A stretch of 64,000 nucleotides of DNA from Anaerolineae bacterium (GCA_039810085.1 JBDHWG010000024.1:5689-69688); one strand, 5' to 3'; shown: positions 1 through 64,000, numbered from the stretch's first letter. Translations and numbers: made by a program. The notes: generated by a model from the letters alone, not told the origin.

Positions 1-576
1 TTGCGCCTAGCCCCACCTCATTGGAGCACGCTTGTGCGTCGATTGATATTTCTGATACTCCTGGCGCTGCTAGGCGGCGGGTTGTTTGTGTGGCTCGATT
101 CGCGGCAAGGGCCAGGAGACAAAGTCGCGGCGTATGTGAGCGCCGTGGCAAATGCAGACGAGCGGAGAGCACTGGCTACATGGGAACTTCCCACATGGGC
201 GTTACCGAATGACCCCCATTCAGCTATGCTGGCAGAACGTCGGCAAGCGGTTACACAGGAATTGCTTGTGTCCCACATTGGAGCGGATTTCACCGTTTTG
301 GAGACTGAATGGTGGGACACCTGCTGCGAGCCGCATCTTGCCCGAGACCCCGGTCAGGCGCGCCTCGCTCGTCTGCGTGTTCAACTTCGTGGGCAAAGCC
401 AGGGAGACCTTGTCTATGTATTCGATGTTGCCAGGGTCGATCGGGTGGGATGGTTTCCGGCCTCCGACCTTCTCCCTCGCCGCTGGGTGGTGCATGATGT
501 CTACCCGGCCAATCAGATGCCTCTTACCTTCCGCTGGGTGCGAACGAGCGAAGGTAGCTCGCATCCCCTGCCCTAG
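1..576 (+). CDS. hypothetical membrane-anchored protein (TTG at position 1; may be 5' truncated by window edge)
   Basis: ORF from window start; N-terminal hydrophobic helix LIFLILLALLGGGLFVWL; no recognisable family. Confidence 0.35.
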   Translation: MRLAPPHWSTLVRRLIFLILLALLGGGLFVWLDSRQGPGDKVAAYVSAVANADERRALATWELPTWALPNDPHSAMLAERRQAVTQELLVSHIGADFTVLETEWWDTCCEPHLARDPGQARLARLRVQLRGQSQGDLVYVFDVARVDRVGWFPASDLLPRRWVVHDVYPANQMPLTFRWVRTSEGSSHPLP

Positions 577-588
577 TGGACGATAACA

Positions 589-1104
589 TTACTCATCTTG
601 CGATGATCTTTGTATATCAACTGGAGTAGACAAAAGTTTTTGGTACAACTGATCGCTGAGCCAAAAACCATTTGCTCTTAAGTCATCGAGTACACGTTTG
701 AAGTCTGGAATGAACTCGGCGCGATACGCAGCAAGCAAGACACCAACTGTTCCCTTCACAGGGAGTCCAAGCCGTTGAGCATGCGCTCGCCCCAGGTCAT
801 CATCCAGTAGTAACCACGAAGCGTTGATCTCGCGCGCCAGCACGATCGCTTCAGACTCACCCGCGCCTAGCGTCGCCTGTAGAGTGGCAACCGCGAGTTG
901 ATCCTGCACCGAACGCCGATGCAGCCATCCCTCCTCCACTGCTCTGATAATCAACTGAGCATCTAGCTTTCCTTCACCCCGGATGACAACCTCGTGCCAC
1001 ACAGCCTCAGGGACTACGATCTCTGTGAATAACGGACGGAGTACCGAAAGAAGATCAAGTCCGGCAAGCGCGATAAGAGGGCTCGAGTTCGAGACGATTG
1101 TCAT
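589..1104 (-). CDS. DUF3368/PIN-like domain protein (toxin-type partner)
   Basis: N-terminus SPLIALAGLDLL typical of DUF3368 PIN-like proteins; 4-nt ATGA overlap with upstream small ORF. Confidence 0.6.
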   Translation of the reverse strand: MTIVSNSSPLIALAGLDLLSVLRPLFTEIVVPEAVWHEVVIRGEGKLDAQLIIRAVEEGWLHRRSVQDQLAVATLQATLGAGESEAIVLAREINASWLLLDDDLGRAHAQRLGLPVKGTVGVLLAAYRAEFIPDFKRVLDDLRANGFWLSDQLYQKLLSTPVDIQRSSQDE

Positions 1105-1397
1105 CCCTGACTCGCCTGCGTCGCGTCGCCGAGGGCTGTGGCCTCCCGCAGCTCGCGATCCAGCTCATCATCTGTGTAGGCGACCCACGGAGTGCGATGT
1201 TGCCTCGTGAGAGCCATGAACTCAGCGAGGGAAATGCCGGCGATCTCAGACGCCTTACCTGCGGAGACTCTGCGCACGCGAAACAATTCAAGCGCGACCC
1301 AGACCTGGACCTCGCGTTCCAACTCCTGCCGCGACATACGAAGCAGCGCCGGCAAATCGTCGGGGACTTTGATCTCTAGTGAAACTATGCTCATCAC
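1101..1397 (-). CDS. UPF0175-family antitoxin-like protein
   Basis: 98 aa; MSIVSLEIKVPDDL...SAGKASEIAGISLAEFMAL pattern of UPF0175; translationally coupled to DUF3368 gene. Confidence 0.6.
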   Translation of the reverse strand: MMSIVSLEIKVPDDLPALLRMSRQELEREVQVWVALELFRVRRVSAGKASEIAGISLAEFMALTRQHRTPWVAYTDDELDRELREATALGDATQASQG

Positions 1398-1822
1398 ACT
1401 TCCTCACAGCATGACCATCGTGTACCACATATTCTAGCACATGTCCGCTACAAGCGCAGGGGCGAAGCGCGGGTGTAACCCCAGGCTTCGCCCCTATGCA
1501 GGACAGATAAGTGCTGGACCGCGCTCTACCGCTTGGCGCTCCCGGAGGTATTACACCACACAAGGAGGGCTGAGACGACTAGGATTACGATTAGCGTTTC
1601 CATGACTCTCTCCGGACACTCGATTGCGGCGGGCGGGTTCTTGCCCTTATAAACGCGCTCGCTTCCGGGAAGTTACGGCCCTGCGCCTTAAATTCCAACG
1701 TTTGCCTTACATTCGCCCTACGTTGTGCTCTCGCGCGTATCGCCCGCGCCCCTCCTTCGTCTCTACTCATGATGGTTGCCATCCATTTCGCCTATTCCAC
1801 CACCCAGTAGAAGGACTCCCAA

Positions 1823-3991
1823 ATGCGCATATCCCCCCGCATCGCGCTTGTGTGGGCGGCGCTGGCCTGCCTCAGCCTCGGCTGGTTCGGCCGCATCGCC
1901 CTGGCCGCCACCTCAACGGCTGACGCGCCGAGTGTTGCCGCGCCGACCACGCTCGGCCCCAATCTGCTCAACAACCCCTCATTCGAAAACGGCTTCGACC
2001 CTGCCGCCATCGGCGTATCGTCCGGCCTAGTCGGCAAGGGCTGGCACGGCTGGTACATCCCCGCTGCGCCGAACGAGGAACTAGGCTATCACTTCGCGCC
2101 GGAGTATTCCCCGGAGAACATCTGGAAGCCGAGCATCATGGTGCATCGCGGTGACCTGGCGCAGACGATGTTCAACACCTTTGCCACCCACGACGCGGGC
2201 GTGTGGCAAACCGTCGGCGGCCTGACGCCCGGCCAAACGGTGGAGTTCTCCGCGTGGGTGCGCGTCTGGTCCAGCGAGTGCGACGACCCGTGTGTCTCCC
2301 CGACCCAGCCGTGCGTGAACGGTGATAACAACACCAACGGCAACTACCAGGTCGCCGTCGGCATCGACCCGACGGGGGCCGACCCGCGCGTGCCGGGCAA
2401 CGAGCGGCAGCCCATCGCGCCGCCATCATCCGTTGTCTGGTCACCTTTCGTGCAGCACTACGACGAGTATATCCCGCTGACCATCCGCGCCGTGGCTCAG
2501 AGCGACCATGTCACGGTCTACACACGCGGCAAGGTCGAGTGGAAGGTCCATTACAACTACTCCTTCTGGGACGACGCGCGCCTGTCGGTCGTCACGGACG
2601 ACACAGTAACGCCCGAAGCGACGCCAACACTCTACCTCACGGTGACCCCGCAAGCTACGACGACCTCGACTCTCCCCGCGCCGAGCGCCACGCCCACGGC
2701 CACATCGACCACCGGTATCCGGGACAAGATGGTCTACCTGCCGCTATTGGAGCAGGCCAAACAGCTGCCGCTTACGTCAACGCCGACCACAACCGCGACC
2801 AGCACGGCGACAACACCGCCGACACACACGCCCACGCCGACGCCGACATGGACTGTGCTCATTCCTACGGTTGTGCTGCCGACGGTCACACCTACCGCTA
2901 CATCGACTGAGTCTGCGCCCACGGTGACCACCACCGTGACGCCTACGGTAGAGCCGCCGACGGTAACACCAACGGCGACCCCAACGGCCAACCCCATCAC
3001 GTGCAGCGACGTCATCGTCAACGGCGGCTTCGAGGCCGACAATGCCTGGCAGATTCAGGCGGCTGTCCCCTATCCGGCCAGCATCGAGAGCGGCGTCGCC
3101 CACGGCGGCCAGCATGCGCTCCAGCTTGGGCCGACCGGCGTCGCAGCCAGGGAGAGCTGGTCGTATGCCTGGCAGGTGGTGAGCATATCGGCCAATGCCC
3201 GGAGCGCCCGCCTGCACTACTGGGTGCGCGCTGCCAACGCCGACAACGCCGACCACGTCGAGGCCATCATCTACACCGCCCAGGGCGTGCCGGTGCAGCG
3301 CCTGCTCGATACGCAGGGCACGTCCGACCAGTGGCGCGAGTACACGGCGGACGTAAGCAGCTGGGCTGGCGCGACCATCCAGGTGCTGTTCAACGCCTAC
3401 AACGACGGCAAGGGCGAGACGCTCCGTGCTTACGTTGACGACGTGGGGCTTGACGTGTGCGCGCAGCAGAGCGCAAGCGCGGAAGCTGTGGAGAAGGCGC
3501 TCACGGCGCCGCTTGCCATCGTCGCGCCGCAGCAGCCCGCGCGGCGGGTCGAGGGCTGGCCCAACGTCCACTTCACCTGGGTCACCTATTCGGCCCATCA
3601 GATCGGACGCTCGAGCAAGTGCGCTGAGTGCGATGTAGAGTGGGCCTTCCTGCAGAACGACGGCGACCCCGTCGACCTGGCAGGCTGGACCATCACCAAT
3701 GAGAAGGGCGACCGCTACACCTTCCCATCCCTGCTCTTGCAGACGGGCGAGGGCCTGCGCTTGCACACGCGCAGCGGCGAGATCACGCGCACGTCGGGCG
3801 CCTACAACTTCGGCTACCACGGCTCGGCTGTTTGGGACGTATTCTGGGGCAGCGCAACCGGCCTGCTCGCCGATCCCGATCAGGGGCAGTCTGGACGCCT
3901 GACCATCACCGACCCGCAGAACCGGCAGCCGCCCGGCAGCATCTGTTGGGGGCCGAACCAAACGACGGCCGGGGCCTGCCCAACCCCTTGA
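1823..3991 (+). CDS. secreted protein: signal peptide, two CBM4/9-like beta-sandwich modules separated by Thr/Pro linkers, C-terminal lamin-tail domain (LTD)
   Basis: Signal peptide with hydrophobic h-region LVWAALACLSLGWFGRIALAA; NNPSFENGFD and NGGFEADNAW CBM-like starts; TPTATPT linkers; C-terminal VEWAFLQNDGDPVDLAGWTITNEKGDRYTFP matches LTD consensus. Confidence 0.75.
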   Translation: MRISPRIALVWAALACLSLGWFGRIALAATSTADAPSVAAPTTLGPNLLNNPSFENGFDPAAIGVSSGLVGKGWHGWYIPAAPNEELGYHFAPEYSPENIWKPSIMVHRGDLAQTMFNTFATHDAGVWQTVGGLTPGQTVEFSAWVRVWSSECDDPCVSPTQPCVNGDNNTNGNYQVAVGIDPTGADPRVPGNERQPIAPPSSVVWSPFVQHYDEYIPLTIRAVAQSDHVTVYTRGKVEWKVHYNYSFWDDARLSVVTDDTVTPEATPTLYLTVTPQATTTSTLPAPSATPTATSTTGIRDKMVYLPLLEQAKQLPLTSTPTTTATSTATTPPTHTPTPTPTWTVLIPTVVLPTVTPTATSTESAPTVTTTVTPTVEPPTVTPTATPTANPITCSDVIVNGGFEADNAWQIQAAVPYPASIESGVAHGGQHALQLGPTGVAARESWSYAWQVVSISANARSARLHYWVRAANADNADHVEAIIYTAQGVPVQRLLDTQGTSDQWREYTADVSSWAGATIQVLFNAYNDGKGETLRAYVDDVGLDVCAQQSASAEAVEKALTAPLAIVAPQQPARRVEGWPNVHFTWVTYSAHQIGRSSKCAECDVEWAFLQNDGDPVDLAGWTITNEKGDRYTFPSLLLQTGEGLRLHTRSGEITRTSGAYNFGYHGSAVWDVFWGSATGLLADPDQGQSGRLTITDPQNRQPPGSICWGPNQTTAGACPTP

Positions 3992-4003
3992 TCTGAGAGC
4001 GTG

Positions 4004-4041
4004 GAGCGCGCCGGCCCACTCACCGGCGCGCTCTTTTTGTT
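4004..4041 (+). terminator. Rho-independent terminator after LTD gene
   Basis: perfect 11-bp stem GAGCGCGCCGG/CCGGCGCGCTC, 8-nt loop, followed by TTTTTGTT. Confidence 0.6.
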
Positions 4042-4113
4042 GCGTGCGCCATCGGCTTATGCTAGACTCGTTGAGGCACGCGACTTGCGCCATGCCCAGC
4101 AGGAGATCGAGCC

Positions 4114-4446
4114 ATGTCAGGACGGCCACGCGGCCGCATCGTCTATTCCACCGACCCTGAGCCGGACCCCGAGCCTCAGAAACCGGCCGCCCCTGCGTCG
4201 CCGAAGAGCCAGACGCTCTACGTCGAGCGCGACCGCAAGCGGCGGCGCGGCAAGACGGTGACGGTGGTCAGCAACATCGTCGCCAATGAGGCAGCGCTGC
4301 GCGACCTCTTGAAGACGCTCCAGAAGCGGTGTGGCGCGGGCGGCACAGCCAAGGACGGCGAGATCGAGATTCAGGGCGACCACCGCGAGCGTGTGGCTGA
4401 GTACCTGACTGAGCTAGGTTATAAGGTGAAGTTCAAGGGCGGATGA
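4114..4446 (+). CDS. translation initiation factor SUI1/YciH family
   Basis: 110 aa; RRGKTVTVV...GTAKDGEIEIQGDHRE...LGYKVK core of SUI1 fold. Confidence 0.8.
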   Translation: MSGRPRGRIVYSTDPEPDPEPQKPAAPASPKSQTLYVERDRKRRRGKTVTVVSNIVANEAALRDLLKTLQKRCGAGGTAKDGEIEIQGDHRERVAEYLTELGYKVKFKGG

Positions 4447-4451
4447 CAACG

Positions 4452-4484
4452 AGACCTGACAGGTTTTGAAAACCTGTCAGGTCT
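4452..4484. repeat. perfect 16+1+16 palindrome AGACCTGACAGGTTTT-G-AAAACCTGTCAGGTCT (copy 1 of 2)
   Basis: exact inverted repeat between SUI1 stop and next gene SD; near-identical copy at 54468-54500. Confidence 0.7.
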
Positions 4485-4504
4485 GACTCGCCAAGGAGAG
4501 GGCT

Positions 4505-5410
4505 ATGCGGCTGGGCGTTGTGTTTCCTCAAACCGAAATTGGGCCGGATGTGCAGGGCGTTCACGACTACACTCTGGCGGTCGAGGAGATGGGCTACACC
4601 TATCTCCAGATTTACGATCACGTCCTCGGCGCCGACACGAGCAAGCGCCCCAACTGGAGCGGCGCATACCGCCTGGAGAGTCAATTCCACGAAGTGATGG
4701 TCGTCTTCGGCTACATGGCCGCCATCACGCGCAGCATCGAGCTGGTCACCGGCATCCTGGTGCTGCCGCAGCGACAGACGGCTCTCGTCGCCAAGCAAGC
4801 GGCGGAGGTTGACCTGCTGAGCAACGGGCGGCTGACCCTGGGCGTCGGCGTCGGGTGGAACGCGGTCGAGTTCGAGGCGCTGGGTGAGGACTTCCACACC
4901 CGCGGCCGCCGCATCGAGGAGCAGATTGCGGTTCTTCGCGAGCTGTGGACCAGGCCGAGCGTCAACTTCCAGGGCCGCTCTGTGACCATCCCCGACGCCG
5001 GCATCAACCCACTCCCCATCCAGCGCCCGATCCCCATCTGGATGGGCGGCAACTCCGAGCCGGTGCAGAATCGCGTCGGGCGGCTGGCAGACGGCTGGCT
5101 GCCTCACTGGCGCGCCTTTCCCTCGGTCGAGCAGATGCGCGCTGCTATCGCCCGCGTCCACGACGCGGCCCGCGCCGCCGGTCGTGACCCGTCACACCTG
5201 GCTGTGGCCGGGGTGATGTCCATCGGGCGCAACTCGCCCGACCAGTGGCGGCAGGAGGCGCTGGACTGGATGGCGGCGGGCGCGACGCACATGGCCGTCA
5301 ACACAATGGGCGCTGGTCTGGCCTCACCCCAGGAGCATATCGACGCGCTGCGCCGTTTCGTTGACGAGGTCGTGCCGGCTGTGGAGGAGGCCGATGCTCA
5401 GCGATCCTGA
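4505..5410 (+). CDS. LLM-class F420-dependent oxidoreductase (luciferase-like monooxygenase family)
   Basis: TIM-barrel LLM motifs (YDHVLG, LTLGVGVGW, IPIWMGG); SD AAGGAGAGGG upstream. Confidence 0.75.
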   Translation: MRLGVVFPQTEIGPDVQGVHDYTLAVEEMGYTYLQIYDHVLGADTSKRPNWSGAYRLESQFHEVMVVFGYMAAITRSIELVTGILVLPQRQTALVAKQAAEVDLLSNGRLTLGVGVGWNAVEFEALGEDFHTRGRRIEEQIAVLRELWTRPSVNFQGRSVTIPDAGINPLPIQRPIPIWMGGNSEPVQNRVGRLADGWLPHWRAFPSVEQMRAAIARVHDAARAAGRDPSHLAVAGVMSIGRNSPDQWRQEALDWMAAGATHMAVNTMGAGLASPQEHIDALRRFVDEVVPAVEEADAQRS

Positions 5411-6179
5411 ACGCGAGGTCTGGCGGCGCGTGCTGACCTTTGACGAGGTGAGCCACGCGTTCTGGGCCAATCGCGAGGACTGGCCGGGTGTCGCCGTGTT
5501 CACCAACACGCTGGACGACGCCGGAAACGTCGCCGTTCTGCACTCGACGCCTGAGGATGACGTTGATGCGCTGATTGAGCGGCTCATTCGCCACTATCGC
5601 TCGGTCGGCATGATGCCACGTGTGCGCGTCACGCCGCTTTCGGAGCCGACCGACTGGCCGAGCCGCCTCGCGCAGCATGGCTTTTTGGAAACGACGGAGC
5701 ATGAGGTATTCATGCGCCTGGTGGGCGACCTGGCGAAGCCGGCCAATCCGTTGGTCTGCGTGCGGCGCGCGCCGCAGGAGATCAGTGTTGAAACGTTCGT
5801 CGAAACGCAGAGTGCAGGCTTTGGTTTCGGCGGCAACGCGGAGCGCAGCATCGAAGCCGCCTATCGCAATCTAGAGACGCACGACTACTACTACTTCGTC
5901 GCTGAGCTTGGCGGTGTCTCCGTCGGCGCAGCATCGATGCTATACGGCGACGGCGTCGTTGGTTTGTGGGGCCTGGCGACGCTGGAACCATATCGACGCC
6001 AGGGTATCAGCACGACCCTTCTACACAGAATCGTGGCCGAAGGGCGGCAGCGGGGCGCTGACATCATCTACCTGTCGGCCGAGCCGAACAGCTACGCGCA
6101 CCGCTTCTATCGTACCCTCGGCTTCGTAGACCTTTTCACGGTGGATACGTTCGAGCTGCCGCCCGGCGAGACGCACTAA
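5394..6179 (+). CDS. GNAT family N-acetyltransferase
   Basis: RRQGISTTLLHRIVAEGRQRGADIIYL acetyl-CoA binding motif; start chosen at ATG overlapping upstream stop (alternative ATG at 5361). Confidence 0.65.
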   Translation: MLSDPEREVWRRVLTFDEVSHAFWANREDWPGVAVFTNTLDDAGNVAVLHSTPEDDVDALIERLIRHYRSVGMMPRVRVTPLSEPTDWPSRLAQHGFLETTEHEVFMRLVGDLAKPANPLVCVRRAPQEISVETFVETQSAGFGFGGNAERSIEAAYRNLETHDYYYFVAELGGVSVGAASMLYGDGVVGLWGLATLEPYRRQGISTTLLHRIVAEGRQRGADIIYLSAEPNSYAHRFYRTLGFVDLFTVDTFELPPGETH

Positions 6180-6229
6180 GACAAAGCCAACTCACGATCC
6201 TTAATCACTAAACGCCACAATCACTGGCT

Positions 6230-6294
6230 GTCACGCTGAGCGGAGCGAAGCGTCCCTAAAGCAACCGGGATGCTTCGCGTTCGCTCAGTATGAC
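6230..6294. repeat. short inverted-repeat element (GTCACGCTGAG...CTCAGTATGAC), variant of the GTCATTGCGAG family
   Basis: terminal inverted repeats and internal CGAAGC/GCTTCG arms; in convergent intergenic region. Confidence 0.5.
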
Positions 6295-6361
6295 GTCCGC
6301 CGCCATCACTTCGTCACCCCGTCACTCCGTCACGACTGCCGGAATGTTTTGCATCGCGATG

Positions 6362-7375
6362 CTATACCGAGGCAACCTCGTCGGCAGCGCGGCGCGCGAC
6401 GCGGACATGGCTATCCGGCGTCTCGACGGAGATCGAGCAGGCCGGGCCGAGGATCCAGCGCCGGTCGCCCGTCTCCCGAGCCGCCGCGCGCGCCTCGTCC
6501 AGGATGGCCGCCTCTGGTCCACTCAGCAGCGTCTCATTGTGGAAGCCGCCCACAACCGCCGCCTTCGTCGCCTTCTGCACCTCAACCAAGGACGGGTTGC
6601 CCGGCGAGCCGACCGCCCAGTTGATGGCGTGAACGGGATAGTCGGCGAGCTTGAGGGCCATGTTGTTGTTCTTGCAGACGTGCAGCACGTTGAGCGGCGC
6701 GCCCTGGACAACTTCTAGGACGCGTAGGTCATACGGGCGGCCGAACTCGGCGTACTGCTCATCCGTGAGCAGGTCGTAGCTGGCCCAGTGAGTGGTCGCA
6801 AAGAAGAGGCCGCTCGCGCCCGCCTGGAGGACCTGGCGCACGAAGGCGCGAAACGTCTCGGTGATGACTTCCAACGCGCCGTGGAGCGCCTGCGGGTCCT
6901 CTTTCATGTGCGTGACGAGCGTCTGCTTGTCAGCCACCATGTCGCCCGCGATGGACACAGGGTTGAAGACCGTTTCGACGGCGTAGATATCGGGGCCGAG
7001 GCCCTGGCGAATCAGCCCGATGGCTTCGAGCTGCTCCGCGAGCTGGCCCGAGTCCGGCGGCAGCGGCTTGAGCTTGGCCCAATCCCGCGTGCTCTGGATT
7101 GGCACTTTGAGCGTTTCGGGCTTGACGAAGGCATTCCCGCTGAAGCGCAGCTTGACGCCCCAACCTTCGACGTGGTACGAGGCGCGCGGGTTGATTTTCA
7201 TCCAGTCCCAGTCGTAGGTGTGCTGCCAGCGCAGCATCGACTGGGCCAATCCCTGGGCGGTTTCCTCGGTCTCATAGAAGTGACGCCATAGGCTCACCGG
7301 CGGCCGGTCCACCGGCTGCCCGCGCAACGCCGTATCCATGCGTTCTTTCTTCGTCATGGTCTTAACTTCATTCAT
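6362..7375 (-). CDS. uroporphyrinogen decarboxylase (URO-D) family protein, MtaA/CmuA-like methyltransferase type rather than HemE
   Basis: URO-D fold motifs (VDRPPVSLW, DMVADKQ); lacks HemE WMMRQAGR motif; start set at ATG preceded by AAGGAG 7 nt upstream. Confidence 0.7.
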   Translation of the reverse strand: MNEVKTMTKKERMDTALRGQPVDRPPVSLWRHFYETEETAQGLAQSMLRWQHTYDWDWMKINPRASYHVEGWGVKLRFSGNAFVKPETLKVPIQSTRDWAKLKPLPPDSGQLAEQLEAIGLIRQGLGPDIYAVETVFNPVSIAGDMVADKQTLVTHMKEDPQALHGALEVITETFRAFVRQVLQAGASGLFFATTHWASYDLLTDEQYAEFGRPYDLRVLEVVQGAPLNVLHVCKNNNMALKLADYPVHAINWAVGSPGNPSLVEVQKATKAAVVGGFHNETLLSGPEAAILDEARAAARETGDRRWILGPACSISVETPDSHVRVARRAADEVASV

Positions 7376-7453
7376 GCTTATCTCCTTGGGTAAAGGCGCG
7401 ATACCGTCTGCCACTCTCGCTGGCGCATAAATTATAGTCAGGTCCCGCCGTCG

Positions 7454-8431
7454 TCACTTCAGCGCCTTCACAATCTCATCCACATCATAGCGCATCATCT
7501 TCACGTAGCTGTCGCCCGCGCTGCCCGGCTCACCCAGGGAATCGGTGTAGAGCGTGCTTACCACTCTCGCACCGGAATCCCGCGCAATCTGCTCGGCGAG
7601 GCGTGGGCTGACCGTATTCTCCGCGAACACAGCGCGCACCCCGGTCTGGCGCACGGTCTCAACGAGCCTGGCGATGTCCTGCGCCGAGGGCTGGGCCTCC
7701 GGGCTGAGGGAGGGGATGACGGCCCCGACCACGTCGAAGCCGTAGCGCGCGGCGAAGTAGCCGAAGGTATCGTGGTTCGTCACCAGCTTGCGCCCCTCCC
7801 TGGGAAGCGTCCCCACTTGCTGCACAATGCTATCGTCTAGCTCCTTGAGCTGCCCCAGGTAGCGCTCGGCGTTGGCGCGGTAGGCATCGGCGTGGGCCGG
7901 ATCCGCGGCGGCCATCGCGTCGCGGATATTCTCGACGTACTTCATCCCGTTCGCCACGTCGAGCCACAGGTGCGGGTCCACCCGCTGGTCGCTCGCCGGT
8001 GCGGCTGACGCCACGCTCTCGTGCCCCCCCTCGTCCATTTGCAGCAGCTTGAGGCCATCGGAAACGACGACGCGCTTTGCCTTCGTGCCGGAGCTTTCGA
8101 CCAGCTTGTTTAGCCAGCTCTCGAAGTTTGCGCCGTTTTCGAGGAGAATGTCGGCCCGCGCGAGGGTTTGCGAGTCGCGCGGGTTGGGCTGGAACGTGTG
8201 AGGGTCGGCGCCGCGCGGCAGGAGCGAGACGACCTCGGCGTTGTCACCGGCAACGTTCTGGGCCATGTCAGCGATGATGGTCGTCGTAGCGACAAACGTT
8301 AGACGCTTCCCCGTTCCCCCACTCGTGCCCGTCGTTGCAGGTGGCGCGGCTGGCGCGCACCCGGCTAGAACAAGCAATGCTGTAAGGATGGCGAGGCCAT
8401 GCGCCCACCGACGATTGAGAAGAAACCGCAT
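7454..8431 (-). CDS. metal (Zn/Mn) ABC transporter substrate-binding lipoprotein, ZnuA/TroA family; no cognate permease/ATPase adjacent
   Basis: lipobox LAGCAP; TroA-like motifs (ADPHLWLD, HDTFGYF). Confidence 0.7.
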   Translation of the reverse strand: MRFLLNRRWAHGLAILTALLVLAGCAPAAPPATTGTSGGTGKRLTFVATTTIIADMAQNVAGDNAEVVSLLPRGADPHTFQPNPRDSQTLARADILLENGANFESWLNKLVESSGTKAKRVVVSDGLKLLQMDEGGHESVASAAPASDQRVDPHLWLDVANGMKYVENIRDAMAAADPAHADAYRANAERYLGQLKELDDSIVQQVGTLPREGRKLVTNHDTFGYFAARYGFDVVGAVIPSLSPEAQPSAQDIARLVETVRQTGVRAVFAENTVSPRLAEQIARDSGARVVSTLYTDSLGEPGSAGDSYVKMMRYDVDEIVKALK

Positions 8432-8582
8432 CTAGATATCCTTAATTGAAAAAATTTCTCAATACGCTCGCTCAAATTATATGCCCCTTGCACGTGACGG
8501 GCCAAACCTCGGCGGCCCACGAGACGCATGCGTGTATAATTGGAGACCTTGGTTGCCCCAATCATTCCGAAAGCGAGAGACT

Positions 8583-9380
8583 ATGCCCGCCTCACCCCTC
8601 CCGGCTTCCGACCCTTCCACGACATCCCCTGCTCGTGTTGCGCTCGTTACCGGCGCAGCGCGGGGTATCGGCCGCGCGGCGGCAATCGCCCTTGCCGAGA
8701 GTGGCGCGGATGTCGCCGTCAACGACGTCGCCCACCTCGACCAGCTTGAGGTCGTCGCGACCGAAATCGAAGCCCTGGGGCGGCGTGCCTTGGTGTGCCC
8801 GGGCGACGTGGCCGACGCGGCGCAGGTCGTCCGTATCGTCGATAGGGCGGTCGCTCACTTCGGGCGGCTCGACATCGCCGTTGCTAACGCGGCACGTTCG
8901 ATCCGCAAGCCATTCATCGAGTTGACCTGGGACGAGGCGTGGGCGACGTTCTCCGTGACGCTGTTCGGGGTGTGGCATACGTGCCAGGCGGCGGCGCGAC
9001 AGATGGTGCGACAGGGGCAAGGGGGCAAGATCATCATTGTCGGCTCGGTACAGGCCGAGGTGCCTGTCGCGGGGGCAACGGCGTACGGGACGAGCAAGGC
9101 GGGCATCACCCATCTGGCGGAGATTCTTGCGGTGGAGCTTGCGCCCCACCGCATCAACGTCAATGTGATTCATCCCGGCTGGACGGACACGCCGGGCGAG
9201 CGCGACCACTACTCCGAGGAAGACTTGCGGCGGGCGGGCCTCGCGCTGCCCTGGCAGCGGCTGGCGCAGCCGGGCGAAATTGGCTGCGCCATCCGTTTCC
9301 TCGCGTCCGACGAAGCAGAGTACATCACGGGCGCCGCCCTCCGCATCGACGGCGGCTTCATCCTCCGCCCGCCAGTGTAG
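8583..9380 (+). CDS. SDR family NAD(P)-dependent oxidoreductase
   Basis: TGAARGIGRA Rossmann motif, YGTSK catalytic motif, PGWTDTP. Confidence 0.75.
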   Translation: MPASPLPASDPSTTSPARVALVTGAARGIGRAAAIALAESGADVAVNDVAHLDQLEVVATEIEALGRRALVCPGDVADAAQVVRIVDRAVAHFGRLDIAVANAARSIRKPFIELTWDEAWATFSVTLFGVWHTCQAAARQMVRQGQGGKIIIVGSVQAEVPVAGATAYGTSKAGITHLAEILAVELAPHRINVNVIHPGWTDTPGERDHYSEEDLRRAGLALPWQRLAQPGEIGCAIRFLASDEAEYITGAALRIDGGFILRPPV

Positions 9381-9400
9381 TACCAGCCAAAAGAAGAGCA

Positions 9401-9645
9401 GTCATTGCGAGCGAGAGCGAAGCAATCTCCCGCCCTTGCGACGGATGGTCTGAGCGGTTATAGCGTGACTGTCACCCGCCGCGAGATTGCTTCGGCGGCA
9501 AAGGCCGCCTCGCAATGACGCACATTCTGTCATTGCGAGTACAGCGAAGCAATCTCCCGCCCTTGCGACAGATGGTCTGGCGGTTATAGCGTGACTGTCA
9601 CCCGCCGCGAGATTGCTTCGGCGGCAAAGGCGGCCTTGCAATGAC
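9401..9645. repeat. two tandem ~118-bp MITE-like elements (GTCATTGCGAG...CGAAGCAATCTC...GAGATTGCTTCG...CTCGCAATGAC)
   Basis: element 1 9401-9518, element 2 9528-9645, about 90% identical, nested inverted repeats; between convergent genes. Confidence 0.8.
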
Positions 9646-9655
9646 CGTTCCAAAA

Positions 9656-10615
9656 CTACGCGAACGAGAATTCCTTTCCGACGCCACGCTGCCGCGCCGA
9701 TTCGTAGGCCCAGCGTATGAGCGGCGCGTCCCAGGCAAAGACCCCGAACTGGCTGTACAACAGCGTCTCGTCCGACCTCCGGCGCACCGGCGCACCGCGC
9801 AGCACGTCGGCCAGGAAGAGCACGTCGGGGGGGAGACCTTCGTCCCCGCGTCGTGGTGGCCACGGCTCCCAGCCGGTCGGTCGCGCTTCGGGCTGAAAGC
9901 GGTCGGGCAGCACGAGGCGGGCCTGCAGGTCGTAAGGCACAATGCCCCAGGCGATGCTGGTGACGATTGCGCCCGGCCGAACTGCGGACGCCTCGAATAG
10001 TGGGCGGCCGCCTGCCGAGGCGCCGATAATTACATCCGCGCCCTCGACTGCGTGCCGCGCCTCGTCGACGGCGCGCACGAGTAGCGCCTCCGTCGTCATC
10101 TCCCGAGCGAACCGCTCACGATTAGCCGGCGTGCGGCTGTGGACGCGGACTTCGGTCAGATCAGGCATCGCCACGCGCAGGGCGCGCAGAAACATCGTCG
10201 CCTCCTTCCCGCTGCCCAGCATGGCGGCGGTCCGAGCGTCCTCCGGCGCCAGCGCGGCTGTTGCGACAGCCGCCACGCCGGAGGTGCGCCAGGATCCCAG
10301 GTCGTGCAGGTCCATAATCGCCGCGACCCGCCCGTCCTGGTCGAACAGCATGGCGAGCGAGTCTCCCGACTGCGCTGTGGGTCCAACCGGCGGCGCGAAC
10401 GCCCGCACCGACGTGCCCGACGGCGAGGCCAGCAGATTCACGTGGACACGCGCCTCTTTGGAGGTCCCCAGCGGGTAGGCCAGCCACGACTGGTGCTCGT
10501 CCGGCTCCTGGACGGAATTCCGCAGCGCCTCACGAATCACGTCGAAGCTGGCGCGGATCGAGTCCGGGTCGGTGAACAACGGGGCGAGGTCTGAGTGGGT
10601 TAGCAGTAGGGTCAT
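9656..10615 (-). CDS. ornithine cyclodeaminase/mu-crystallin family protein (putative)
   Basis: Rossmann-like LGSGKEA and overall OCD-family length/pattern; assignment by motif resemblance only. Confidence 0.5.
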   Translation of the reverse strand: MTLLLTHSDLAPLFTDPDSIRASFDVIREALRNSVQEPDEHQSWLAYPLGTSKEARVHVNLLASPSGTSVRAFAPPVGPTAQSGDSLAMLFDQDGRVAAIMDLHDLGSWRTSGVAAVATAALAPEDARTAAMLGSGKEATMFLRALRVAMPDLTEVRVHSRTPANRERFAREMTTEALLVRAVDEARHAVEGADVIIGASAGGRPLFEASAVRPGAIVTSIAWGIVPYDLQARLVLPDRFQPEARPTGWEPWPPRRGDEGLPPDVLFLADVLRGAPVRRRSDETLLYSQFGVFAWDAPLIRWAYESARQRGVGKEFSFA

Positions 10616-10638
10616 GCAGCCTCCTGCCCAGGAATGGG

Positions 10639-11544
10639 TTACCCGGAAATAGCGGCCTCGACGAGGCGACGCGCGTCGTCGGCGTTCTCGATGGGCGCTA
10701 GACCGGTGCGAACCTCCCAGATCTCCTGGTGGTAGGCGCTCTGCCCCGGCTCCAGGCGCACCATCGGTCCCAGCGTCTCCAGTTCAACAAACTGGTCGTT
10801 GCAGTAGACCTCGGTGTTGCAGCCGAAGTCCGCGTGGATGCTTTCCGGCTGTGGCGTGAAGTGCTTGACGAACAGCACGTTGTCGATGGCATAGGCCAGC
10901 CAGCCGCGCCGGTTCAGATAGCCCACCTTGAACGGCGGCAGGGCCGCCTCCGCGCGCAACACGAGCATCTGGTCGTCGGGGAAGAAGCGCGGGTCGGCCA
11001 GGCGCGTGTAAGGCCAGAGGACGAGCTGGCGGTTAGGCAGAAGACCGACGCCGTCCAGCGCCCACTTGGTTTGGGGCAGGACGACCCACCCGCCCAGGCG
11101 CATCTGGGTGATGGCCCACGGCGCAAGCTCGACCGGCCACGGACCGTCGTTGGTCAGCGTGTGGTTGAGGGTAAGCGAGGGCGCGTCCGGCGTCAGACGC
11201 AGCTCGATGGTCTTGCGGATACCCGTGACGGACTCGGGCGGCTGGATCAACCGCACGCCGTGGGCCAGGTTCTCGACGCGGAAGCCGACGTGGTCGGGCA
11301 TGTAGGTGCGGGGCATCGCTTCGGGCGAGTGCCACAGACGGTGGCCGCCGCGGAAGAAGTAGTCACCGTGAGGCGTTCCCACCTTCATGTCGGGCATTTC
11401 CGCCAGAAGATTCTGGTTCGAGTCGCCGACGAAGAGGCGCACGATGCGGGGACCGTCTTGCGTCAAGAACTCGACGCGCAGCTTCCCGTTGTCGAGGGCG
11501 CGGGTGGGCAGGCCGTAGAAATCGAGACTTGTGGTTGTGGTCAT
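10639..11544 (-). CDS. conserved hypothetical protein co-transcribed with xylAB (possible mutarotase-like beta-sandwich)
   Basis: 301 aa; start overlaps xylB stop (ATGA); motifs HGDYFFRGGHRLW and LTLNHTLTNDG weakly resemble aldose-1-epimerase. Confidence 0.5.
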   Translation of the reverse strand: MTTTTSLDFYGLPTRALDNGKLRVEFLTQDGPRIVRLFVGDSNQNLLAEMPDMKVGTPHGDYFFRGGHRLWHSPEAMPRTYMPDHVGFRVENLAHGVRLIQPPESVTGIRKTIELRLTPDAPSLTLNHTLTNDGPWPVELAPWAITQMRLGGWVVLPQTKWALDGVGLLPNRQLVLWPYTRLADPRFFPDDQMLVLRAEAALPPFKVGYLNRRGWLAYAIDNVLFVKHFTPQPESIHADFGCNTEVYCNDQFVELETLGPMVRLEPGQSAYHQEIWEVRTGLAPIENADDARRLVEAAISG

Positions 11545-13034
11545 GCTGCTACTCCGTGGAATGTGGGCTTGAGAGCCGTGTAGAGGCCGTGATAGACGGG
11601 ATACTGAGCGCGGTAGACCTCGGCCTGTTCCGCATCCGGGTGGTCCTCACCCATGACCAGAACGGTTTGGGCAGCCGCCGTCGGTACATCCGGCCAGACA
11701 CCCGCGCCGACCCCGGCCAGCAGGGCGGCGCCGAGGGCCGTTCCCTCGGTCGTGTTGACCGTAGCAAGGGGAGTGCCGAGGACGCTGGCGAGAATTTGCC
11801 GCCAGAGGGCGCTGCGAGCGCCGCCACCCGACACACGCACCCCTTCGATGGGCGGGAGGCCCGCGCCGGCCATCAGCTCGAAGCCATCCTTCAGCCCGTA
11901 GGCTACTCCCTCCAAGACGGCGCGGGTCAGGTGGCCGCGGCCGTGGCGCACCGTCAGCCCTACCCACGCGCCGCGCGCTAGGGGGTCGGGGTAGGGCATG
12001 CGCTCGCCGGTGAGATAGGGGAGGAACAGCAGGCCCTCCGCCCCGGCCGGGGCATTGGCAGCCTCAGCGAGCAGCGCGTCGAAGCTCATGTCCGGCGCAA
12101 CCGTATCGTGGTGCCACTGTAGGCTGCCCGCTGCCGACAGCATGACGCCCATGAGGTGCCACATGCGCGGCACAGCGTGGCAGAAGGCGTGCAGCCGCCC
12201 CTGCGCCTCGACGCGGTACTCCTGGGACGCCGCGAAGACGACGCCAGAGGTCCCCAACGTCATGGAGACAAGGCCCTCGCGGACGATGCCGTTGCCGACC
12301 GCCGCCGCCGCCTGGTCGCCCGCGCCGCCGACGATGGGCGTCCCGGCCAGCAGGCCCGTCGCCTGGGCGGCCGCTGCGCTGACGCGGCTGCTCACCACAG
12401 GCGACTCGGTCACCTCGGGCAGCCAGGCGCCGGGAATGTCGAGCGCCTGGAGAATCTCGTCTGACCATTGGCGCTCGCGCACGTTGAGCAATGACGTGCC
12501 GGACGCATCGGAGACGTCGCTGAAGAACTCGCCGCTCAAGCAGAAGCGCACGTAGTCCTTGGGCAGAAGGATGTGAGCAATGCGGGCGTAGTTGTCCGGC
12601 TCGTTCTCCCGCGTCCAGACAATCTTGGGCGCGGTGAAGCCGGTCAGAACCGGGTTGCCGGTAATCTCCAGCACGCGCTCGGCCCCGACAATCTCGGTGA
12701 TCTCGGCGCACTGGCGCGCCGTGCGCTGGTCGTTCCAGAGGATGCAGGGGCGGATGACCCCATTCTGCCGGTCCAGCAGCACCATGCCGTGCATCTGCCC
12801 CGTCAGGCCAACAGCGGCCACGTCCGGGCCGCGAGCCTGTGCCTGGTCCAGCGCGGCACGGATGCTCTTCACTGTCGCGCCCCAAAAGAGGGTTGGGCTT
12901 TGCTCAGTCCAGCCGGGGCGCGGCGTCTCGAAGCCGTAGCCCGCCGAGGCCACGGCGACGACGTTGCCGTCGGTGTCGATGAGAAGCGCCTTGGTCGCGG
13001 TGGTGGACGTGTCGATGCCGAGCAGGTAAGGCAT
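11541..13034 (-). CDS. xylB: xylulokinase
   Basis: FGGY kinase motifs (LGIDTSTTATKALL, GTSGV, GGGARS); start at MPYLLGID with AGAGGG SD; 5' ORF extension is Arg/Pro-rich artefact. Confidence 0.85.
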   Translation of the reverse strand: MPYLLGIDTSTTATKALLIDTDGNVVAVASAGYGFETPRPGWTEQSPTLFWGATVKSIRAALDQAQARGPDVAAVGLTGQMHGMVLLDRQNGVIRPCILWNDQRTARQCAEITEIVGAERVLEITGNPVLTGFTAPKIVWTRENEPDNYARIAHILLPKDYVRFCLSGEFFSDVSDASGTSLLNVRERQWSDEILQALDIPGAWLPEVTESPVVSSRVSAAAAQATGLLAGTPIVGGAGDQAAAAVGNGIVREGLVSMTLGTSGVVFAASQEYRVEAQGRLHAFCHAVPRMWHLMGVMLSAAGSLQWHHDTVAPDMSFDALLAEAANAPAGAEGLLFLPYLTGERMPYPDPLARGAWVGLTVRHGRGHLTRAVLEGVAYGLKDGFELMAGAGLPPIEGVRVSGGGARSALWRQILASVLGTPLATVNTTEGTALGAALLAGVGAGVWPDVPTAAAQTVLVMGEDHPDAEQAEVYRAQYPVYHGLYTALKPTFHGVAA

Positions 13035-13042
13035 AGGACCCT

Positions 13043-14212
13043 CTAACGCACACCCAGCAGCAGCTCGATGGTAAGCTGGTCGAGGCGCTCGTAGCCCAGG
13101 CCGCGCCGGCCGAGCGCGACCCGGTCGAACGTGCGCGCCTTGAGCGCCTGCGCCCTGTCGCGGCTGTAGCGGCCGGGGTACTGCGCCATCGCCGGGTCGC
13201 CGGCGTTTATCTCGGCCAACAGGGCCTGAATCTCCGCGTCGGCGTTGAACCGCGCCGCCTTCTCCTTGAGGATGAGGTACGTCCGCATGCAGCCGCGCGC
13301 GAAGTCCTTCACCCCCTCGTAGTCCTCGGTACGGTAGGCGTGGGCGTCGAAGTGGCGCGAGCCGCTGTAGCCGACATCCTCCAGGAACTTGACCAGAAAA
13401 AAGTTCTGCTTGATGTTCTGGGACGCGAAGCGGAAGTCCTGGTCGTAGCGCGCGTAGTTCTGGTCGTTGAGGTCGATGTGGAACAGCTTCCCCGCGTCCC
13501 ACGCCTGGGCCACGTTATGGAGGAAATTCAGCCCGGCCATCTGCTCGTGGGCCACCTCCGGGTTCACGCCGACCATCTGGGGGTGGTCCAACGTGGCGAT
13601 GAAAGCAAGCATGTGGCCCGTAGTCGCCAGGTAGAGGTCGCCGCGCGGCTCGTTGGGCTTGGCCTCCAGGGCAAACTTCAGGTCGTAGCCGTTGTCGATG
13701 GCGTACTCACACAGGAAGTTCAGCGCCTCACGGAAGCGCTTCGTCGCGTCGAGGGGGTTCTTGCTGGCGTCACTCTCCGTGCCCTCGCGCCCGCCCCAGA
13801 ACACGTAAATCTTCGCGCCTAGCTCAACGCCTAGGTCGATGGCGCGCATCGTCTTTTGGAGGGCGTAGGCCCGTACCGTGGGATCATTGGACGTAAACGC
13901 GCCGTCCTTGAACGCCGGGTCGGTGAACAGGTTGGTTGTCGCCATCGGGACGACAAGCCCTGTTTCATTCAGCGCCTTCTTGAAGTCGGCGACGATGCGG
14001 TCGCGCTCGCTCGGCGTCGCGGTGATGGGGACGAGGTCGTTGTCGTGGAAGTTGACACCATAAGCGCCGACGTCGGCGAGCAGGTGGACAAGCTCGACCG
14101 GCGCGAGGGGCTGGCGCACCGGCTCACCAAACGGATCGCGGCCGGTGTTGCCCACGGTCCAGAGGCCAAACGTAAACTTGTCTTCGGGTTTCGGCTGATA
14201 AGCGTCGGACAT
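13043..14212 (-). CDS. xylA: xylose isomerase (class I, actinobacterial type)
   Basis: [14 protein letters not shown], metal-binding HxD/E motifs; start MSDAYQP with GGAGA SD 8 nt upstream. Confidence 0.9.
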
Positions 14213-14361
14213 AGGGATCTCCAAGAAACAGGATTTCTGAGGAGATGATACACCAGCGCGGGGCATTCGTCCATACGCAATGACCTAGCGCCCAGCGCCC
14301 GCGCTATGGCGGACAGCCAGGCGCTCAATATAATGGGCAGTAGCGGTCGATTTTGTTCGTT

Positions 14362-14387
14362 GAAAGTTTCACCGTGGTGAAACTTTC
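14362..14387. promoter_or_regulatory. perfect 12-2-12 palindrome GAAAGTTTCACC-GT-GGTGAAACTTTC in xylA/divergent-gene intergenic region; candidate operator
   Basis: exact inverted repeat 150 bp upstream of xylA start, 118 bp upstream of divergent gene. Confidence 0.4.
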
Positions 14388-14504
14388 GCGCAGGGTTCGT
14401 CGTGGTAGTAGGTAGAACCTGGCGTCCCGCCGGGCGGTGGTTTGGCTTGCCTGCCAGCGGCGGGCGAGCAGACATGAGTCGGTACTTGCCTGGAAAGGAA
14501 GACT

Positions 14505-15623
14505 ATGAGGCGAGCACACGCAGTACGCATCCTGGGCGTCGTCCTGGGCATCCTGTTGCTGTCGCTGGCGGTCATGCCGGCGTGGGCCAATCCGGCCGAA
14601 GACGAGACCATGCCCAACGCCGTCACGCCGAAGCCTGCGCCAGCGGCGTACTCCTTGGGACAGCTCAAACACAGCGTTCAGACGCTCAACAACTGCGGCC
14701 CGGCGTCCGTCGTCGCCGTGCTGGACTACTACGGCTTCAACGTCTCACAAGGGGAAGCGCGGCAGGTGCTGCGCCCGTACTCCGACAGCCGGGGGATGGG
14801 CTGGCAGGTGATCGCGCCCTACGTCGCCAAGTTCGGCCTGGAAACGAAGGCGCGCATTAACGGCAACAACGACGTCATCAAGCAGCTCGTCGCGAACGAC
14901 ATCCCGGTCATCGTGCTGCAAAACGTGAGCGAGAGCTATCGCGTCGGCCACTATCGTGTCGTGCAGGGCTACAACGACAAGGCCGGCGTCTTTTATGTCG
15001 ACGACTCCCTGCTCGGCCCGAATATCGCCATCTCCTACGATAGCTTCGACGCGCGCTGGGAGGGCCTGAGCTACAGCTGGAACCCCTACATCCCCATCTA
15101 CCGCCCGGACCAGGCGCCCCTCGTGGCAGCCATCCTCGGCCCGGACTACACCGATGTCGGCATGTACAGCCGTGTCCTGCCCGACCTGCGCGCCGCCGTC
15201 AACACCAACCCGAACGACCGCATGGCATGGAGCCGGCTGGTCGAGGCGCTCGCCGGAGCCGAACGCTGGCAGGAAGCGTTGACGACATTGGACAACATGC
15301 CCAGCATGGGGCGCGGCGGTTTCGGCGGCTATGGCGACCGAAGCTTTGGCGGCTCGTCCAACAGCGCCCTGCGGCTCAAGCTGCTGAACAAGCTTGGCCG
15401 CTACCAGGAGGCGCTGGACGGCGCAGAGACGGCGCTGGCGCGCAGCAGCGGCAACGGCTTCGGCTTTGGAGGCTCCGGAACGGCGGCGCTCTGGCTGCAA
15501 AAGGCGGAGGCGCTGCGCGGGCTGGGGCAGATCGACGACGCGCGCGCCGCCTATCAGCAGGCGCTGAAGCTGGACAAGTCGCTGGTCGAGGCGGCGGACC
15601 GCCTGGCCTCGCTGGGTAATTAA
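14505..15623 (+). CDS. secreted peptidase C39-like domain protein with Gly-rich segment and C-terminal TPR repeats
   Basis: signal peptide; NNCGPASVVAVL (Cys) and HYRVV (His) as in C39/papain-like; TPR-like C-terminus. Confidence 0.55.
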   Translation: MRRAHAVRILGVVLGILLLSLAVMPAWANPAEDETMPNAVTPKPAPAAYSLGQLKHSVQTLNNCGPASVVAVLDYYGFNVSQGEARQVLRPYSDSRGMGWQVIAPYVAKFGLETKARINGNNDVIKQLVANDIPVIVLQNVSESYRVGHYRVVQGYNDKAGVFYVDDSLLGPNIAISYDSFDARWEGLSYSWNPYIPIYRPDQAPLVAAILGPDYTDVGMYSRVLPDLRAAVNTNPNDRMAWSRLVEALAGAERWQEALTTLDNMPSMGRGGFGGYGDRSFGGSSNSALRLKLLNKLGRYQEALDGAETALARSSGNGFGFGGSGTAALWLQKAEALRGLGQIDDARAAYQQALKLDKSLVEAADRLASLGN

Positions 15624-15752
15624 GGCCGCTACACTCCTACTCCATTCACAGTACACAGTCGTAAGCGTGACTTCCGCCGTCGTTCACATCGAAGCGGCGG
15701 AAGTCATGCCTGCGAATTGTCACGCTCATGACAGACTTATGGGAGATACGCT

Positions 15753-16556
15753 TTGAGTGACGTACAGGGAAGGACACCAGGACGTTCGTGGGGTTGTTTG
15801 ACAAGTGGGTTGATAGGCCTGGTGATTGGCGGGCTGATTGTGTTGTTGGGAACCGTGTTTGTGGGGATGCCGCTGGCGCTCGGCCACCGCAACGACTTGC
15901 CCCTGGAAAGGCTGTACGGTGATCTCGCTGTCGGGATCGCGTCGCGGTCGGCGACGGGCTTGCAGAATCCGGTCGCCTCGAACAATCGGGCGTTGGAGGC
16001 GGGGCGCAACGCATACACCGGCTCGTGCGCCGTGTGTCACGGCGCCAATGGTGACGGTCAGGGGACATTTGGCCTCGGTCTGTATCCACCGGCATCAGAT
16101 TTGCGCGCCCACGATACGCAGGAGAAGACCGACGGGCAGTTGTTCTGGATCATCAAGAATGGTCTGAGCTTCGCCGGCATGCCTGCCTTCGGCGACAAGT
16201 ATGATGACCAGACGATCTGGGCAATGGTCGCGTACACACGCGCCCTCGGGAACGGCAAGGCCGGGCCGGCCGCACAGATCCCCGCGCCTACGCCGGAGCA
16301 GCTCGCCGTCGCCAACCCGGCTGGCGACGCGGTGGGGCGCGGTGCGGCGGTGTACTTTGCCCAGGGCTGTCAGTCGTGTCACGGGGCAGTCGGCAATGCG
16401 CCGGGCGAGTTAGGGCTGCGGAATACCCGCGAAGCGCAAGAGGCTGTGCGCCAGGGCCGCCAGGGCATGCCGCATTACGACCAGAACTACATCTCGGACG
16501 CCCAGCTCACCGATCTCGTCGCCTACATCAACACCTTCGCGGGTCAACGACGGTAG
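15753..16556 (+). CDS. membrane-anchored dihaem c-type cytochrome
   Basis: two CxxCH motifs (CAVCH, CQSCH); N-terminal TM helix. Confidence 0.8.
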   Translation: MSDVQGRTPGRSWGCLTSGLIGLVIGGLIVLLGTVFVGMPLALGHRNDLPLERLYGDLAVGIASRSATGLQNPVASNNRALEAGRNAYTGSCAVCHGANGDGQGTFGLGLYPPASDLRAHDTQEKTDGQLFWIIKNGLSFAGMPAFGDKYDDQTIWAMVAYTRALGNGKAGPAAQIPAPTPEQLAVANPAGDAVGRGAAVYFAQGCQSCHGAVGNAPGELGLRNTREAQEAVRQGRQGMPHYDQNYISDAQLTDLVAYINTFAGQRR

Positions 16557-16601
16557 GAGAGCACACAGTATCTCATGGATGCTGAGGCCCTACCAGCGCA
16601 T

Positions 16602-16638
16602 CAGTTCATCAAAGCTCCACTACAGCGCGGCAGTGGAG
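16602..16638 (+). terminator. Rho-independent terminator after cytochrome c gene
   Basis: 11-bp stem AAAGCTCCACT/AGTGGAGCTTT followed by TGCTTG. Confidence 0.5.
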
Positions 16639-16723
16639 CTTTTGCTTGCACGAAGGGCTTACTGGCATCACTTTTGCTTTGTCTTGTTGAGAGTTAGTTT
16701 GTGATAGGAAAAGGAAGTGTCCA

Positions 16724-18076
16724 ATGAACAAACAAGTGACTTATAAGAGTTCAACGACCCCGTGGCGAAACGTTCTCATCGTCCTCTTCACGATGGCGCT
16801 GATGCTCGTCGCTACAGCGTGTGACACGGCCCAGACGAGCCAAAACCAGAGCGCCCCTTCCTCCAGCTCATCCACGACATCGACCAGTGGACAATCGGCT
16901 AATAACACCTCATCATCCGCCTCCACATCCAATAGCGGCCAGACCACATCGACGAACAGCGCATCGGCCCCCGCGTCTACCACGGGGCAGAATACCTCCA
17001 CCAACACCACATCCGCTTCTAACAACGGGCAGAACACTGCGGCGACAAGCAGCCAGCCCGCATCAGGAAACCAAAACAGCGCCGCTCCTGTCTCCGCCGG
17101 CGATTTCTCAACGGCGGTGCGCCGCGTCACTGACCAGGTACGGCCCGCCGTTGTCCAGATTACCAACGAGCAGACGCAGGTAGACCAGACTAACCAGGCG
17201 CTCAGCGTTCCGGCCGGCGTTGGCTCCGGCGTCATCTACGACAACCAGGGCCACATCCTCACCAACAACCACGTCATCGCCGGCGCGCAGCAGCTCCTCG
17301 TCTCCCTGCCCGACGGGCGGTCGTTCCCGGCCAAGCTCGTCGGCGCCGACCCGCAGACGGACCTGGCCGTCGTCCAGATTAGCGGCGACAATCTGCCCGT
17401 GGCGCAGTTGGGCGACTCAAAGCAGCTCGGCGTTGGCGACTGGGTTGTCGCGATTGGCAACGCCCTGGCCCTCGAAGGCGGCCCCACCGTCACCGCTGGC
17501 GTGGTCAGCGCCATGGGGCGTACCATCCAGGAACCGGGCGATACGCCCGGCAGCGCCGGCCCGTTCCTGTTCGACGTCATTCAGACAAGCGCGCCCATCA
17601 ACCCCGGTAACTCCGGCGGTCCGCTCATCAACCTGAACGGCCAGGTCGTCGGCATCAACACGTTGGTCGCCGGGCAGAGCGAGCCGGGCGTTCCCGCCCA
17701 GGGCATTGGCTTCGCCATCGCCATCTCGACGGCCAAGCCCATCGCCGATCAGCTCGTCACCAACGGCCGCGCCGTCCATCCCTACGTCGGCATCATGTAC
17801 GCGCCGCTCAACCCGGCAATCGCCCGCCAGCTCAACACGCAGCAAACGCAAGGTGTCGTCATCCAGCAGGTCATGCCTGGCACACCGGCCGCCAGCGCCG
17901 GTTTGCGCTCGCGGGACGTTATCACGGGGGTGGACGGCAACACCATCAAGGGCGGCACAGACCTGGCCGAAGCGCTCAACGGCCACAAGCCCGGCGACAC
18001 GGTGACACTGACGGTGAACCGGGGCGGCCAGACGATGAACGTTCAGGTGAAGCTGGGCGAGATGCCGCAGTCGTAG
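16724..18076 (+). CDS. HtrA/DegP-family trypsin-like serine protease with PDZ domain and Ser/Thr-rich N-terminal region
   Basis: TNNHV (His), GNSGGPLIN (Ser) catalytic motifs; C-terminal PDZ; S/T-rich low-complexity after signal/anchor. Confidence 0.85.
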   Translation: MNKQVTYKSSTTPWRNVLIVLFTMALMLVATACDTAQTSQNQSAPSSSSSTTSTSGQSANNTSSSASTSNSGQTTSTNSASAPASTTGQNTSTNTTSASNNGQNTAATSSQPASGNQNSAAPVSAGDFSTAVRRVTDQVRPAVVQITNEQTQVDQTNQALSVPAGVGSGVIYDNQGHILTNNHVIAGAQQLLVSLPDGRSFPAKLVGADPQTDLAVVQISGDNLPVAQLGDSKQLGVGDWVVAIGNALALEGGPTVTAGVVSAMGRTIQEPGDTPGSAGPFLFDVIQTSAPINPGNSGGPLINLNGQVVGINTLVAGQSEPGVPAQGIGFAIAISTAKPIADQLVTNGRAVHPYVGIMYAPLNPAIARQLNTQQTQGVVIQQVMPGTPAASAGLRSRDVITGVDGNTIKGGTDLAEALNGHKPGDTVTLTVNRGGQTMNVQVKLGEMPQS

Positions 18077-18266
18077 CATTCTCTCGGCGCAAGCCTTTCC
18101 GCGAACTCGCAGGCCGCGGCACAAACGTGTCGGGGCCTGTTTGCGTTTCCGTCTGGAAACTGTAAAGGCCCTATGCGGGATATCAAATCAGCCAAATCGA
18201 CGATGACGCTGACCTCGTATTGGGTTATCATCGTACTGACTCACTATCGACGGAGGAAAAATCTGC

Positions 18267-19505
18267 ATGTTAGAAAAGATTGAGACAGACATCGCCCAGG
18301 CATTCGTCGATGCCGTCACGGGCGCAGTACCGTGGGAGGATGTGGCGGCAAACGACGTAGGGATGCGCGCCTATGGGAGCGAAGAGATTGCTATCCTGCG
18401 CCCGCTGCACCGCGTGCGCGCCTATTTTGAAGCGGCATGGCCTGCTGAGCCAGACCTGCGCGGCGAGGTGTTGAGCAGCCTCAGCAATGGCGAGCGCGTG
18501 AGCGTTGAGTTCCGTATGCAGTATCATGTTGCGGGGCGCTACGTTGAGGAGTATTGCGTCGCCGTGCTCCAGGTGCGCGAGGGGCAAGCCCACACGATTG
18601 ACCTCTATCGAACGACGCCCATGCCAAGCTCTCACCGTGGCGAGTGGATTGCCCCGCCGACCCTGACCGATGACGAAATCGCGCACCTCTTCGAAGAGGG
18701 TTCCTATAGCTGGGACCTCCGCGACCGCATCAACCCCAACGCCCAGTTTCGCGGCAATCTCCACGGCGGCTACGGCGGCTCCTACGACCCGCACCCGGGC
18801 AGCAACTGGGTCGGTGGATTTCACTGGCCGGCCGACGTCGCAGACGAAAAGATCGAGGCGATTATCGAACACTTTCGTTCGCGCAACTGCGGCTTTGCCT
18901 GGTTCGTCGCGCCGTTCGACGAGCCGCAGGACTTGCCGGAGCGCCTGGAGCGCCACGGCCTGCTGCTGGCGGGCGACCAGATTGCGATGGCCCGCGTCGG
19001 CTTGGAGCCGGACGACATTCCCATCAACCCGGCCGTCGAACTGGAACGCGTCGATGGCAGCTCGGCGGAAGCCGTCGAAACACTGCTCCAGATGACGGGT
19101 CAGGGCTTCAACTGGACGCCGGAGCAGATCGACGAACGCCGCGCAGAGTACCGCGAGCGCTTCAGCGACCCCAAGGAACTACAGCGCCGCACAGCCTACC
19201 TGGCGCGGCTAAATGGACGGCCGGTCGGCCAGGCGCAGGTCCTCTACATGCCTGGCGCCGCCTACCTCGGTGGGGCATCAACGCTGCCGGAGGCGCGCAA
19301 TCAGCGCGTCTACTCAACGTTGCTGGCGCAGCGGCTGCGCGATGCCCACGAGCGGGGCTACCACATCGCCGCGATCCACGCTGAGCCGATGAGCCGCCGC
19401 GTCGTCGAGAAATACCGCTTCAAGCCTTACGGCCGCTATATGATATACGGATGGATGCCCGTACTGGACATCGAGGTGATTCGCAGCCTGGTGCCCCAGG
19501 ACTGA
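18267..19505 (+). CDS. two-domain protein: N-terminal SnoaL/NTF2-like domain fused to GNAT-fold acetyltransferase
   Basis: N-terminal ~120 aa with NTF2-like pattern; C-terminal ARNQRVYSTLLAQRLRDAHERGY GNAT motif A; GGAGG SD. Confidence 0.5.
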   Translation: MLEKIETDIAQAFVDAVTGAVPWEDVAANDVGMRAYGSEEIAILRPLHRVRAYFEAAWPAEPDLRGEVLSSLSNGERVSVEFRMQYHVAGRYVEEYCVAVLQVREGQAHTIDLYRTTPMPSSHRGEWIAPPTLTDDEIAHLFEEGSYSWDLRDRINPNAQFRGNLHGGYGGSYDPHPGSNWVGGFHWPADVADEKIEAIIEHFRSRNCGFAWFVAPFDEPQDLPERLERHGLLLAGDQIAMARVGLEPDDIPINPAVELERVDGSSAEAVETLLQMTGQGFNWTPEQIDERRAEYRERFSDPKELQRRTAYLARLNGRPVGQAQVLYMPGAAYLGGASTLPEARNQRVYSTLLAQRLRDAHERGYHIAAIHAEPMSRRVVEKYRFKPYGRYMIYGWMPVLDIEVIRSLVPQD

Positions 19506-19523
19506 GGGAATAGGACCGATTCA

Positions 19524-20903
19524 ATGACCGCGAACGAGCCGCGTGGCTTCCGTACCTTCTTCATCATCTGGCTGACCCAGTCCATCTCTACGCTGGGCAG
19601 CAGCCTGACCTTCTTCGCGCTGACCATCTGGATGACGGTCACGCTCTACCCCTTGCCGGAGCAGAAGGCCGAGCTGGCGTTCGCCCTCTCCGCCGTCGGC
19701 ATCGCCTTTGGCGTTCCGGTCGTTTTCGCGGCGCCAGTGGCAGGCGCGTGGGCGGACCGCCACGACCGCAAGCGCACCATGCTCGTCGTCAACTTCCTGA
19801 GCGGCGGCCTGAGTCTCGTCCTCGCCAGCCTCGTGCTAAGTGGCACACTCCATCTCTGGCCCGTCCTGGTCATCACCGTTCTGTTCGCCATCTTGGGCGC
19901 ATTCCACCTGGCCGCCTTTGATACGTCTTATGTCATGCTCGTCCCATCGAAGCACCTACCGCGCGCCAACGGCATGATGCAGACGACCGGCTCGCTGGCC
20001 GGCATCGTTGCGCCTGCCATCGCTGCGGCCGTCATTGCCCTGCCGACCCTCGCCCGCCAGGGACTGCTGCCCTTTCCCTCTCTTGCTTCCTTGCAGGACG
20101 GCACGGCGCTGGTGATGCTCATCGACGCCGCGACGTTCTTCCTCGCCGGGCTCGTGCTGCCGTTCCTCAACGTGCCGTCGCCGCGCCGCGCCGACCTCGA
20201 CGACCCGCAGGCCGCCGCGCCGAGCTTCTGGTCGGACGTTGTCTTCGGCGGGCGCTACATCTGGCAGCGGCGGCCGCTCCTCTGGCTGCTGGGCACGTTT
20301 ACCCTGGTCAACCTGCTCTTCGCCCCGGCCGGCGTTCTGACCCCCTTGCTGCTGAAGTTCAACCTCGCGCCGGATTGGACGGCGCGGGGAATGTCCTACG
20401 AGGCCGCGCTGGCGCTCATCAACTCGATGGGGGGCATCGGTGGCTTTGTCGGCGGCCTCATCATTAGCACGTGGGGCGGCCTCAAGACGCAGCGCATCTA
20501 CGGCGTCCTCGTGCCCATCGCCTTGAGCGCAATCGCCGCCATCGCATTCGGGTTAACGCCGTTCCTCTACATCGCGGCGGCCATGGTCATTGTACGCGGC
20601 ATCATGATGCCCTTGATGAACTCCCACTCCCAGAGCATCTGGCAAACCCAGACACCGCCGGAGCTGCAAGGGCGCGTCTTTGCCGTGCGGCGGCTCATCG
20701 CCCAGTTCACCTGGCCGCTCGGCACGGCCATCGCTGGCCTGGTCGGCGGCATCTTCGACGTAGGCGTCTTCATCGCCCTCTCAGGGGCCATCCTGCTTGT
20801 CTTCACCCTGGCGCAGTTCTTCAACCCCGTCCTGCTGCGCGTCGAGGACAAGGCGTGGCTCGACGGCATGGCGGCGCAAACAGCCGCGAAGGCCGGCTCC
20901 TGA
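19524..20903 (+). CDS. MFS transporter
   Basis: 12 predicted TM helices; MFS motif GAWADRHDRKR after TM2. Confidence 0.8.
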   Translation: MTANEPRGFRTFFIIWLTQSISTLGSSLTFFALTIWMTVTLYPLPEQKAELAFALSAVGIAFGVPVVFAAPVAGAWADRHDRKRTMLVVNFLSGGLSLVLASLVLSGTLHLWPVLVITVLFAILGAFHLAAFDTSYVMLVPSKHLPRANGMMQTTGSLAGIVAPAIAAAVIALPTLARQGLLPFPSLASLQDGTALVMLIDAATFFLAGLVLPFLNVPSPRRADLDDPQAAAPSFWSDVVFGGRYIWQRRPLLWLLGTFTLVNLLFAPAGVLTPLLLKFNLAPDWTARGMSYEAALALINSMGGIGGFVGGLIISTWGGLKTQRIYGVLVPIALSAIAAIAFGLTPFLYIAAAMVIVRGIMMPLMNSHSQSIWQTQTPPELQGRVFAVRRLIAQFTWPLGTAIAGLVGGIFDVGVFIALSGAILLVFTLAQFFNPVLLRVEDKAWLDGMAAQTAAKAGS

Positions 20904-20944
20904 GTCTCCATCCGAGGACAGGGCATCCAGCACAAGCATACGTG

Positions 20945-20980
20945 ATACGGGCAGGCGTCCCTCGCGGGGCCTGCCCGTAT
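20945..20980. terminator. bidirectional hairpin between convergent MFS and CARDB genes
   Basis: 12-bp perfect stem ATACGGGCAGGC/GCCTGCCCGTAT; weak U-tract. Confidence 0.4.
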
Positions 20981-21003
20981 TCATGTCTTGTCTGGCCCGT
21001 CTA

Positions 21004-22182
21004 TCACGGGATCGGTATTGTCTGTGTCGGTGTCGGCGTTCCCGTTGGAGCCTCGGCCGGCGTCGTCGCTGTGACCGTGGGCGTCCCGGTCACCGTCTCC
21101 AGCGGCACGGTTGTCGCCGTTGCCGTTGTCGTCACGGTGGCCGTCTCGGTGACATTTGCCGTCGGCGTCGTGCTTACAGTCGGTGTCGCCGTCGCCGCTA
21201 CCGTTTCGGTCGCCGTCACCGTCGCCGTCGCCGTTTGGGTGAAGGAAGCCGTCGGCGTGCCGGTGGATGTCGCCTGGGCGGTTGGCGTTGGCGTATGCGA
21301 TGGCATCGCGGTGCTCGTCAGTGACGGGCCAGGCGTAATAGTCGCCGTTGGCGTGCTGGTGCAACGCGGCGGTGGTGTCGGAAGCGGCAACATGCCAGTA
21401 AAGGTGTTGTTGCCCTCGTTCGGCTCGACGACATCGTTGTTACTATCGACAACGATGGTGACCGATTGCCCAATAGGCACATACTCACTGGTAACGATGT
21501 AAGCAACGCTGCCGGCCGCCAGTCCCGGAAGAGTAGCGAACGACGTCCCGTTGATTGACACGACGAACGAGCCAGCCGCGCTGCGGCCGATGTTGGCGAT
21601 GTCGACGTAGAGCAACAGATTGGAATGGGAAACCGCACAACCACCAGTATAGCCTTGCAGGCTCACCCGAACATTGGCAATCGTGAGATCCGGCCCATTC
21701 CAGTCCACTGCCTTCTCGATGAGAGGCAGGTAGAGATGGTGGCTCTGGGCTGCTCCTCCGGTGGCCGTGGGTGTGACCGTCATCGTTGTCACCGGCGGGG
21801 CCAGCGTGGTCGTGCCGGTTGGCGTCGGAGATGTTGGGGTGGTTGGCGTGATGGTCGTGGTTGCTGTGGTCGTGCCCGTGAGCTCCGGGGCCATTGTCCC
21901 AGTCACCGTCGGGGTAACAGTCTCCGTGATTACTGCTGTTGTCCCTGTGGCCGTAGGGGTGACGGTTGCTGCGACGGTGGTGGCCGTGGCTGTGGCCGTT
22001 GTCGTGGCTTCACCAGCGGGGACTGTCGCCGTGGGTGTCTCTGTCTCCGCCGGACCGGCCTGATTGTTGCCTTGCTGGACCTGGGCGTCTGCCGCTGGTC
22101 CACTCCACGCGGCCACGGCGCTGTTCGCGCCCCACGCCAGGAGCAGGCCGAGCAGGGCCAGGGCGGCAATGCTTCTTCGCAT
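21004..22182 (-). CDS. secreted Thr/Pro-rich protein with CARDB-like domain
   Basis: signal peptide; GPDLTIANVRVS...IANIGRSAAGSFVVSINGT CARDB pattern; long T/P/A repeats. Confidence 0.6.
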   Translation of the reverse strand: MRRSIAALALLGLLLAWGANSAVAAWSGPAADAQVQQGNNQAGPAETETPTATVPAGEATTTATATATTVAATVTPTATGTTAVITETVTPTVTGTMAPELTGTTTATTTITPTTPTSPTPTGTTTLAPPVTTMTVTPTATGGAAQSHHLYLPLIEKAVDWNGPDLTIANVRVSLQGYTGGCAVSHSNLLLYVDIANIGRSAAGSFVVSINGTSFATLPGLAAGSVAYIVTSEYVPIGQSVTIVVDSNNDVVEPNEGNNTFTGMLPLPTPPPRCTSTPTATITPGPSLTSTAMPSHTPTPTAQATSTGTPTASFTQTATATVTATETVAATATPTVSTTPTANVTETATVTTTATATTVPLETVTGTPTVTATTPAEAPTGTPTPTQTIPIP

Positions 22183-22385
22183 ACATCCTCCATGTCTGAT
22201 GGTAAGCGCCCGTCGGAGTCGTTAGCCCCCGGGGCGCAAATTTGTCTGGTGCAATGTCTATGCCACCGGCAGCTTGCGTCAGCAACGCGCTAGGCGCGCA
22301 TTCGCCACGGCCCGTGGATTGCGTAAAATAGCGCGAGACCGTAGTTTTCTGATTCGCAGGGCAAATCTCAACCGAGGATTCTGTA

Positions 22386-23249
22386 ATGAGCGAGCTAGAA
22401 CACGTACTGCGTGTGGAGGCAAAGTTGGGCGAAGGGCCGCTGTGGGACCCGGCCGAGGGCGTGCTGTACTTCGTGGATATTGAAAGTCACTGCTATTACC
22501 GCTACGAGCCGAAGACCGAACAACTCGAGCGCGTTGACGTGGGCCTTCCCGTTGGGGTCATGGCGCTCCGGCAGAACGGCGGTCTCGTCCTGGCGACCCG
22601 CGACGGTTTCGGTTTCTGGGATCCGGCGGCCAAGCGCCTGACGCCCATCGCGGACCCCGAAGCCGACAAGCCGCACGCCCGCTTCAACGATGGCGCTGTG
22701 GACGACCGGGGGCGTTTCTGGGCCGGGACGATGGGCGACGACGACCGCAACAGCCTGTACCGCCTCGACCCGAACCTCACGGTGCATACGATGGAGACCG
22801 GGCTAGGAACGTGCAACGGCATCAATTGGAGCCCGGACCGCAAGACGATGTACCTCACGAACACGCCGCACCAGGTCATCTATGCGTATGACTTCGACCT
22901 GGACAGTGGCGGCATGAGCAACCGGCGCATCTTCGTGGATAGTTCGGGGGAGTCGGGCTACCCCGACGGCCTGACCGTCGACAGTGAGGGCTTCGTGTGG
23001 AGCGCGCGATGGGGCGGCTCGAAGGTGACGCGCTATGATCCCCAGGGGCGCGTCGAGCGCGAGATCAGGCTGCCCGTCGAGCAGGTGACGTGCTGCGCGT
23101 TTGGTGGGGCTGACTTGGATGAGCTATACATGACGACGGCATGGACCGGCCTGAGTGACGAGGGGCGCGCCAAACAGCCGCTAGCCGGTGACCTGTTCCG
23201 CGTTCGTGTGGGCGTCAAGGGGATGCCGGCCGCGCGGTTCCTGGGCTAG
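22386..23249 (+). CDS. SMP-30/gluconolactonase/LRE family protein
   Basis: six-bladed propeller motifs (EGPLWD, NDGAVD, YPDGLTVD). Confidence 0.8.
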   Translation: MSELEHVLRVEAKLGEGPLWDPAEGVLYFVDIESHCYYRYEPKTEQLERVDVGLPVGVMALRQNGGLVLATRDGFGFWDPAAKRLTPIADPEADKPHARFNDGAVDDRGRFWAGTMGDDDRNSLYRLDPNLTVHTMETGLGTCNGINWSPDRKTMYLTNTPHQVIYAYDFDLDSGGMSNRRIFVDSSGESGYPDGLTVDSEGFVWSARWGGSKVTRYDPQGRVEREIRLPVEQVTCCAFGGADLDELYMTTAWTGLSDEGRAKQPLAGDLFRVRVGVKGMPAARFLG

Positions 23250-23316
23250 CTGGGGACCTGTCGTGGCGATTTGAGGCGCTCGCTGGCCCCTGGCCGCGCT
23301 ACACACGACGTTACCA

Positions 23317-23994
23317 ATGAATCTATCCGTCATCATTCCCACCCTCAACGAAGCGGACAATATCGCCGCGTGCCTGACCAGCATTCGCTATCAAGCCGTT
23401 GATACGGAGATCATCGTCGTCGATGGCGGCAGTAGCGACGAGACAGTACGTCTTGCTGCGCCGCATGCCACCGTTATCGCCGGGCCGCGCGGCCGCGCCA
23501 GGCAGATGAATCTGGGGGCGCGCCACGCCACGGGTGACGTCTTCCTCTTTCTGCACGCCGATTCGCGCCTGCACCCGGCGGCCCTGGCGTACCTGGCGCA
23601 AGTGATGCGCGACCCTCGCATTGTTGGCGGGACCTTCACCCTGTGGTTCGATACAGACCACGTGTTGCTGCGCTTCTTGGCGTTGATGACACGCCTCGAA
23701 GGGCGACTCTTTCGCTACGGCGACCAGGGTATCATCGTTCGGCGCTCGGTGTACGACACGCTCGATGGGTTCAAAGAGTTTCCTCTGATGGACGACGTCG
23801 ACTTTCTGCGCCGAATGAGCGCCGCTGGACCAACAGCGCTCATTCCCCTGCCGGTGACGACATCGGCGCGGCGCTTCCTGAAACGCGGCGTCGTGCGTCA
23901 GCAATCCATCAACATTGCGCTCGTCGTAGCGTGGCTCCTGGGGGCAAAGCCGGAAGCCCTCGCGCGGTGGTACTACGGGCCGTCCAAGCAATAG
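23317..23994 (+). CDS. family 2 glycosyltransferase (small, TIGR04283-like)
   Basis: SVIIPTLNEADNI, VVDGGSSDET DxD-type GT-A motifs. Confidence 0.7.
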   Translation: MNLSVIIPTLNEADNIAACLTSIRYQAVDTEIIVVDGGSSDETVRLAAPHATVIAGPRGRARQMNLGARHATGDVFLFLHADSRLHPAALAYLAQVMRDPRIVGGTFTLWFDTDHVLLRFLALMTRLEGRLFRYGDQGIIVRRSVYDTLDGFKEFPLMDDVDFLRRMSAAGPTALIPLPVTTSARRFLKRGVVRQQSINIALVVAWLLGAKPEALARWYYGPSKQ

Positions 23995-24074
23995 ACGTCC
24001 TTCGGCTCACACGCTATGTAAATGTTGCCGCACCATCAGCGCATAGTCGCGCCTTAAACAGTGATGGCGGTTGT

Positions 24075-24842
24075 TTACCTTTTTGTGGTTGGCTGCGTAA
24101 CGAAGCGGTAGCCTCGCCCGCGGTCCGTGATGATGTAGCGCGGGCGATCGGGATCAGGCTCGAGCTTCTGGCGAAGCCGCCAGATGTAGAGCTTGACGTA
24201 CTTGCCGCGGTCGTCCTCGCTCTGCTCGTCGCGCCAGACCTGCTCGACAAGCTCATCGGTTGTGAGCGTCTGGTTGGCGCTCTCGACGAGGTAGAACAGC
24301 AGGCGGCGCTCCGTGGCTGTCAAGGCGACGGCCTGACCGCGCACCAGGACGCGCCAACCGGCGGCGCTGATGCTGAGATGGGCGTCCTCATACAGCGCAG
24401 TAGTTGACGGCAGGGTAGCCACCGGCTGGGTGCGGCGTAGAACAGCCGCGATGCGCAGTTCCATCTCGCGGAGGCTGAAGGGCTTGGACAAGTAATCGTC
24501 TGCGCCCAACGACAAGCCGTTGACACGGTCGTTCGTCTGCGTGCGAGCCGACAGGATGATGATGGGAACATCCCACCGTTGGCGAATGCGACGGCACAGG
24601 TCCCAGCCGGTGGTGTCGGGCAGCATGACATCCAGCAAGATGAGATCGGGCATCTGGCCCTGGAGCCAATCCATCGCCTCTTGTCCGCTGTGAGCTTGCT
24701 CCACTGTGTAACCGACGTGGCGCAAGAACGTGCCGACCATCTCGGCTAGTGGACGGTCGTCGTCCACCACGAGAATTGAACGAAGGAGTGGAGCAGTCGT
24801 TGTCATGGTTTGCACTGTGCGTGGTTTTGACGTGATCAACAT
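24075..24842 (-). CDS. OmpR-family response regulator (REC + winged helix)
   Basis: VVDDD...DLILLDVMLPD receiver motifs; C-terminal RGRGYRF winged helix. Confidence 0.8.
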   Translation of the reverse strand: MLITSKPRTVQTMTTTAPLLRSILVVDDDRPLAEMVGTFLRHVGYTVEQAHSGQEAMDWLQGQMPDLILLDVMLPDTTGWDLCRRIRQRWDVPIIILSARTQTNDRVNGLSLGADDYLSKPFSLREMELRIAAVLRRTQPVATLPSTTALYEDAHLSISAAGWRVLVRGQAVALTATERRLLFYLVESANQTLTTDELVEQVWRDEQSEDDRGKYVKLYIWRLRQKLEPDPDRPRYIITDRGRGYRFVTQPTTKR

Positions 24843-24856
24843 TGACGGGTTGCCCC

Positions 24857-24900
24857 CTAAAAAACGCTGGGGAGGCGCCCCCCGGATTGGCCTCCCCAGC
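24857..24900 (-). terminator. canonical intrinsic terminator on minus strand between HK and RR genes
   Basis: perfect 11-bp GC-rich stem GCTGGGGAGGC/GCCTCCCCAGC, 13-nt loop, followed on minus strand by UUUUUU; only 15 nt upstream of RR start. Confidence 0.55.
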
Positions 24901-25088
24901 GGTGAGCAGGGAGGTATCCTTAGGTAAGCCTCCCCGCTATGGGTGATATGCGAGAGCTAGCGCCGCACTTGGGACCTATCCCCAGTGTTCCGTTCTCCGG
25001 ACGGGGACCAGTTCAAGGTCACTGTCTAATCTCATCATACACCAGCAAGTTTACGAACCATATTAAGATGCAGCCCCACAATGAGGAA

Positions 25089-26267
25089 TTAGGAAAACTC
25101 GTTGTCGGCATCGAACGTCGGCAAGGTGACGTGGAAGGTCGAGCCTTTGCCAACCTCACTCTCGAACCAGATGCGCCCGCCGTGCAGCTCAACCAGGGAA
25201 CGGGTGATGCTCAAGCCCAGTCCTGTACCCGGCGCGTCCGTCTGAGCCGCCGTTCGAGCACGGAAGAAACGGTCGAAAATCCGGCCCTGCTCCTCGCTTG
25301 GGATGCCGATGCCATCATCTGTCACGCTCACCTCGATATAGTGTGGCTCCGAGGCGAGCGCCACGCGAATATGGATGTGCCCGCCGAACGGCGTGTACTT
25401 CACGGCGTTGCTGACCAGATTGCCTAGAATCTGCGTCACTCGCTTTGGGTCGCACAAGGCCAGCGGCAGAGTGCCATCGCTACCCATCGTGACGAGCAAC
25501 TTGCGCGTCGTAATCTGTGGCTCGAAGTAGGCGATGACGTCTTGCGCCAGGCGAACGATGTCGAGTGGACGCAGGGTGAGTTGCAGACGGCCAGCGTCAA
25601 TGCGCGTTATCTCTAGCAGCTCGTCAATAATCGCCTGCAGGCGCTGGGCGCTCTCATCCATAACGCTGAGATAGTGCCGCTGCTCGGTTGTCAGCGGGCC
25701 CGGCAGCTCCTCCAGGAGCATTTCCAGGAAACCACTCAAAGTCGTCAAGGGTGTGCGTAGCTCGTGGGCCGCCACTTCGATGAACTGAGACTTGAGGTCG
25801 TCCAGGTGATGCAGCTCAATATTTGCCGCCTCCAGGGCCAGGTTTCGCTGCGCCAGCTCATCTCGCAGGAGACGAAGTTCATTCCGGCTGTGCGTGACTT
25901 GTTGCTGGGCAACGCCCTGGCTTGTGACGTCCTCGAGCGTGACAAACAGCCCGGGCTGTGGCAGCCCTTGATTCGGAAACGGAGCAGATTGAAGGCTCAC
26001 CCGCAGATAGATTGTGTGGGCGTCTCCCATCTCTCGATTGATCCACGGCAGCTCTAGCTGCGGGCTACGCTCCTCGGCGACGCTGGTCATGACCGCTTCG
26101 TAGCCAATCAGTTCCGGCAAGACATCTGTGACGGGCATGCCAAGGTGATCAGGGCACAGGTAGGCGCTCGGCGCGCCACCGACCTCCACGATACAGAAGC
26201 GGGCATCGGTGATCGCGTAGGTGATGCGAAGAGCGGACAGGAGGCGTTCAAACAGACTGGGTGTCAT
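25089..26267 (-). CDS. cytoplasmic PAS-domain sensor histidine kinase
   Basis: HisKA H-box AAHELRTPL; HATPase N/G boxes (LGNLVSNAVKYT, DDGIGI, GTGLGLSI). Confidence 0.8.
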   Translation of the reverse strand: MTPSLFERLLSALRITYAITDARFCIVEVGGAPSAYLCPDHLGMPVTDVLPELIGYEAVMTSVAEERSPQLELPWINREMGDAHTIYLRVSLQSAPFPNQGLPQPGLFVTLEDVTSQGVAQQQVTHSRNELRLLRDELAQRNLALEAANIELHHLDDLKSQFIEVAAHELRTPLTTLSGFLEMLLEELPGPLTTEQRHYLSVMDESAQRLQAIIDELLEITRIDAGRLQLTLRPLDIVRLAQDVIAYFEPQITTRKLLVTMGSDGTLPLALCDPKRVTQILGNLVSNAVKYTPFGGHIHIRVALASEPHYIEVSVTDDGIGIPSEEQGRIFDRFFRARTAAQTDAPGTGLGLSITRSLVELHGGRIWFESEVGKGSTFHVTLPTFDADNEFS

Positions 26268-26315
26268 GGGTAGTTGGATAGCAGGCCATGGCGGCCTTTG
26301 GCCTGCCTATCTCCT

Positions 26316-26843
26316 CTAGTCGCCCGCCACAAGCAGGCGGCCGAGATGTCGGAAAGTCTCCTCGACCTGATCCCCGGTTTTGGCGCTCGTCAGGTAACAC
26401 GACGTGTGCAGTGAGGCGGCAAAGGCATCCACTTCCGCGTACGGCAGGCGTGCGTCCGGCAGGTCGATCTTGTTGACGGCGACGACGAAATGGGCGTTCG
26501 GCGCAACACGCCGCATGTCATCGACATAGGCGGTCAGACCAGCCAAGGTGTCAGGGCGCGTCACATCACAAACAAGGATAGCGCCCGCTGCGCCACGCAG
26601 ATAGCTCGCCCGCATGGCGCTAAACTCCTCGCTACCTGCCAGGTCCCACAGAAGCAATGCCAGCTCGACAAGCCCATCTCGCACGGGCAGGACGACCGTC
26701 TTGCGGCTGACCTTGACACCGATAGTGGCAAGGTACTTGTCCTCGAAGGCGTTGTAGACAAAGCGCCGCACCAGGCTCGTCTTGCCGACGGCAAAATCGC
26801 CAAGCAGGCAGACCTTCTTGCTAATCCTGGGCATGGCGCTCAC
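26316..26843 (-). CDS. Ras/Rab-like small GTPase (prokaryotic Ras-superfamily) lacking catalytic Gln
   Basis: G1 GDFAVGKTS, switch I ATIGV, G3 WDLAGSEEF (Ser in place of Gln61), G4 NKID, G5 SAK. Confidence 0.75.
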   Translation of the reverse strand: MSAMPRISKKVCLLGDFAVGKTSLVRRFVYNAFEDKYLATIGVKVSRKTVVLPVRDGLVELALLLWDLAGSEEFSAMRASYLRGAAGAILVCDVTRPDTLAGLTAYVDDMRRVAPNAHFVVAVNKIDLPDARLPYAEVDAFAASLHTSCYLTSAKTGDQVEETFRHLGRLLVAGD

Positions 26844-28180
26844 GGCCCCGCTGTCGGTGTAACTAACTCTGGTGGGATGGGGCTAGTGGTTCCGACCCAC
26901 TCGGCCTGCACCCACCCCACAATCTCGGCCCCGCCGGGCGGCGTCCAGCGTATCTCAAACCAGTCGCCGGCCTGGGCAAGAATCTGCACCGTCCGGCCGC
27001 GCTCCACGGCGAAGTTCAGGCGCTCCGAGTCCAGCGACGGGCCGCTGCGCAGCCAGGAACTGCCGGTCATGACGGCGAGAACGGGGGATTGCGTCGGGGT
27101 CGAAGTCGGACTTGATGTTGGCGTGAGCGTGGCCGTCGCCGTGGCTGTGGCCGTAGCCGTGGCCGTCAGGGTGGGCGTCGGCGTCGCCGTCGGTGTGGGC
27201 GTGGCAGTCGGGGTCGCTGTCGGCAGCGGCGCAAGCGCAGCCTGTACGGTTCGGATGGTCCAGACGCTGCCAAGGCAGGTCATGCAGATGCACACCGTCA
27301 GAATTCCAGTGGCGACAAGCAGGACCCGCTTCTGCGTTCGGCTCAAGCCCGCTGGCGGCGCGGGCGCAGCCGCCGAGCCAACATCGAGCAGCGGGGCGAG
27401 CCGGTCCGCCACCCCGACCAGATCGGCTGTGTTACCGGAATAGCGCCGCAACACCTCGCCGTAGGCAAAGTCGATGCCGAAGAGGGTCTCGCGCAGTTGA
27501 TTACGAAAGCCCGTCGGCTCGACGCCCGTTGTGACGGCCGCCAGGTAGGCCAGGCGTGACGATTCGATAAGGATGCACTGGTTGCCGTAGAGAATCTGGT
27601 CGATGTCTCCCTCGCGCCCCTGTCCAAACGTGTCCTGGACGAAGTCGCGGATGGCCGTCAGCATCCCGCTGATGACGTCCGAGTCGGACGCGGTCTCTGG
27701 GTGGCGTGAGACGTGGCTGAGCAACAGCCCGGTCTCGCGGTGGATGAGAAACACCTCGTCCACGGCGAAGGGTAGCGCCTGGCGCAGAAGCATCTCGCCC
27801 GATGAGACGCCCCGCAGTCGCCCCTGGAAGCGATGCCAGACGGCCCCAGGTTTGAAACTCGTCCGCATCTGCGCGTCAACGGAGCGCGCCAGGTCGCGGA
27901 TGGCCTCGGCCACGGCGCGCACGACGAGACCGCCGATAATCGGGTAGAGCGCCTCGATCATCTCATCGCGGTCCTCGCGGATCTTGCGGCGAATCGCGTC
28001 ACCGAGGATAGGCGACACCATCGCCGCCAGCGCATCCGGGTCGTTCACCCGGCTTTCTAGCTCGCCGATGCGCCGTCGGTCGCCGCTAAACAGGATGTCC
28101 TGGAGCGTCTCGAACTCGGAGCCGTCCTCGCCAAACGCGCCGGACCCGGTATCGGGTCCGGCGTCGGTGGTCTGTGCCAC
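26840..28180 (-). CDS. single-pass membrane protein: cytoplasmic Roadblock/LC7 (MglB-like) domain, TM helix, Thr/Pro linker, extracellular bacterial SH3 domain
   Basis: VDEVFLIHRETGLLLSHV...DVISGMLTAIRDF...QCILIESSRLAYLAAV fits Roadblock pattern; TM VLLVATGILTVCICMTCLGSVW; SH3 segment SWLRSGPSLDSERLNFAVERGRTVQIL...GWVQAEWV; ATGA overlap with GTPase gene. Confidence 0.55.
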   Translation of the reverse strand: MAQTTDAGPDTGSGAFGEDGSEFETLQDILFSGDRRRIGELESRVNDPDALAAMVSPILGDAIRRKIREDRDEMIEALYPIIGGLVVRAVAEAIRDLARSVDAQMRTSFKPGAVWHRFQGRLRGVSSGEMLLRQALPFAVDEVFLIHRETGLLLSHVSRHPETASDSDVISGMLTAIRDFVQDTFGQGREGDIDQILYGNQCILIESSRLAYLAAVTTGVEPTGFRNQLRETLFGIDFAYGEVLRRYSGNTADLVGVADRLAPLLDVGSAAAPAPPAGLSRTQKRVLLVATGILTVCICMTCLGSVWTIRTVQAALAPLPTATPTATPTPTATPTPTLTATATATATATATLTPTSSPTSTPTQSPVLAVMTGSSWLRSGPSLDSERLNFAVERGRTVQILAQAGDWFEIRWTPPGGAEIVGWVQAEWVGTTSPIPPELVTPTAGP

Positions 28181-28189
28181 GATGGCGGC

Positions 28190-28597
28190 TTAACTCCCGA
28201 TGCCCAGGTTCTTGAACATGTCGGCGAGGGAGCCGCCCGCCTTGAGCTGGTTGCCCATCTCGATGAATAGCTCGCCCAGCGCCAGGCGGTCTACTTTCTC
28301 GTCACTCAGACGCTCAGCGGTATGCCGCAGCTCGCCGCGCAGGTCGTCGTCAGCCTGGCGCGCCTCCTTGCGCAGCGTTTGCAGCTTCTTGTCCTGGTCG
28401 CGGCCCTGGTCGGTAAGCTGCTCGTTCAGGTTATCGAGCGACTGCTGGAGGCGCTCCAGGTCGCGCTCGATGGCGTGGAATCGCTGCGCATACTCGCGCA
28501 TCTGGCCGCCAAAGATGATGTCGCGTATGCGGTCTACTTCCTTCGGCGACGGTGTCGCAGCCGCAGGAACCTGCTCGGTCATAGTACCCTCCTTCAA
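28190..28597 (-). CDS. small coiled-coil protein; N-terminal DIIFGG motif shared with adjacent membrane protein
   Basis: 135 aa, heptad-rich; ATGA overlap with upstream RR gene. Confidence 0.45.
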   Translation of the reverse strand: MKEGTMTEQVPAAATPSPKEVDRIRDIIFGGQMREYAQRFHAIERDLERLQQSLDNLNEQLTDQGRDQDKKLQTLRKEARQADDDLRGELRHTAERLSDEKVDRLALGELFIEMGNQLKAGGSLADMFKNLGIGS

Positions 28598-29322
28598 CGA
28601 AGACCCCGGGGCGCTGCCCCATTGATTTTGCCCGGCGCTGGAAAAAGGTAGCCCATGCCCCGCTCCGTGATCAGATAGCGCGGCTGAGCGGGGACAGGCT
28701 CGATCTTCTGGCGGACGCGGTGAACGTGGACGCGCAGGCTATCCTCCGCGACCTCCTCCAGGGGCCACAAGCGCCGCAGGAGAAAGTCGGTCGTCACGGT
28801 ACGTCCAGCGTGACGCATCAAGATATACAGCAGCTTCGTTTCTGTCGGCGTCAGGGAAACGGGCTGCTGGTTGACGGTGGCCGTCTGACGCGCGAAATCC
28901 ACGGCCAGGCGGTCATCGACGGTGACGACAGGCTCCAATGTATACGCGAAATCGCCGATGCGGCGCAGGACGCGCTCCACCCGCGCTACCAGCTCGCGCG
29001 GGCTGAACGGCTTGACGATGTAATCCTCGGCGTAGCGCTCGATGCCGGCGATGACGGTGTCTTCGTCGTCCACCGCCGTGAGAAGGATGATGGGCAGGTC
29101 GGAGAACTGCTGCACGGCGCGGCAGAACCCGAAGCCGTCCAGCACCGGCATGCGGAGGTCCACAATCGCCAGGTGGGGCAGGCCGCGCTGACCGATCAGG
29201 CTCAGGGCCACGTCGCCAGAGGGCGCCGTCCAGACGGCATAGCCCGCGTGCTCCAGACGGGAGCGCACGAGCAGAAGGATTTCGGCGTCATCATCCACAG
29301 CCAGGATTCGTTGGAGCGTCAT
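28594..29322 (-). CDS. OmpR-family response regulator
   Basis: ILAVDDD...AIVDLRMPVLDG receiver; C-terminal winged helix RGMGYLF; start at MTLQRIL. Confidence 0.8.
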   Translation of the reverse strand: MTLQRILAVDDDAEILLLVRSRLEHAGYAVWTAPSGDVALSLIGQRGLPHLAIVDLRMPVLDGFGFCRAVQQFSDLPIILLTAVDDEDTVIAGIERYAEDYIVKPFSPRELVARVERVLRRIGDFAYTLEPVVTVDDRLAVDFARQTATVNQQPVSLTPTETKLLYILMRHAGRTVTTDFLLRRLWPLEEVAEDSLRVHVHRVRQKIEPVPAQPRYLITERGMGYLFPAPGKINGAAPRGLR

Positions 29323-29501
29323 TGGGCGGCACAAGATGCGCGCGTCAACACCCGCCGTCCCCACAGGCGACGCCGACGCAGCTAGAGCATCCCTTGGACT
29401 AAAAATAGAAACCCCCTAGACGGGATGATACCAGCGAAGCACCATCAAGTCAAGGGGAATTTCTGTGCCTTGCGCAAATTGGTCAGGCAGGGAAGCTGCG
29501 G

Positions 29502-31091
29502 CTAGAAGCCGGCACACGTCGCCGCGTGAAATGGGTCGGCGCCGCCGCGCAGAACGCCGGCGTCCTCGTCCACCAGGATGCCGACCGGGCTGGCAAACTG
29601 GCGCGGGCTGAACGTCTCCTCGACGGCCACCACCGGCATGCCCAGGCTCGCCAGCCCGTCGAGTGTCGCCGCAGGGATGCGGTCGTCGGCGATAAGCTGC
29701 GGCGTGCTGACGTCGATGCGCGGCGCGGCGATGGCGTCCTGCATGCCCATGCCGTAGGACACAAGGTTGACGGCGATTTGGGCCATAGCGCCGATGATGC
29801 GCCGGCCACCAGACGCCCCCAATGTCGCCAAAGGCCGACCGTCGCGCAAGAGTAGGATGGGCGCCATGTTCGCCAGGGGGCGGACGCCGCCGCGCACTGA
29901 GTTGGCCTTGCCCGGCTCCGGGTCGAACCAGTACATTCCGTTGTTCATGAGGATGCCCGTGCCGGGGATCGTCACCCGCGAGCCAAAGCCGGACAGCAGC
30001 GTCTGGGTCAGGGATACCATGTTGCGCTGCCCATCCACTGTGCAAAGGTGCGTTGTAGAGCCGTCGGCCGGCCCGCGATTCACCATCGATCCGCCACTCG
30101 CCCCCTGCCGTGTCAAGCGCTCCTCGAACACAGCGCGCGACGCGTTGGCGAACGCCATCAGGGCGGCCAGGGAGTTGTGGCCCTGCTGCGCCATGTACAT
30201 TGCGTCTAGCGCCGCCAGCGTCGCCGCGACGGCCGGACCGCCGCTCGGCGGCGGCGTGGCGACGAGGGTCGCGTCGCCGTACGCCTGCTGCACCGGGTTG
30301 TCGACCACGAGCGCTTCGTACGTCGCCAGGTCCTCGGCGCTGATGAGTCCTTCGTGCTCCTCCATTGCCGCGACGATCTGTCTGGCGATGGAGCCACGAT
30401 AGAAGGCGTCGATGCCTTCATCGGCCAGGGTGCGTAGCGTGCGCGCCAGGTCCGGCTGCTTCAGGCGGGGCAACTCCGGCCCCATACCGACGAGGCGCGG
30501 GAAGCCGTTCTGGAAGAAGACCTCGGCGGTATCGGGGAAGCGGGCGATGTTCGGCGCGTCGGCGGCCACGCGCAGCAAGGTGTGCCAGTCCAGCGGGAAG
30601 CCTTCCTCGGCGAGACGAATGGCGGGCTGGAGGACGGTGCGCAGGTCCATGCTGCCTGCCTCCTTGAGCGCCAGCGCCAGACCGGCCGGAACGCCGGGCA
30701 CGATGATGGACTGGTAGCCCATCAGGTTGCGCTTACCCTCGACGGCCCGCCAGGTGAACAGCTCCTTCTCGTAGCCCTCGCCCAGCGGAAACATGTCCTC
30801 CGTCGCCGCCAGCGGCGACCGCCCGTTGAAGTCGAAGACGCGAACGCGCCCCTCCTTCGCGGCGTAGTACACCAGCAGCCCCACCCCGCCCAGGCCGCTC
30901 ATCCAGGGCTCGACGACGCCAGTTGCGAAGGCCGTGGCGGCGGCGGCGTCCACGGCGTTGCCGCCCAGGCGCAGCATCTCCAGCCCCGCCTCGCTCGCGA
31001 GGGGGTGCTTCGAGGCGACCATGCCATGCGCGGCGACCGCCTCCGTCTTTTCAACGCGCAGATGATTCCGATACACACCGTCAGCCATCAT
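29502..31091 (-). CDS. gamma-glutamyltransferase
   Basis: GGT autoprocessing Thr region TTHLCTVD; family-wide conserved blocks. Confidence 0.85.
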   Translation of the reverse strand: MMADGVYRNHLRVEKTEAVAAHGMVASKHPLASEAGLEMLRLGGNAVDAAAATAFATGVVEPWMSGLGGVGLLVYYAAKEGRVRVFDFNGRSPLAATEDMFPLGEGYEKELFTWRAVEGKRNLMGYQSIIVPGVPAGLALALKEAGSMDLRTVLQPAIRLAEEGFPLDWHTLLRVAADAPNIARFPDTAEVFFQNGFPRLVGMGPELPRLKQPDLARTLRTLADEGIDAFYRGSIARQIVAAMEEHEGLISAEDLATYEALVVDNPVQQAYGDATLVATPPPSGGPAVAATLAALDAMYMAQQGHNSLAALMAFANASRAVFEERLTRQGASGGSMVNRGPADGSTTHLCTVDGQRNMVSLTQTLLSGFGSRVTIPGTGILMNNGMYWFDPEPGKANSVRGGVRPLANMAPILLLRDGRPLATLGASGGRRIIGAMAQIAVNLVSYGMGMQDAIAAPRIDVSTPQLIADDRIPAATLDGLASLGMPVVAVEETFSPRQFASPVGILVDEDAGVLRGGADPFHAATCAGF

Positions 31092-31906
31092 TCGCTCTCT
31101 CTCTGGGAGATCGCCCAGCGAGCGACCTCAAGGGTTGTCGTAAACCATACACGGTCGAACGTCAGCATCAGCTCGATCAGCTCCCGCACGGCGTCGAGTC
31201 GACCGGCTCGGCCGGATATCCACGGATGCATCGTCAGCATGAAGCAGCCATTCTCGGCGTAGAGGGCCTTGAACTCGCGCGCCCACATGCCCAGGACGCG
31301 GTCGGGGTCGGCAATGCCGTTGCTGGAGCCGTAGACGTGGCGATACAGCGGCGCGTCGTCGAGCATCCACTGCACCGGCACCTCAACCAGTGGGCCATCG
31401 GGCGTGTCCAGCCAATACGGGATGTCGTTGCCCATCAGACTGCTATCATAGACAAAGCCGTTGCGCTTGAGCAGGCCAGGTGTGCGCAGGTTCAGCTCCC
31501 ACGACGGCGAGCGGTAGCCCTGCGGACGCAGCCCCAGGCTGTCCTGGAAGATGCGTAGTTGCTCGGCCATGACCGCCGCTTCCTCAGCCGCGTCCAGCCG
31601 GTCCAGGGTCTCGTGGACGTTGCCATGCGCGCCCAGCTCGTGCCCCGCGTCGCGGATGGACTTGATGGCATCCGTGTGGTGGACGATGGTGTAGCCTGGT
31701 ACGTAAAACGTTCCCTTGATGCCGAACGTATCGAGCAGGCGCAGGATGCGCGGGACGCCGACGCGTGGGCCGTAGCGCCGCTCCTCCATGTCCGCCAACT
31801 GCGCCGCCGCCTTGGCAGGGGAGTTGAACACGAACGCGGACTCAGCATCGACGTCGAACGACAGGACGACGGCACACTGCGCGTCGTCCGGCCACCTGTA
31901 GCGCAT
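31088..31906 (-). CDS. polysaccharide deacetylase (NodB-homology) family protein
   Basis: SFDVDAE, GTFYVPG, HG NodB motifs; ATGA overlap with GGT gene. Confidence 0.75.
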   Translation of the reverse strand: MRYRWPDDAQCAVVLSFDVDAESAFVFNSPAKAAAQLADMEERRYGPRVGVPRILRLLDTFGIKGTFYVPGYTIVHHTDAIKSIRDAGHELGAHGNVHETLDRLDAAEEAAVMAEQLRIFQDSLGLRPQGYRSPSWELNLRTPGLLKRNGFVYDSSLMGNDIPYWLDTPDGPLVEVPVQWMLDDAPLYRHVYGSSNGIADPDRVLGMWAREFKALYAENGCFMLTMHPWISGRAGRLDAVRELIELMLTFDRVWFTTTLEVARWAISQRESE

Positions 31907-31914
31907 GCTCCCTC

Positions 31915-32574
31915 CTAGCGTGTCGTGCCCCAGCTATCCCAGAAGGTGCGCGGTCCGGCGGGCAGGCGCTCCGTCGGCTTGAAGTCGGCGCCGGTATAGT
32001 AGGCGACGGGCAGCAGCGCCGTCTGCATCACCTTGTCATACGGAATGCCGAGGATCTCCGCCGTCTCTTTCTCGTAGCGCAGGTGGAGCGATGTCCACGC
32101 CGAGCCGAGGCCGCGCGCCCGCAGCGCCAGCATCAACGACCACGCTGCCGGCAGAATAGAGCCGAACACTGACGCCTGCATCCAGATGGGCGCATTGTCC
32201 GTGCGGCCCTCGATACAGGGAATCACCAGCACAGGCGTCTCGTGCATGTGGTCGGCCAGGTATTGCGCCGAGCTTGCCACGCGCCCCATCCGCTCTGCGG
32301 CGTTAGGGTGCTCACGCAGGAACGCCGATTCCACGGGTCTCGCCGACGCGTAAGCGTACCAGGATTTGCGATATAGGTCCGCGATGGCCTTCTTCTTGTC
32401 GGCGTCGGTGACGACCATGAACGACCAGTCTTGGCGGTTGCTGCCGCTGGGCGCGTGGGTGGCAATGCTGATGCACTCTTCTAGCACTTCCGGCTCGACC
32501 GGGCGCGTGAAGTCCAGGCGCTTGCGCACCGAGTGGGTGGTCGTCAGCAGCTTATCGACGGTAACTAGGTCCAT
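31915..32574 (-). CDS. nitroreductase family protein
   Basis: HAPSGSNRQDWSFMVV nitroreductase FMN motif; start MDLVTVD; longer ORF extension runs into repeat element. Confidence 0.7.
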   Translation of the reverse strand: MDLVTVDKLLTTTHSVRKRLDFTRPVEPEVLEECISIATHAPSGSNRQDWSFMVVTDADKKKAIADLYRKSWYAYASARPVESAFLREHPNAAERMGRVASSAQYLADHMHETPVLVIPCIEGRTDNAPIWMQASVFGSILPAAWSLMLALRARGLGSAWTSLHLRYEKETAEILGIPYDKVMQTALLPVAYYTGADFKPTERLPAGPRTFWDSWGTTR

Positions 32575-32587
32575 TATGTCTCCGATT

Positions 32588-32734
32588 GTCGTTGCGAGTA
32601 AAGCGAAGCAATCCCTCGCTCTGACGATAGATACTCTGATGCCGCAGGCGCATTGCTTTCGCCCGTCGCGAGACTGCTTCGTCAGCAGGGGCGGAGTACC
32701 ACCCCCGCACCCCGGTCGTCCTCCTCGCAGTGAC
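32588..32734. repeat. MITE-like element of GTCATTGCGAG family (GTCGTTGCGAG...CTCGCAGTGAC)
   Basis: terminal inverted repeats, internal CGAAGCAATC/GACTGCTTCG arms; sits between two same-strand genes. Confidence 0.7.
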
Positions 32735-32749
32735 GGGCAAGGATGGCAT

Positions 32750-33667
32750 CTATCGTAGCTCGCTATACGGCGGTAGGTCAATGCACCAGAAGCGGGCGCC
32801 GGGCGCGACCTCGCGCCACGCCAACAGCGGCAGGTCGCCGTGGGTGACGAGACCGACGCGGAGGCCAAGGCTCGCGTCCGCTGTGACCGGCAAGGGAGCG
32901 CCGAACGTGCCGGGCAGCACATCGGCCAGGGCGTCCACCGTCCAGCCGCTCTCGGCGCGCACGGTGCGAATGATCTTCGGCTGCGAGAACAGGGCGTTGG
33001 CGCCGTCCAGCGTGCCGAGCAGCTGGCCGCTCACATCTTGCGCGGCGTCGCTCGCCAGATAGGCGACAAGCGCCCCCACGCCAGTGCCTTCCGTGGGCTG
33101 GCCCATCTCGTGATCGCCAACTACAACATTCGCCGTCACGTTCGAGGCCCGCATGCTGTTGGCCGTGGTCCAGGTCAGTCCCAGCAGGCCGGCCTTCGTC
33201 GGCGCGTCGGATCGGGTCGGCAAGCCGAAGGACGCCAGGGACGTGACATTCACAATGCGCCCGCTCTTCTGCTCGCGGAAGCGCTTTGTCACCAGACTCG
33301 ACGAGTTGAAGGCCGTCTTCAAGTCGGCGGCCATCAAACGGTCGAACTCGGCCTCGGACAACTCGAACAGCGGCGTTTCGGTGCGAACCCCCGGCGCGTT
33401 CACGAGGATGTCCAGCCGCCCGAACGTGTCGTAGGCCATCTGCACGACGACGGCCATCGTGTTGTAGTCGGCGAGATTGCCGACGAAGGAAACCGCGTGC
33501 CCGCCCCCGCCGCAGATATCGTCCGCCGTTCGACGCGCGCCCTCGCCGATGCAGGACGCCAGCACCCGCGCTCCCGCGGCGGCCAGGGTCTTAGCGATGT
33601 GCCGGCCGACGGGGCGCCCGGCATGAATGACCAGCGCGGCCTTGCCCTCTAATGCGCCCATCGTCAT
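32750..33667 (-). CDS. SDR-like Rossmann-fold protein (atypical)
   Basis: GKAALVIHAGRPVGRHIA Rossmann; NAPG motif; ATGA overlap with upstream SDR. Confidence 0.55.
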   Translation of the reverse strand: MTMGALEGKAALVIHAGRPVGRHIAKTLAAAGARVLASCIGEGARRTADDICGGGGHAVSFVGNLADYNTMAVVVQMAYDTFGRLDILVNAPGVRTETPLFELSEAEFDRLMAADLKTAFNSSSLVTKRFREQKSGRIVNVTSLASFGLPTRSDAPTKAGLLGLTWTTANSMRASNVTANVVVGDHEMGQPTEGTGVGALVAYLASDAAQDVSGQLLGTLDGANALFSQPKIIRTVRAESGWTVDALADVLPGTFGAPLPVTADASLGLRVGLVTHGDLPLLAWREVAPGARFWCIDLPPYSELR

Positions 33668-34695
33668 GCCCTCCCTGTGTCGAAGTAGTCCTGCCATGAC
33701 CAGGCCTTGATACCCGGCGCAACGTCGCGCCACTGGCCCGCGTCCTCCTGGAGCGCCTGAGTGCGCGTCTTGGGGCGCTCCTTCGTGGGGTCCGGCGGCA
33801 GGGGCGGCGGCGTCAGGCCCTCCGCGAGGGTGGGTTGGGCCAATTCGGCCAACGTGTCCAGCCCAAGGGCATGGTCGCCCTGCAAAATGCGCACCGCCTC
33901 GACCTGGGAATACAGGTGCAGCGAGTAGCCCTGGACGCCGATGAAGCAGCCATTGAGGTACGCCGCCTCATCCGTGGCAAGGTAGACGACGATAGGGGCC
34001 AGGTTGTCGGGGTCGAACTCCGAGCCTTTGGACACCTCGCTCAGCGGCTTGCCCGTCTCCTCCAGCACCTGCCGCCCGCGCGGCGTCGAGTCGGTCATGC
34101 GCGTCGCCACGAAGCCGGGCACGATGGCGTTGGCGGTGATGCCGTCGTCGGCCAACTCGTTGGCGCAAGACAGGGTCAGGCCCAGGATACCGTACTTGGC
34201 GGCGGCGTAGTTGGGCTGGCCGGGGTTGCCCCACGCCGAGATCGACGAAAAGTTGATGATGCGGCCATATTTCTGGCTCCGCATTGGACCAACGGCGTGG
34301 CGAATAGTATTGAACGTGCCCTTGAGGTGGACCGCCAGGACAGCATCCCACTCGGCCTCGCTCATGTTGAAGATCATCCGGTCACGTAGAATGCCGGCGA
34401 CGTTGACCAGGATGTCGATGCGACCGAAGGCGTCGATGCACTGTTGGATCATCGCGCCTGCCTGCTCGAAGTCGGACACCGAGCCGTAGTTAGCGACGGC
34501 CTTGCCGCCCTCGGCGGTAATCTCGTCCACCACGACCTGCGCTGCCCGTGTATCCGCTCCGCTGCCGGTGAGGCTTGCCCCCAGGTCGTTGACGACGACG
34601 CTCGCGCCTTCGCGCGCCAACAGCTTGGCGATGCCGCGGCCGATGCCGCCGCCCGCGCCGGTAACAACGGCCGCTTTCCCGTTCAGTCTACCCAC
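33664..34695 (-). CDS. SDR family oxidoreductase with C-terminal extension (MFE-2/Hsd4A-like dehydrogenase module)
   Basis: TGAGGGIGRGIA, NVAGI, YAAAKYG catalytic motif. Confidence 0.75.
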   Translation of the reverse strand: MGRLNGKAAVVTGAGGGIGRGIAKLLAREGASVVVNDLGASLTGSGADTRAAQVVVDEITAEGGKAVANYGSVSDFEQAGAMIQQCIDAFGRIDILVNVAGILRDRMIFNMSEAEWDAVLAVHLKGTFNTIRHAVGPMRSQKYGRIINFSSISAWGNPGQPNYAAAKYGILGLTLSCANELADDGITANAIVPGFVATRMTDSTPRGRQVLEETGKPLSEVSKGSEFDPDNLAPIVVYLATDEAAYLNGCFIGVQGYSLHLYSQVEAVRILQGDHALGLDTLAELAQPTLAEGLTPPPLPPDPTKERPKTRTQALQEDAGQWRDVAPGIKAWSWQDYFDTGRA

Positions 34696-34710
34696 GCGTC
34701 CCTCCAGGTA

Positions 34711-35187
34711 TCAGAAGTAGAAGCGGCCGAGCCACTCGGCGACCAGGCCCGGTTTGTTGCTGCCCTCGATCTCGACGGTCTGCTCGCGCGTAATCTGCAC
34801 CCATCCCCCCTTCGCGTCTTCCTCGATGGCGAGGAGGCGCGTGTGGTTGCGGATGCGCTTGCCGACCGGCACCGGCGCGGGGAAGCGCACGCGGTTGAGG
34901 CCGTAGTTGACGCTCACCCGCACCGGCAGCTTGAGGCGCAGGCCCGACTCCTGCTCGCGCAAGAACCCGGCGAGCATCGACAGGGTGAAGAAGCCGTGGG
35001 CGACGGTCCCGCCGAACATGGTTTGCTTGGCCCGCTCCGGGTCGACGTGAATGAACTGGTGGTCGCCTGTCGCGTCGGCGAACTTGTCGACCATCTCCTG
35101 GGTGACGAGTACCCACGGGCTGACCGCAATCTCCTGCCCGATATATCCCTTGAGCTGTTCAATGCTGGTGATTTCAATCTTATCCAT
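34711..35187 (-). CDS. MaoC-like (R)-specific enoyl-CoA hydratase, hotdog fold
   Basis: DHQFIHVDPERA...GTVAHG hotdog/MaoC motif; alternative GTG start at 35229. Confidence 0.7.
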   Translation of the reverse strand: MDKIEITSIEQLKGYIGQEIAVSPWVLVTQEMVDKFADATGDHQFIHVDPERAKQTMFGGTVAHGFFTLSMLAGFLREQESGLRLKLPVRVSVNYGLNRVRFPAPVPVGKRIRNHTRLLAIEEDAKGGWVQITREQTVEIEGSNKPGLVAEWLGRFYF

Positions 35188-35225
35188 ACTAGCAATCCCT
35201 TTCACCTCCCGGAGCCAGGCAATTG

Positions 35226-35299
35226 CCACAGAGACACAGAGAGCACAGAGAATAGAATGAATGACCTATCTTCTCTCCGTGTCCTCTGTGCCTCTCTGG
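35226..35299. repeat. imperfect hairpin built from CACAGAGA/TCTCTGTG units
   Basis: arm 35226-35250 vs arm 35273-35299 roughly reverse complementary; related in style to 49428-49499. Confidence 0.35.
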
Positions 35300-35340
35300 C
35301 ATCCTCTTCAAGCCCGGGAAGGACGCTCGTTGTGAACGCG

Positions 35341-36477
35341 TCAATGCGCGGCGCCAGCGTGCTGGGCGAGCTTCTCGCGGTGGAACTGCGTGTCGCCGTA
35401 CAGCGCCTCGTAGTGCTTGGCGCGCTTGAAGTACAGGTGCAGGTCGTACTCCCAGGTGAAACCGATGCCGCCGTGCGCCTGGATGGCCTCGCCGCAGACC
35501 TTGCGCGCCGCCTCATTCACGTAGGCTTTGGCGACATGGGCCGCGGTCGCCGCCTCGTCGCCGTGGTCGTCCTGCGCCCAGGCGGCGTAGTAGGTCGCAG
35601 CGAAGGCCGCCTCAGCATCCAACAGCATGTCGGCGAGCTTGTGCTTGACGGCCTGGAAGCTGCCAATGGGCTGGCCGAACTGCTCGCGCGTCTTGGCATA
35701 CTCGACGGACATGTCCAGGCTGGCCCGCGCCGCCCCGTACATCTCGGCGGCAGCCGCCACGGCCGCCCGCTGCACCACGGCGTCGATGACCGCCGCGCCG
35801 TTGCCCGGCTGGCCCAAGACACACGCCGCAGGAACCATCGCATTTGCGAACTCGATTTGAGACGTTTTCTCAGTCAGGTCGAGGCTCACCAGCGGCGTCA
35901 CCGTCATGCCTGGCGTCGCGTGGTCCACCAGGAAGAGCGACACGTCGCCATCCGGGCCGCCGATGCGCGCCGGAACAATGATGAATTGGGCGACATTGGC
36001 GAAGGGGACGAACAGCTTGCGCCCGTTCAGGCGGTAGCTGCCGTTGTCCGGCGTCGCCTCGGCGTGGACGCCGCTGGCGTCCCAGGCAATGACGTCTTCC
36101 AGCAACGCGAAGGTGCCGATGAGGTCACCCGAGGCGATGGCCGAGAGGTACTGCTGCTTCTGGGCGTCGGTGCCGCCGTTGAGAATGGCCGTCGCGGCGA
36201 GGACCGTCGTGGCAAGGTAGGGGCCGGGGCAGAGGGTACGGCCGATTTGCTCCAGGATCAGGGCGTGCTCGACCATGCCCATGCCCAGCCCGCCGTATTC
36301 CTCTGGAATGGCGACCGACAGCAGGCCCAGGTCGGCCATCTGCCGCCACACGTCCGAGCTATAACCGCGCTCGTCGTCCATCATCTGCCGCACCAGGGAC
36401 ATGGGGGACTCGTTGACGAGGAAATCCCGCGCCTGGTCGCGCAGCATGACTTGCTCAGGGCTGAAATCGAAATCCAT
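35341..36477 (-). CDS. acyl-CoA dehydrogenase family protein lacking catalytic Glu (probable non-catalytic subunit of heteromeric ACAD)
   Basis: ACAD fold throughout; C-terminal motif reads YGDTQFHRE where catalytic YEGTxEIQ is expected. Confidence 0.7.
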   Translation of the reverse strand: MDFDFSPEQVMLRDQARDFLVNESPMSLVRQMMDDERGYSSDVWRQMADLGLLSVAIPEEYGGLGMGMVEHALILEQIGRTLCPGPYLATTVLAATAILNGGTDAQKQQYLSAIASGDLIGTFALLEDVIAWDASGVHAEATPDNGSYRLNGRKLFVPFANVAQFIIVPARIGGPDGDVSLFLVDHATPGMTVTPLVSLDLTEKTSQIEFANAMVPAACVLGQPGNGAAVIDAVVQRAAVAAAAEMYGAARASLDMSVEYAKTREQFGQPIGSFQAVKHKLADMLLDAEAAFAATYYAAWAQDDHGDEAATAAHVAKAYVNEAARKVCGEAIQAHGGIGFTWEYDLHLYFKRAKHYEALYGDTQFHREKLAQHAGAAH

Positions 36478-36486
36478 AGCTCGCTC

Positions 36487-37707
36487 CTATTGCGCCTTGG
36501 CCTTGAGACGGTCGGCGCGGACTTCCTTCGGCAGTCCGAGAACGCGGTCGCCGATGATGTTCTTCTGAATTTCGGACGTGCCGGCAAAGATGGTCGGCGC
36601 GCGCGACCACAGGAAGTCGTGCGCCCAGCTCGGGTCGCTCTCGGCGTCGCCGCCCATGCCCTTCTCCAGTTCGGCCGGCGCCCCGATGAGCAGTGTGCCG
36701 TAGGGGCCGAGGATCGACATGACAAGCTCGTGGTAGCGCTTGTCGAACTCGCTGTAGTAGAGCTTGGCGACGGCGGACTCTGGCCCCGGGTTGTGGCCCT
36801 TCTCCATGCCGGACAGGATGCGCAGGCCGATGTAGCGCAGCACCTCCAGCTCGGCATACGCCTGGCCGATCTTCTGGCGCGTCACCGGGTCGTCCCACGC
36901 CGTCCCGCCGTTGCGTTGCAAGCTCTTACACACCTGCACCAGCCGCTCCAGCGAGCCGGAGTACACGGCGAAGCGTGAGAGGATGCTGCCGCCGCGCTCG
37001 AAGCCCAGCGTCGTCTGGGCGATCTCCCAGCCGTGGTTGACCTCGCCGATGACGTCCGCCTTCTCGACGCGCGCGTCGGTGATGAACACTTCGCTGAACT
37101 CAGAGCCGCCGGTGAGCTGCTTGAGCGGACGGACGACGATACCCGGCTGCCGCATGTTGATGATGAAGCAGGTGATGCCCTTGTGCTTGGGCACGTTCGG
37201 GTCGGTGCGCGCCAGGAGAATCGCCCAGTCCGAGATCGGCCCGTTCGTCGTCCAGACCTTCTGCCCGTTCACAATCCAGTGGTCACCGGCGTCAACCGCG
37301 TTCGTGCGCAAGCTCGCCAAGTCGGAGCCGGCATTCGGCTCGGAGTAGAGCTGGCACCAGATTTCCTCGGCGCTCAGAATCTTCTGCAGATGACGCGCCT
37401 TTTGCTCCTCCGTCCCGTGGACGATGAGCGTCGGGCCGATGAAGTTGAGGCCCAGGTGGTTGACCGGGCCGGGTGCGTTCACGTGCGCCATTTCGGAGGC
37501 GACGATGGCCTGCTCCATCGGGCGAGCGCCGGCGCCGCCGTACTCCTTCGGCCAGCCCATGCCGATGAACCCGGCCTCGTAGAGCTTGCGCTGCCAGGCG
37601 ATACGCTCCTCCAGCGTGTGCAGCTCGTGGCGGGGCAGGTTCTCCGCCAGCCAGGCGCGCACGTGCTCACGAAATGCTGCATCTTCAGGGGAGAGATGTA
37701 GATCCAC
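36487..37707 (-). CDS. acyl-CoA dehydrogenase (catalytic Glu present)
   Basis: FAGTSEIQKNIIG catalytic motif; FAD-binding blocks. Confidence 0.85.
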   Translation of the reverse strand: MDLHLSPEDAAFREHVRAWLAENLPRHELHTLEERIAWQRKLYEAGFIGMGWPKEYGGAGARPMEQAIVASEMAHVNAPGPVNHLGLNFIGPTLIVHGTEEQKARHLQKILSAEEIWCQLYSEPNAGSDLASLRTNAVDAGDHWIVNGQKVWTTNGPISDWAILLARTDPNVPKHKGITCFIINMRQPGIVVRPLKQLTGGSEFSEVFITDARVEKADVIGEVNHGWEIAQTTLGFERGGSILSRFAVYSGSLERLVQVCKSLQRNGGTAWDDPVTRQKIGQAYAELEVLRYIGLRILSGMEKGHNPGPESAVAKLYYSEFDKRYHELVMSILGPYGTLLIGAPAELEKGMGGDAESDPSWAHDFLWSRAPTIFAGTSEIQKNIIGDRVLGLPKEVRADRLKAKAQ

Positions 37708-37735
37708 TTTTTACCCTCCTGGGTCACTTTTGTCT

Positions 37736-37803
37736 GTCATGCTGAGTGCAACAAAGCATCCCCTGGTGTCGCAGCCGGGACTCTTCACTCCGCTCAGAGT
37801 GAC
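37736..37803. repeat. short inverted-repeat element (GTCATGCTGAG...CTCAGAGTGAC)
   Basis: same architecture as 6230-6294; between same-strand genes. Confidence 0.5.
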
Positions 37804-37813
37804 AGTTCACTTC

Positions 37814-38632
37814 TCATACAAGGAACTCGCGCAAAACAGTAATAAGCGCATCTGGATTATCCAGCGCAATGTTGTGGCCGCTATACGGAATCTCCACCAG
37901 CCGCCCATTCGGCAGCTCACGCGCCATGCGCTCGGCCGTCTCCCGCGCCAGCACGTCGCTCTCCTGGGCGCGGATGACCAGCGTCGGTGCCCCGATGGCG
38001 CGGAGCATCTCCCAGCCCTTGACCGGGTCGGGACGCGGCAGCGGCTGGTCGGGCGAGCGAAACGCCTTATCGTAGCGCCACGTCCACAGACCATCCTCCC
38101 GCTGAACGAGGTTGTGGTAGACGCGGGCGCGTAGCACGTCGTCCGGCGGGCGCGGATTGCCGAGGCGCGTCAGGCGGAAAGCGTGCTCCGGGTCCTCGAA
38201 CACATCCGGCGCTTGCACCGCGCTGCGGACACGATCCGTCCCGACGGGCATCAGCTCCGGGCCGATGTCCATAATGACCAACCGCTCGATTCGCTCCGGA
38301 TGATCCGCCGCATACATGTAGCCGTTGCGACCCCCCATCGAGAAGCCGACCAGGGTGATCCGCTCTAGGCCCAGCGCATCCACGAACGCGGTAACGTCCT
38401 CGACCATCGCCTCGGCGGAGTAGTCGTCGGCCCAGTCGGTCTCGCCGTGGCCGCGTTGGTCGGGCGCCAGGGTGCGGTAGCGGTCGATGAGGGCCTCGGC
38501 CACTGTATCCCACGAACGCCCCTGCGAGGCCAGCCCATGCAGAAACACCAGCGGCGGCGCCGTCGGATTACCCGCCTCGCGGTAGTGGAAGCGCAGCCCT
38601 CGAAGCTCAATGGTGCGGTCGTTCATGCTCAT
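37814..38632 (-). CDS. alpha/beta hydrolase
   Basis: HGLASQG...GFSMGG nucleophile elbow; start MSMNDRT overlapping upstream stop (ATGA). Confidence 0.75.
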
Positions 38633-39411
38633 GCCTCGCGATTGAAAATCTCGCCGTTGAGCCGCCGCATCCCGCGCAGCCAGCGCTCGTAGTCGTCGCC
38701 CTTGTGCTGGAAGTACGTCGCCACCTCTGGGTGCGGCAGGATGAGGAATCGCTCCTGCGCCAGCCCATCCACAACAGCATCCGCCACCTGCTCCGGCATC
38801 AGCGCGCTCGGCAGCAGGAAGCTGTCTTGCGTGCCGTCCTCGCCCAGCAGCATCCGCGTCCGCACCCCCTGGGGGCAGAGGCACGACACCTTGATGCCCC
38901 GGTCGCCATAGGTGATGGACAACCACTCGGCGAAGCCAACGGCGGCGTGCTTGGTGACGGCATATGGAGCCGCACCCAGCATCGTCAACAGACCTGCCGC
39001 CGACGCCGTGTTGAGCAGGTAGCCGTGGCCGCGTTCGAGCATCTGCGGCAGGACGGCGCGGGCGGCGTAGACGTGGGCCATGACGTTGATGTCCCAGATG
39101 CGCTGCCAGACGTCATTCGCTATCTCCGGGCCGCCCTCTTCGCCGAAGATGCCGGCGTTGGAGCAGAACAGGTCGATGGGGCCATAGGCGTCGGTAGCGC
39201 GCGCTACGAGGCGCACGACCTCAGCCTCAACGCCCACGTCCATTGGGACGGCCAGGCCGCCAACCTCGCTGGCGACACGCTCGGCCGCATCCGCCTCCAC
39301 ATCCGCGACGACGATGCCCCGTGGCGATTCCTGCGCGAACCGCCGGCACAACGCCGCGCCAATGCCATTTCCGCCGCCCGTCACCACAACCACTTTATTG
39401 CGCAGCAGCAT
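38629..39411 (-). CDS. SDR family oxidoreductase
   Basis: [23 protein letters not shown]. Confidence 0.75.
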
Positions 39412-39433
39412 GCTTTTTTCCCCTCCCTCTCTC

Positions 39434-39554
39434 GTCATTGCGAGCAAAGCGAAGCAATCTCCCGCCCTTGCATCAGACAGTCTCTTCGAGGAATAGAGCC
39501 GCCTTCACCAACCGAGAGATTGCTTCGTCGTCCTATCGTCCTCCTCGCAATGAC
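39434..39554. repeat. MITE-like element of GTCATTGCGAG family
   Basis: GTCATTGCGAGCAAAGCGAAGCAATCTC...GAGATTGCTTCGTCGTCCTATCGTCCTCCTCGCAATGAC; between ACAD stop and SDR start. Confidence 0.7.
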
Positions 39555-39569
39555 AGCCGGTCGTAGCTC

Positions 39570-40775
39570 TCACGAGAACCGGCGCAGCTCGATGCGGGCG
39601 ACGTCGCGCATGTGGACCTCGTCGGGGCCGTCGGCCAGGCGCAGCGTGCGCACGTTGGCCCAGGCCCACGCCAGGTCGAAGTCCTGGCAGACACCAGCGC
39701 CGCCGTGAATCTGGATCGCGCAGTCGATGACCTGGCAGGCGACATTCGGGGCGACAACCTTGATCATCGCGATTTCCTGGCGCGCGGCCTTGTTGCCGAC
39801 CGTGTCCATCATGAACGCGGCCTTCAACGTTAGCAGCCGCGCCTGCTCGATCTCAATCCGCGAGCGGGCAATATCCTGCTGGATGCTTTCCATCTCCGCG
39901 AGCGTCTTGCCGAAAGCCGTCCGGCTCTTGGCGCGGCGCACCATCGCCTCCAGGGCGCGCTCGGCCGCCCCGATGCAACGCATGCAGTGGTGGATGCGGC
40001 CCGGCCCCAGGCGGCCCTGGGCAATCTCGAAGCCACGCCCCTCGCCGAGGAGGATGTTGGACGCCGGCACGCGCACATTGGTGAACGTCACTTCGCCGTG
40101 GCCGTGGGGCGCGTGGTCGTAGCCGTAGACGGTCAGCATCCGCTCGGTCTTGACACCGGGCGCGTCCATCGGCACGAGAATCATGGACTGCTGGGTGTAG
40201 CGCGGCGCGGTTGGGTCGGTCTTGCCCATGAAGATGGCAATCTTGCAGCGCGGGTCCCCCGCGCCGGATGTCCACCACTTGCGGGCGTTGATGATATACT
40301 CGTCGCCGTCGCGGACGATGCTGCCCTGGATGTTTGTGGCGTCAGAGGAGGCAACCTCCGGCTCAGTCATGGCGTAGCAGGAGCGAATCTCGCCTTCGAG
40401 CAACGGCTTCAGCCAGCGCTCCTTCTGCTCGTCGCTGCCGTAGCGCACCAGGACTTCCATGTTGCCCGTGTCCGGCGCGGAGCAGTTGAACACCTCAGAC
40501 GCGAACGGCGAGCGGCCCATAATCTCGGCCAGCGGCGCGTATTCGAGGTTGGTGAGGCCGGCGCCATACTCGCTCTCTGGCAGGAAGAGGTTCCATAGAC
40601 CGCGCGCTTTGGCGATCCCCTTGAGCAGTTCAATGATGGGGACAGGCTCCCAGCGCTGCGGGCCGTTGACGTGCTCCCAGTAGACCGGCTCGTTGGGGTA
40701 GATGTACTCATCCATGAACGCGAGGATCTGCTCGCGCAGGGCCTGGCTTCGCTCGGAGTATTGAAAATTCATCAC
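39570..40775 (-). CDS. acyl-CoA dehydrogenase (ACAD10/11/FadE2-like)
   Basis: [22 protein letters not shown] blocks. Confidence 0.8.
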
Positions 40776-40802
40776 CGCGATCCTTTCGACGTTGATTGGG
40801 TT

Positions 40803-41522
40803 TTAGCGGTACGTGACTAATGTCGGATCATCCAGATGGGGGATGGTGTTGAGCGTGTCCAGCGTAACCTTGTCGCGGGTGAACACCATCTCGGTCAGGG
40901 AGCCATTGCGAATGCGCCAGTTCAGCTCGATGGCGAGGGACGGCGGAGCGCGCATCGCAAGTGTGACGGCGATGGAAATGACGCCGCCCGATGTAAACAC
41001 GGCCACGCGCCGCCCGCTGCCCTCGGTCGCCATGATGTGCCGCAGGGCGTGCTTGACGCGGTCGTGGAACGTCTGCCACGCCTCCACCACCGGCGACTCG
41101 ACTTCGCCCGCCACCCAGTAGGCGATCACCGCCTGAAACATGCGCTGGAAGTGGCGATAACGCTCAGGCCCGTCGCGGTGCTGCTCCCACGCCGCCGCCA
41201 GCCGCCGAATCGCCGGGTCGCGCTCCACCAGGACGAGCAGGAACTCGCGCAGAACGCCGTCGCCGTCGTACTCGTCCAGCCCATCCAGCATAACCGCTTC
41301 GGGCCACGGGCAGCCCGCCTCGGCGTAGACCTGGCGCACCAGCGCTTCAGTGCCCTGCTGGCGGCGGCGCGGGCCGACGTAGACGGCGTCGAAGGTTACG
41401 CCGCGCTGCACCCAATACTGGCCGAGGCAGCGCGACTGCGTCTCACCGGCGGGCGAGAGATGGTCGTAGTCGTCCGCGAACATGCTGGCCTGGCCGTGGC
41501 GCACGAGAACCAGGTGACTCAT
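40803..41522 (-). CDS. histidine phosphatase (phosphoglycerate mutase-like) family protein
   Basis: LVRHGQ catalytic RHG motif at N-terminus. Confidence 0.7.
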   Translation of the reverse strand: MSHLVLVRHGQASMFADDYDHLSPAGETQSRCLGQYWVQRGVTFDAVYVGPRRRQQGTEALVRQVYAEAGCPWPEAVMLDGLDEYDGDGVLREFLLVLVERDPAIRRLAAAWEQHRDGPERYRHFQRMFQAVIAYWVAGEVESPVVEAWQTFHDRVKHALRHIMATEGSGRRVAVFTSGGVISIAVTLAMRAPPSLAIELNWRIRNGSLTEMVFTRDKVTLDTLNTIPHLDDPTLVTYR

Positions 41523-41899
41523 GGACGGCTGGTAGCGTCCTCAAGTATCGTCACCTCGACCAGCGGACTCTCCTCCACCCAGCGCTCAATGTCAGCCTGC
41601 CGCCCCAGCCGCGCGAGAATTGGAGCCAGTGTCGCCCGCTTTTCCTCTGGATCGGTAATGGGGCGGGCGCGGGCCGGCAGGTCCGCCTGGACGCCTTCCT
41701 TCAGGTGGAACGTGAAGTCAGGGTGGGCGACCAGGTTGGCGTACCAGTCGCGGTGGCCGGGTGTACCCGTTATGTAGAGCCGCCCGTCGACGTTGTGGAA
41801 CCAGATTTCGATGCGGCGCGGCTGCTCGCTCTTCCGCCCAATGGTCGTAATGTCGATGGTCCGGCCTGTCGCGAGTGCCTGACGTATCTTCTCGTCCAT
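41519..41899 (-). CDS. deazaflavin (F420H2)-dependent nitroreductase family protein (Ddn/DUF385-like)
   Basis: TTIGRKSEQPRRIEIWF resembles DUF385 TTTGRKSGxPR motif; ATGA overlap with downstream gene. Confidence 0.65.
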   Translation of the reverse strand: MDEKIRQALATGRTIDITTIGRKSEQPRRIEIWFHNVDGRLYITGTPGHRDWYANLVAHPDFTFHLKEGVQADLPARARPITDPEEKRATLAPILARLGRQADIERWVEESPLVEVTILEDATSRP

Positions 41900-41955
41900 G
41901 CGTTGCTCTTATTCCTTAGCTGTCAATCCATAGAACTTGCCGGTCGATGGATCTC

Positions 41956-42057
41956 TGGACCACGAAGGTCACGAAAGGCCGTGAAAAACGCGAAAGACAC
42001 ACGCTACGCGACTCTTTTTCGTGCCTTTCGCGTCCTTTCCGAGCCTTTCGTGGTCCA
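41956..42057. repeat. ~100-bp imperfect palindrome built from CGAAAGG/CCTTTCG units with TGGACCACGAAGG ends
   Basis: arm 41956-42000 approximately reverse complement of 42013-42057; related motifs at 54375-54425 and 56716-56745. Confidence 0.5.
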
Positions 42058-42085
42058 ACGACTTGCCCCACCGCCGTCAGCCCTT

Positions 42086-42691
42086 TCACTCCAGCGACCG
42101 CCACAGTCGAGCCGGGTCTAGAACAAACCCCGACAGGACGGGGCTTCCGGAGACGGCGCGGGGCTCGGCGAGGACCTCCACCGCCGCGTCGGGCCGATAG
42201 ACATACACGCGCTTGTATGACGGGTCTATCAGCCAGGCTAACTGCGCGCCGTTCTCTATATACTCCTGCATCTTGTCTTGAAGCTCGCCCAGGTCGTCAG
42301 ACGGGGAGCGAAGCTCAGCCACGAAGTCCGGACAGAGCGGCAAGAAGCGTCCGCGATCCAGCGGCGAGAGGTCCGCTAACCGCTGTTTGCTCACCCACGC
42401 CGCATCTGGTGAGCGAGTCGCGCCGTTGGGCAAGTTGAAGCCCGTGGACGAGTCGAAGGTCTCGCCGCTGCCGTCTTGCCAGGCCCATAAGGTGAGCATG
42501 GTAATGAGCGCCGCACTGCGGTTACCTGTCGTTCCGCCGGTGAGTGGCAGGATGATGAGATCCCCATAGGATGTGCGCTCGACGCGCACATCTTGGTTGC
42601 GTTGGCAGAACAACTCAAACTGTTCGTCCGTCAGCTGCGGCACGACAATCGTCACGCACGTTCCTCCTAATTCCTTGAAAACACGCCCCAT
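42086..42691 (-). CDS. Uma2-family (DUF820) putative endonuclease
   Basis: LTDEQFELFCQRN...ERTSYGDLIILP...GGTTGNRSAALITML...PDFVAEL pattern of Uma2; start uncertain (42691 or 42757). Confidence 0.65.
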   Translation of the reverse strand: MGRVFKELGGTCVTIVVPQLTDEQFELFCQRNQDVRVERTSYGDLIILPLTGGTTGNRSAALITMLTLWAWQDGSGETFDSSTGFNLPNGATRSPDAAWVSKQRLADLSPLDRGRFLPLCPDFVAELRSPSDDLGELQDKMQEYIENGAQLAWLIDPSYKRVYVYRPDAAVEVLAEPRAVSGSPVLSGFVLDPARLWRSLE

Positions 42692-42752
42692 TATTATGGC
42701 GAAGCACCAAGCCGTATGACAGCATGCACCAGCACGAGAACACGGCCACGCC

Positions 42753-42871
42753 GTCATTGCGAGCGTGAGCGAAGCAATCCCACGCCCTTACGAGAGGCGC
42801 CTTCGCCGCGTAACCCAGCTCTTGTCCACCGCGAGGTTGCTTCGTCGTCCTATCGTCCTCCTCGCAACGAC
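42753..42871. repeat. MITE-like element of GTCATTGCGAG family
   Basis: right end CTTCGTCGTCCTATCGTCCTCCTCGCAACGAC matches the right end of the 39434-39554 copy, differing at one position (CAATGAC vs CAACGAC). Confidence 0.7.
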
Positions 42872-42957
42872 GGTCCATCCTGTATTCTTAGCAGCGCAGC
42901 AAAACCTCGCCGCCGTGGAGACCCTTGGCGCTTCTTCGCTTCGCTCAAGGACATGGC

Positions 42958-43935
42958 TCAGAGCAACACCTCGACAATCACTTTCCCCATCGTCTGCCGA
43001 CTTGCAAGGTCGCGCATCGCCTGCGGGACCTCGTGCAGGCCGTAGACCTTAGAGACGGCGGGCTTGATAAGTCCCTGGCGGTACATGTCGAACAGGGCCG
43101 CCTGCGCCTGAGCGACGAACTCCGGGTGGCGCTCGATGTAGCCACCCCAGTAGACGCCGACGGCGGACATGCTCTTGAGCAGCAAGCGGTTCGCCGCGAT
43201 GGACGGGATGCGCCCGCCGGCGAAGCCGATGACAAGCAGCCGCCCTTCGGGCGCGATACACTTGGTGGACAGGTCGAAGATGTCGCCGCCGACCGGGTCA
43301 TAAATGACGTCGGCGCCGCGGCCGGTCATCTCCATCACCTGCTTGACCCACGACTCGTCACGATAGCTCAGGGCGTGGTGGGCGCCCTGGGCGCGCACGA
43401 AGTCGAGCTTCTCGTCGCTACCCGCCGTCCCGATGACCCGCGCTCCCATCGCCTTACCGATCTGGACCGCCGAGCTACCCACGCCACCCGCCGCCGCATG
43501 CACCAACAGCCACTCGCCCGGCTGGAGCGCGCCGCGCACCATGAGGGCCAGGTAGGAGGTCTGGTAGACGATGGGCATTGCCGCAGCCTCGGCGAAGGTC
43601 ATGCTGTCGGGGATGGGGAACGTCATGCGGGCCGGGGCGAGGCAGTACTCGCCGAAGCCGCCAAGGGAGGATATCGCCAGGACGCGGTTACCGACGGCAA
43701 GCCCATCGACACCGGGGCCGACGGCGTCGATGACACCGCCGACCTCGGCGCCCGGTATGAAGGGGAAGGGCGGCCGCACCTGGTACTTGCCCCCGATCTC
43801 AAGGATGTCGAAGAAGTTGAGGGCCGCCGCCCTGTTGTGAATGCGCACCTGGCCGGCGCCGGGGTCGGGCACGGCCACGTCGGCCAGGGTCATCCCTTCA
43901 GGCTCGCACCACTCGGTTACCTGCCAGGCGCGCAT
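42958..43935 (-). CDS. NADPH:quinone oxidoreductase / zinc-type MDR family
   Basis: AAAGGVGSSAVQIGK Rossmann of MDR; GroES-like N-terminus. Confidence 0.8.
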   Translation of the reverse strand: MRAWQVTEWCEPEGMTLADVAVPDPGAGQVRIHNRAAALNFFDILEIGGKYQVRPPFPFIPGAEVGGVIDAVGPGVDGLAVGNRVLAISSLGGFGEYCLAPARMTFPIPDSMTFAEAAAMPIVYQTSYLALMVRGALQPGEWLLVHAAAGGVGSSAVQIGKAMGARVIGTAGSDEKLDFVRAQGAHHALSYRDESWVKQVMEMTGRGADVIYDPVGGDIFDLSTKCIAPEGRLLVIGFAGGRIPSIAANRLLLKSMSAVGVYWGGYIERHPEFVAQAQAALFDMYRQGLIKPAVSKVYGLHEVPQAMRDLASRQTMGKVIVEVLL

Positions 43936-43956
43936 AGAAGTCTCTCCGCAGGCGAC

Positions 43957-45285
<1,329 letters not shown>

Positions 45286-45328
45286 CGTTCGTCACCTCCA
45301 GAGATTGATTATGTTGGACAGCTCTGAT

Positions 45329-46354
45329 TTACGAAACTAGCTCTGCCATCGCGCGCAGAGTGTTGATATCGAACGTCCCGCAGATGAGCGTCTGCACGCC
45401 TGAGTCGCGCCACGCAGTCAATCGTTCGGCGATGCGCTCCTTGGGGCCAACGAGCGCCACCTCGTCCACCAGGTCATCGGGGACGGCGGCGATTGCCTCG
45501 TTCTTGCGGCCACCCAGGTAGAGGTCCTGGACACGCTCGGCGGCCTCTTCATAGCCGTAGCGTCGCGCCAGGTCGTTATAGAAGTTCTTGCCCTTAGCCC
45601 CCATTCCGCCGACATAGAGGGCGATGAACGGCTTGACCATGGCGCGGCAGGCGTCCAGGTCCGGCCCCATCGCCACCTGTACGGTCGGCGCGATGTCCAG
45701 GTCCGCCAGCGTCTTGCCACCACCGGCTTTCGCCAATCCTTCGTTGAGGGAGTCCTGGAAGACGGACATGCGGAAAGGCGAGAAGAAGACGGGCAGCCAG
45801 CCGTCGGCGATCTCCGCCGCCAGCGCAATGTTCTTTGGCCCGATGGCCGCCAGGTAAATGGGGATGTTGGCGCGTAGTGGGTGGAGGATGAGCTTAAGCG
45901 GCTTGCCCAGGCCGGTGCCATCGTGAACGGGGATATCGTAGTACTCGCCGTGGAACTCCAGGGCTTCCTCGCGCTTGAGGATGGTGCGCACGATCTTGAC
46001 GTACTCCCGCGTGCGCTTGAGGGCATTGCCGTAGACCACACCGTGCCAGCCCTCGACCACCTGCGGCCCGGACGCGCCCAGGCCGAGCAAGACACGACCC
46101 TTGGTGAGCATGTCGAGCGTTGCCGCCGTCATGGCCGTCATCGCGGGCGTGCGGGCCGGCATCTGCATGATGGCCGTGCCCACGTTGATGCGCTCGGTCT
46201 TGGCGGCCAGCCAGGTGAGCGGCGTGACCGCATCCGAACCGTACGCCTCGGCGGTCCACAACGAGTGGTAGCCGAGACGGTCCGCTTCCAGCGCGAGGGC
46301 CAGCTGATCGACCGGGGCCGCGCCCCAGTAACCAAGATTCAAACCCAGCCGCAT
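45329..46354 (-). CDS. LLM-class F420-dependent oxidoreductase
   Basis: [10 protein letters not shown]...[11 protein letters not shown]...LGLGASG luciferase-like TIM barrel motifs. Confidence 0.75.
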
Positions 46355-46485
46355 AGTGTCTCCATGACTATATTATAGGCGACGGTCCGCAGAATGGTGA
46401 CCGGCGCGGGCGAGCGTGCAGGAGACTCGGAGCTTCGACATTGAAAGGCGCCTCATTCGTCGAGACATGGTTGCAGCAATTGCGT

Positions 46486-48093
46486 CTACGAGTCGAAGGG
46501 AATCTGCAAATCGAGCAACACGGGACGGCCTACGGCGAAGGCGCGCTCCAGCGCCCCGGCAAAGTCCGCCGTTGCGGTGATGCGCTCGGCGGCCACGCCA
46601 AAAGCGTCGGCGAGCTTGACGAAGTCCGGCGTGTGGAGATCGACGCCGATCTGACGCCCCGCCATCTGTGCGTTCTGGAGGTGGCGGATCATGCCATAGC
46701 CGCCGTTGTTGAACAGGCACAGCACAACCGGCAGGTTGTTCTCCACCGCCGTCGCCAACTCCGCCGCGTGCATCATGAAACCGCCGTCGCCGGCAATACA
46801 CACGACCGGCTGCCTCGGTGCAGCAAGCTGCGCGCCAAGCGCCATCGGGTAGCCGGGGCCAATCGCCACGCTGCGCGGGTACACGTAGCCGCGCCGGGCG
46901 TAGACCGGCAGGTATTGATGCGCGCCCCAGTAGGCGGGTAGCGTCGAGTCGGCGACGAAGATAGTCTCGCGCGGCGCAACGGCGCGCAGGGTGTCCATGA
47001 GCGCCGTGTTCAGCGGCCAACGCTTCCGCGCCCCGGCCCGCAGTGTCTCCCGCAACGCCGCGAACTCCGTCGCGTATGCCCCATTGGCCGGCGCGCTCGC
47101 GCCCAGCCGCTTGGCCAGCCCGGCCATGGCCGACCCTGCGTCGGCGGTCATTGTCACCGCTGCTGGCTCGCGGTGCGCCTGCGCCGCATCCAGGTCGATG
47201 CGGATGGTATTGGCGGGCAGACGGAGCTGCCAACGGGCGGTGGAGCTTTGGCCGAAGCGTGTCCCGACGGCAACCAGGCCATCCGACGCCTCGATGAACG
47301 CCCGCGCCGGCGCATCCGCCGTGTAGTTGCCGATGACCAGGGGATGGTCGTCGGGAATCGCGCCCCGCCCGCCGCGCGTGTAGAAGATGGGTGCGCCCAG
47401 CCGCTCCGCCAGCCGTCGCAGCTCGTCATGCGCGCCTGCCGCGTTGACGCCGCCACCGACCCATACGACGGGCCGCCGCGCCCTATGAAGGATATCGGCT
47501 GCGCGGTCCAGCTCCGCATCCGTCGGCGTCGGACGATTGACAGCATACAGCTCGCCCAGGTCGATGTCGGCCTGGACGTACTGCTGGTCGATAGGCATCT
47601 CGAGGACATGGGGGCGGGGCCGCTCGGCGCGCAGCGTATAGAACGCTTCATGGAGAACGCGCGGCGCGTCCTCTGGCCGAACGATGCGCTGGGTGCAGGC
47701 GCCCATCGCGTCGAACATGCCAAGCTGGTTCGGCACTTCGTGCAGCACACCTAGCCCCCGGTCGAGATACTCGCTCTCAACCTGCCCGGTAATTTGGAGC
47801 GTTCGCGTGCTGCTGATCCACGACTCGACGATAGCCCCTGCGCTGTTGGCTGCCCCCGGCCCGGTACTCGTCAGGTAGACGCCGGGCCGCCCGCCGACGC
47901 GGCTGTAGGCGTCGGCCATGAAACCGCCCGCCATCTCGTGACGGGGAACGACGAGGCGAATCGACGGCTCATCACGCAGGGCATCGTAGACGGGCAGCAT
48001 ATGGACAGAGGCAATGCCGAAGACAACGTCAACACCCTCTTGCTTGAGCGTCTGGACGATGGCCTGGCCGCCGGTCATTCGAGAGCTTGGCAT
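46486..48093 (-). CDS. thiamine pyrophosphate-dependent enzyme (acetolactate synthase large subunit-like)
   Basis: TPP-binding GDGGF motif and N-terminal pyrimidine-binding domain; start ATG 48093 (TTG at 48102 possible). Confidence 0.75.
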   Translation of the reverse strand: MPSSRMTGGQAIVQTLKQEGVDVVFGIASVHMLPVYDALRDEPSIRLVVPRHEMAGGFMADAYSRVGGRPGVYLTSTGPGAANSAGAIVESWISSTRTLQITGQVESEYLDRGLGVLHEVPNQLGMFDAMGACTQRIVRPEDAPRVLHEAFYTLRAERPRPHVLEMPIDQQYVQADIDLGELYAVNRPTPTDAELDRAADILHRARRPVVWVGGGVNAAGAHDELRRLAERLGAPIFYTRGGRGAIPDDHPLVIGNYTADAPARAFIEASDGLVAVGTRFGQSSTARWQLRLPANTIRIDLDAAQAHREPAAVTMTADAGSAMAGLAKRLGASAPANGAYATEFAALRETLRAGARKRWPLNTALMDTLRAVAPRETIFVADSTLPAYWGAHQYLPVYARRGYVYPRSVAIGPGYPMALGAQLAAPRQPVVCIAGDGGFMMHAAELATAVENNLPVVLCLFNNGGYGMIRHLQNAQMAGRQIGVDLHTPDFVKLADAFGVAAERITATADFAGALERAFAVGRPVLLDLQIPFDS

Positions 48094-48122
48094 GGGACTC
48101 AACTTTCGCTAGCGATACACGG

Positions 48123-48151
48123 ATTATAGCATCATTTCGCACTGCGTCAAT
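48123..48151 (-). promoter_or_regulatory. sigma-70-like promoter TTGACG-N17-TATAAT for TPP enzyme gene
   Basis: minus-strand -35 TTGACG (48151-48146) and -10 TATAAT (48128-48123), 17-nt spacer, ~25 nt upstream of start codon. Confidence 0.4.
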
Positions 48152-48237
48152 GTATTCAATTCCGTGTGTTCAGTGTATTCCGTGGTAGCCCTCTTAGCGC
48201 CCCACGCGTGTGATGCTATAATCAGCGTGAAGCTCTG

Positions 48238-49365
48238 CTACGAGAAGCGGGACACCGAGAACGGGGCGATGTCGGCGGACGGCGTCTGGCCCAGGATAAG
48301 CTCGGCGACGAGCTTGCCGCTGAAGGGGCCGAGTGTCAACCCCGTCGGGCCGTGGCCCGTTGCGAGGTACACGCCACCCACGCCCGGCACAGACCCAAGC
48401 ACTGGCAGGCCGTCGGCGGACAGAGGCCGCAAGCCGACGCGGGTCTCCAGCACCGTGGCCTCGGCCAGCCCTGGCGCGACACGCATGGCCTCGCGCAGCA
48501 CCTCCGCCACGCCGCCCGCCGTGACGTAAGGCGCAAAGCCTGAGCCGGTCTCGCGGGTTGCGCCGACGACCATGCGGTTCGGCCACGGAACCATGTAGTG
48601 GCCGCGAAAGCTGTTGACGACCGGCCAGCCCTCCGTGTCGGCGCCCGGCAGGCCCAGGTGCATGATCTGGCCGCGCTGGGGCGCGACGGGGATGGTGACG
48701 CCCAGCGCCTCGCCAAACGCCGCCGACCACGCGCCGCCCGCGATGACGACGTTGCGCGCGGCGATGGGCTGGCCGTCCACGATGACGCCCGTCACATCCT
48801 TGCCGCCCAACGCCAGTCCCTCAACGGTGGCCTCCTGGATCGTAAGGCCGCTGTGTTGAGCAGCCTGGTGCAACGCCTGGGTCAACAGCCGGCCGTCGAG
48901 GCGGGCCGCCTGGCGGTGATACAGGCCGCGGGTCACGGGAGCAAGCAGCGGGAACAATTGCTGCGCCTCGTCCGCCGTCACCTCGCGCAGATCGTCGCTC
49001 GACGGCTGGCCGCGCTCGCGCTGCCGAGCGAAAATGCGTGCTGTGGCCTCGTCGTAGGCTGCTGCGTCCTGGGCGTCCATTGCCACCAGCAGCAGGCCGA
49101 CGCGGGCAAAGCCTGTGTCGCCCGCGCCCTGGTCGGCGAGGTCCTGGATAAGCGTGGGGTAGTCGGCGGCGGCGGCGGCAGCAAGATCAAACCACGTCCC
49201 AGGGTCGCGGGAGTTCGTCTCCGGCGAGATGATGCCTGCGCCAGCGTCCGTGGCACGGCCCGCCGTCGGCCGGTCGATGAGCAGGGTGTCGGCGCCGCCC
49301 CGCGCCAGGTGGTAAGCCGTCGCGACGCCGACGATGCCACCACCAATCACAATCGCGTCATGCAT
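48238..49365 (-). CDS. FAD-dependent oxidoreductase (DadA/glycine oxidase-like)
   Basis: N-terminal IVIGGGIVGVATAYHLARGG dinucleotide-binding motif. Confidence 0.75.
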   Translation of the reverse strand: MHDAIVIGGGIVGVATAYHLARGGADTLLIDRPTAGRATDAGAGIISPETNSRDPGTWFDLAAAAAADYPTLIQDLADQGAGDTGFARVGLLLVAMDAQDAAAYDEATARIFARQRERGQPSSDDLREVTADEAQQLFPLLAPVTRGLYHRQAARLDGRLLTQALHQAAQHSGLTIQEATVEGLALGGKDVTGVIVDGQPIAARNVVIAGGAWSAAFGEALGVTIPVAPQRGQIMHLGLPGADTEGWPVVNSFRGHYMVPWPNRMVVGATRETGSGFAPYVTAGGVAEVLREAMRVAPGLAEATVLETRVGLRPLSADGLPVLGSVPGVGGVYLATGHGPTGLTLGPFSGKLVAELILGQTPSADIAPFSVSRFS

Positions 49366-49427
49366 TGAGACTGTTTCCTTTCAAGCCCGGCAGCACATTA
49401 CTTCTCGCGTGTTTTCAAGAGGAAGGG

Positions 49428-49499
49428 AACGCAGAGACGCAGAGACGCAGAGGTTGAAGACTAAGCATTTCTTTCTCTGCGCCTCTGCGCCTCTGCGTT
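49428..49499. repeat. hairpin of tandem ACGCAGAG units vs CTCTGCGC units in divergent promoter region
   Basis: arm AACGCAGAGACGCAGAGACGCAGAGG, 20-nt loop, arm CTCTGCGCCTCTGCGCCTCTGCGTT; two A-C mismatches. Confidence 0.4.
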
Positions 49500-49578
49500 G
49501 CCAGATATTGTAATGAGGGATAAGCTTCGGGTAGTGTAGGCGCAAGGTGGAGCGGGGTCAAGTAGGAGTGTTATCCCA

Positions 49579-50223
49579 ATGGATACTGAGACGACCAACA
49601 ATCTCAAGGCGAGCTATGACCGTATCGCTCCCCAGTACGTCGAGCACATCTACGGCGAGCTGGCGCACAAGCCGCTGGACCGGGCGCTCCTGGACCGCTT
49701 CGCCGACGCCGTGCGTAGTCACGGACAGGTGTGCGACATGGGCTGCGGGCCGGGCCACGTCGCCCGCTACCTTCACGAGCGCGGCGTCGATGTGCTGGGT
49801 ATGGACCTGTCGCCTGGGATGGTCGCCGAAGCGCGGCGGCTGAATCCCGGCATCGCGTTCCACGAGGGGAGCATGCTCGCCCTGGACGAGGCAGACAACG
49901 CGTGGGCCGGCATCACCGCCTTCTATTGTATCATCCACATTGGGCGCGATGAGGTCGCGGTGGCGCTGCGCGAGATGCGCCGCGTCCTCCAGCCGGGCGG
50001 CCTGCTGTTCCTCGCTTTCCACGTTGGCGACGAGATTTTGCATCCCGACGAGATGTGGGGCCAGCCGGTCGCGATTGACTTCATCTTCTACCAGCCCGAC
50101 GCGATGGTGGGCTACCTGACAGAGGCGGGGTTCGTGGTCGAGGACGTCATCGAGCGCCCGCCGTACCCTGATGTCGAGCACCAGAGCCACCGCGCCTACA
50201 TCTTCGCCCGCAAGCTTGCGTAA
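49579..50223 (+). CDS. class I SAM-dependent methyltransferase
   Basis: VCDMGCGPGHVARYL motif I; LQPGGLLFL motif. Confidence 0.75.
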   Translation: MDTETTNNLKASYDRIAPQYVEHIYGELAHKPLDRALLDRFADAVRSHGQVCDMGCGPGHVARYLHERGVDVLGMDLSPGMVAEARRLNPGIAFHEGSMLALDEADNAWAGITAFYCIIHIGRDEVAVALREMRRVLQPGGLLFLAFHVGDEILHPDEMWGQPVAIDFIFYQPDAMVGYLTEAGFVVEDVIERPPYPDVEHQSHRAYIFARKLA

Positions 50224-50317
50224 CTTTCGGGCTGACGGCAGCGTCTTTCATCATATGCGGGTCACAGAGCGGCCCGCCTAAATGCATTAGTCGCACATCC
50301 CGAGAACGCGAGGCTCC

Positions 50318-53011
50318 ATGACTACCCGAACGACTCCCCCGACTCGCCTCACACGCTGGATTCGTGTTGCCATCCTCATGGCAGCCCCCGTTGTACTCGC
50401 CGTCGCCGCGCTCACGACGTTTCGCGTGGTTCCCGCCGCCCAGGCCCATCCGACCCGCGATACCACGATCCAGATCACCGACTCGGGCTTCGTCCCACAG
50501 GCCATCACCGTTTCGGCTGGATCTTTGGTCGTGTGGGAGAACGACTCCGATAGCGCCTCCCACCGAGTCGCCTTCAACGACGGGCCGACATCCCCCGTCC
50601 TCCAGCCAAGGGATGCATACCAGCGCACCTTCGACACAGCGGGGGATTACCCCTATCACTGCGCAATTCATCCGAGTGAGACAGCGGTCGTACACGTCGT
50701 CGGCCACGTGCCGCCGAGCGAGCCGGCCGAGCTGTCGGTCACGTCGAGCCGCGACCAGCCGGTCACGCCCGGCGCCGCGATTGACTATCACATCACCTAT
50801 GAGAACCGCAGCGATGCGACCGTTGCTCAGAACACCGTCCTGACGGTCACGCTGCCCTCCGGCGCGGTGCTGCTCTCCTCGCAGCGCCGGGGCGTTCCCC
50901 TGCCGCCGACTTCCCAGGTCGGCCAGGACCTGGTCTACGCCCTTGGCGCGGTGCCGGCCGACTCTGAGAACCAGATCGACCTGCGCGTCCAAATGCCGTC
51001 GCCGCTGCCCGCGACTGGCGACGTTACCCTGACCGCGCGCATCTCGGCCAGCAATGTCGACAGCCGAGGCGACCATTACACCGAAGATAGCAGCCAGGTA
51101 GCCGTGCCGCGCCTGACGCTAGGCGTGCGTCCGGCGGAAGATAGCGGGCCCTTTGTGGCTGGTGGCGTTGTCACCTACACCCTGGAGTACGCCAACCGCG
51201 CGGATGATGTCGCCGCGCCCAACGTGACGGTCACGCTCCAGTTGCCAGCCGTAGCGACGTTCGTCTCGGCGACGCGCGACGACGAGACGGGACAGACAAC
51301 GGTGAACAGCAGCGTCGCCGGCAATATTGTCTCATTCTTCCTCGGCACACTGGCGGCGGACAGCAGCGGGCGCATCTACGCCCGGGTGCGCCTGTCTGAC
51401 TCACTAGCCGCCGGCCAGCCGATATCAATCACAGCGCGCATCAACGGGGCTGTGGCCGGTGTCGTTGGCGGAGAGCCGGAGCGGGACAGCGAAAGCTCGG
51501 ATAGCCAAATTGCGCCAGGCCAGGGCCCGAACATGTACGTCCGTCTGTCTAGCAGCGGCGACAACGAAATTAGCGGACGGCGCGTATACCAGGTCGCCTA
51601 CGGCAATATTGGGGTCGGCGACGTCGCCTCGGCGCGCGTGACCCTGACCCTGCCGAGCAGCGTGAGTGGCCCCGACTTCGGGGCAACGCCGCCGACGTTC
51701 TTCAACAACAACACGGCAGTGTGGCAAATTCCCCTGCTAGATGGGCAGACTGCGGCCATCCCATTCTACGTGCGCGTCACGCTGCGCGACTCGGGCAATA
51801 TCACGGCGACGGCGACGATCACTGGCACGTCGGAGGCCCCAGACATCCAACCGGCCGACAACGAGGCGGTTGACGTCGAGCCAATTCTTCCGCTCGCCCG
51901 ACCGACCGTCTACACGCCCAAGACCACCATCGTCGGCCCACGGCCCACCTTCCGTGGGCTTGGCACGCCCGGCGCGACGCTGTCGGTCTTCCTGGCAGCC
52001 AGCGCGAGCGGCCCGACGCAGAAGCTCGGCAGCGCCGTCGTCCGCGCCGACCGCACATGGACCATCACGCCGACGACTGCCATTGCGGTGAACGGCTGGC
52101 ATTGGGTCACGGCGACGCAGACCCTGAACAACCACGTTAGTGGTGTGGCAGGCGCATCATTCGCCGTGACCTCGACCACGGCCATTGACCCCGACAGTCT
52201 CACGCGCAACGGTATCCCCCTCGGCGGTCTCAACCCAACGCTCGGCTGGGCCCCCAACCACGTTTACAAACTAGGCATGAAGCTGCCAGCGTGCGCTACG
52301 CCAATCTCGCCCACGCTGCAATCGTCGCTGTTCAATGCCGCGGGCCTGATGACGGGCTACAAGCGCTTCCCCGGCGTGCGGCCAGCGGCCGACCCGCAGC
52401 ACGTCGACTTCGACTTCACAACGCCGATCAGCACGCTCGGCTTCGAGCTATATGTAGACTACGACTGCCCGGCGGCAACGCCCGCTGGCCCGGTGGTTCA
52501 CATCCACACATGCATTGACGGCCCGAGTTGCTCCGACGATCCGCCCGCGCCGCCCCACGACTGCGAGGACTGCGTACCGGGCAAGCCGCCGCGTCCCCGC
52601 GCCATTGACCCAGACGGCTTCGTCTACGACGCGGCGGCCGTGCGGGCCGGCGCTACCATCACCCAGTCTATCATCACCCGCGCCTGGGTGACGGCAACGC
52701 GCCAGACCGCGCCCGGCGCCTTCGCACCTTGGAACGCCCTGGAATACGGCCAGGTGAATCCTCAGTACACGGACAGCGCCTACCCGGACAAGGTGCTCAC
52801 GCCAGGCTACTTCTCGTTCCGCGTGCCGCCCGGTGCGTATCGCCTGAACGTCGCGACGCCCGGCTTCCTGCCGTACGACAGTCCGGTGCTCCAGGTCATC
52901 GAAACGCCAATCACCCACAACGTGCCGCTAGAACGCAGCGGCGGCGTCCAGCGCAACGTCGCGACTGTCCCACCTATCCGCATCTTTCTACCATACGTCC
53001 GGCGGCAGTGA
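50318..53011 (+). CDS. large secreted protein: N-terminal cupredoxin-like copper domain followed by multiple DUF11/CARDB-like beta-sandwich repeats
   Basis: signal peptide; SHRV...YPYHCAIHPSE type-1 copper-like ligand pattern (no obvious axial Met); repeated NxTxT...A.N.G motif blocks. Confidence 0.6.
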   Translation: MTTRTTPPTRLTRWIRVAILMAAPVVLAVAALTTFRVVPAAQAHPTRDTTIQITDSGFVPQAITVSAGSLVVWENDSDSASHRVAFNDGPTSPVLQPRDAYQRTFDTAGDYPYHCAIHPSETAVVHVVGHVPPSEPAELSVTSSRDQPVTPGAAIDYHITYENRSDATVAQNTVLTVTLPSGAVLLSSQRRGVPLPPTSQVGQDLVYALGAVPADSENQIDLRVQMPSPLPATGDVTLTARISASNVDSRGDHYTEDSSQVAVPRLTLGVRPAEDSGPFVAGGVVTYTLEYANRADDVAAPNVTVTLQLPAVATFVSATRDDETGQTTVNSSVAGNIVSFFLGTLAADSSGRIYARVRLSDSLAAGQPISITARINGAVAGVVGGEPERDSESSDSQIAPGQGPNMYVRLSSSGDNEISGRRVYQVAYGNIGVGDVASARVTLTLPSSVSGPDFGATPPTFFNNNTAVWQIPLLDGQTAAIPFYVRVTLRDSGNITATATITGTSEAPDIQPADNEAVDVEPILPLARPTVYTPKTTIVGPRPTFRGLGTPGATLSVFLAASASGPTQKLGSAVVRADRTWTITPTTAIAVNGWHWVTATQTLNNHVSGVAGASFAVTSTTAIDPDSLTRNGIPLGGLNPTLGWAPNHVYKLGMKLPACATPISPTLQSSLFNAAGLMTGYKRFPGVRPAADPQHVDFDFTTPISTLGFELYVDYDCPAATPAGPVVHIHTCIDGPSCSDDPPAPPHDCEDCVPGKPPRPRAIDPDGFVYDAAAVRAGATITQSIITRAWVTATRQTAPGAFAPWNALEYGQVNPQYTDSAYPDKVLTPGYFSFRVPPGAYRLNVATPGFLPYDSPVLQVIETPITHNVPLERSGGVQRNVATVPPIRIFLPYVRRQ

Positions 53012-53014
53012 CCG

Positions 53015-54361
53015 ATGAACCCGACGATCCAGAGCTATCTGAAAGACCACGCCGACGAGCACGTCCGCGACCTCCAGGCGCTGCTGCGCTTCCCTAGCAT
53101 CGCCGCCCGCACCGATGACATCTGGCGCTGCGCCACCTGGCTGGCCGACTTCATGGCCGGCTTCGGCGCGCCCCCGGAGCTTATCGCGGATGGCGGCAAC
53201 CCGGTGCTCCTGGCCGAGATGCCCGGCCAGTCGCCCAAGACGCTGCTCATCTACCTGCACTACGACGTGCAGCCCGCCGACGAACCCGACTGGCTCTCCG
53301 ACCCTTTTGGCGGCGAAGTGCGCGACGGGCGCATCTACGGGCGCGGCGCGGTGGATAACAAGGGGCCAGTGATGGCGGTCCTGGAGGCGCTGCGGGCCTA
53401 TCACGCCTGCGGCATGCAGCCGCCGGTCACGGTACGCTTCCTATGTGAAGGCGAAGAGGAAATTAGCAGCCCCACGCTGCCGGGCATCCTGGGCCGCTAC
53501 CACGACCGCATCGCCTCGGACGCGCTGGTGAACTTCGACGACAACGTCTGGGTGGACGGCCGACCGCGTGTGGTGTGCGGCATCAAGGGCATCGCCAAGA
53601 TTCGGCTGGAGGTGCGGACGCGGCGCGAGTTCCACGCCATGATGTCGCCGCTCATCGAGAACGCGGCGTGGCGGCTGGTGTGGGCGCTCAATACGCTGGT
53701 CGCGCCCGATGGCCGCATCCTCATCCGCGACTTCTACGACGAGGTTGTCCCGCCCCAGCCGCGCGACGTGGCGCTGCTGGCGGACCTGGGCTGGTCGGGG
53801 GATGAGTTACTGGCGGCAAGCGGACGGACGGCGTTCGTCGGCGGCGTCAGCGGGACCGAGGTGCTGACGCGCCTGTACCTGGAGCCGACCATCAACCTGG
53901 GCGGCATCAGCGGCGGCTACGTCCTGCCGGAGCAGAAGGGCGTCGTGCCGGCGTTTGCGGCGGCGGAGATGCGCGTCGGCACCGTCCCGAACCAGATGCC
54001 GGAGCGTGTGCTGGCGCTCATTCGGGCACACCTGGACGCGGCGGGGTTCGGGGACGTGCAGGCGTCGCTCATCTCGCGCAACCCGTGGGCGCGGACGCCG
54101 GTGGACAGCCCCATCGCCCAAGCATTGCGGAAGAGCCTGGCCGGGGCGTTCGAGCGCGACGTGGTCTTGTTCCCGACGTATCCGGGTAGTGGGCCAGAGG
54201 GCGTGTTCCAGGAGCTATTCCCAAATATGCAGCAGGCGTACAGCGGCTTCGGCCCGACCGAGGACAACCTCCACGCCCCCAACGAGTACATCGTCATCGA
54301 CGACTATCTGCGCGGGATCGAGACGGTTGTGCGGCTGTTGGAGGAATACGCGAGGGTGTAA
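53015..54361 (+). CDS. M20-family metallopeptidase/dipeptidase
   Basis: LIYLHYDVQP, GRGAVDNKG, FLCEGEEE metal-binding motifs; 4-nt gap to upstream gene. Confidence 0.8.
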   Translation: MNPTIQSYLKDHADEHVRDLQALLRFPSIAARTDDIWRCATWLADFMAGFGAPPELIADGGNPVLLAEMPGQSPKTLLIYLHYDVQPADEPDWLSDPFGGEVRDGRIYGRGAVDNKGPVMAVLEALRAYHACGMQPPVTVRFLCEGEEEISSPTLPGILGRYHDRIASDALVNFDDNVWVDGRPRVVCGIKGIAKIRLEVRTRREFHAMMSPLIENAAWRLVWALNTLVAPDGRILIRDFYDEVVPPQPRDVALLADLGWSGDELLAASGRTAFVGGVSGTEVLTRLYLEPTINLGGISGGYVLPEQKGVVPAFAAAEMRVGTVPNQMPERVLALIRAHLDAAGFGDVQASLISRNPWARTPVDSPIAQALRKSLAGAFERDVVLFPTYPGSGPEGVFQELFPNMQQAYSGFGPTEDNLHAPNEYIVIDDYLRGIETVVRLLEEYARV

Positions 54362-54810
54362 TGGCGTGCGTCAAAGGGTGTTGGACCACGAAGCGCACGA
54401 AAGGACCACGAAAAGCGCGAAAGGTTGCCGCGCGGCGATTGTCTTGCTCTTAAAATAGCGGCGTAGCAGACCTGACAAGTTTTAGAAACCTGTCAGGTCT
54501 TGCCGTCATGCTGAGCGAAGCGAAGCATCTGGGCCGCGTTGCAGCGCAGTCCATACCCCTCACTTCATTCGGGGCGACAGAGATGCTCACCCGACTGCAG
54601 GTGAAGTAAGTCTATGGCTAACTCTCGTGCCCTTCGAGGGCTTTCGCGGCCTTCGCGGTCCAGAGTGTCGCGTGCATCAGCGTGCTGCCGCAGGAGCGGC
54701 GGGCTAAAGCCGCGCCGCTAAGAATACAAAGTCCTACAGACTGCTTGAGTCCCAACGGGACTTCGTCTTCTTAGCGCCAGCGCCCGGAGCCTGGCGTCCA
54801 CATGGTAGCG
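54362..54810. repeat. composite copy A of a ~180-bp repeat (GCGTGCGTCAAAGG...GCTAAAGCCGCGCCGCTAAGA...CTTAGCGCCAGCGCCCGGAGCCTGGCGTCC) interrupted by ~255 bp
   Basis: aligns with 56697-56873; insert contains palindrome 54468-54500 and a partial GTCATGCTGAG element. Confidence 0.6.
54468..54500. repeat. palindrome AGACCTGACAAGTTTT-AG-AAACCTGTCAGGTCT (copy 2 of 2)
   Basis: near-identical to 4452-4484. Confidence 0.7.
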
Positions 54811-54898
54811 CAGTCCAATCACCGGTTTGACGATTCTTTCGGCAAGCGTATCATACCGCCGCACACGGACGATTACGGCGATGGGAAACGCGTGAATC

Positions 54899-55138
54899 AT
54901 GACAACAGATCTGGCCTCGCCTGAGTATCGACTCGCTATCTGCATCCGCAATGACGACTATCCGGCCTCGCTGGAAGTGCGCAAGATATACCAGGTCTTG
55001 CCTGACGCCAAAGGAGCCGAGCACGGCCTGATTCGCGTGATCGACGAGTCGGGCGAAGATTACCTCTACCCCGAAGACTACTTCGTCGTCGTCGAGTTGC
55101 CACCCTCCGTCCGAGCCGCGTTGCAGTTCGCCGCCTGA
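54899..55138 (+). CDS. small hypothetical protein
   Basis: 79-aa ORF, acidic; no recognisable motif. Confidence 0.3.
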   Translation: MTTDLASPEYRLAICIRNDDYPASLEVRKIYQVLPDAKGAEHGLIRVIDESGEDYLYPEDYFVVVELPPSVRAALQFAA

Positions 55139-55160
55139 CGCCATACAAATCAGCAGATAC

Positions 55161-56174
55161 TCACGCGTGCTTGCTGCCATCGGGCATCGTCGCGCCTTCA
55201 AGCGACTTGGCTACTGCTAGCTCCTCATTAGTGACTAGATGACGGTTACCATCCTCATCAACGGTATATACCCCCTCGAGATTCACTCTGTGGAGATAGG
55301 CTTCTCGCAGGTCCGCGTCGCCTAAATAAGCCGCGCAGAGGTTAGCGCCAGTTAGTCTTGCTCCCCTAAGAGTTGCCCCGCGCAGGTTTGCCCAATGGAG
55401 GTTTGTCCAAATGAGGCTCGCGCGCTGGAGATTAGCTCCGCTGAGGTTTGCTTCACGCAGGTTCGCCCGGTTAAGGTTCGCTTCGCAGAGGTTCGCCTCA
55501 AATAGGTTCGCCCCACGTAGTTCTGTACCCCTCAAATCCAAGAACTGATCAGCCTTCTCAAGTTTGGTGGACCGGCGGCCAATCACGGTAAGAATAGCTT
55601 GAATATCGGTGCGAGGTTCCATCTCCCCCCATATCGAGGCAGTTGATCCTACCTTCCTTTCAGGATGCTCCGCTTCTTGCTTGCGCGGAGCATTTTCGCG
55701 AACGAAAGCCGTCAATACCTCCATAACCGGCCAATGATGGGTCTCAGAATCTTCAGCAATGCGCTCCAAGGCATAGATTCCGCCCAGCCGAATCGTTAGG
55801 TCGTCGCTGCCCAGGTGCTCTACTGCTTTGTTGAAACGCTCGGTGATCTGGCCTTCGCGAGCAATCTCAACCTGCTTCTGCGTCGCCTCGACCTGTTTCT
55901 CGGTAGCTTCCACCGTCCGTTGTGTCGCTCGAAGGGTACGCCAGGCCGTATAACCGCCGAACAGGATCGCTGCTCCACCGATAAGTTGCAGTAGGGTTCT
56001 AAAGGCTTCATCTTGGGCGGTAACACGGTCTTTGGGGTCAAGGAGCGCCGAGGCCGGCTGCCAAAGGAAGAAGTACCAAACGACGGCTAGCGCGAGGACA
56101 AGGACAATGATGCCCGCGCTTCTGAAGTAGGGGCGGAGACGGGACAGATAGGAGCTGAGTCTTTTGCGCATCAT
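55161..56174 (-). CDS. membrane-anchored pentapeptide-repeat protein
   Basis: N-terminal TM helices, coiled-coil, then ANLREANLSGANLQRASLIWTNLHWANLRGATLRGARLTGANL pentapeptide repeats. Confidence 0.7.
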   Translation of the reverse strand: MMRKRLSSYLSRLRPYFRSAGIIVLVLALAVVWYFFLWQPASALLDPKDRVTAQDEAFRTLLQLIGGAAILFGGYTAWRTLRATQRTVEATEKQVEATQKQVEIAREGQITERFNKAVEHLGSDDLTIRLGGIYALERIAEDSETHHWPVMEVLTAFVRENAPRKQEAEHPERKVGSTASIWGEMEPRTDIQAILTVIGRRSTKLEKADQFLDLRGTELRGANLFEANLCEANLNRANLREANLSGANLQRASLIWTNLHWANLRGATLRGARLTGANLCAAYLGDADLREAYLHRVNLEGVYTVDEDGNRHLVTNEELAVAKSLEGATMPDGSKHA

Positions 56175-56204
56175 AAGCGAGGAAACAGTACTACCAGGGT
56201 TAAC

Positions 56205-56609
56205 CTACCGTAATTGGTGAGCGCGAACGCCGTCGCCCCACAGGGCCTTTTCGATCTCAGACCACGGTACGACCTTGCGTATAGCGCCCGACTGCGCCAT
56301 CATCGATGTACCCTGTGATGCGTTCTCTCGCGCCGCTGAGACCAGTTCTGGCTTTATGCCGGCTGCTTCAATGAGCCAGAGCAGCATCGCCGGGTTGACG
56401 ACATGATTATAGGCAAAGCGAGCGTCCCGTTTCGTCGTAGTCTTGCGACCGTATGCTCCTGGCCCGCCATACTCAGATAGCCAGCCCAGCCAGTGCTCTT
56501 TCTGGGTTCGGTACCATTTGCCGGGAGTGACGTGCGGCTCGTCGGAAGGAAGCGCTTCGATGGCTCGGATGAATTCTTTGATGCTTACGCTCTTGCTCAT
56601 ATAGCCCAT
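56205..56609 (-). CDS. hypothetical protein
   Basis: ORF with start at MGYMSKS (alternative 56690); no family recognised. Confidence 0.35.
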   Translation of the reverse strand: MGYMSKSVSIKEFIRAIEALPSDEPHVTPGKWYRTQKEHWLGWLSEYGGPGAYGRKTTTKRDARFAYNHVVNPAMLLWLIEAAGIKPELVSAARENASQGTSMMAQSGAIRKVVPWSEIEKALWGDGVRAHQLR

Positions 56610-56696
56610 TCCGTCGTTTTCCGTGGTCCGTTGAAATGTGCGGCAGTTCGATGTAAAGCGACATTGTGTTCCAGGACGGCAGTTTAGCACGGTTGA

Positions 56697-56873
56697 ATGC
56701 GTGCGTCAAAGGCTATTGGACCACGAAGCACCGAAAGGTCGTTGCGCGGCGAGCACGAGCGGCGCGCTAAAGCCGCGCCGCTAAGAGAGCAAAGTTCTGC
56801 GGACTCATTGAGTCCCATCGTGACTTTGCTCTCTTAGCGCCAGCGCCCGGAGCCTGGCGTCCGCACGATAGCG
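56697..56873. repeat. copy B of ~180-bp repeat (uninterrupted)
   Basis: aligns with 54362-54438 plus 54695-54810. Confidence 0.6.
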
Positions 56874-57140
56874 TGGCCCAACGCCTGGTTGCACACTTTT
56901 TCCGTTCAGCGTGCTAGCGTGTCCCTCGCAAGGGCGGGGGATTGCTTCGCGTTCGCTCGCAATGACGGCTTGGCGGTGTTCTCGTGTCGGCGCATGCCGT
57001 CACATGGCTTGAGGGTCTCGCAATGACGGCTCTAAGCGAGCAGCGAGCAGAGACACTTACGCCTCTGCTCGCTGCATTCGTTCCGACTCTGGCCCCCTTC
57101 TCACCAGGCGGGAGAAGGGGCGGGGGGATGAGGGAGGGTT

Positions 57141-57686
57141 CTACCCCGCCACCTTCGTCGTGAACTCGGCACCCAGGTGGAGGGCGCGGCGGTTGGCGTG
57201 CAGCACCTCCGGGTTGGCGGCGAACTTCTTTGCCAGCACCGCCTCGACACTCGCCAGCTGCACGACGCCCGTCGCGGCGACGAGCGCGCCCAGGGCGACA
57301 ACGTTGGCGGCGCGCGGCTGGCCTAGCTCGGCGGCGATGTCCTTCGCCATCACGTCGAACTCGTGGATGTCCGTGCGTCCAGAGCGCGTCTCGATGAGCG
57401 AGGCGTCCACGACGAGGACGCCACCCGGCGCGACGAGGGGCGCGTAGCGGTCCATGGACGGCTGGTTGAGGACGATGGCCGCCGACGGGCGCTTCACCAG
57501 CGGCGAGCCAATCTCCTCATCCGAGACGACGACGGTGCAGTTGGCCGTGCCACCGCGCATCTCTGGGCCATACGAGGGAATCCACGTCACGTGGCGACCC
57601 TCGGCGAGGGCGGCGTAGGCGATGACCTGGCCCGCGAAAAGGACGCCCTGCCCGCCGAAGCCAGCGATAATGATTTCCTGCTGCAT
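57141..57686 (-). CDS. 2-oxoacid:ferredoxin oxidoreductase gamma subunit
   Basis: IIAGFGGQGV motif of POR/KOR/VOR gamma. Confidence 0.8.
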   Translation of the reverse strand: MQQEIIIAGFGGQGVLFAGQVIAYAALAEGRHVTWIPSYGPEMRGGTANCTVVVSDEEIGSPLVKRPSAAIVLNQPSMDRYAPLVAPGGVLVVDASLIETRSGRTDIHEFDVMAKDIAAELGQPRAANVVALGALVAATGVVQLASVEAVLAKKFAANPEVLHANRRALHLGAEFTTKVAG

Positions 57687-57689
57687 GGC

Positions 57690-58475
57690 TTACTCCTTCT
57701 GACGCCCGGCCAGCGGCTTGACGGCGTCGATGACCTTGTAGTCGCCCAGGGGATAGAACGGGACCATCGTGTCCTTGACGAACTCCATCGCCTTCGCCGG
57801 GGTCATGTCCCAGTTGATGGGGCAGGTGGACAGGATCTCGACCATAGAGAAGCCGAGGCCCGCGAGCTGCACCTGGAACGCTGTCTTGATGGCCTTCTTG
57901 GTGCGGTTGATGTTGAGCACGTCATGCACCGAGCGCCGCACGATGTAAGACGAGCCGTCCAGGGTCGCCAGCATCTCGGACACGTGGATGGGGTGGCCCA
58001 TGACCGCCACGTCGCGGCCAAGCTGAGACGACGTGGTCTGCATGCCGGGCAGGGTCGTTGGAGCCATCTGGCCGCCGGTCATGCCGTAGACGCCGTTATT
58101 GACGAAGATGACGGTGATGTTCTCGCCGCGCGCCGCCGCATGCACGATCTCCGCCGCGCCGATGGACGCCAGATCGCCGTCGCCCTGGTAGGTGAACACG
58201 ACGTGGTCCGGCAAAACGCGCTTGATACCCGTCGCGGTCGCAGGGGCGCGGCCGTGGGCGGTCTGGGTGAAGTCGCAGTTGAAGTAGTTGTAGACGAACA
58301 CCGAGCAGCCGACAGAGGCAACACCAACAGTGCGCTCGCGCACGCCCAGCTCATCCAGTACTTCCGCCACGAGGCGCTCGATGACGCCGTGGGTGCAGCC
58401 GGGGCAGAAGTGGGTCACGACGTCGGTCAGCGACTCGGGCCGCTGGTAGACGACGCTCAGTTCATTGGTAAGCAT
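57690..58475 (-). CDS. 2-oxoacid:ferredoxin oxidoreductase beta subunit (TPP-binding)
   Basis: FCPGCTHG Cys motif and GDG TPP-binding motif. Confidence 0.85.
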
Positions 58476-58499
58476 TGTAAATAACCCTCCTGCCCTCGG

Positions 58500-59624
58500 C
58501 TAGTTGATAAAGATAGGGCTGACGTGCCCATTCTGGACGAAGCCACCCAGCCGGGGCGACGGCGCGAGGGCGACCGCTTCAATGCGCTCCAGGATTTCGT
58601 CCGGCATCGGTACTGCGCCGCCGGTCCGCCCGTAGAACTCGACCTGCGCCTGTCCGTTAACGGCCAGCCGCACGTCCTCCACCATCTGGCCCGCGTTCAT
58701 CTCCACGACGAGCATGCGGTGGATGCCCTGGGCCAGCTCGGCTAAGCGCTTCGACGGGAAAGGCCACAGCGTCACGGGGCGGAACAAGCCGACGCGCAGG
58801 CCGCGGGCGCGCGCTTCGCGGATCGCCGACGAGGCAATGCGCGCTGCCGTGCCAAAGGCGACAACCAGGGTGTCGGCGTCCTCGGTAAAGCGTTCGACGT
58901 ACTGCACCTCAGTCGCCTGGATGGTGTCGTACTTGGCCTGCAAGCGCAGGTTCATGGCTTCGAGAACTTCAGGCTGGAGGCCGATGGACAGGATGATACG
59001 ATGAGCGCGGTCCTTGGCGCCGGTCAGCTCCCAGCCGTGGTCGCGCTTCTCGATGGTGCGCATCGCAGGCATCTCGACCGGCTCCATCGACTGGCCGATG
59101 TTGCCGTCGGCGGCGATGACCACGATGGTGCGATACTTCTCCGCCAGGTCGAAGGCAGTGTAGGTCAGGTCGGCAGCCTCCTGGACGGAGGACGGCGCGA
59201 GGACGATGGAGTGATAGTCACCGTGGCCGCCACCCTTAACGAGCTGGAAGTAGTCGGCCTGGGCCGCGCCGAGGTTGCCGAGGCCGGGACCGCCGCGCAT
59301 GATGTCGACCATGACGCAGGGCACTTCCGAGCCAGCGATGTAGGACATGCCCTCCTGCATCAAGGAGATGCCGGGGCTGGAGGATGACGTCATCACCCGC
59401 GCGCCAGCGCACGCTGCGCCGTAGACCATGTTGATGGCGGCCAGCTCGCTCTCAGCCTGGACGAAGGCGCGCTTGAGATCGAGCATGCGCCTGGATAGGT
59501 ATTCCAACAATTCAGTTTGGGGAGTAATTGGGTAGCCGAAATAGGCGTCCATGCCGGCCCGGACGGCGGCTTCTGCGATCGCCTCATTTCCCTTCCAGAG
59601 TTCTTTTGTCATTGTAATCTCCAC
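58500..59624 (-). CDS. 2-oxoacid:ferredoxin oxidoreductase alpha subunit
   Basis: [10 protein letters not shown]-terminal motif characteristic of alpha subunits. Confidence 0.85.
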
Positions 59625-59651
59625 TCGACAGACAACAATTTAGCCGCCCCC

Positions 59652-59906
59652 TCAGGCGGCCGCCATTTCTTTCTTGGCGGCCCCTCGGTGGACGGCTTCA
59701 CGATAGACGGTGATCGCTACGTCCGGGCAGATGGCCGAGCATAGCAAACAGCCTGTGCATAGTCCCTCGGGGTCTACCAGCATCGCCGGTTGATACCCGC
59801 GAGACGTGAAATGCTCGGCCATCTTGATAAGGTTCTTCGGACACACCGTCGTACAAAGCTCGCAGCCCTTGCAGCGGCTCTCATCAATGAGGATCGTCCC
59901 TCGCAT
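59652..59906 (-). CDS. 4Fe-4S dicluster ferredoxin-like delta subunit
   Basis: two Cys clusters CKGCELCTTVCP and CTGCLLCSAICP. Confidence 0.8.
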   Translation of the reverse strand: MRGTILIDESRCKGCELCTTVCPKNLIKMAEHFTSRGYQPAMLVDPEGLCTGCLLCSAICPDVAITVYREAVHRGAAKKEMAAA

Positions 59907-60086
59907 CGCGACTCCTTTGGCGCGGATGACGCAGCGTTGCGCCGTTTATACGAGATACACGGATACCGGGTCGCTGTCTACACGCCTCCGCTCGTTTTTG
60001 ACGGGTCTCCCGCGAGAACCCGTGGACCGATTAATCCACCTACTATCATAAATCCAAATCCTGCGTCCGGTTGATAAGAAGTCTTC

Positions 60087-62747
60087 TTAGTGGGATAAGA
60101 AGTCTTCACCTTTGCCGTCGAGGTTCAGGGCGTACGCAACCGCCTCTTCCTGGCTCATGGCGCGCCCCTTGCCCCAGGCAGTGGTAAAGGTCGTCTCATC
60201 GAGCGCAGCCTTGAGTTGGGGCATCGTCCGGTCGTACTGGTCCTGGGCGTCATAGGTGAGCGGCACGCCGACGACCTCGCGCAGCTCCTCGGCGGCAGCG
60301 AACAACTGCGCCGCGCGCTCAGGATCGCCCTGGAGCCAGGCCAGCTCGCCCAGGTTGAGCAGCAGGGTTGCTACCAGCGTCCTTCCGCCCAGCCGCTGGA
60401 AGATGCGCAAGGCATCGCGGAACAACCCAGCCGCTTCGGCATAGTCGCCGCGCTGACGCACTAGCTCGCCCAGGTTATTGTTGTAGATGCCGACGCTGTA
60501 GTCATCCTTGAGCGCCCGGAAGATGTCGCGCGCCTGGCTCCAGAAGTGCTGCGCGCCGTCCAGGTCACCCTGGAAGTACGCCTGGTCGCCCAGGTTGCCG
60601 TAGGCCAGACCGACCGTGTTCTGGTCGCCTAGCTCCTGGCCTATCGCCAGCGCCTCCTCGATGCACGCCCGCGCCTTCGGGAAGTTCTTGAGGCTGACGT
60701 TCACCGCGCCCAGATTGCTCAGCGATTGCGCCATGCCGCGCTTGTCGCCCAGTTCGCGCCGCAAGGCCACCGTCTGCTCAAAGAACGTCGCCGCCGTTGC
60801 GAGCTTGCCCAGGTTCCACGCCAAGCCACCGGCGCAGTGCAATGCCTGAGCATGCGCCGCCGAGTGATCGTCCGCGGACGTTCGAGCAAGAGCCGCCGTC
60901 ACCGCCTGCCAGCCCTCGGTCAGGTGGCCGCGCATCCACCAGAAGAGCAACAGCCATCCGGCCAGCGCCAATTCAAGCTCGACGGCGCTGTCAACGCCGT
61001 GGCTCCAGGCGAAGGCCACTCGGAAGTTGCCCTGTTCCATCTCCAGGCAATCCAGCCATTGAGCCTGGTCAGGGCCGGTCAGCAGCGGAGATGCCTGCTG
61101 CGCCAGCGCCAGATAGAAGCGAATGTGGCGCTCTGCTACCGTCGCCAGGTCGCCGCTCTCCACCAACTGCTCGTGGGCGTACTCGCGCAGAACCTCCAAC
61201 ATGGTGTAGCGCGGCTCGCTCTCTGAGGTCGGCGCGGCGCGCACGAGACTCTTGCCGACGAGGGACGCCAAGCCATCCAGAACGTCGATGCCTAAGTCGC
61301 CCTCCACATCGCACACGCTCTCAGCAGCCTCCAGAGAGAAGCCGCCGACGAACACGGACAGGCGGCGGAATAGCAGCTTCTCGCTCTCATCGAGCAGGTC
61401 GTAGCTCCACGCGATGGCGTTGCGCAGCGTCTGCTGGCGGGCGGGCAGGTCGCGCGGGCCGCCCGTGAGCAGCTTGAGCGGGTCCGACAGGCGCTGCAGC
61501 ATCGCCGCCGGCGTTAGCATGCGGATGCGGGCGGCGGCCAGCTCGATGGCGAGGGGCAGGCCGTCCAGGCGGTAGCAGATTTCGGCAACGGCTGGCGCGT
61601 TCTCGTTGGTGACGCTGAAGTCCGGCCGAATCGCCGTCGCGCGCTCGATGAACAGACGCACGGCCTCGTACTGGCTCAGGCGCTCCGGCGGCGGCAGGTT
61701 TGCCAGGTCCGGCAGCATCAGTGGCGGGACGGGGTACTCGTGCTCACCGCGGATTTCGAGGCACGCTCGGCTCGTCACCAATACCTTCAGCCGTGGCGAG
61801 TTGAGAAGCTCGGCCACGACGGGCGCGGCGTCAAGCACCTGCTCGAAGTTATCCAGAACGAGCAGCATCTGGCGGTCGTGGAGCGTCTGCTTCAAGGTTT
61901 CCAGGAGCGGCGCCGGGGGCTGCTCGCGGACGCCAAGCGCCTCGGCAATCGCCGAGGTGACGAGATCGGTGGCGAAGATGGGGGCCAGGTTGACGAAGAA
62001 TGCGCCGTCTTCAAACTGGTCGATGACATCGCCGGCGATTTGCAGCGCCAGGCGCGTCTTGCCCGCCCCGCCCGGCCCGGTTAGTGTCAGCATTGGTACG
62101 TCTGGGCGCAGGAGAAGGCCCCGCGCCGCCGCCAACTCCGTCTCGCGTCCAACGAGGGCGTCGCGCTGCGGCGGCAGGTTGTTGGGCAGCGTGTCGAGCG
62201 TCTTGAGCTGGGGAAACTCGGAGGGTAAATCGGCGGCCACCGCCTGGAAGACGCGCTCCGGGCGAGCCAGGTCCTTCAGCCGATGCTCACCCAGGTCGCG
62301 GATGCCGGCGCCATCCGGCAGCTCGTCGCGCACCAGCTCATAGGATGGCAGGGAGAGGAGGATTTGCCCACCGTAACCGGCGGAGAGGAGACGAGCCACG
62401 CGGTTGACGGGCTGGCCGAAGTAGTCGCCATCGCGCTCGATGGTCGCTCCCGTGTGGAGCGCCATGCGCACGCGGAGGGGGCCGGTGACGCCCCACGGCT
62501 CAGCCGCCAGCGCGCGCTGGGCGGCGAGCGCGGCGGCGAGAGCAGAGGCTGCCGTCGGGAACGCCGCGCAGAACGCATCGCCAACCGTCTTGAACACGTA
62601 CCCCTGGTGGGATTCGATGACGGCGCTGAGGATAGCGTCGTGTCGGCCGAGCGCGGCCTTCATCGGTTCGGGGTATCGCTCCCAGAGCTTGGTGCTGCCC
62701 TCGATGTCGGTGAATAGGAATGTGACCGTGCCGGTCGGAGGCGTCAT
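60087..62747 (-). CDS. multidomain signalling protein: class III adenylate/guanylate cyclase + AAA/NB-ARC-like ATPase + TPR repeats
   Basis: VTFLFTDIEGST cyclase start; Walker A GPGGAGKTRLAL; C-terminal TPR-like repeats; no C-terminal HTH. Confidence 0.8.
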   Translation of the reverse strand: MTPPTGTVTFLFTDIEGSTKLWERYPEPMKAALGRHDAILSAVIESHQGYVFKTVGDAFCAAFPTAASALAAALAAQRALAAEPWGVTGPLRVRMALHTGATIERDGDYFGQPVNRVARLLSAGYGGQILLSLPSYELVRDELPDGAGIRDLGEHRLKDLARPERVFQAVAADLPSEFPQLKTLDTLPNNLPPQRDALVGRETELAAARGLLLRPDVPMLTLTGPGGAGKTRLALQIAGDVIDQFEDGAFFVNLAPIFATDLVTSAIAEALGVREQPPAPLLETLKQTLHDRQMLLVLDNFEQVLDAAPVVAELLNSPRLKVLVTSRACLEIRGEHEYPVPPLMLPDLANLPPPERLSQYEAVRLFIERATAIRPDFSVTNENAPAVAEICYRLDGLPLAIELAAARIRMLTPAAMLQRLSDPLKLLTGGPRDLPARQQTLRNAIAWSYDLLDESEKLLFRRLSVFVGGFSLEAAESVCDVEGDLGIDVLDGLASLVGKSLVRAAPTSESEPRYTMLEVLREYAHEQLVESGDLATVAERHIRFYLALAQQASPLLTGPDQAQWLDCLEMEQGNFRVAFAWSHGVDSAVELELALAGWLLLFWWMRGHLTEGWQAVTAALARTSADDHSAAHAQALHCAGGLAWNLGKLATAATFFEQTVALRRELGDKRGMAQSLSNLGAVNVSLKNFPKARACIEEALAIGQELGDQNTVGLAYGNLGDQAYFQGDLDGAQHFWSQARDIFRALKDDYSVGIYNNNLGELVRQRGDYAEAAGLFRDALRIFQRLGGRTLVATLLLNLGELAWLQGDPERAAQLFAAAEELREVVGVPLTYDAQDQYDRTMPQLKAALDETTFTTAWGKGRAMSQEEAVAYALNLDGKGEDFLSH

Positions 62748-62836
62748 GTCTCTCCAGACTAGGGCGAGAGCACGACCCTCCCTCCGCGCTCGCCTGCGAT
62801 AATTATAGCACGAATCGGACTTTGAGACGGGAAAGG

Positions 62837-63208
62837 CTAGGCAGCGACGGACGGCAACGAGTGCAGCGAGGCGATAGGGATGATCTCGGTGGCCGATGGG
62901 GTGTAGGCTGACAGCGAGAGGAAGTCGCTGACGGGAGGAGTCTGGACGATGTCCAAGACGTGCGCCCGAAGTTCTGGCGAGAGGGTAGCAAGGCCAGTTA
63001 AAGGAAAACTGCGGGGGCCAAGTTCAGTTCGTTGGGCAAGCACCGAGTATTCAAAGAAAGAGAGGCCGACCGCCTGCCAGTCGTCCTTGTCAATGCGCAG
63101 CAGGATGTGATCGTTCAACTCTATGCCAGTCGCGGCCTTGTCCGGCACAAATGATACGTACAGTGTATCGCCCAATTCATCGTAGGTTATTGTTGGCATT
63201 GACATAGG
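62837..63208 (-). CDS. DUF2283-like protein (antitoxin-type partner) with C-terminal extension
   Basis: MPTITYDELGDTLYVSF matches DUF2283 N-terminal pattern (ITYDxExDxLYI); 1-nt gap after upstream small ORF. Confidence 0.45.
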   Translation of the reverse strand, partial: PMSMPTITYDELGDTLYVSFVPDKAATGIELNDHILLRIDKDDWQAVGLSFFEYSVLAQRTELGPRSFPLTGLATLSPELRAHVLDIVQTPPVSDFLSLSAYTPSATEIIPIASLHSLPSVAA

Positions 63209-63209
63209 T

Positions 63210-63542
63210 TCATCCGACTTCCTTCTGATAAGCGGTTGTAACATAGTTGTTAGGGACGAACAATTTTTCTGCGCTTTCAATGAAGCCGAAGAGGACGATA
63301 GCAACAATGTGGGTGTTACTTGGCACCAAATCGTCAAAGGCTTTGCTATATCGATATTTGCGAGGATTCAACGGGTCTTGCCTTCGGTCACCATAGCGCA
63401 GTACTTCCTTCAAGTACTCCTCATACTCAGCCATTTCAGGATGATTCGCGGGACTAACAATGTGTTCCCACCGTTCGTCGGTGAGGTAGATTTCGTGACC
63501 ATAGCGATCACGCACAGACCATCGGCGTCCCCAAGAGGCCAT
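63210..63542 (-). CDS. small protein, possibly DUF4258-like toxin-type partner
   Basis: 110 aa; IYLTDERWEHIV...HPEM loosely resembles DUF4258 HAxxRMxER pattern; paired with DUF2283-like gene. Confidence 0.35.
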   Translation of the reverse strand: MASWGRRWSVRDRYGHEIYLTDERWEHIVSPANHPEMAEYEEYLKEVLRYGDRRQDPLNPRKYRYSKAFDDLVPSNTHIVAIVLFGFIESAEKLFVPNNYVTTAYQKEVG

Positions 63543-63660
63543 ATCTGCTTTCCATGTTGGCGTAGTTGCCAGAAACCGTATCCCGCAAGATTCTACACTG
63601 CTTTCCCTGCTATAGCAACGCGACGCTAATGTCCATGAGAGAAGGGCTAAGGTTTGGTGC

Positions 63661-63885
63661 CTAAACAGCTAGGTCTAGTTGGGCGAGGTCACGCGCATAG
63701 TCAAGGCAGGCGGCAATATGATCGCAAGTCAAGTCAGGGAACTCTCGGATGATGCCGTCAAACGTCTCTCCGGCTGCCAGGTAGCCAAGGATTAGACTCA
63801 CAGCAATCCGAGTGCCTTTAATGCGCAGCTTGCCATGCAGAACGTCTGGTGTCGCTACGATATGCTCTCGCCAATCAACCGGCAT
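63661..63885 (-). CDS. DUF433 domain protein (antitoxin-like)
   Basis: GKLRIKGTRIAVSLILGYLAAGETFDGIIREFPDLTCDHIAACLDYA matches DUF433 consensus. Confidence 0.65.
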   Translation of the reverse strand: MPVDWREHIVATPDVLHGKLRIKGTRIAVSLILGYLAAGETFDGIIREFPDLTCDHIAACLDYARDLAQLDLAV

Positions 63886-64000
63886 CGCATGTCCTCCCTA
63901 ACGATGAACAGCCCTATCCCCTATCGTTGCCTCTGACCACGCCAGCGCCTCCGCCTCACGCGCCTCATCCTCGGCCATCGCACGGTAGCCCGCGTCCAGG

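Follow-up and report, generated by a model that had tools for sequence, protein, structure and literature searches.

The six-gene cluster at 24075-29364 of the window, by which we mean the whole 64-kb stretch of Anaerolineae DNA that was analysed, matches part by part the 'Group 1 Rup' module and is no novel type of system. This module is known from a computational study of 2014 (Wuichet & Søgaard-Andersen, Genome Biol Evol; PMC4316618). It comprises the coiled-coil protein DUFY, the protein DUFX, in which a TM helix separates an unknown domain from a wall-binding one, a Rup GTPase devoid of the catalytic Gln, and an output protein marked by a special N-terminal domain. In the window, too, the core seems to be DUFY-DUFX-Rup plus an output protein. 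Taken together, the evidence is in our view best explained by a Group 1 Rup module in its Anaerolineae (Chloroflexota) form, operating by the mechanism proposed below, and we consider this reading probable. A preliminary description of this DNA had treated such GTPases as merely noted in surveys, but the four-gene module, its kinase output and a proposed mechanism had already been published in 2014 (PMC4316618). We found no experimental or follow-up work on Group 1 Rup members in the literature searched.

Organisation and conservation of the cluster

All six open reading frames are encoded by the minus strand, and their coordinates agree exactly with those that the preliminary description had given. 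The features are as follows.

28594..29364, minus strand: RR1, OmpR-family response regulator, the operon's first gene (Response_reg 83.9 bits, Trans_reg_C 79.6 bits)
28190..28582, minus strand: DUFY, 130-aa cytoplasmic coiled-coil protein (ATG with ribosome-binding site; hhalign; synteny)
27341..28180, minus strand: DUFX, cytoplasmic part (conserved helices and a predicted longin/roadblock-fold domain)
27236..27340, minus strand: DUFX, transmembrane helix, residues ~281-315, N-terminus inside (Kyte-Doolittle and model)
26840..27235, minus strand: DUFX, outer part, linker and probable SH3b
26316..26843, minus strand: Rup GTPase, 175-aa Rab-like small GTPase (Pfam Ras and Roc; G1-G5 intact)
25089..26267, minus strand: output protein, soluble histidine kinase (HisKA 77.6 bits, HATPase_c 117.7 bits; no TM segment)
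24843..25088, minus strand: 246-nt kinase-RR2 spacer with conserved hairpins (alignment with three relatives; consensus fold)
24075..24842, minus strand: RR2, second OmpR-family regulator (Response_reg 107 bits, Trans_reg_C 77 bits)

The gene junctions had to be revised in part. ATGA overlaps had been claimed for both the regulator/coiled-coil and the membrane-protein/GTPase junctions; the latter reads GTGA, with the GTPase start codon overlapping the DUFX stop, and the former is a TTGA that forms an overlap only with a TTG start. A much better start for the coiled-coil gene is the ATG at 28582, which is preceded by the ribosome-binding site GAAGGAGGG; this leaves an 11-nt gap to RR1, the stop codon of which is overlapped by the ribosome-binding site. 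The gap between the coiled-coil and membrane-protein genes is 9 nt instead of the reported 10, and the 48-nt gap ahead of the kinase gene has the length originally given. The true start of RR1 may be the ATG at codon 15 (29322). Upstream of RR1 we detected a promoter-like site (29453-29425), which is weak evidence, since chance would yield 1.1 such sites and we found one.

Gene-order conservation, which the preliminary description had named as a check, is borne out in a synteny sample of 80 genomes from Anaerolineae and other Chloroflexota: the order regulator > coiled-coil protein > membrane protein > GTPase > kinase is kept in most of them. The kinase is a kept neighbour in 67/69 loci and the GTPase in 67/76, and DUFY lies directly upstream of the membrane protein in 66/78, confirming the coiled-coil protein as a member of the cluster. 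Across the divergent genomes compared, the membrane proteins are 36-76% identical. Homologues of all four core parts occur in the same order at loci of Nostoc, Mesorhizobium and KSB1, where the outer SH3b is replaced by another wall-binding domain (OmpA, BON or RodZ_C) and a cyclase, a σ54 activator or a separate kinase serves as the output. The defence-system models of PADLOC gave no match for RR1, DUFY, DUFX or the GTPase; the only matches were generic, namely to the kinase in its ATPase region and to RR2, mainly in its receiver region.

The GTPase and its predicted membrane platform

With Pfam scores of 119 bits for Ras and 96 bits for Roc, the protein at 26316-26843 is a Ras-superfamily GTPase, as first proposed. 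Its motifs GDFAVGKTS, T40, WDLAG, NKxD and TSA are each kept in 66-72 of 73 orthologues, and the Asp of G3 (WDLAG) is present in 72/73. The position of Ras Gly12 is occupied by Phe17 (Phe or Tyr in 70/73 orthologues) and that of Ras Gln61, following DLAG, by Ser71 (Ser in 55 and Gly in 14, together 69/73; Gln in 0/73). The GTPase retains a full nucleotide-binding site without either of the canonical catalytic residues, and the combination of Phe and Ser at the two positions may leave it with hardly any GTP hydrolysis. We found no lipidation motif in it. Among proteins of solved structure, Rab6, Rab22, Rab31, Rab7 and a Thorarchaeota (Asgard) Rab are its best relatives (E ~1e-25), and it is 46% identical (E 5e-42) to the 'Rab family GTPase' of a Mesorhizobium DUFY-DUFX:OmpA-Rup locus. 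Judged from these sequence comparisons, the GTPase is Rab-like and not MglA-like; the direct kinship to MglA/MglB that had been suggested is not supported, since the G3 Asp retained here is absent from MglA and the best solved relatives are Rabs.

The cytoplasmic part of DUFX consists of long, conserved, Arg-rich helices (residues 20-122) followed at residues ~127-270 by a domain for which an AlphaFold model predicts a longin/roadblock fold. In this fold, an α-β-α sandwich, a β-meander of five strands is covered by a single helix on one face and by a pair of helices on the opposite one, in the topology ββαβββαα (longin) or αββαβββ(α) (roadblock). The modelled domain has this architecture, and in fold comparison its longin matches are stronger than its roadblock matches. 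The model suggests that the cytoplasmic core of DUFX shares the longin/roadblock fold that regulates eukaryotic Rab and Rag GTPases. Longin/roadblock dimers are platforms that bind small GTPases on their single-helix face (Levine et al. 2013), and the predicted single helix of the DUFX platform carries the near-invariant SGMLTAIRDF, the most conserved motif of the family. We found no sequence-level tie of DUFX to longin or roadblock: Roadblock_LC7 (PF03259) gave no match at E <= 0.1 in searches with Pfam and NCBIfam, and Robl_LC7 is recorded for none of 120 listed DUFX homologues. Of the Roadblock domain originally ascribed to the membrane protein, the cytoplasmic GTPase-platform fold survives as a model, but the sequence searches do not confirm the domain.

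The single-pass topology proposed earlier for the 446-aa protein is supported: the Kyte-Doolittle window exceeds 1.6 at residues 284-310 only, and the modelled helix spans residues 281-315. R, K and R flank the helix on its N-terminal side, against a single R past it. The outer part comprises a disordered, Thr/Pro-rich linker (residues ~316-366) and a probable C-terminal SH3b (~367-431). On SH3_3 (PF08239), the window copy scores 26.2 bits, slightly below the 27-bit cut-off, which many orthologues exceed. In the family profile the C-terminal domain is SH3_3 in 24/67, OmpA in 16/67 and BON in 10/67, and RodZ_C is also found; the outer domain is thus exchangeable among cell-wall/envelope binders. 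Because it is one of several interchangeable wall-binding modules, a role as an anchor seems likelier than one in ligand sensing, which argues against the surface sensor that had been envisaged. In both Nostoc and Mesorhizobium, tblastn with the cytoplasmic part retrieved 'OmpA family protein' genes that adjoin genes for Rab-family GTPases (E 1e-28 to 1e-32).

DUFY carries two conserved motifs, VDRIRDIIFGxQMRxYxxRF near the N-terminus and KVDRxxLGELFIExG near the C-terminus, and its coiled-coil character is reflected in weak matches to coiled-coil families only (Pfam, NCBIfam). Small proteins at the equivalent position in Mesorhizobium, Nostoc and KSB1 are related to it by hhalign (~97% probability, E ~1e-10).

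The juxtaposition of DUFX and the GTPase could also be read by MglA/MglB logic, with the roadblock-like domain of DUFX acting as the GAP of the GTPase; the pair would then serve at the membrane as a spatial or polarity switch, to which the kinase is only loosely attached. The GTGA overlap of the two genes is in keeping with this, as is the ability of longin/roadblock domains to support GAP activity (Levine et al. 2013). We nevertheless consider it unlikely. The GTPase, with its G3 Asp, does not belong to the MglA family, there is no Robl_LC7 HMM match and longin outranks roadblock; furthermore, the bulky Phe at the Gly12 position speaks against a classical finger-type GAP, as inferred from Ras G12 mutants. 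Nor is the kinase loosely attached, because it is as conserved as the GTPase and its PAS-like domain recurs on other outputs.

Output kinase, regulators and the direction of signalling

The kinase is built of a PAS-like N-terminal domain (residues 1-120) with the motifs PELxGxE, NR and DxT, then Q122, a coiled-coil linker, HisKA and HATPase_c. Its earlier designation as a PAS histidine kinase stands for the catalytic part and, through PAS_4 matches on 25/29 orthologous N-termini (best E 3e-9) and also on homologues, for the family, but Pfam gave no PAS match on the window kinase itself. By hhalign, the N-terminal domain is related to the N-termini of KSB1 σ54 activators (98-99%), to a stand-alone 176-aa Nostoc protein (97.8%) and, less strongly, to a Mesorhizobium cyclase (80.7%). 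Conservation of Q122 reaches at least 90% in Chloroflexota, and the residue aligns with a Gln in the KSB1, Nostoc and Mesorhizobium proteins. Although the catalytic part of the output protein varies, this special PAS-like domain is always present.

Both regulators are of the OmpR type, as had been stated, and are 38% identical to each other. Only 40/71 loci have a regulator upstream of the module, which makes the regulator a variable partner, and one follows the kinase in only 12/60. RR2 is a lineage-specific add-on or neighbour outside the core module; the embedding in a two-component system holds for the kinase and RR1 but does not extend to RR2. The spacer ahead of RR2 holds a conserved AT-rich block directly past the kinase stop and two conserved hairpins with the common arms GGGGAGG/CCTCCC. 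Of these, the second (24883-24860) runs into a U-tract, has three compensatory pairs in its stem in the consensus fold and is terminator-like, in good agreement with the intrinsic terminator placed here before; no Rfam family matched the spacer. RR2 thus sits behind a conserved terminator- or attenuator-like element.

We propose the following circuit. DUFX, probably dimeric, would together with DUFY be fixed to the cell wall via SH3b and present its longin/roadblock platform to Rup at the membrane, thereby controlling the nucleotide state or location of the GTPase, be it as an exchange factor, a GAP, a scaffold or simply an anchor. The PAS-like domain of the soluble kinase would read the state of Rup, and may also donate a catalytic Gln, as suggested in 2014; this readout would alter kinase or phosphatase activity on RR1 and, in turn, transcription. 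RR2 would be transcribed or attenuated separately, as an add-on in the Anaerolineae lineage. Information could flow from wall to GTPase to kinase, or from kinase to GTPase to envelope.

The second direction is central to an inside-out wiring in which the PAS-like domain, by donating the missing Gln, is the GAP, and the GTPase is the output of the kinase, acting via DUFX and DUFY on the cell envelope. This extends the hypothesis of Wuichet & Søgaard-Andersen 2014 (PMC4316618) and draws on the conserved Q122 directly past DxT, on its aligned counterparts in the other phyla, on the lack of a Gln in the GTPase itself, and on outer DUFX domains that bind wall and are not ligand-binding sensor domains. 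However, Q122 stands at the start of the signalling helix, a position at which structural reasons often favour Gln. The outputs—kinase, cyclase, σ54 activator, GGDEF/EAL—are all classic signal emitters, with which a PAS-like domain that receives the GTPase signal fits better. We regard the inside-out wiring as doubtful.

An actinobacterial conservon (CvnA-D), a membrane complex of membrane kinase, Roadblock protein, DUF742 protein and MglA-like GTPase, is a very improbable reading. The Streptomyces conservon and the mycobacterial mfp conservon likewise encode a histidine kinase together with a small GTPase and a roadblock-fold protein in a single operon, but the domain tests contradict the assignment: the cluster has no DUF742 or Robl_LC7 match, and its kinase is soluble, without HAMP or a hydrophobic segment, whereas that of conservons is a membrane protein. 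In addition, the conservon GTPase is an MglA Group 2 member and not Rab-like, its roadblock protein is free-standing, and the response regulator present here is absent there. Least probable of all is the chance adjacency of an ordinary two-component system and an unrelated GTPase operon, which the 48-nt gap and the separate RR2 would in principle allow, but which is contradicted by synteny (the kinase comes after the GTPase in 67/69 loci, although the genomes are divergent) and by the recurrence of the kinase's N-terminal domain beside Rup GTPases in three other phyla, with other catalytic outputs.

Under the favoured reading as a Group 1 Rup module, Rup gains concrete candidate partners, namely the predicted platform on DUFX and a dedicated PAS-like receiver domain shared by kinases, cyclases and σ54 activators; a GTPase without a known role is thereby placed in a defined circuit, the readable output of which is RR1-dependent transcription. 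That DUFX is a genuine membrane-anchored longin-type platform binding and regulating a bacterial Rab-like GTPase is a tentative proposition of low probability. If true, DUFX/Rup would be the first bacterial pair of a longin and a Rab-like GTPase, feeding a His-Asp phosphorelay, and the pairing would either predate the eukaryotic lineage or could have been transferred into it with the GTPase; it thus bears on the origin of eukaryotic GTPase regulation. The module is very common: clustering of DUFX at 50% identity gives over 5000 clusters, and the Chloroflexota by themselves account for over 500 GTDB species. It points to a large unexplored class of envelope-linked bacterial signalling.

Comparison with known systems

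Group 1 Rup proteins are single-domain GTPases of ~158-181 aa with eukaryote-like G1-G5, including the G3 Asp; they are reported to be the closest prokaryotic relatives of eukaryotic Rab/Ras/Rho/Ran, and Mesorhizobium loti mlr3243 is listed among them (PMC4316618). The fourth gene encodes a kinase or a GGDEF/EAL protein with an invariant Gln in its N-terminal region (PMC4316618). The cluster shares the four parts in their common order (DUFY>DUFX>Rup>output), a GTPase of fitting length (175 aa) with eukaryote-like G1-G5 but no G3 Gln, and a DUFX with cytoplasmic domain, TM helix and wall-binding domain. The histidine-kinase output likewise has a special N-terminal domain and a conserved Gln, which may be the one in the 2014 logo. 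Every part is homologous to the Nostoc and Mesorhizobium loci. The differences are an SH3b behind a Thr/Pro linker in place of OmpA, and the OmpR regulators before and after the module; moreover, the Chloroflexi of the 2014 list (Chloroflexus, Roseiflexus) have the order Rup>DUFY>DUFX without a wall-binding domain (PMC4316618). The longin/roadblock fold of DUFX and the σ54-activator or cyclase outputs are not in the 2014 description.

In common with MglA/MglB of Myxococcus and Thermus, the cluster has a small GTPase gene beside one for a longin/roadblock-class protein, and links to two-component signalling. MglA, however, lacks the G3 Asp of the Rab-like GTPase, and MglB is a soluble, stand-alone, Pfam-recognised roadblock dimer, whereas the DUFX domain forms part of a membrane protein, escapes detection by HMM and ends in longin-like helices. 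Finally, we compared DUFX with the eukaryotic and Asgard longin platforms Mon1-Ccz1, TRAPP Bet5/Trs23, SRα and a Lokiarchaeota longin. These have no sequence similarity to DUFX, the predicted platform domain of which is, in contrast to theirs, bacterial, tethered to the membrane and tied to a His-Asp relay.

Gene order, junctions and the spacer before RR2

All six genes run head to tail along the minus strand, spanning 24075-29364, exactly where the preliminary description had placed them, and Pfam backs its assignment of two OmpR-type regulators, a Ras-like GTPase and a histidine kinase.

28594-29364, minus, RR1, OmpR-type regulator heading the module (Pfam), 256 aa
28190-28597, minus, small coiled-coil protein (DUFY), ORF of 135 aa; 130 aa if translation starts at the favoured ATG, 28582
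26840-28180, minus, membrane protein (DUFX), 446 aa
26316-26843, minus, Rab-like small GTPase (Rup), 175 aa; Pfam Ras 119 bits, Roc 96 bits
25089-26267, minus, kinase, 392 aa; Pfam HisKA and HATPase_c
24843-25088, minus, kinase-to-RR2 spacer, 246 nt
24075-24842, minus, RR2, second OmpR-type regulator beyond the kinase (Pfam), 255 aa

The junctions call for some correction. ATGA overlaps had been proposed at two of them: that between the DUFX and Rup genes is GTGA, and that between RR1 and DUFY exists only if translation begins at TTG. In CGT TGA AGGAGGG TACT ATG, the ATG at 28582 is preceded by a strong ribosome-binding site; a DUFY start there leaves an 11-nt gap after RR1 and yields a 130-aa product. 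DUFY and DUFX are separated by 9 nt rather than 10, and the 48-nt gap ahead of the kinase had been measured correctly. A promoter-like site 5' of RR1 (29453-29425) is given little weight since a single site is close to the chance expectation. The window holds no tRNAs, no Rfam families and no paralogues of the module outside the cluster, and PADLOC returned no defence-system match for the core proteins.

A terminator had been placed between the kinase and RR2, and a terminator-like GC-rich hairpin with a U-tract does lie at 24883-24860. Alignment of the spacer with its counterparts in the three closest relatives (L001 9022-9281, L002 9021-9215 and L003 9040-9304) revealed a conserved AT-rich block past the kinase stop, ATCTTAATATGTTTCTTAA...TATGAT, and two conserved hairpins with identical arms, GGGGAGG/CCTCCC, the second of which, terminator-like and followed by the U-tract, has three compensatory pairs. 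Judging from these arms, an alternative pairing could form between the 3' arm of hairpin one and the 5' arm of hairpin two, which would give an attenuator-like leader. Rfam assigns the spacer to no family (BjrC80 appears at noise level only). Given its terminator-like and attenuator-like hairpins, the spacer fits control of RR2 separate from the core operon.

Conservation of the module among relatives

DUFX has at least 720 full-length homologues, every one from Anaerolineae-type metagenomes, and its relatives are encoded in more than 500 GTDB species genomes. We searched 80 fetched loci with the six window proteins (tblastn), counting neighbours only over loci with enough sequence; DUFX identity across the 80 is 36-76%. 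The small protein is encoded immediately upstream of DUFX in 66 of 78 loci and the GTPase immediately downstream in 67 of 76 (anywhere in the locus in 73/76), while a kinase lies within 2.5 kb in 67/69. A regulator stands upstream of the module in 40/71 loci and follows the kinase in 12 of 60. On these counts the conserved unit is (RR1)-small protein-membrane protein-GTPase-kinase, the clustering of which exceeds chance; of the six genes originally grouped together it is RR2 that falls outside, being confined to the nearest relatives plus a few other loci.

In some relatives (L014, L007, L011 and L059) the module is directly followed by additional kinase-like fragments or by another GTPase and kinase pair; in L014, for instance, the genes run GTPase, kinase fragments, GTPase, kinase. 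These arrangements suggest that the output end was duplicated locally.

A predicted longin/roadblock platform in DUFX

DUFX had been described as a single-pass protein with a Roadblock domain on the cytoplasmic side and an SH3 domain outside. The single span holds: the sole hydrophobic segment covers residues ~284-310, and the full-length AlphaFold model (alignment of 46 sequences, mean pLDDT 76.6) places a helix at 281-315. In this model residues 20-122 form long helices and residues ~127-270 a compact α/β domain, in which most 10-residue blocks reach a pLDDT of at least 90; the transmembrane helix is followed by a disordered Thr/Pro linker and a confident SH3-like barrel at 367-431. The C-terminal SH3_3 match scores 26.2 bits, slightly short of the 27-bit cut-off.

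The Roadblock domain failed its HMM check: neither Roadblock nor longin, nor any other Pfam or NCBIfam family, matches DUFX residues 1-360 at E <= 0.1. The underlying idea survives as a predicted fold. A Foldseek search of the PDB with the full-length model retrieved longin and roadblock proteins at E 2e-4 to 1e-2 (COPI ζ, Ccz1, AP σ, TRAPP Bet5, LC7, a Streptomyces roadblock protein and MglB). We then modelled residues 118-280 alone from a broader alignment that included OmpA-type and RodZ_C-type relatives of other phyla (pLDDT 83, pTM 0.75). Against longin structures this model scored 12.4 for Sec22b, 11.3 for VAMP7, 11.1 for a Loki longin, 10.5-10.8 for Ccz1 and Mon1 and 10.3-10.4 for TRAPP, over 115-130 aligned residues; against roadblock structures it scored 9.0-9.2 for MglB and ~8.3 to 10 for other roadblock proteins, over ~75-105. 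The longin pattern is ββαβββαα and the roadblock pattern αββαβββα (Levine et al. 2013). The modelled order, α-ββ-α-βββ-α-α, can be read either as longin with a short extra N-terminal helix or as roadblock with an extra C-terminal helix. The link to both families is structural only, because a profile of the core domain found nothing meaningful among all PDB sequences (one match, E 1.1).

The single helix of the sandwich carries SGMLTAIRDF, the most conserved motif of the whole DUFX family. Known longin and roadblock dimers bind the GTPase on the single-helix face (Levine et al. 2013), and by analogy we infer that SGMLTAIRDF may mark a GTPase-binding surface of DUFX.

Some further features of DUFX and its neighbours were recorded. 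From the first long helix of the window copy (residues ~41-60, 28000-28060) about seven residues are missing (consensus ELDDLER), a stretch that is present in almost all DUFX orthologues and equals two heptad-sized turns. Homology between DUFY and the DUFX N-terminus was considered and rejected: only 11 residues align (hhalign probability 9.5%, E 0.0034), and for this reason the likeness is recorded as a motif. The shared stretch, [LV]xx[LI]R[DE]I[LI]F[GS], found at DUFY 15-25 (28508-28540) and DUFX 22-32 (28085-28117) and followed in each by a long helix, may serve both proteins in docking. A minus-strand ORF of 392 aa at 21004-22182 combines a signal-peptide-like start with very long Thr/Pro-rich repeats (TPTxT) of the type seen in the DUFX linker; the exported proteins of this genome seem to favour Thr/Pro-rich linkers.

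The GTPase, its partner kinase and the Group 1 Rup module

The preliminary description had invoked MglA/MglB logic, and this kinship does not hold for the GTPase. The solved structures nearest to it are those of Rab6, Rab22, Rab31, Rab21, Rab7 and a Thorarchaeota Rab (E ~1e-25), and it retains the G3 Asp that MglA proteins lack (Wuichet & Søgaard-Andersen 2014, PMC4316618), so it is not an MglA. Near-invariant across 73 orthologues are G1 GD[FY]AVGKTS, the switch-I Thr, G3 WDLAG, G4 NKxD and G5 TSA. Two catalytic positions depart from the canonical: that of Ras Gly12 (residue 17) is Phe or Tyr in 70/73, a feature shared by the Mesorhizobium relative, and that of Ras Gln61 is Ser or Gly in 69/73 and Gln in none (the window copy has Ser71). 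GAP-assisted hydrolysis by Ras is blocked when the Gly12 position holds a bulky residue. Since the catalytic Gln is also missing, Rup GTPases of this kind may, by analogy with Ras, be very slow or unusual hydrolases. The GTPase sequence has no C-terminal lipidation motif.

The kinase is soluble, having no hydrophobic segment. The PAS domain attributed to it has no Pfam match in the first 150 residues of the window copy, but PAS_4 is found on the N-termini of 25 of 29 orthologous kinases (best E 3e-9). A word-index search with the N-terminus alone gave seven proteins; the orthologues compared were cut from the fetched loci. The domain has a signature of its own, PELxGxE, NR, Y, P and DxT, then Q122 and, usually, Q126 where the linker helix begins. 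By hhalign, this domain matches the N-termini of KSB1 σ54 activators (98-99%), a stand-alone 176-aa Nostoc protein (97.8%) and, more weakly, the N-terminus of a Mesorhizobium adenylate/guanylate cyclase (80.7%), and the Gln following DxT is retained in all of these. PAS-like domain forms lie beside Rup GTPases at L081 8333-9700, L083 9704-11080, L085 7120-7650 and L086 8414-9484.

The cluster matches a known type of module, that of the Group 1 Rup GTPases, the closest prokaryotic relatives of Rab/Ras/Rho/Ran, which have eukaryote-like motifs and no G3 Gln (Wuichet & Søgaard-Andersen 2014, PMC4316618). The four-gene neighbourhood reported for them comprises a coiled-coil cytoplasmic DUFY; DUFX, in which a TM helix and OmpA often come after an unknown conserved domain; the GTPase; and an output protein, either GGDEF/EAL or a histidine kinase, whose N-terminal region carries an invariant Gln that, the authors proposed, might serve catalysis in trans. 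Their table gives DUFY>DUFX(:OmpA)>Rup> in cyanobacteria, proteobacteria, Nitrospira and Bacteroidetes and Rup>DUFY>DUFX in Chloroflexus and Roseiflexus. In the literature searched, no follow-up turned up for Rup systems or for the locus tags listed in this table.

A profile of the cytoplasmic part of DUFX collected 5413 clusters (50% identity) at E <= 1e-3, and a Pfam scan of 67 diverse members found C-terminal SH3_3 in 24, OmpA in 16, BON in 10 and RodZ_C in others. In KSB1 the order is small protein, DUFX:BON:OmpA or DUFX:RodZ_C, Ras-family GTPase and σ54 activator. A tblastn search of plasmids picked out, in Nostoc and Mesorhizobium, genes annotated "OmpA family protein" (E 1e-28 to 1e-32), each lying between a hypothetical protein on the upstream side and a "Rab family GTPase" on the downstream side; next come, in Nostoc, the 176-aa protein and an ATP-binding protein and, in Mesorhizobium, the cyclase. 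The window and Mesorhizobium GTPases are 46% identical (E 5e-42) and share GxFAVGKTS and WDLAG; the small protein aligns with its upstream counterparts in KSB1, Nostoc and Mesorhizobium (hhalign ~97%, E ~1e-10). By sequence comparison, every part of the module is homologous across these loci, and the wall-binding ends of DUFX and the catalytic ends of the outputs are each interchangeable.

We propose that DUFX, with its core of predicted longin/roadblock fold, would sit at the membrane with SH3b as its tether to the wall, probably as a dimer with DUFY, and would act as a platform that sets the position of Rup or its nucleotide state. That state would be sensed by the dedicated PAS-like domain, perhaps also completing the active site of Rup with the Gln, and kinase output would then be directed towards RR1. 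As every external domain is a binder of the wall or envelope and none is a ligand-binding sensor domain, we read the outer part of DUFX as an anchor or reporter of envelope state, not a chemoreceptor.

The module type is already known from comparative genomics and is therefore not categorically new. What is new is the Anaerolineae variant, distinguished from the published Group 1 modules by its SH3b end and regulator genes; the addition of σ54 activators and cyclases to the GGDEF/EAL and histidine kinase outputs typical in the 2014 paper; and the predicted longin/roadblock platform in DUFX, which supplies a missing candidate regulator of Rup.
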